DNA from: a virus
IMG/VR virus record: IMGVR_UViG_3300037510_000249
Direction: 5' to 3' (one strand)
DNA: 16,841 nucleotides
Part shown: positions 1-16,841 of the stretch, piece by piece
How the letters are laid out: the number at the start of each line of letters is the position of its first letter
How positions within the stretch are numbered: position 1 is the stretch's first letter
The notes under the pieces: model-generated
What the model was told of the DNA's origin: nothing
Seen by the model: only the letters and a program-made list of their open reading frames with translations
Database searches by the model: none
Made by a program: the position numbers and the translations under genes

Positions 1-127
1 TAGTGATCGCCTCCGCCCGGACCCGTCAAGTCCACTGCGGAGGCGATCGCGCTTTCTGGGCCCTGATTTCGCTGTGAGCGAACACGCGGGTGAATGACGG
101 CCTCGAGCACCGTCCGGCCGTACTCCT
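1..127. repeat. Left copy of an exact 127-nt terminal direct repeat (circular-closure overlap or short DTR)
   Basis: nt 1-127 (tagtgatcgcctccgc...ggccgtactcct) match nt 16715-16841 base for base. Unique length is 16,714 bp. Confidence 0.95.
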
Positions 128-299
128 TCTGGGCGTGGCGCACGCAGTAGCGCGACGTGCAGGCCGCGCAGAAGTGCGCCACGAGCCACGTCTCGCGGGG
201 CGGGCAGTCGTACTCGCTGAGGTGCTTCGCGCCGCACCCTGGCCGGCGACAGACCGGCCAGCGCGCGGACGGATCAACCTTCGGTAGCGCTCGGCCCAT
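1..299 (-). CDS. Cys-rich small protein, 108 aa, putative metal-binding. The ORF runs off the window start and continues at 16714 down to stop TGA 16689-16687.
   Basis: Hand translation from ATG 299-297: MGRALPKVDPSARWPVCRRPGCGAKHLSEYDCPPRETWLVAHFCAACTSRYCVRHAQKEYGRTVLEAVIHPRV... Third-position GC is very high from about codon 10 to 68. Six Cys occur as CX4C...C...CX2CX4C. GAGGGG lies about 10 nt upstream of the ATG. The ORF is missing from the supplied track because it crosses the junction. Confidence 0.65.
   Translation of the reverse strand, partial: MGRALPKVDPSARWPVCRRPGCGAKHLSEYDCPPRETWLVAHFCAACTSRYCVRHAQKEYGRTVLEAVIHPRVRSQRNQGPESAIASAVDLTGPGGGDH
3..50. repeat. Long inverted repeat / hairpin: 12-bp perfect stem gatcgcctccgc (5-16) with gcggaggcgatc (37-48), 20-nt loop, extendable by G3:C50 and U4-G49
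   Basis: Read directly. A second copy sits at 16717-16764 because of the terminal repeat. On the plus strand it is followed by gcTTTCTggg. Confidence 0.8.
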
Positions 300-636
300 C
301 GGGGGCCGTCCCCTCGAGCCGGTCGGCCAGGGCGACGGGGACGACGACCAGGGCGTAGCCGCACAGCGCCAGGGTCTCGGAGGCCTCCTGCACGGTGAGC
401 GAGCGCTGGCCGTTCTCGCGGTAGCTGATGGCCGACCGGCTCTTGCCCAGCCGGCGCGCGATGCCGTCCGCGGACATGCCGGCGGCGCGGCGGGCGACGT
501 ACATGACGTCGGCGAACTGGGCGATGCCCCGGACGCGGACGGGGGCGAGCGCCGCTCTCGTGCGGCCGTCGGTCTTGCCGCGGCTCTTGATGGTGTTCTG
601 TCGTGTCATGTTGGCCAGTATTGCAAGATCCGTCAC
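274..636 (-). CDS. XRE-family helix-turn-helix transcriptional regulator (repressor-like), 120 aa from GTG 636, or 111 aa from ATG 609
   Basis: The segment ARRAAGMSADGIARRLGKSRSAISYRENGQRSLTVQEA fits the HTH_3/XRE pattern. The gene sits at the divergent switch region. The ATG at 609-607 may start a leaderless mRNA. Confidence 0.75.
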   Translation of the reverse strand: MTDLAILANMTRQNTIKSRGKTDGRTRAALAPVRVRGIAQFADVMYVARRAAGMSADGIARRLGKSRSAISYRENGQRSLTVQEASETLALCGYALVVVPVALADRLEGTAPDGPSATEG

Positions 637-649
637 TAACCGCTAGCGT
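621..649 (+). promoter_or_regulatory. Candidate rightward early promoter giving a leaderless mRNA
   Basis: TTGCAA (621-626), a 17-nt spacer, then TAGCGT (644-649, fits the actinobacterial TANNNT -10). The ATG of the first plus-strand gene is at 658, 8 nt after the -10, and has no SD. Confidence 0.4.
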
Positions 650-657
650 CCGTCGAC

Positions 658-1071
658 ATGACGCAGACCAGCACCAACCACATCACCGACCCGACGGAGC
701 TCGTCGACGCGCTCGCCGCCATGGTGGCCACGTACGCCCTGCCGAGCCTGTACGCCATCGTGTCGTGCCGCCTGCCGGAGACGGCCGGTACGGAGCTCGA
801 GCGGGCCCAGCGCGTGATGACGTTCGCCGGCGAGACGGGGGCGACCCTGACGGAGACGAACGACACGCTGAGCGCCACCCTCGAGCTCGGCCGGTGGCCG
901 GCGGTGGCGCACGTGACCCTGTCCACAGGCATCGCCGCGCCGGAGGTCGCCCGACGCTACGCCGTCCCCGATCCGCTGTGCGCGCACGGATTCATCCCGG
1001 ACGGACAGGCCTGCGGCGGGCACGGCTGCACCGCCCCGGCGCTCCACGCGGAAGGCGGGCACGACCAGTGA
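658..1071 (+). CDS. Hypothetical early protein, 137 aa, with a C-terminal Cys/His cluster
   Basis: High-GC3 frame. ATG 658. Ends CAHGFIPDGQACGGHGC...HAEGGHDQ. Its stop overlaps the next start as GTGA. Confidence 0.7.
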   Translation: MTQTSTNHITDPTELVDALAAMVATYALPSLYAIVSCRLPETAGTELERAQRVMTFAGETGATLTETNDTLSATLELGRWPAVAHVTLSTGIAAPEVARRYAVPDPLCAHGFIPDGQACGGHGCTAPALHAEGGHDQ

Positions 1072-1517
1072 GCCGCGAGAAGTACGAGCCGCGCCACCGC
1101 TGGGCCCCGGGCATGGCCACCGCGGAGACTGTCCGCGAGTCCGCGCGCCGCGAGCCGCCCGCTCCCCTGCCGGCCTGGGGCGGCCGCCCGGGTGATCCTG
1201 GCCTGGCCGATGCCGAGACGGGCCAGCTGCAGGCCGTCGACGACGACCAGGACGGAGGCGACGACGATGCCGACCCCCAGCGACCCGCTCGACGGGCCGC
1301 GACCGTGGTGGCCTTTCTCCGCGGCGTCCGGCGCGGGCAGCGCGCGGCCGCGGCGGAAGGCGTCACCGCGGAGCGTTTCGGCCTTCCGCTGTCGGGTCGC
1401 GCTGCCGACGTCTCCACGGTCGCCCTGGCCGAACGGTACGGAGACGGCATCTGGCAGGGCAGCGATGACGCCCCCCTCGACCGCAGCGGCGATGACGTAC
1501 GCCGTCCGTGGATGTGA
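1068..1517 (+). CDS. Hypothetical early protein, 149 aa, with an acidic DDDQDGGDDDAD patch
   Basis: GTG 1068 overlaps the upstream stop (GTGA at 1068-1071). GC3 is about 88% by hand count in this frame only. This is the downstream part of track ORF 603-1517. Confidence 0.6.
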   Translation: MSREKYEPRHRWAPGMATAETVRESARREPPAPLPAWGGRPGDPGLADAETGQLQAVDDDQDGGDDDADPQRPARRAATVVAFLRGVRRGQRAAAAEGVTAERFGLPLSGRAADVSTVALAERYGDGIWQGSDDAPLDRSGDDVRRPWM

Positions 1518-1524
1518 GGTTCCC

Positions 1525-1764
1525 GTGATCCCCGGAATCCGCCCCGCGTGGCCCCCGGCGGCCGCACCAGAGCCCCTGCAGCGCCGCCCGTGGTGGCTCG
1601 CGGCATGGTGGCTGTGCATCCTCGCCGCGGTCGTCCTGGTCGCGTACGGCCTCACCGTCACCGCGGCCGTCCGCGGCCAGCTCGACGACGCCCCGGCAGA
1701 GTCGCCGGCGATCGTCGTTACCCCGTACCCCACCCCGTCACCTTCTTGGAGGCCTCCGCGATGA
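1525..1764 (+). CDS. Small membrane protein, 79 aa, one predicted TM helix
   Basis: GTG 1525 is preceded by GAGG (1516-1519). The hydrophobic segment is WWLAAWWLCILAAVVLVAYGLTV. This is the downstream part of track ORF 1192-1764. Confidence 0.6.
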   Translation: MIPGIRPAWPPAAAPEPLQRRPWWLAAWWLCILAAVVLVAYGLTVTAAVRGQLDDAPAESPAIVVTPYPTPSPSWRPPR

Positions 1765-2498
1765 CCAACGCATCTCACGTCCGCCGCAAACTGCTCGTCG
1801 ACCTGGTGGACGACCTCATGAAGATCGCGTCCGCGCACCGCGAACAGGGCGACCAGGTCGACCCGACCTCGCACGAGCGGGCGTATCAGGATGGGGCCGG
1901 AGACGCCCTCGAGAGCGCCGCGCGCAAGGTGAAGGATGTGCTGGGCCAGGACGACCCGGACGTCCCGGACGGCTTCACCCAGCTGATCGTCAACCTGACG
2001 ACGAACCGGATGGGTGACCTGTACTGGATCGCTGACGCCCTGGGCCTGTCGCGCACCGACGCCGTGAACTGGGCCCTGATGAAGGCGCGCCAGCACGTCA
2101 ACGGCGAGAAGCGCTCGCAAGAGATCCTGGCCCGCGTGCTCGGCGTCGACCTGCTCGAGGTGCGCCGGTTGCTCGGCTGGCACACCCCGGGGCTGTCCGG
2201 CATGGTGCTGGCCGACTGGCAGCTCCGCAGCCCCGGGCACAACCTCGCGGACTCGACGCCGCCCGGGGACGGACCGACCGGGGACGGTGACGCCGACCTC
2301 GCCGCGGCCGCCCAGCGTGTCGCCTGCCTCGAGGGGCGTCACGTGTTCGGGCCGTACGACGCCGGCGTCGAGAAGTGCCACGGGTGCGGCGTGACGCGCG
2401 TACCCAACTGCAGGTCGACCGCGGCGGACGTCGACAACGGGCTGTTGCACTGTCGTCTCCCGGACAGCCACCCCGGCGAGCACAGGTACGAGCGGTGA
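1761..2498 (+). CDS. Hypothetical protein, 245 aa, with DNA-binding-like helices and a C-terminal Cys cluster
   Basis: ATG 1761 overlaps the upstream stop (ATGA). GGAGG (1748-1752) lies 8 nt upstream. Notable segments are ADALGLSRTDAVNWALMKAR, SQEILARVLGVDLLEVRRLLG and C-terminal CLEG...CHGCGVTRVPNC...HC. Confidence 0.7.
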   Translation: MTNASHVRRKLLVDLVDDLMKIASAHREQGDQVDPTSHERAYQDGAGDALESAARKVKDVLGQDDPDVPDGFTQLIVNLTTNRMGDLYWIADALGLSRTDAVNWALMKARQHVNGEKRSQEILARVLGVDLLEVRRLLGWHTPGLSGMVLADWQLRSPGHNLADSTPPGDGPTGDGDADLAAAAQRVACLEGRHVFGPYDAGVEKCHGCGVTRVPNCRSTAADVDNGLLHCRLPDSHPGEHRYER

Positions 2499-2674
2499 GC
2501 GATCCTGCAAACGCCGGCGTCGGTTTCGAGCACGTCCGCGCACCGTCGCGGCTCGTGACGCCGGCGGACGTCCCGCCGGCGGACAAGTCGCGGGTGCTCG
2601 AGCTCCGCCGCGGCCGCCGCGCGGCGTCGTGGCCGGTCGGTGAGCGGGCCGCGGCGCTCGACCGGAATCGATAG
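2495..2674 (+). CDS. Hypothetical small protein, 59 aa
   Basis: GTG 2495 overlaps the upstream stop (GTGA). High GC3. Stop TAG at 2672-2674. This is the last gene before the convergent terminator. Confidence 0.5.
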   Translation: MSDPANAGVGFEHVRAPSRLVTPADVPPADKSRVLELRRGRRAASWPVGERAAALDRNR

Positions 2675-2712
2675 GCTCCGCCCTCGAGCGGGTCGGCCCC
2701 CCGGACCGCACA

Positions 2713-2747
2713 GAAACGGCCCCCAGCGTCTCGCTGGGGGCCGTTTC
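2713..2747. terminator. Bidirectional intrinsic-terminator-like hairpin at the only convergence point of the genome
   Basis: GAAACGGCCCCCAGC (2713-2727) pairs perfectly with GCTGGGGGCCGTTTC (2733-2747). The stem is 15 bp, the loop 5 nt, with A/T triplets at the stem base. It lies between the plus-strand operon end (2674) and the endolysin stop (2801). Confidence 0.75.
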
Positions 2748-2760
2748 CGCGTACGGGGAC

Positions 2761-2788
2761 GGTCCGGGCCTCGCAGGAAACCCGGACC
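2761..2788. terminator. Second, weaker hairpin next to the endolysin stop
   Basis: ggtccggg (2761-2768) pairs with cccggacc (2781-2788), with a 12-nt loop. Confidence 0.4.
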
Positions 2789-2800
2789 GCACGGGCCAGC

Positions 2801-3511
2801 CTACGGGGCTGGCGGGGCCGACGCTGTGTTCTGCGCGGCCTGGCGCGCCTGCTCGCGGGCGTCGGTCACGAACGACTGGAACCACCACACGCCGTCAGCG
2901 TCTTTCTCGCGGGCGTCGGCCGGTACGGGGAGCTTTGTGTGCAGCACCGCATCGGAGATGACCTTGGCTCCGGCCTCGGTCTTGGCCCAGGCGGTGAGGA
3001 TGTCGGGCATCTCGTCGCGCAGCACCGCGCGTAGTTCGTCCTTGGTCACGTCGTCTCCCTCGCGGATGCGGTCGGCCACGCGCGCCACAGCGGCCGCGCT
3101 GGCGTTGATCTCGAAATGCATGTCATCGGGCCGGTTGACGTAGTCGCCGCCCCAGCGCACCACCCCGTCGAGGTCGGCCAGGATGGCGCGGATCTTCGCC
3201 CGGTCGCTCGAGCCGTACGTGTTGCGGACGCCCATCGGGTGCCGCTCCGCGTTGTAGTCGATCGCCGTCCCGCTCGAGTGGTTGGAGATCGTCGTACTGC
3301 CCTCGATGGGCTTGACGAACCACCCCCAGCACGCGCCCGGCATGATCGGTTCGACCTCGCGGTGCAGCCGGTCGATCAGGTACCGGAACACGACGTCGAC
3401 GTCACCCTTGAGCCAGCCGTTAGGGAACTCCGCGCCGTGCACGACCGGGTCGACCAGCTTGGAGCGCTGGGCGTCGGTGACGACCGGCCAGCCGTTCTGC
3501 GACGTGCTCAC
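2801..3511 (-). CDS. Endolysin, M15-family (VanY / L-Ala-D-Glu peptidase-like) zinc metallopeptidase, 236 aa
   Basis: SNHSSGTAIDYN (SxHxxGxAxD) and DDMHFEI motifs. GTG 3511 with GGAGG 6 nt upstream. The start overlaps the holin stop (GTGA). The C-terminal ~95 aa have no motif I recognise. Confidence 0.8.
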   Translation of the reverse strand: MSTSQNGWPVVTDAQRSKLVDPVVHGAEFPNGWLKGDVDVVFRYLIDRLHREVEPIMPGACWGWFVKPIEGSTTISNHSSGTAIDYNAERHPMGVRNTYGSSDRAKIRAILADLDGVVRWGGDYVNRPDDMHFEINASAAAVARVADRIREGDDVTKDELRAVLRDEMPDILTAWAKTEAGAKVISDAVLHTKLPVPADAREKDADGVWWFQSFVTDAREQARQAAQNTASAPPAP

Positions 3512-3861
3512 CGCAGGCCTCCGTTCCGGTACGCCTCGATGACCTTGACCGCGGCCCGGTCGGCAATGTCCTGCAACTCTGCCTCGCTGCGGCCGTTGGT
3601 CTGCTCGACGATGGTGTGCAGCTGGTCGGTTTGGTGGTCGGTCTTGGCCTCGACGGTCGCGGCCTTGCGCGCGGTGGCCATCTGGCCGGCGAACAGCCCC
3701 AGCGCCAGCGTCACGAACGCGGCGATTGCCTGGTCACTCCACCCGGCGCGGGCGAGGAACACCACCACCGCGCCGACGGTCAGCAGACCCGACACGGCGA
3801 CGATGGCCTGTGGCCAGTTGTCGATCTTCAAAGCGGTATCCCCCCTGCTCAGAGTGCCCAT
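3508..3861 (-). CDS. Holin-like membrane protein, 117 aa from ATG 3861 (alternative GTG 3891 gives 127 aa)
   Basis: Two hydrophobic helices (AIVAVSGLLTVGAVVVFLA and AIAAFVTLALGLFAG) and a charged C-terminus. GGAGGGAGG lies upstream of ATG 3861. The gene is immediately upstream of, and overlaps, the endolysin. Confidence 0.7.
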   Translation of the reverse strand: MGTLSRGDTALKIDNWPQAIVAVSGLLTVGAVVVFLARAGWSDQAIAAFVTLALGLFAGQMATARKAATVEAKTDHQTDQLHTIVEQTNGRSEAELQDIADRAAVKVIEAYRNGGLR

Positions 3862-3892
3862 TGTCCCACCTCCCTCCGACAGTTCAGGCACC

Positions 3893-4375
3893 TTACGGTG
3901 CGGGCATCGCGCCGACCTGGCGCGAGAAGTAGCTCATGGTCGGGGTGCCGCCCAGGGTGGCACCGAAGTACGTCGCGCACACGTTGTAGCTACTCCCGGC
4001 GGTCAGTCCCTCGACCAGGATCGAACAGCCGGCGGAGAGGGTCTGCCCCACGCTCGAGCCGACCTTGCACCCCGGGTCGACGGACGGGTCGAACACGACG
4101 GTTCCTGAGCCGACGGTGGCTCCGGAGCGCACCTGGGGGCCCATCTGGTGCTGTCCGGTGCCCGACACCAGCGTCGAGAAGGTGCCGGAGAACCAGATCA
4201 GCACTCGCCCGGACGCCGGCGCGGTGAAGGCCTCACCGCAGATCGTGGCCCCGTTCTGCGGGGTGGTGGTGACGGTGACTCCGGTGGCATTGTCGCCGTT
4301 GGAGTCCTGCACGCTGTTCGGGAGGTTGACGTCGGAGATGTCGACGACGTCCCCGCCGGCGGCGACGGTGGCCAT
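3893..4375 (-). CDS. Small tail-tip / putative receptor-binding protein, 160 aa
   Basis: ATG 4375-4373 lies 2 nt after the stop of the 701-aa gene, with GGAAGGGG upstream. Gly/Ser/Thr/Val-rich, beta-type composition. The upstream part of track ORF 3893-4936 is an overlap artefact. Confidence 0.6.
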   Translation of the reverse strand: MATVAAGGDVVDISDVNLPNSVQDSNGDNATGVTVTTTPQNGATICGEAFTAPASGRVLIWFSGTFSTLVSGTGQHQMGPQVRSGATVGSGTVVFDPSVDPGCKVGSSVGQTLSAGCSILVEGLTAGSSYNVCATYFGATLGGTPTMSYFSRQVGAMPAP

Positions 4376-4377
4376 GA

Positions 4378-6483
4378 TCAGCCCCTTCCGTACGAGTAGC
4401 GGCGCGGAGCCGAGATGTGGACCTCTTCGCCGGCGACGTGCGTCCGGCCGGCCCCGTTGACGTTGCGGGTGACGTTCAGCCCTTGGTCTGAACCGGAGGT
4501 GAACACGCTGGTCACCGTCATCTCTTCCCCGTTGATCTTGATGTTGTACGGGGTCTGCGTGCCCCAGCCGGGGGCCGGGCTGTTGACGTAGATCGTCCCG
4601 TACGTCGCTGAGTAGGTGCCGCCCGTACCGGCGCCCTTGTTGGCCACCGTCACGCTGCCGGCCACGTCGTAGCGGCTCGTCGTCGAGCCGTAGACGGCCA
4701 CCCGGAACACGTCCGCCGGTGCGACGGTGAACGTGACGACGTTGCGGTGCCGCCGCGAGCGCTGGGCGACCCGGAGCACCTGCAGGTACAGCAGGTCGGG
4801 CGTGCGCCCGGCGACGGCAATGACCATGCCGACGTCGATGCTGTTGACGGTGGTGAGGTCGGCCGACGTGGAGTCGAGGTCGACGGTGATCTCGGTGTAC
4901 CGCGAGCCCCCGACGGTGTACCGGTTGAGCCACCACCCGGCGATGCCGGGCAGCTCCGACTCGTCGTTGACGTTGACGTCGACGGTCTTGGGGACCTTGC
5001 CCATCGTGTCGACGCCCAGGGGCCCCGTGCTCAGCGTCGCCCTGGCGCTCGAGCCCTCCCGGTTCTTGGCCACGACGTCGTTAAAGGCGTCCGCCGTGGT
5101 GATCTCTTCGCGCATCGGCGGGGCGAGCTCCGACGGCCAGTTGAGGGTGATCACCGGGGCGATCGCCTGAGCCTCGAGGTAGTTGCGCAGCGCGAACACG
5201 ATGCCCGTGTTGTCGGCCCGGTCGAAGACCATGCCGCCCTCAGTCGCCCGGCACTCCTTGATGATCTCCTGCACGGTGGCGACCGGCTGGGGGCCCATCT
5301 TGGTCGACAGGCTGGCCGTGCCGAGCACGACGTACGGCAGGCCGGCGGCGTCAAGGGTGCGGGTGAACCGGTCGGCCGCGCGCTCGCCGTTGTAGCCGTC
5401 GAAGGCGTTCTGGAAGGCGAAGCTCTGCAGGTTGTCGGTGGTGCCGGTGAACAGCGCCACGTGCCCGACGTGCGCGTTCGCCGCCGGCGTGCCCGCCCCG
5501 CCGTACCAGTTCCAATCGACCGGGCGGCCCAGGCTCGTGCCCGCGTACGTCTCGGTGAAGCCGTAGAGCAGCGCGCTGTTCTGCGGGAACCATCCGGCCT
5601 CGATGGTGACGGAACCGCCGGAGACGTAGCACTTCAGGCGCGTCTCGATCCACTGGCCAGGCTCCGCGCCCGTGCCGTACGAGTAGGACGTGTCCTTCAC
5701 GGTGACGCCGTCGGAGTCGGTGATCAACAGGTTGTACGACGTGTTGTTGATCTTCCAACGCCAGAAGTAGCCGTTGCTGCAGCGGAACGTGAACGTGTTG
5801 CTCTTCGTCGCGTCGGTGCTGCCGACGTTGGCCACCCAGCAGACCTGCCAGCCGGTCGTGGAGACGTTCGTGGCGAACTTGCCACCGATCGAGGTGGTGG
5901 CGGTGGTGCCGACCAGCGGCGCGGAGCCGGCGGGGCCGTCGTCGTCGGCGAACCGCGCACTGATGGCGTACCCGGTCCGCGCGCCGGGGGCCAGCTGGGT
6001 CAGCCTGGTCGCATCCTTGCCGTCCTCGAGCGGCCAGTAGCCGCGCAGGTTGGCGTAGGAGGTGATCTGGGTGCGCATCGGGGATGTCACAGGGTCGCTG
6101 TAGCGTCCCAGCCGGCCCAGCGTGCCGCGGCCCTCGATGTCGACCCACCGCTTGCCCTTGATCGGCGGGCCCTCTTGGAAGTCGTCCGACTGGTCGGGCA
6201 CGTACCGGTCGACCTCGCCGGTGAACCGGACGCTGCCGCCGGTGGCGAACGCGCACCGCGAGTACTGGCGAAGGTCCCCGTAGTTCGGGCCGACGGTGTT
6301 GCTGGGCCGGTACACGTCGAGGTCGTCGAGCAGCCGGAACTTGAGCCACCCGGGCTTGAGGTCGTAGTCGTCGGTCACGCCCCGCTCGAGGGTGACCTCG
6401 ACGGCGTCCTCGACGTCGCCGTCGAGCACCTGCCACGCCCCGCCGTAGTACAGCTGGGCCCAGACGTTCCACGTCGTCGCCAT
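4378..6483 (-). CDS. Minor tail protein, 701 aa (distal-tail/hub-like ends with a central lectin/LamG-like insertion)
   Basis: Directly follows the tape measure with a TGATG overlap at 6485-6481. The segment YWPLEDGKDATRL... resembles concanavalin/LamG-type insertions seen in actinophage minor tail proteins. Assigned from position and composition only. Confidence 0.65.
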   Translation of the reverse strand: MATTWNVWAQLYYGGAWQVLDGDVEDAVEVTLERGVTDDYDLKPGWLKFRLLDDLDVYRPSNTVGPNYGDLRQYSRCAFATGGSVRFTGEVDRYVPDQSDDFQEGPPIKGKRWVDIEGRGTLGRLGRYSDPVTSPMRTQITSYANLRGYWPLEDGKDATRLTQLAPGARTGYAISARFADDDGPAGSAPLVGTTATTSIGGKFATNVSTTGWQVCWVANVGSTDATKSNTFTFRCSNGYFWRWKINNTSYNLLITDSDGVTVKDTSYSYGTGAEPGQWIETRLKCYVSGGSVTIEAGWFPQNSALLYGFTETYAGTSLGRPVDWNWYGGAGTPAANAHVGHVALFTGTTDNLQSFAFQNAFDGYNGERAADRFTRTLDAAGLPYVVLGTASLSTKMGPQPVATVQEIIKECRATEGGMVFDRADNTGIVFALRNYLEAQAIAPVITLNWPSELAPPMREEITTADAFNDVVAKNREGSSARATLSTGPLGVDTMGKVPKTVDVNVNDESELPGIAGWWLNRYTVGGSRYTEITVDLDSTSADLTTVNSIDVGMVIAVAGRTPDLLYLQVLRVAQRSRRHRNVVTFTVAPADVFRVAVYGSTTSRYDVAGSVTVANKGAGTGGTYSATYGTIYVNSPAPGWGTQTPYNIKINGEEMTVTSVFTSGSDQGLNVTRNVNGAGRTHVAGEEVHISAPRRYSYGRG

Positions 6484-7511
6484 CAGCGAATGCCCAGCAC
6501 CGACGGGTCGCCGCCCTGCGACTGCACGGCCGCGCGGATGATGCCGATCAGGGCGTCACCCATCCGGGAGCCGTCGGAGCCGAGCCGGATCGTGCCAGCG
6601 TCGCGCGACGCCAGGCCGGACACACGCTCACCGCCCAGCGCCATGATCGGTACCGGCTGGCCGACCAGACCGGGCACGACGCCGCCGGAGTGGAACGTCG
6701 GCAGGCGCGGGACGGAGATGCTGTTACCGCCGATGCCGGGCACCCAGCCGGGAACCGTCCAGCTGAGCCGGCCAATCGTGTTGTTCCACGCCCGGGCGGC
6801 CAGGTTGAACCCAGCACGGAACGGGGCGGTGATGAACCCGGCGATGCGGCCGAACGCGGAGCCCACCCAGCCGGGCACCTGCTTGAGCCAGTCCCAGGCG
6901 GCCTGACCGGCCTGGCGGGCCAGCCGGAACCCCAGCCGGTACGGGGCGGTGATGAACCCAGCGACCTTGCCGAACGCCGTACCGATCCACCCCGGTACCT
7001 GCTTGAGCCAGTCCCAGACGGCCACCGCGGCGCTCTTGATGCCGCCCCACGCCCACTTCCACAGCCGCTGAAACCAGTCGGTCTTGGTGGCGATCAGGAC
7101 GATGACGGCGACCAGGGCGACGATGCCCACGATGATCCACGTGATCGGTGAGCTCAGCATGGCGATCGTGTTGGCCTTGACCGCGCCGGTGAACCCCTTC
7201 ATCGCGGGGATGATGAAGTTCGTCAGGCCGGACGCGAGGTCACCGAACCCGGTGCCCAGCAACAGCAGCGTCTCGAAACCCCAGTCACCGGACGCCGCGC
7301 GCTTGATGCCGGTCGCGCCGTCCTGAATGCCGGTCAGGGTGTCGCGGAACCCCATGGCGCGGGTGTCGGCCGTGTCGCTCTTCTCGGCCGCGTTCTCCCA
7401 GGCGTCCCCGACGTCCTTCTCCATACGCTTCGCGCCGGAGCCGACGTCGCTGTACGCCTTCTGGACGCTGGTCGTGTCGCCGGTAAAGGACAGCTTGACT
7501 TGGTTGGCCAT
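6483..7511 (-). CDS. Tape measure protein, unusually short (342 aa)
   Basis: Position after the chaperone region. Central TM-like stretch ITWIIVGIVALVAVIVLIA. Trp/Phe/Gly-rich tandem repeats. GGTGGAG SD lies before ATG 7511. Confidence 0.75.
   Translation of the reverse strand: MANQVKLSFTGDTTSVQKAYSDVGSGAKRMEKDVGDAWENAAEKSDTADTRAMGFRDTLTGIQDGATGIKRAASGDWGFETLLLLGTGFGDLASGLTNFIIPAMKGFTGAVKANTIAMLSSPITWIIVGIVALVAVIVLIATKTDWFQRLWKWAWGGIKSAAVAVWDWLKQVPGWIGTAFGKVAGFITAPYRLGFRLARQAGQAAWDWLKQVPGWVGSAFGRIAGFITAPFRAGFNLAARAWNNTIGRLSWTVPGWVPGIGGNSISVPRLPTFHSGGVVPGLVGQPVPIMALGGERVSGLASRDAGTIRLGSDGSRMGDALIGIIRAAVQSQGGDPSVLGIR
6783..7022 (-). repeat. Tandem 120-nt (40-aa) repeat inside the tape measure gene
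   Basis: aa 164-203 AVWDWLKQVPGWIGTAFGKVAGFITAPYRLGFRLARQAGQ versus aa 204-243 AAWDWLKQVPGWVGSAFGRIAGFITAPFRAGFNLAARAWN. A degenerate third unit (WTVPGWVPG) follows. The DNA string cctgcttgagccagtcccag recurs 120 nt apart. Confidence 0.85.
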
Positions 7512-7514
7512 GGC

Positions 7515-7928
7515 TCACTCCACCTCGAGTCCGGCGCGGCGGACGACGTCGGCCAGCTGGTCGGCGAGCACCTGGGTTATCTCCTCGTGCTTCTCGGCCA
7601 GGCCGCGATAGATGTAGCGGCCCTCCCGGATGAACGGCCGGCTCACCGACCGGTTCCGGCCCACCTTGCCGCCGAAGTCGAGCCACGGGGCGTGAGGGGC
7701 CTTGCGGCCGCCCATCGAGATCCGGCCCTCGCGTTGCGACGACGCCGACTTGAGCGACCCCCGGGCCCGCCCGGACCTCGACGGCATCCGCGGCCGCGCG
7801 TACCCGATGACGACCTCGCCGGCGGCGTTGAACGCGAGCCGCAGCAGCTTCGGGTTGTCGGCGTCCGCGCGGCGGAGAGCGGCCTGCAGCTCCCGGATAC
7901 CGTCGGTCTGCAGCTTGTGCCTGGCCAC
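7515..7928 (-). CDS. HK97 gp10-like head-tail joining / tail completion protein, 137 aa
   Basis: The pattern G.RELQAAL...AAGEVV..YARPRMPSRSGRARGSL......WLDFGG......RPFI.EGRY fits the HK97 gp10 family as I remember it. GTG 7928 has GGAGG 7 nt upstream. Confidence 0.55.
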   Translation of the reverse strand: MARHKLQTDGIRELQAALRRADADNPKLLRLAFNAAGEVVIGYARPRMPSRSGRARGSLKSASSQREGRISMGGRKAPHAPWLDFGGKVGRNRSVSRPFIREGRYIYRGLAEKHEEITQVLADQLADVVRRAGLEVE

Positions 7929-7932
7929 CGGT

Positions 7933-8443
7933 TCACCTCCCCATCCGCGCCGTCGCGGCCTTCTGCTCGAGCTCCTGGGCCTGCAGCCGTACCCGGTGGT
8001 AACGCTGCCAGACGATGAACTCCGCCTGCGGCATCCGCTCGCGGAGCTCTCCGAGCGTCATGCCGAGACGGTCCGCGAGGTACAGCTCGTCAGCGAGGCC
8101 GTCGACGTTGTCCAGCAGCGCTTTTGGTTACCTCCTTGGCGGCGGCCTTGCCGACTTTGTTGAGCCGCTGCACGGCCTCCGCGATGCGCTGGAAATCGTC
8201 GCTGTCGGCCTGTTCGGCCCAGCCGGCGACGTCCTCGAGCGACAGGGCCGGCTCGACCAGGGCGTAGTGCACGGCCAGGTTCTCGGCCTCGCCCGGATCG
8301 TCGGTGAGGTCGACGCGCCGGGCCTCGCCGCGGGTCAGGCCGCGCACGACGACCTCGGCCCCATCGGCCAGGGCGACGCGCTCGACGTCGCCGTGCACCC
8401 GACGCGCCAGGATCTCGTCTCTGCTCAGTACCGCCACGGTCAT
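7933..8443 (-). CDS. Tail assembly chaperone, long (GT-like) form via a putative +1 frameshift at 8125-8122
   Basis: The +1 frame is open only from 8127 (TAA at 8130-8128) to TGA 7935-7933. It encodes ALLDNVDGLADELYLADRLGMTLGELRERMPQAEFIVWQRYHRVRLQAQELEQKAATARMGR with about 90% GC3. No canonical start precedes the coding signal. Confidence 0.5.
8090..8443 (-). CDS. Tail assembly chaperone, short (G-like) form, 117 aa
   Basis: Position between the major tail protein and the tape measure. Acidic protein with LVEPALSLEDVAGWAEQADSDDFQRIAEAV. GC3 collapses in this frame after the A4 run at 8125-8122. The SD AGGAG abuts ATG 8443, so GTG 8437 may be the true start. Confidence 0.6.
   Translation of the reverse strand: MTVAVLSRDEILARRVHGDVERVALADGAEVVVRGLTRGEARRVDLTDDPGEAENLAVHYALVEPALSLEDVAGWAEQADSDDFQRIAEAVQRLNKVGKAAAKEVTKSAAGQRRRPR
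8122..8137 (-). promoter_or_regulatory. Candidate recoding signal: SD-like AAGGAGGT followed by AACC-AAA-A
   Basis: The minus strand reads AAGGAGGTAACCAAAAGCG. tRNA-Lys can re-pair from AAA (8125-8123) to AAA (8124-8122). Confidence 0.45.
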
Positions 8444-8468
8444 CTCCTGCGAGTGAGTAGGGATTGGC

Positions 8469-8870
8469 TCAGGCCTGGGTGGTCTTCACGACGTCGCCGT
8501 CGACGGTGAAGTCACACGTCCACTGCACGATGTCGTCGTTCTTGCCGCTCTCCACGTACTTGCCGACGACGACGTCGAACGTGTACGTCGGCAGGCCGGT
8601 CCCGGTGCCCTGGGGCTTGCGGACCATCTCGACCGTCTCGCCGGCGATCGTCTCGAGGTAGCCGGGCCCGGTGGTGAGGTCGCTGTCGTACCAGCCGCCC
8701 ATGGTGAACGACCGGCCGACCTGGCCACCGCGGTAGCGCTTGCTGTCGCGGCCGCCACCGGTGATGTCGTGGATGTCGGGGTTGACCTCCCAGTTGGAGG
8801 TCTTCTTGAACTCCGTCAGGTCCTTCGCATCGACGGTGATGATCTCTTCTTTGCCGTGCAGCGCGGTCAT
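8469..8870 (-). CDS. Major tail (tube) protein, 133 aa
   Basis: Small TP901-1/GTA-like tail-tube pattern (DITGGG...GRSFTMGGWYD...YTFDVVVGKYVESG...VQWTCDFTVDGDV). Lies just upstream of the chaperone. GGGAGG SD. Confidence 0.65.
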   Translation of the reverse strand: MTALHGKEEIITVDAKDLTEFKKTSNWEVNPDIHDITGGGRDSKRYRGGQVGRSFTMGGWYDSDLTTGPGYLETIAGETVEMVRKPQGTGTGLPTYTFDVVVGKYVESGKNDDIVQWTCDFTVDGDVVKTTQA

Positions 8871-8872
8871 GG

Positions 8873-9268
8873 TCAGGGCCTCCCGGTGATGTCGAGGGTG
8901 AACACGTAGCCGAGCAGCGGGTGCCCGGAGACGTTGTCGACGGCCGGTGCAGCAGACCGGACGTACAGGGTGTCGCAGGCCGCCCAGCTGTGCGCCTCGA
9001 GCGCCGCGGGGATGGACTTCGCGCCGGACGTCGAGGCGTACTCGAGCGCCGTGGAGAACACGCCCCGCTCGGTCGGCTGGCCGAAGTACACCGCGATCTC
9101 GAGCGCCAGGGCGTCGAGGCCGTTGCCGTGCGCGCCGTACGTGACCTCGGGCAGCTCGGCGTACGGGGCCGGCGGGGTGATGCGGACCGTGCCGGCCCCG
9201 GGGGCGGTGAGCCCCGGCACGCCGGCCAGCACGTCGAAGACCTCGTCGAGCAGGTCGGAGAGGTTCAC
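8873..9268 (-). CDS. Head-tail joining protein (tail terminator / stopper-like), 131 aa
   Basis: Position between the adaptor and the major tail protein. GTGA overlap with the upstream gene. No motif I can name with certainty. Confidence 0.45.
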   Translation of the reverse strand: MNLSDLLDEVFDVLAGVPGLTAPGAGTVRITPPAPYAELPEVTYGAHGNGLDALALEIAVYFGQPTERGVFSTALEYASTSGAKSIPAALEAHSWAACDTLYVRSAAPAVDNVSGHPLLGYVFTLDITGRP

Positions 9269-9861
9269 CGCGGCCGCCTCGCGCGCACGAGCCGCGGCGA
9301 TCGCAGCATGGCCCGCACGTCCGGGTCCATCCGCGCCGACAGGCGCAGCTCGGTGCCCTCAGTCGGTTGCCCGGTGGTGCCGTACGGGGACTCGCGGCGC
9401 ACGTGCCACCGCGAGCCCTGCAGCCGGGCCGCGGCGACGACCTGGGCCGGGAACGCCGCCCAGCCGAACGGGGACGTAGCGACGACGTCCCCGTACGGCC
9501 GGTCGGCCAGCGAGACGTGCGTGTAGACGCCGCCCTTGGCGAGCACGTTGCGCGGCCACAGCTGATAGCCGGCGGTGCCCTCGTCGACCGTGGTCCCGTC
9601 GACGGTCAACGCGAACCCGGCGGCCGTGTAGACGTCGTCGATGGCCAGCAGCCAGCGCGCGGTGCGCGGGTCCTGGACGGCGTCGACGGCGTCGTACGTG
9701 AAGTCGCCCGGGGCGTCGAGCTTGCCGAACTGGCGGTGGCACAGGTCGTCGATGGCGCGTGAGGCAGCTGTGGCCAGGCTGGCCACGTACGGATCATCGC
9801 TCGCGGTGCGTACGAACGCCGCGAGGTCCGACCCGTCGATGTAGTCCGGTTCCCAGCTCAC
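9265..9861 (-). CDS. Head-to-tail adaptor (gp6-like connector), 198 aa
   Basis: The N-terminus DYIDGSDLAAFVR....DDPYVASLATAASRAIDDLCHRQF and the C-terminal MDPDVRAMLRSPR are typical of adaptor proteins. GTG 9861 has GAGG 5 nt upstream. Confidence 0.6.
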   Translation of the reverse strand: MSWEPDYIDGSDLAAFVRTASDDPYVASLATAASRAIDDLCHRQFGKLDAPGDFTYDAVDAVQDPRTARWLLAIDDVYTAAGFALTVDGTTVDEGTAGYQLWPRNVLAKGGVYTHVSLADRPYGDVVATSPFGWAAFPAQVVAAARLQGSRWHVRRESPYGTTGQPTEGTELRLSARMDPDVRAMLRSPRLVRARRPR

Positions 9862-9896
9862 AGCTGCCTCACTCCCCTGCCCCCCCGGTCAGGTCT

Positions 9897-10286
9897 TCAG
9901 TCGCGCGGGTCGGTCGTGACGTCGCCGTCGCCGGAGCCGATGCGGCCCAGCTCGTCGCGTACGGGCGTCCGGTCGGCCAGGGGGCCGTCGCCCTCGAGCC
10001 GCTCGAGCCGGCGCGTCTCGTCCTGGTCGCGCTTCTTGGCCTCCGGGCTCAGCGGCTCGATGCCCTCGCGGGACGCCGTCAGGGTCTCCCCGGTGAACGG
10101 GGAGACGGTGACGCCGTTCTGTGCGAGGTCGGCCGCCTCGCCGGCGGAGAGGTAGTCGGGCCGCCGCGGCACGGGCCGGCTGGCGGCCGTCGCGGTGCTG
10201 CCGGCGTCCTGGGCCGCCTCGAGCTCGGCCACCCGGTCGCGGAGCTGGGCGTTCTCCTGCTCGAGCTCGTCCTTCGTCGGTGCCAT
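9897..10286 (-). CDS. Hypothetical head-module protein, 129 aa, with an N-terminal coiled coil
   Basis: MAPTKDELEQENAQLRDRVAELEAAQ... GAGGGA SD lies 5 nt before ATG 10286. The gene sits between the capsid gene and the adaptor. Confidence 0.6.
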   Translation of the reverse strand: MAPTKDELEQENAQLRDRVAELEAAQDAGSTATAASRPVPRRPDYLSAGEAADLAQNGVTVSPFTGETLTASREGIEPLSPEAKKRDQDETRRLERLEGDGPLADRTPVRDELGRIGSGDGDVTTDPRD

Positions 10287-10366
10287 TGATGTCCCTCGAT
10301 TCTGCGCGTGCGGTGCGAATAGACGTAGGCGAATACCCGCACCTCACGGGCGGGTGCAAGATCGGG

Positions 10367-11749
10367 TCAGGCGACCGGGTCCCACGAGATGGTACGAACG
10401 CCGTTGGTGTCCGAGACGGCCGTGGCCATGTAGCCCCAGATCCCGAGGTAGATGTTCGCCACCTCCGTCTCGAAGGTGAGCCGCTGCGGAGCGGACGCCC
10501 ACAGGTGGACGCTGTCGCGCTCGAGCATGTAGCTCTTCGCCGCGGCGGTCTGGCCGGCGGCCGCCAGGGCCCACTCAGGCCAGAACGGCATGCCGGCGAC
10601 GTCGATGTAGCCGAACCGCGAGCCTGCCTGCCCGTTGGCGTTCGCCGGGCCGATCATCGGGTACAGCGGGCGGCCCTGGTCGTCCTTCGCCGCGGCGAGC
10701 GCCTTGTAGAGATCGGCCTGGGTGAAGGTGTCGGTGAACCGGAAACCGCCCCGCACGAACTGCAGGTCGGTCATGCCGGCCTCGATCTCGCCGGAGAGCG
10801 TCTGCCCGGTGTCGGCGTTGCCGGCCGTCAGGGTGGCCAGCGCGGTGAACGAGCCAGCGTTGAGCTCCGCGACGACCGCGGCCTCACGGGCTTCGTAGTG
10901 GCCCTTCACCATCTGGTTCCAGATCAGGGTGGACACCTGGGGGTTGCCGCCCTGGTCCCACACCTCGCGGTGGATCTTGGCCTTGCCGCTGTAGCCGGTC
11001 GGCGTCACCGTCTGCTTGGTCACGACGAACGTGCCGGAGCTCGGCTCGGTGCCCTCGGTGTGCGCGGCGACCAGGCCGGACGCGCTCGAGAACTTCGGGA
11101 ACATGAACGGGGTGATGTCCGTCAGCGGGCCCTTGTACGTGGCCTCGCTGAGCGGGTACCGGTAGGCGCGCTGGTCGACGTACATCTCCGGGCGGTTGCG
11201 CGTCGGGTTGAGCTCGTCGACGTCGGTGGTGGCCACGTCGAACTGGCGCTGTGCCCAGGACAGGGCCCGGTCGTGCGCCGCGGCGTCGCCGGCGGAGAAC
11301 CAGGCGTAGAGGTCCTGGGAGAAGTCGTGCGTGCCGCGCAGCAGGATCTCACCGCCGCGGCGGTCGAAGATCCGCCGGTACGGCTCCGGCTCGTTGACCC
11401 GGACGGTGCCGGTGAACGTCTGGCCACCGGTGGCCGGCGCGCCGGGCAGCGGCAGGGCGGTCGGGTTGACCGGCTGGGCGACCGGTGGGGCGGCGGCGAT
11501 CTGGCCGTTCGCCTGCATCTGGCCGACCAGGGCGTTGAATGCCGCGTTCAGGGCGTCGGCGCTCACCGGGGCCGGGGGCTGCGGCGACGGCTGGGGCTGC
11601 GGCTGCGGGGCCGGCTGGCCCGGGGTCGGCTGGGCGTACGTTCCCGCGGGCAGGGCCGCGGGCTGGGCGGGCGGGGCCGGGTACAGCTGTGCGGCCACCG
11701 CGCACGACATGCCCTGCGGGTGCGGGCGCTGGCAGTGCTGGCAGTTCAT
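10367..11749 (-). CDS. Putative internally initiated major capsid protein (460 aa), nested in frame in the fusion ORF
   Basis: ATG 11749-11747 (Met606) is preceded by cAGGAGGAacg. The product starts MNCQHCQRPHPQGMSCAVAAQLYPAPPAQ... Confidence 0.55.
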   Translation of the reverse strand: MNCQHCQRPHPQGMSCAVAAQLYPAPPAQPAALPAGTYAQPTPGQPAPQPQPQPSPQPPAPVSADALNAAFNALVGQMQANGQIAAAPPVAQPVNPTALPLPGAPATGGQTFTGTVRVNEPEPYRRIFDRRGGEILLRGTHDFSQDLYAWFSAGDAAAHDRALSWAQRQFDVATTDVDELNPTRNRPEMYVDQRAYRYPLSEATYKGPLTDITPFMFPKFSSASGLVAAHTEGTEPSSGTFVVTKQTVTPTGYSGKAKIHREVWDQGGNPQVSTLIWNQMVKGHYEAREAAVVAELNAGSFTALATLTAGNADTGQTLSGEIEAGMTDLQFVRGGFRFTDTFTQADLYKALAAAKDDQGRPLYPMIGPANANGQAGSRFGYIDVAGMPFWPEWALAAAGQTAAAKSYMLERDSVHLWASAPQRLTFETEVANIYLGIWGYMATAVSDTNGVRTISWDPVA

Positions 11750-13564
11750 CGTTCCTCCTGTCAGGCTCGCGGCCACCTTGGTCACGCGGGCATCGTCGAA
11801 TGCGGGCATCGGAGTGGCGGACGTTTCGCGCCACGTGGCCCGGAGCACGTCGTAGACCTGCTCCCGGTCGTTCCACTCGACGTCCCCGTCGGCAGGGTCG
11901 AGGGAGAAGTCGACGCCGACGGACAGGCCGTCGTACAGCCCGTGCTCGGCGTCGTAGAGCAGCTGATCCCGCTCGGCCTTGATCGGGGAGCCCTCCGGGC
12001 CGTCGAGCACGTGCAGCTGCACGACCGGGCCCGCCTTGCCGTCGGTGACGCCGGTGTGCACACCCACCGGGGTGCCGTGGTCCTTGAGCACCTTGAGCCG
12101 GCTGAGGTTGTTCGGGTCGTACTCGAGCGACCCAGCGCGGAACCGGAACCCCACGCCGAACTTGCGCGCCACCGCCCCATACGGCAGGGCCAGGCCGGTG
12201 ATGGTGCGCTGGGCGACGTCGACGGTGGGAGCGGCCGCCTGGGCGTCGAACTCCCGGACCGCGAACGTCAGGGCCGGGCCTCCGTCGAAACGGCCGGCCA
12301 GCTGGGGCAGCGGCGCGCCGACGGTGGCCGTGACCCGGATCGGGGGCCGGCTGTTCTGGCCCGGGTCGCCGCCGGCGGGCAGCGCCGCCGGCGCGGCCGC
12401 GGGACGGCCGTCGAGCGGCACGCCGGCCTGGTCAGCGATCCAATCGGACGTGGCTGCGCCCATGTCGAAGAGTCCCCTCCAGTACGTGACCAGGGTGGCC
12501 GGGTCGGGCTTGAGGTAGTCGGTGAGGTCCCAGCGCACGCGCTGTCCGCGCGGGGTGATGTCCTGCATCGACAGGCGGTCGGTGACCGCGGCGAGGTAGC
12601 CGGCGTACGTCTCGTTGATCTTCGTGAGCCGCCGGTCGGTGGCGTTGAAGTACGTGCGCGACGTCGTCGAGACGCCGACGTCCTCCGGGTCGACGCCCAT
12701 GAACAGCGCGAGCTCGAGCGCCGCCTGACGCTGCAGCTCGACCAGTTGCAGCTCTGCCGGCGACGGGGCGGAGACGTCGAGCCGCTTGACCTCGCCGGGG
12801 ATGTACGCCGGGCCGCCGCGCTTGCGGGCCGCCCGGTACGACGCCAGGAACTCGACGACCTGGTCGTCGTCGTACGGGGTGATCGTCTGGTCGTCGGAGT
12901 CGGTGAACGTCTCGAGCGGCCGCGGGTTGTCGGCGTACATGGCGGCCAGGGCGTCGAGCAGCAGGGCCTTCCGGATGGCGCGCTGTCCGGTCTGCAGCAT
13001 CGCCCGGTTCGGGGAGTCGAACCGGATCAGCAGCGACGCCGCGACCGGCTCACCGTCGACGTACAGCACGCCGCCGCGCGGGTCGATGCCCGACGGCAGG
13101 GGGGCCGGTGTGCGGCCCTGGGGCGGGTTGACGGACACGACGCCGGGGGCGAGCCGGCGCGCGGACAGGGGGAAGCCCCTCGAGTCGACCGCGGTCTTGA
13201 TCCACCACGAGATGCCGTCGCAGAGCAGGTCCTCGAAGGTCTGCGCCAGCATCACCGACCGGGGCACGTCCGGGTCGGGTTGGTCGAGGAACGGGCGGGC
13301 GATGATCTCGCGGCCGCGGTAGTTCGTGAGCGGCAGGGTGGCCAGGCTGCAGATGCCGTCGCGGCCGCGCTTGACCGCGGCGATCGACAGGGCGTCGTCA
13401 CGGCCGAACGGGCCCGTCAGGACGTCGCTGCGGCCCAGCAGCCCCCGTACCAGGGCGTCGATCGGGCCGGACTCGAATCGGTGCTGTGCGGCCAGCTGGG
13501 CGGGCGACGGGGCGATGCCGAGCATCGAGCCGACCTGCAGCCGTAGAGCTCTCCACCATCCCAT
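10367..13564 (-). CDS. Portal - prohead protease - major capsid protein in a single 1065-codon ORF
   Basis: Uninterrupted frame, with three recognisable parts listed as separate features below. Confidence 0.8.
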   Translation of the reverse strand: MGWWRALRLQVGSMLGIAPSPAQLAAQHRFESGPIDALVRGLLGRSDVLTGPFGRDDALSIAAVKRGRDGICSLATLPLTNYRGREIIARPFLDQPDPDVPRSVMLAQTFEDLLCDGISWWIKTAVDSRGFPLSARRLAPGVVSVNPPQGRTPAPLPSGIDPRGGVLYVDGEPVAASLLIRFDSPNRAMLQTGQRAIRKALLLDALAAMYADNPRPLETFTDSDDQTITPYDDDQVVEFLASYRAARKRGGPAYIPGEVKRLDVSAPSPAELQLVELQRQAALELALFMGVDPEDVGVSTTSRTYFNATDRRLTKINETYAGYLAAVTDRLSMQDITPRGQRVRWDLTDYLKPDPATLVTYWRGLFDMGAATSDWIADQAGVPLDGRPAAAPAALPAGGDPGQNSRPPIRVTATVGAPLPQLAGRFDGGPALTFAVREFDAQAAAPTVDVAQRTITGLALPYGAVARKFGVGFRFRAGSLEYDPNNLSRLKVLKDHGTPVGVHTGVTDGKAGPVVQLHVLDGPEGSPIKAERDQLLYDAEHGLYDGLSVGVDFSLDPADGDVEWNDREQVYDVLRATWRETSATPMPAFDDARVTKVAASLTGGTMNCQHCQRPHPQGMSCAVAAQLYPAPPAQPAALPAGTYAQPTPGQPAPQPQPQPSPQPPAPVSADALNAAFNALVGQMQANGQIAAAPPVAQPVNPTALPLPGAPATGGQTFTGTVRVNEPEPYRRIFDRRGGEILLRGTHDFSQDLYAWFSAGDAAAHDRALSWAQRQFDVATTDVDELNPTRNRPEMYVDQRAYRYPLSEATYKGPLTDITPFMFPKFSSASGLVAAHTEGTEPSSGTFVVTKQTVTPTGYSGKAKIHREVWDQGGNPQVSTLIWNQMVKGHYEAREAAVVAELNAGSFTALATLTAGNADTGQTLSGEIEAGMTDLQFVRGGFRFTDTFTQADLYKALAAAKDDQGRPLYPMIGPANANGQAGSRFGYIDVAGMPFWPEWALAAAGQTAAAKSYMLERDSVHLWASAPQRLTFETEVANIYLGIWGYMATAVSDTNGVRTISWDPVA
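10370..11392 (-). other. HK97-fold major capsid core (about aa 725-1065)
   Basis: Typical length and position. It is preceded by a Pro/Gln/Ala linker (aa 625-715) and a helical segment VSADALNAAFNALVGQMQANG that resembles a delta/scaffold domain. Confidence 0.65.
11750..11759 (-). promoter_or_regulatory. Internal Shine-Dalgarno AGGAGGA inside coding sequence (codons LTGGT)
   Basis: The plus strand has gttcctcctg at 11751-11760. The minus strand reads CAGGAGGAACG-ATG, with 4 nt between GGAGG and ATG. Confidence 0.6.
11765..12292 (-). other. HK97-type (S78) prohead protease-like region (about aa 425-600)
   Basis: TITGLALPYGAVA, LKVLKDHGTPVGVH (His motif) and DGLSVGVDF (Ser motif). Confidence 0.65.
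12365..13564 (-). other. Portal-like region (about aa 1-400) of the fusion ORF
   Basis: ALSIAAVKRGRDGICSLATLPL...PFLDQPDPDVPRSVMLAQTFEDLLCDGISWWIK...RRLAPGVVSVN follows the HK97-family portal pattern. Confidence 0.7.
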
Positions 13565-13600
13565 GATCGGGAGTGTACGTCTGCCCTGGTGACAACGGTG

Positions 13601-15238
13601 TCAGCCGATCGAATGCAGTCCGGCGCGCTTCACCGGGGCGGGGATCGTGCGGGCCAGCTGCACGGCTCCGGCCATGGCGTACGCCGCGGTGACGTGGCCC
13701 GCCCCGTCGCGGCGCGCGACCACCCAGGCTCCGCCGTCGCCCAGCGACACCTTCTCGCTGTTCTCGAGGTGCTGGCGCGCGAGGTCCTGGCCGGCCTGGG
13801 CCAGCTTGCCGGCGCGCATGAGCGACGCGAACCCCATCACCGCGGCGGAGGCCTCGCCCTTGATCTCGGTCACCCGGATGCCGCGCGGTGGCCACCCGCG
13901 GCGCACGCGGCCGCGGGGCTGGGCGAGCTCGGCGTTCAGGGCCTCCGCCGCGGTCTTGGGGAACCACCCGAACACGTACGGCCGCACCCGGGCGAGCCAC
14001 GTGAGCACGTCCTCGCGGCCGTCGCCGCCGTCGCGGACCTGGTCGACCGACGACCAGGACGCGACCACCTCGACGCGCACGCGCCCGTCGGGCAGCACCG
14101 CGGCGACGGCCAGGGCGGCATGGTCGAGGTCCGGCGCGACGTCGAGGCACGCGGCGATGCGGCCGCGGTATCCCTCGAGCGTGCCGACGTCGAGGCAGCG
14201 GCCCCAGGCCGCGAGGTCGAACGCCGCTGTCATCGACCGGACCCAGATGCACATGGCCTCGGTCTTGAACTTGGCCAGGGCCTCGCCGCCGGCGTGCACG
14301 GCCTTGCGGGCCGCGCCGAGCAGGGCGTCAGGGTCGATGCGGTGGTAGAGGTTCGGGTTGGCCAGGGCCAGGGCGTCGACGTCGAGGGGGTCGGCGTCCT
14401 CCGGGCACGACCAGGAGAACAGGCCGGAGCGGTAGTCGCCCGGGGCGTCGTGCAGCAGCTCCGCGACGTGCTCCGCGCCGACTTCGTCGACCCAGGTGGT
14501 GAAGGCGGTGGCCTCGTTCATGAGGTCGGACATCACCACGGAGCGGGCGTCGCCGGCGTTGCTGATGGCCCACACCTGAAAGTGGCGCACCGCGTTGCCG
14601 GCGTTCACCGACGCCGCCCAGGCTGAGTAGTCGTGGTGCTGGCGGAGCTCGTCGAGGATGAGCCGGTGAACGGTGAGGGAGCGGCCGCCTTCCTCGTTGC
14701 TGGGGGCGATCTTGTACCGGGCCCCGTTCGTCGTCCATGACTCCTGCTCGCCGTTGGCCTCCCGGGTCCACCGGCGGGCACGCTGACGTCGCAGCGACGG
14801 CGCGGCCTCCGCCACCCGGACGGCCTTGTGCCACGACTCCTTGGCGTAGTCCAGTTTGGTCGAGGTGCCGAGCACCATCTCGACGTCGCACACGAACTGC
14901 CACCACAGCGACAGGATCACCAGCAGCGTCGTCTTGCCGTTCTGCCGCGCGACCTCGACGGTGAGGATGCGGAACCGCGGCCGCCCGTCGGGCAGCAGCT
15001 CGAGGCCGTGGATCAGGGCCCAGCGTTCCCAGGGGTCGGCCGGGAAGTGCAGCACCGTCGCCGCCCAGTCGACGACGTCGAAGCCGTACGACGTGTCGGG
15101 GGTCAGCGCGCACCCGCACCCGCACGGCCCCGGGGGGCCCGTCACAAGGGGCGGGGTGAAGATCCGCGGGGTGACGCTACCCGTTGCCGGCCTGGCGCTC
15201 GGCGAACCGCCGGCGGTGCTCGTCGTGGCTCGCGTCAT
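13601..15238 (-). CDS. terL: Terminase large subunit, 545 aa
   Basis: Walker A-like VARQNGKTT. DPWERWALIHGLELLPDG sits at the N-terminus. Size and position fit, just upstream of the portal. ATG 15238 with GGGGGTGA upstream overlaps terS by 62 nt. A later start (GTG ~15147) is possible. Confidence 0.85.
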   Translation of the reverse strand: MTRATTSTAGGSPSARPATGSVTPRIFTPPLVTGPPGPCGCGCALTPDTSYGFDVVDWAATVLHFPADPWERWALIHGLELLPDGRPRFRILTVEVARQNGKTTLLVILSLWWQFVCDVEMVLGTSTKLDYAKESWHKAVRVAEAAPSLRRQRARRWTREANGEQESWTTNGARYKIAPSNEEGGRSLTVHRLILDELRQHHDYSAWAASVNAGNAVRHFQVWAISNAGDARSVVMSDLMNEATAFTTWVDEVGAEHVAELLHDAPGDYRSGLFSWSCPEDADPLDVDALALANPNLYHRIDPDALLGAARKAVHAGGEALAKFKTEAMCIWVRSMTAAFDLAAWGRCLDVGTLEGYRGRIAACLDVAPDLDHAALAVAAVLPDGRVRVEVVASWSSVDQVRDGGDGREDVLTWLARVRPYVFGWFPKTAAEALNAELAQPRGRVRRGWPPRGIRVTEIKGEASAAVMGFASLMRAGKLAQAGQDLARQHLENSEKVSLGDGGAWVVARRDGAGHVTAAYAMAGAVQLARTIPAPVKRAGLHSIG

Positions 15239-15512
15239 CGGCGCTCACCCCCTGCGGTGAGCCGACCGTGCCGCCGGCCGTCGCACCGCGGCCGGCGCGG
15301 GTGAGCCCCAGCGCGGTGAGCGTACGGAGGTACTGCGGGCCGGCGACCTTGATGATCTCGAGGCGCGTCTCGAGGCCGGCGAGGTTGTCCGCGGTGTCGG
15401 CCGCGGCGTCGAGCAGGCCGGCCAGGACGTCGGCCAGCGCGGCCCCTGCAGCGTCGGAATCCGGAAGCTGGGCAGCGCGGAGCGATGCGCGGAGTTTGCT
15501 GCGGTTGCTCAC
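15177..15512 (-). CDS. terS: Terminase small subunit (putative), 111 aa
   Basis: Position immediately upstream of, and overlapping, terL. Ala/Leu-rich helical protein ending in a basic tail. GTG start without a clear SD. Confidence 0.55.
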   Translation of the reverse strand: MSNRSKLRASLRAAQLPDSDAAGAALADVLAGLLDAAADTADNLAGLETRLEIIKVAGPQYLRTLTALGLTRAGRGATAGGTVGSPQGVSADDASHDEHRRRFAERQAGNG

Positions 15513-15603
15513 GGTATGCGCCGCGGATGCAGCCGATGCCGGGGAGAGAGAGAGGACAGGGCGCGGGTGTCCGGCCCCCCCACCTGCGGGAAAAATCCGG
15601 CCG

Positions 15604-15843
15604 TCATCGATCGAACTCGATGCGAGCCGCGCGGTTTCGCCGCGTTTCCGCGCGATTCTCGGCCGTTTCGGCCCCGATCTCGACCGATCCGGGCAGCGGC
15701 ACGCACGGCGTCCCGTCGGTGACGTGCAAGATCAACGCGCGCACCGCGCGGCCGACCTCAGCGTCTCCGCCCTCCACCCGGGCCGCGCATCCACACGGGG
15801 CCGACATCCACACCCGTCCGTGATCACCGACTAGCCGGATCAT
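15604..15843 (-). CDS. Doubtful small ORF (79 aa) between the HNH and terS genes
   Basis: ATG 15843 has GAGGG 8 nt upstream. Codon-position GC bias is only weak (hand count: GC3 about 78% versus about 90% in clear genes). Its 3' third is a read-through of the GTTTC repeats (AETAENRAETRRNRA). Confidence 0.3.
   Translation of the reverse strand: MIRLVGDHGRVWMSAPCGCAARVEGGDAEVGRAVRALILHVTDGTPCVPLPGSVEIGAETAENRAETRRNRAARIEFDR
15630..15672. repeat. Three helically phased GTTTC/GAAAC motifs in short GC palindromes
   Basis: gtttc occurs at 15634, 15644 and 15665 (spacings 10 and 21 nt), within cgcggtttcgccgcg, gcgtttccgcgc and ggccgtttcggcc. Confidence 0.7.
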
Positions 15844-15853
15844 GTCCACGCCC

Positions 15854-16162
15854 TCACGCCCCCCAGTCCGTCACCGGCTTGGCCTCCGGTTCCACCACCA
15901 CGGTAGGCCGCCCGATCTTGAGATTGCACGTCTCGCACGCACCGACGATGTGGGCCGGATCGTCGCCTGTGACCTCCCTGCCGAGCGTGTGGTGCGCATG
16001 GTCCATCCGTCCCTCGCAGGCGTGCGCGGCCGCCCCAGCGCGCGCACAGTGCCCTTCCTCGTGCGCCCTGCAGCCCCAGCCTTGGGAGCGGTCACGGGCC
16101 AGCACCTCGGCGCGGATGCGCCGCCATGCCCTCGTGCTTCCCCGTGACCAGGATTCGGACAT
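15854..16162 (-). CDS. HNH endonuclease, 102 aa (terminase-associated type)
   Basis: MSESWSRGSTRAWRRIRAEVLARD...GWGCRAH...HAHH...CETCNLKIG shows HNH/Cys-box features. ATG 16162 has AAGGGAAG upstream. The track start at 16207 is a GTG without an SD. Confidence 0.8.
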   Translation of the reverse strand: MSESWSRGSTRAWRRIRAEVLARDRSQGWGCRAHEEGHCARAGAAAHACEGRMDHAHHTLGREVTGDDPAHIVGACETCNLKIGRPTVVVEPEAKPVTDWGA

Positions 16163-16211
16163 CTCGCTCTTACTTCCCTTCTCGATGGGAGGTTGGGGAC
16201 GGTGCACCCCA

Positions 16212-16245
16212 CCCCTGCTCGAGCGTGGACGTGCTCGAGCAGGGG
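16212..16245. repeat. 13-bp perfect inverted repeat / hairpin upstream of the HNH gene
   Basis: cccctgctcgagc (16212-16224) pairs with gctcgagcagggg (16233-16245), with an 8-nt loop. Confidence 0.8.
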
Positions 16246-16547
16246 CGGGGGATGATCTCGACGGTCGGAAGTCCGACGTACGCAGAGCTCACCGCGCGGC
16301 CCATTACGGCCGCGCCAGGGCGGGGTGTGTCGGGGACTCTCCTGCGTACGGCCGGCCTCCGCTCGAGCGCCGGAGCGGCCTGTCGGGAGGTCGGAGCCAT
16401 CCGTACGCACACCCTCTGCGGGTGGCGGCCTGGGCCTGCCGTCTATGCGCCCGGGTCGCCCCGGGAGTCAACAGCCGCGCGGTGCCCGACTCCATTCTCA
16501 CGAATTGACCTTCTGAGGGACGGCTCGCGGAACCGGTCGCTTGGTAC

Positions 16548-16568
16548 GAATGTGCGAATGGCACATTC
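16548..16568. repeat. 8-bp inverted repeat GAATGTGC-gaatg-GCACATTC (operator-like palindrome)
   Basis: Read directly. It is part of the CATTC/GAATG cluster at 16493-16674. Confidence 0.75.
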
Positions 16569-16686
16569 CCGCGGCTTCGGCCCACCCGCGGTTTCGCGCG
16601 CTGCATTCGGCGTCACCCGATGCATTTTTCATCAGCCGAAATCGATCTCGGCGGATTCTGCGCGGCAGGCATTCCGTAGTAGCCTG

Positions 16687-16841
16687 TCACTCGCTTGTTT
16701 TGTTGGCTGCGTCATAGTGATCGCCTCCGCCCGGACCCGTCAAGTCCACTGCGGAGGCGATCGCGCTTTCTGGGCCCTGATTTCGCTGTGAGCGAACACG
16801 CGGGTGAATGACGGCCTCGAGCACCGTCCGGCCGTACTCCT
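16687..16841 (-). CDS. 3' end of the same Cys-rich gene, seen again in the right terminal repeat copy
   Basis: The minus strand reads ...GGC GAT CAC TAT GAC GCA GCC AAC AAA ACA AGC GAG TGA. This tail has lower GC3 and spans the 3-50 hairpin sequence. Confidence 0.55.
   Translation of the reverse strand, partial: EYGRTVLEAVIHPRVRSQRNQGPESAIASAVDLTGPGGGDHYDAANKTSE
16715..16841. repeat. Right copy of the 127-nt terminal direct repeat
   Basis: Identical to nt 1-127. Confidence 0.95.

Follow-up and report, generated by a model that had tools for sequence, protein, structure and literature searches.

A single open reading frame for portal, protease and capsid in a very small actinobacterial phage, with a conserved nested start at the capsid boundary

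Introduction

How might a phage draw portal, protease and capsid protein, of which the assembling head would use very different numbers, from a single gene? The question is raised by a 16,841-nucleotide stretch of viral DNA (IMG/VR record IMGVR_UViG_3300037510_000249; here called the window), the source of which is a complete, very small (~16.7 kb) siphovirus-type phage of high-GC Actinomycetota. Its minus strand carries a single ORF of 1065 amino acids (10367..13564), with an ATG start, a stop codon at 10367-10369 and no internal stop, which encodes in order a portal, a linker, an S78-type protease, a linker, a CCHC knuckle, a Pro/Gln/Ala-rich linker with one helix and an HK97-fold capsid protein. 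The stop-free frame of 1065 codons described in the initial annotation is thus confirmed by both coordinates and translation.

The large terminase gene lies directly upstream (13601..15238, minus strand; PHROG 9, E = 3.3e-65), its stop codon (13601-13603) 36 nt ahead of Met1 of the fusion ORF, and a gap of 11-172 nt separates the two genes in 70/70 homologues examined. No second portal, protease, scaffold or capsid gene was found elsewhere in the genome, of which the fusion ORF holds the sole capsid gene. An ORF of 1141 amino acids on the opposite strand (10121..13546) was rejected as an Arg/Gly-rich shadow sequence, as expected at ~72% GC.

Neither a stop-free frame at 72% GC nor a single AGGAGG motif would be remarkable by itself (the window contains 4 such motifs, versus 7.6 expected). 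The observation becomes significant beyond chance because the fusion is kept in 109 loci, and the Shine-Dalgarno (SD) sequence and start codon in 102/102 fused ORFs.

Results

The portal domain (~aa 55-385; 12410..13402, minus strand, as are all features below) adopts an HK97-family portal fold, as supported by a match of aa 74-373 to Pfam Phage_portal PF04860 (46.5 bits, cut-off 39.1), by a profile match to PHROG 12, by an AF2 model with pLDDT 80-96 and by Foldseek matches to 3kdr and 8cez (target TM 0.64-0.71). It is followed by a first linker (~aa 386-429; 12278..12409), disordered (pLDDT <50 for aa 389-428) and variable in sequence and length, and by a prohead protease domain of the Peptidase_S78/HK97 gp4 type (~aa 430-586; 11807..12277; pLDDT 86-96), where PHROG 80 (head maturation protease) aligns with aa 438-600. 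The protease segment of the window scores only 12.4 bits against PF04586, under the Pfam cut-off, and its match to TIGR01543 is weak; the homologues P0016 and P0064 (~60% identical) pass PF04586 (26.7 versus 21 bits). His496 (12077-12079) and Ser548 (11921-11923), presumably the catalytic pair of an S78-type protease, are invariant in 69 sequences. The HK97-fold major capsid protein domain (~aa 725-1065; 10370..11392) is identified by PHROG 10, by Foldseek matches to HK97, Bxb1, D3 and other capsids (target TM ~0.5-0.68), and by PHROG 2263 ('major head protein', 551 positions), which spans aa 443-1062 unbroken (E = 3.8e-29). Overall, the AF2 model comprises three folded modules with disordered linkers between them. 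Pfam, PHROG, AF2 and Foldseek together uphold the initial assignment of an HK97-family portal, an S78 protease and an HK97-fold capsid, which was to have been abandoned had neither a portal nor a protease fold been recognisable in aa 1-600; profile matches to both were obtained.

The segments between protease and capsid are less ordered. The protease tail PMPAFDDARVTKVAAS (aa 587-599 and neighbours; 11768..11806) is conserved yet disordered (pLDDT ~27), with P587, A588, A592, R593, V597 and A599 invariant, and is also found in the actinophages Kels, Mariposa and Emperor. Synonymous sites here show no excess conservation (residues 585-593), so the constraint acts on the protein, and the tail is a candidate cleavage site or capsid-docking peptide, a function that is inferred. 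The CCHC knuckle C608-x2-C611-x3-H615-x5-C621 (11702..11743) begins two residues past Met606, is modelled as a small hairpin and helix (pLDDT 52-71) and is inferred to bind metal. The CxxC...C knuckle picked out in the initial annotation is therefore present in the window but is not a universal feature, since it occurs in only about two thirds of the 102 homologues, the others having an acidic, Thr/Pro-rich N-terminus. The Pro/Gln/Ala-rich linker that follows (11393..11701; P 25, A 24 and Q 16 of 119 residues) is disordered at aa 632-667 and 692-723 in the AF2 model and contains one confident helix (aa 669-685; nt 11510-11560); its role, again inferred, is probably that of a scaffold-like or delta-like stretch cut off during maturation.

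Of 135 related loci, drawn from metagenomes and from actinobacterial genomes, 109 have portal, S78-type protease and HK97-fold capsid in a single uninterrupted frame. More than 100 protein clusters that are 47-61% identical and 950-1140 aa long have the same full architecture. The window is a single metagenomic contig, which leaves room for an assembly or sequencing artefact, or for a decaying pseudogene in a defective element; a frameshift is evident in the chromosomal copy L119 (Micromonospora sp. M12), as such decay would have it. This explanation can practically be discounted, as the fused architecture recurs in independent JGI, ENA, Logan and NCBI-isolate assemblies, complete chromosomes included, an independent contig (L010) is 99% identical to the window, and the codon-position GC of the ORF (0.70/0.52/0.95) is typical of a live gene. 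The comparison with other genomes that the initial annotation had proposed thus shows that the triple fusion is genuine and conserved.

Within the fusion, the portal and protease parts are not separated by any recognisable start. The methionine at position 368 is followed by no other until 586 and then by one at 606, and the codon for V411 is GTC, both as initially described. The interval corresponding to aa 372-453 ranges from 55 to 92 codons and takes 34 distinct lengths, every one of them in frame, and no conserved start with an SD was found in the first linker in the alignment of main-clade homologues. In the main clade, therefore, the protease can only be made tethered to the portal, as the initial annotation had supposed, and release of the portal by self-cleavage is inferred. 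The portal might nevertheless be made separately, by programmed frameshifting or termination near its end, with the continuous frame incidental to high GC: a base-composition calculation leaves ~30% of random 70-codon stretches stop-free at 72% GC, and there are two-gene relatives in which portal and protease lie in adjacent frames with an 8-nt overlap, the protease having its own SD and an ATG or GTG that overlaps the portal stop. For the fused loci this is scarcely credible, given that a canonical slippery heptamer is present in the portal-protease region of only 1/102 sequences, that off-frame stops are distant and unconserved, that none of the length changes in the linker has altered the frame, and that a main-clade protease without a start of its own could not be produced without read-through.

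The boundary between protease and capsid is of a different kind. Here the mRNA reads cAGGAGGAacgATG, with an SD sequence, AGGAGGA, embedded in the codons for Thr-Gly-Gly (11753..11759; duplex energy -11.9 kcal/mol) and followed in frame by Met606 (11747..11749), positions that the initial annotation had given correctly. The nested ORF that begins at Met606 (10367..11749) encodes 460 aa (family median 439 aa), a capsid precursor extended at its N-terminus by ~120 aa. All 102 non-identical fused ORFs that were compared have a start codon at this site (ATG in 87, GTG in 15), in frame and no more than 12 codons past the invariant A599. The SD energy at the site has a median of -10.1 kcal/mol, versus -3.1 for controls, and is -6 or better in 102/102; values of -8 kcal/mol or better are reached by 92-97% of the sites, compared with 5.9% of 5139 control internal ATG/GTG codons. 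When alignment columns are ranked for a start combined with an SD, the Met606 column comes first with 54 sequences and the next has 25. With 4 nt between AGGAGG and the ATG, the window lies near the lower limit of customary spacing; the homologues have 4 or 7 nt. By duplex energy, the internal SD surpasses that of every other in-frame ATG/GTG codon in the ORF (45 in total); the earlier statement that it is the strongest in the window does not stand, however, as it comes only 10th among the 900 start-like codons there and is exceeded by several genuine gene starts.

What is conserved at this site is the nucleotide sequence rather than the peptide. The residues encoded over the SD vary (TGGT, KGDH, TEGTA, KKESL, RKDST) while the SD is retained, the rare codon GGA accounts for 75% of Gly codons at the site versus 5.9% elsewhere, and residues 600-604 have the highest synonymous-site conservation of the whole ORF. 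Local RNA structure reaches a minimum at Met606 (-7.4 versus ~-13 kcal/mol), the weakest within +/-300 nt, and the A content rises nearby. The SD-ATG is under nucleotide-level selection and universal in the fused family, and is the best supported feature of the locus. It fits the initial prediction of genes nested in one frame, after the manner of lambda C/Nu3; that ribosomes initiate at Met606 in vivo is inferred, with no expression or proteomic data available for any member. Each part of the initial interpretation within reach of sequence analysis was borne out. The anti-SD sequence and the promoter rules assumed for the hosts are those of actinobacteria in general.

The same features could also belong to a separate capsid mRNA, transcribed from a promoter within the protease coding region as for herpesvirus UL26/UL26.5, on which the SD-ATG would mainly be used. 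This possibility fits everything observed at the SD-ATG, including the A-rich, GC-poor dip that reaches ~-60 nt, and is considered unlikely rather than dismissed: only the SD codons 600-604 show the strongest synonymous constraint, with none at 585-593, and no sigma-70-like promoter was found in 10300-15600, although the latter is weak evidence from a scan that covers actinobacterial and phage promoters poorly.

The start of the full-length frame has the opposite character. Met1 (13562..13564) lacks an SD (duplex -0.6 kcal/mol; family median ~-2.2), and its column contains a start codon in 86/95 homologues, with an SD in only 3. Seven nucleotides upstream lies a -10-like hexamer, TACACT (13572..13577), which conforms to TANNNT; a TANNNT ending 5-9 nt (mostly 6-7) before Met1 occurs in 73/86 homologues, compared with 24/5666 control codons (0.4%). 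A TANNNT -10 box without an SD is the mycobacterial signature of a promoter and leaderless transcript (PMC3898074). The conserved box at Met1 accordingly places the transcription start, by inference, at or beside the ATG, and the long form is probably translated from a leaderless mRNA. With Met1 leaderless and Met606 SD-led, the two products would start by different mechanisms.

Leaderless mRNAs in mycobacteria are not systematically poorly translated (PMC7148126), so that the missing SD alone does not make the long form rare; it might be abundant, with excess portal wasted or degraded. This efficiency also lends support to an obligatory 1:1 polyprotein, in which all capsid would arise by cleavage, the SD-like site would act for example as a pause for protease folding, and the excess of portal and protease would be wasted. 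The Gordonia phage Emperor, which has a protease-capsid fusion without a nested SD-led capsid start, is a further point in its favour, as an obligatory fusion with 1:1 protease and capsid can evidently work in some phages. A pause site, however, requires no start codon, yet 102/102 sequences keep an in-frame ATG or GTG 4-9 nt past the SD, in the least-structured stretch, and some 20 or more portal subunits made for each one used would, we infer, weigh heavily on a phage of 16.7 kb. An obligatory polyprotein is for these reasons regarded as quite improbable.

The initial annotation saw in the internal start an answer to the portal fusion. The nested capsid start did not arise for that purpose: it is shared by 16 relatives that keep the portal in a gene of its own, and by the cultured Arthrobacter phages Kels and Mariposa. 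Going by this distribution among sequences, the nested start is older than the fusion.

Discussion

It is likely, in our assessment, that the locus is one head gene with two readings, a long form from Met1 and a short capsid form from Met606. The long form (1065 aa: portal, protease, linker and capsid) would be translated from Met1, the probable 5'-terminal AUG of a leaderless late transcript, while ribosomes would initiate independently at the embedded AGGAGGA and ATG to give the 460-aa short form, the extension of which would consist of the optional CCHC knuckle, the Pro/Gln/Ala linker and one helix. The hundreds of shell subunits would then come from the short form, and the long form would contribute the 12 portal subunits together with every copy of the protease; the use of both starts and the ratio of the products are inferred. 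Since the C-termini of the portal ring face the shell interior, the tethered protease and capsid domains would be placed inside or beside the nascent shell, and a role of this tether in assembly is likewise inference; C-terminal portal fusions are tolerated in the T4 head and sit inside it (PMC3012670). Once the head has assembled, the protease would cleave within the disordered linkers, which would free mature portal and capsid and remove the N-terminal extensions. The cleavage sites, proteolytic release and both products remain inferences, since no data on expression, proteome or structure exist for any member.

The layout resembles lambda C/Nu3, herpesvirus UL26/UL26.5 and gp17 of the archaeal virus HFTV1, in each of which a long protease product and a shorter, abundant product share a frame and C-terminus by means of an internal start; the nested start of HFTV1 gp17 has been demonstrated by ribosome profiling, with lambda and HSV-1 named as precedents (10.64898/2026.09.13.751334). 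What the two products have in common at their C-termini is a scaffold in those viruses, which encode capsid and portal in genes of their own; in the present phage it is the major capsid protein itself, with a short extension resembling a scaffold, and a portal is added at the N-terminus of the long form. The comparison concerns layout, and no sequence relationship to C/Nu3 is claimed.

Homology extends to the PHROG 2263 fusions of the Arthrobacter phages Kels (gp5) and Mariposa (gp7) and the Gordonia phage Emperor (gp10), which have the same order of protease, linker and HK97 capsid (tblastn identity to actinophage protease-capsid fusions ~30%) and bear out the earlier remark that such fusions occur in tiny actinophages. 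In Kels and Mariposa, as here, the SD-ATG stands just after a conserved ...PAF..A.V..VAA(S/N) tail; no mention of a nested capsid start in actinophage protease-capsid fusions was found in the searched literature. Natural fusions of protease and major capsid protein are also known from the 'capsid polyprotein' of Pseudomonas phage PAJU2 and ORF18 of Lactococcus phage Nocturne116 (PMC8306868). Unlike the phage described here, all five of these phages encode the portal in a gene of its own, which overlaps or lies upstream, and the protease-capsid gene of the actinophage relatives has an SD-led start of its own, which the main clade lacks.

Compared with HK97 (portal gp3, protease gp4, capsid gp5), the three folds and their order are the same and there is no separate scaffold gene, but a single ORF replaces three separate genes. 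As in HK97, the capsid protein has an N-terminal extension that presumably acts as a scaffold and is then removed; the HK97 delta domain is long and helical, in contrast to the extension here, which is mostly low-complexity Pro/Gln/Ala with one helix and the optional CCHC knuckle. The retroviral nucleocapsid knuckle, C-x2-C-x4-H-x4-C, has 14 residues, the same span as the C-x2-C-x3-H-x5-C spacing observed here, and the tether of the retroviral protease causes the enzyme to be co-assembled, after which it cuts the polyprotein. Retroviral Gag and Gag-Pro-Pol likewise pair an abundant structural protein with a rarer, protease-tethered long form (for Gag-Pro-Pol see the summary in PMC12407942), an analogy that implies no homology. 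In retroviruses the ratio depends on ribosomes shifting frame or reading through at the 3' end of gag, whereas in this phage it would depend on internal initiation, and the extra domains are N-terminal.

The searched literature yielded neither a single gene for portal, protease and capsid with a nested capsid start nor a description of a leaderless start and a strong SD-led start serving one frame of one gene. If the two readings of this frame are indeed both used, the locus would represent, within the scope of that literature, a previously undescribed organisation of phage head genes.

Domain organization of the fusion ORF

The minus-strand frame 10367..13564 is free of stop codons, as the initial annotation had described it, and encodes 1065 amino acids. 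Because the GC content of the window is ~72%, long open frames are cheap, and a 1141-aa ORF is found on the opposite strand, the translation of which is an Arg/Gly-rich shadow sequence; the codon-position GC of the minus-strand fusion frame (0.70/0.52/0.95) is as in a live gene. The earlier reading also holds at the level of single codons: the sequence at the junction of the protease and capsid parts is cAGGAGGAacgATG, in which the SD occupies 11759-11753 and Met606 lies at 11749, the Met residues are at positions 368, 586 and 606 with none in between, and V411 is encoded by GTC.

Of the three domains that had been proposed, the portal and the HK97-fold capsid are borne out by profile and structure searches, and the S78-type prohead protease rests on profile matches of varying strength. 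The portal part matches Pfam PF04860 over aa 74-373 (46.5 bits versus a curated cut-off of 39.1; profile positions 14-313 of 321) and PHROG 12 (E = 3.4e-11), and its predicted fold retrieves HK97-family portals in Foldseek searches of the PDB (top matches 3kdr, 8cez and 8fql; E 1e-15 to 1e-11; target TM 0.64-0.71). The protease segment of the window itself scores weakly (PF04586, 12.4 bits versus a cut-off of 21; TIGR01543, 16.7 versus 59), while the homologous proteins P0016 and P0064 (~60% identical) score 26.7 bits with PF04586 at the equivalent place (profile positions 7-156 of 165), and the protease family PHROG 80 is matched at aa 438-600 (E = 1.6e-4). His 496 (in KDHGTPVG) and Ser 548 (in GLSVGV) are invariant among 69 sequences; we take these residues to be the catalytic pair by analogy with HK97 gp4, without structural superposition, and proteolytic activity on head proteins is inferred. 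PHROG 2263, the ‘major head protein’ profile of protease-capsid fusions from small actinophages (551 positions), aligns with aa 443-1062 in a single stretch (profile positions 29-544; E = 3.8e-29). The capsid part is additionally matched by PHROG 10 at aa 822-972 (E = 7.7e-6), and by dozens of HK97-fold capsids in Foldseek, including those of HK97, Bxb1, D3, Oxtober96 and GTA (E 1e-9 to 1e-7; target TM 0.5-0.68). No capsid or other family was found by Pfam on aa 606-1065 at E <= 1, no family by NCBIfam on the whole ORF, and no match by phmmer for aa 421-1065 against PDB sequences.

An AlphaFold2 model built from 69 homologues (mean pLDDT 74.9) contains a portal at aa 55-385 (pLDDT 80-96), a protease at aa 430-586 (86-96) and a capsid fold at aa 725-1065 (about 33-92, mostly 80-90). 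The linkers on both sides of the protease are predicted to be disordered (aa 389-428, pLDDT below 50, and aa 587-604, about 27), and are followed, ahead of the capsid fold, by a small knuckle (aa 606-631; 52-71) and a single helix (aa 669-685; about 70-79) flanked by disordered stretches.

The genome that carries this ORF is complete, since bases 1-127 recur exactly as bases 16715-16841, a direct repeat at both window ends that indicates a circular assembly of about 16,714 bp; the sizes of relatives cluster at 16.4-17.7 kb. Besides the fusion ORF, the gene content comprises an HTH regulator, small and large terminase, adaptor, major tail protein, chaperone, neck protein, tape measure, minor tail protein and an M15 lysin. 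No second portal, protease, scaffold or capsid gene was found in this genome, nor was an integrase or replication gene recognized, though relatives are integrated in actinobacterial chromosomes. The HTH_3 regulator (274-636, minus strand) is divergent to adjoining plus-strand ORFs, and the plus-strand ORFs 640-1071 and 1518-2498 have good coding GC3 and no family match. The strongest SD duplex of the window (-19.5 kcal/mol) lies at 3861 (minus strand) inside ORF 3508-3891, where the start-like codon, 10 codons into the ORF, is probably the true start of a small gene beside the lysin, as judged from the duplex.

Conservation of the fusion across relatives

Protein searches returned more than 100 clusters of fusion proteins from JGI, ENA, Logan and NCBI (47-61% identical, 950-1140 aa, covering 97-100% of the ORF), most of them on contigs of 16.4-17.7 kb and others in the chromosomes of Micromonospora, Salinispora, Plantactinospora and Streptomyces. 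A total of 135 loci were fetched, 79 of them from IMG/VR (385 confirmed related stretches) and the other 56 from reference genomes, and portal, protease and capsid share one open frame in 109 of these. The portal-protease linker occurs in 34 distinct lengths of 55-92 codons and the frame is kept in all of them, which implies many independent indels, every one a multiple of three. The initial annotation had allowed for an indel hiding a stop between portal and protease; on the evidence of these loci, the fusion architecture is not an artefact. Among 50,697 deposited phage genomes, Megablast with 10000-14000 found no match and tblastn found no record covering at least 80% of the fusion ORF, so that no deposited phage shows this architecture.

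Exceptions within or near the fused clade were observed at four loci. One (L105) has an extra open frame of ~1.9 kb between portal and protease, followed by a stop; a nanopore MAG (L112) has the capsid in a different frame; a second MAG (L122) has the portal in another frame; and the copy in the Micromonospora sp. M12 chromosome (L119) carries several frameshifts and is decaying.

A conserved internal start at the capsid boundary

A single AGGAGG is on its own unremarkable (the window contains 4, versus 7.6 expected); it is the comparison across relatives that changes this assessment. In 102 non-identical fused ORFs, an in-frame ATG (87) or GTG (15) is invariably present no more than 12 codons after the invariant Ala 599, if small alignment shifts are allowed, and the alignment column of Met606 ranks top for a start codon plus SD, with 54 sequences versus 25 for the next column. 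The SD duplex at this internal start has a median energy of -10.1 kcal/mol, with all sequences at -6 or better and 97% at -8 or better, compared with a median of -3.1 kcal/mol for 5139 other internal ATG/GTG codons, only 5.9% of which reach -8. Also significant is the observation that the peptide encoded over the SD varies (..LTGGT, ..KGDH, ..TEGTA, ..KKESL, ..RKDST) while the purine-rich SD is kept, and that GGA, otherwise a rare codon, accounts for 75% of the glycines in the six codons before the internal start versus 5.9% elsewhere. A synonymous-site scan places the strongest excess conservation of the entire 1065-codon ORF at residues 600-604 (ratio 1.42; median 1.08, 99th percentile 1.30), and local RNA structure reaches its minimum within +/-300 nt at the internal start (-7.4 versus about -13 kcal/mol).

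These signatures, which are independent of each other, identify the site, on comparative sequence evidence alone, as a functional translation-initiation site within coding sequence. The nested in-frame start that had been predicted at Met606 is thus kept in all 102 sequences under selection at the nucleotide level, and two co-terminal products are inferred: a long form from Met1 (1065 aa) and a short form of 460 aa, the capsid precursor. Met368 was considered as a further internal start (SD of -9.8 kcal/mol in the window) and rejected, as an SD is present at that position in no more than 18 of 101 homologues.

Initiation of the long form

No comparable signal separates portal from protease. 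The initial annotation had noted the lack of a start or SD at this junction, and neither is found in the window or in the main clade of fused relatives; no alignment column of the portal-protease linker has a conserved start plus SD. The ‘M’ of the consensus GPxMTF was discarded as a hidden protease start because L, F, H, W or A takes its place in other sequences and no SD precedes it; it is merely one of the hydrophobic sites in the first strand of the protease fold. A programmed frameshift ending the portal is likewise unsupported, as a slippery heptamer occurs in only one of 102 sequences. In the absence of a start, an SD or a supported frameshift at the junction, the main-clade protease can be translated only as a C-terminal extension of the portal.

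Clear SDs (-9 to -16 kcal/mol) precede most structural genes of the window, but not Met1 of the fusion ORF (-0.6 kcal/mol; Met14, -4.2), and the family median at Met1 is at background level (about -2.2 kcal/mol). A non-coding gap of 11-172 nt is always present between the terminase stop and the fusion ORF (window 13565-13603, stop codon included). Within 5-9 nt ahead of the start codon, nearly always at 6-7 nt, lies the end of a TANNNT hexamer in 73 of 86 homologues, compared with 0.4% in the same test at control codons; the window has TACACT (13577-13572, minus strand), 7 nt, then ATG. The same tendency is seen in relatives with a separate portal gene. A TANNNT motif with its centre 7-12 bp upstream accompanies 73% of the primary transcription starts of mycobacteria, where leaderless transcripts are frequent (PMC3898074). 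From the position of the hexamer, the lack of an SD and this precedent, we infer a leaderless transcript that would begin with the fusion ORF under its own promoter, with the transcription start at the first base of the start codon being inferred as well. A scan of 10300-15600, which is weak for actinobacterial promoters, found no sigma-70-like promoter or terminator. The view that Met1 is weakly translated for want of an SD was withdrawn once the -10 box had been found, in that leaderless mRNAs are not systematically less translated (PMC7148126); the ratio of long to short form consequently cannot be read from the sequence.

Small inverted repeats lie further upstream of the -10 box in many members, and that of the window (TGACACCGTTGTCA, 13603-13590) overlaps the terminase stop; these repeats could be an operator or a terminator.

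Two-gene relatives and the origin of the fusion

The comparison with small actinophages that the initial annotation had proposed revealed that the portal is a separate gene in 16 loci that are more distantly related (Nocardioides, Nostocoides, some Kribbella and others), as it is in the cultured phages Kels, Mariposa and Emperor. In the two-gene relatives from metagenomes and genomes, the protease-capsid gene is led by an SD plus ATG/GTG of its own, which overlaps the portal stop, usually as ATGCCTGA. An 8-nt overlap of this type recurs among loci L117-L134, with the start codon 5 nt before the portal stop and the SD inside the portal gene. To judge from this arrangement, a single-base indel at the overlap could have been enough to fuse the two frames.

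An SD-ATG at the protease/capsid boundary is found in all 16 two-gene relatives, and as an unannotated nested start in the easily grown Arthrobacter phages Kels (L136, 3242-4870; Met176, SD -9.6) and Mariposa (L138, 2469-4052; Met160, SD -9.2), in both of which the gene is annotated ‘major capsid and protease fusion protein’. Its presence in these relatives indicates that the nested capsid start predates the portal fusion. Emperor has no SD-start at the protease/capsid boundary. In gene 10 of this Gordonia phage (L137, 3648-5507; annotated ‘capsid and capsid maturation protease’), two hydrophobic segments that resemble membrane spans lie within the first ~120 aa, and an SD (AAAGGA) plus ATG is found at Met121, just ahead of the protease domain; the start may have been misannotated, or the gene may represent a further case of nesting.

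In a rough NJ tree the two-gene forms are basal, a derived clade of about 95 sequences, including the window, is nearly all fused, and a few fused forms occur among the basal lineages. This topology is compatible with one main origin of the fusion plus a few independent fusions or reversions, and is too rough to decide on a single origin. Three Kribbella loci (L100, L101 and L115) are in frame, yet retain a GTG behind AGGAGG or GAAGGA where portal and protease meet, and at the portal start of two of them (L101 and L115) a canonical AAGGAG SD stands in place of the -10 box. These features make it possible that they are evolutionary intermediates or an independent fusion.

The protease-capsid fusions represented by PHROG 2263 are homologous to the fusion ORF, as the profile, with its N-terminal S78 protease and C-terminal HK97 capsid, matches from end to end. 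They differ in having their own start at the protease and a separate upstream portal gene, and since the fusion ORF has neither, the window is, by this comparison of gene layouts, a derived architectural variant of that group.

Conserved elements between protease and capsid

The tail PAFDDARVTKVAAS that follows the protease fold (aa 587-599, window 11768-11806) is nearly invariant, yet predicted to be disordered (pLDDT about 27). The tail P-A-F-D-D-A-R-V-T-K-V-A-A-S is recognizable in Kels, Mariposa and Emperor at ~30% overall identity, and the conservation is at the protein level, without extra synonymous constraint. This pattern makes it a good candidate for a cleavage site or a docking/capsid-targeting peptide, functions that are inferred.

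Roughly two thirds of the family carry a CCHC motif, C-x2-C-x3-H-x5-C (aa 608-621, window 11702-11743), that starts 1-4 residues downstream of the internal Met and also occurs in some two-gene relatives (L126, L130, L105); members without it have an acidic, Thr/Pro-rich N-terminus instead. We know of no obvious role for a presumed zinc knuckle on a capsid-precursor N-terminus facing the head interior.

A possible mechanism of head assembly

The most likely mechanism, as far as sequence and predicted structure allow, is that one ORF would give rise to two co-terminal products, a leaderless-initiated long form (portal, protease and capsid) and an SD-initiated short form, the capsid precursor. 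The expected sizes are about 115 kDa for the long form, about 49 kDa for the short form and about 37 kDa for mature capsid protein. A head requires 12 portal subunits, predicted to form a dodecameric ring at one capsid vertex, and, by our estimate from the small genome size, a couple of hundred capsid subunits; given this disparity, the short form would supply the bulk of the shell. The use of both starts, cleavage, the ratio of products and any nucleating role are inferred. The C-termini of portals point into the head. Bulky additions to the C-terminus of the T4 portal are tolerated and end up inside the head (PMC3012670), and a ring of long forms would, given both points, bring proteases and capsid domains into the nascent shell.

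A more far-reaching proposal, which we advance only tentatively and consider rather improbable, is that the long form acts as the assembly initiator. Each of the 12 chains of the portal ring would extend one protease and one capsid subunit, flexibly tethered, into the space of the future shell, and the ring would nucleate polymerization of the separately made capsid protein. If so, exactly one portal vertex per particle would be guaranteed, 12 proteases would be loaded without a separate scaffold or targeting signal, and, with a leaderless initiator and an SD-led building block on one ORF, the phage could set or regulate their ratio through initiation.

Relation to known systems and significance

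In its working principle the two-product arrangement resembles the nested protease/scaffold genes lambda C/Nu3, HSV-1 UL26/UL26.5 and HFTV1 gp17. Lambda C is a ClpP/S49-type protease, whereas that of the fusion ORF is of the S78 (HK97 gp4) type; the resemblance to lambda is thus one of mechanism, not membership. In contrast to all three systems, the shared C-terminal part is here the capsid protein, and the long form adds a portal. The nested gene of HFTV1 gp17 has recently been demonstrated by ribosome profiling (10.64898/2026.09.13.751334). Apart from PAJU2 and Nocturne116 (PMC8306868), mention of natural protease-capsid fusions is confined to genome announcements. In the literature searched, no report of a nested capsid start or a natural portal fusion was found, the only portal fusion proteins being engineered T4 and phi29 constructs, and a structural-dendrogram preprint on actinophage capsids does not mention the fusions. 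The fusion architecture with a nested capsid start is widespread, yet undescribed in that literature.

Gene callers and NCBI label the ~1000-1140-aa fusion proteins ‘phage portal protein’ or ‘hypothetical protein’, and these labels hide the capsid and protease of this phage group from annotation-based surveys; cultured SEA-PHAGES genomes, e.g. Kels and Mariposa, likewise lack an annotation of the nested capsid gene. Overall, the original observation is confirmed and its interpretation supported by the computational evidence, with the main uncertainty being experimental, namely the use of both starts, their ratio and polyprotein processing. Since lysogenic copies reside in culturable Micromonospora and Salinispora strains, the predictions are directly testable. 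Examples of lysogens with an intact copy are Salinispora vitiensis DSM 45548 (L082), Micromonospora chokoriensis NRRL B-24750 (L092) and Plantactinospora sp. B6F1 (L111).

Tailed phages need exactly one portal per head and a suitable dose of maturation protease, and how both are controlled is still debated. The fused family amounts to a natural experiment on this question, spread over hundreds of genomes, in which portal, protease and a capsid subunit are covalently linked and the protease has no other source, the bulk of the capsid protein comes from a conserved internal start (the use of which is inferred), and the protease dose is tied to the portal. If the tether acts in assembly, it would show how a head can be nucleated and supplied with its protease by minimal means, without a scaffold.
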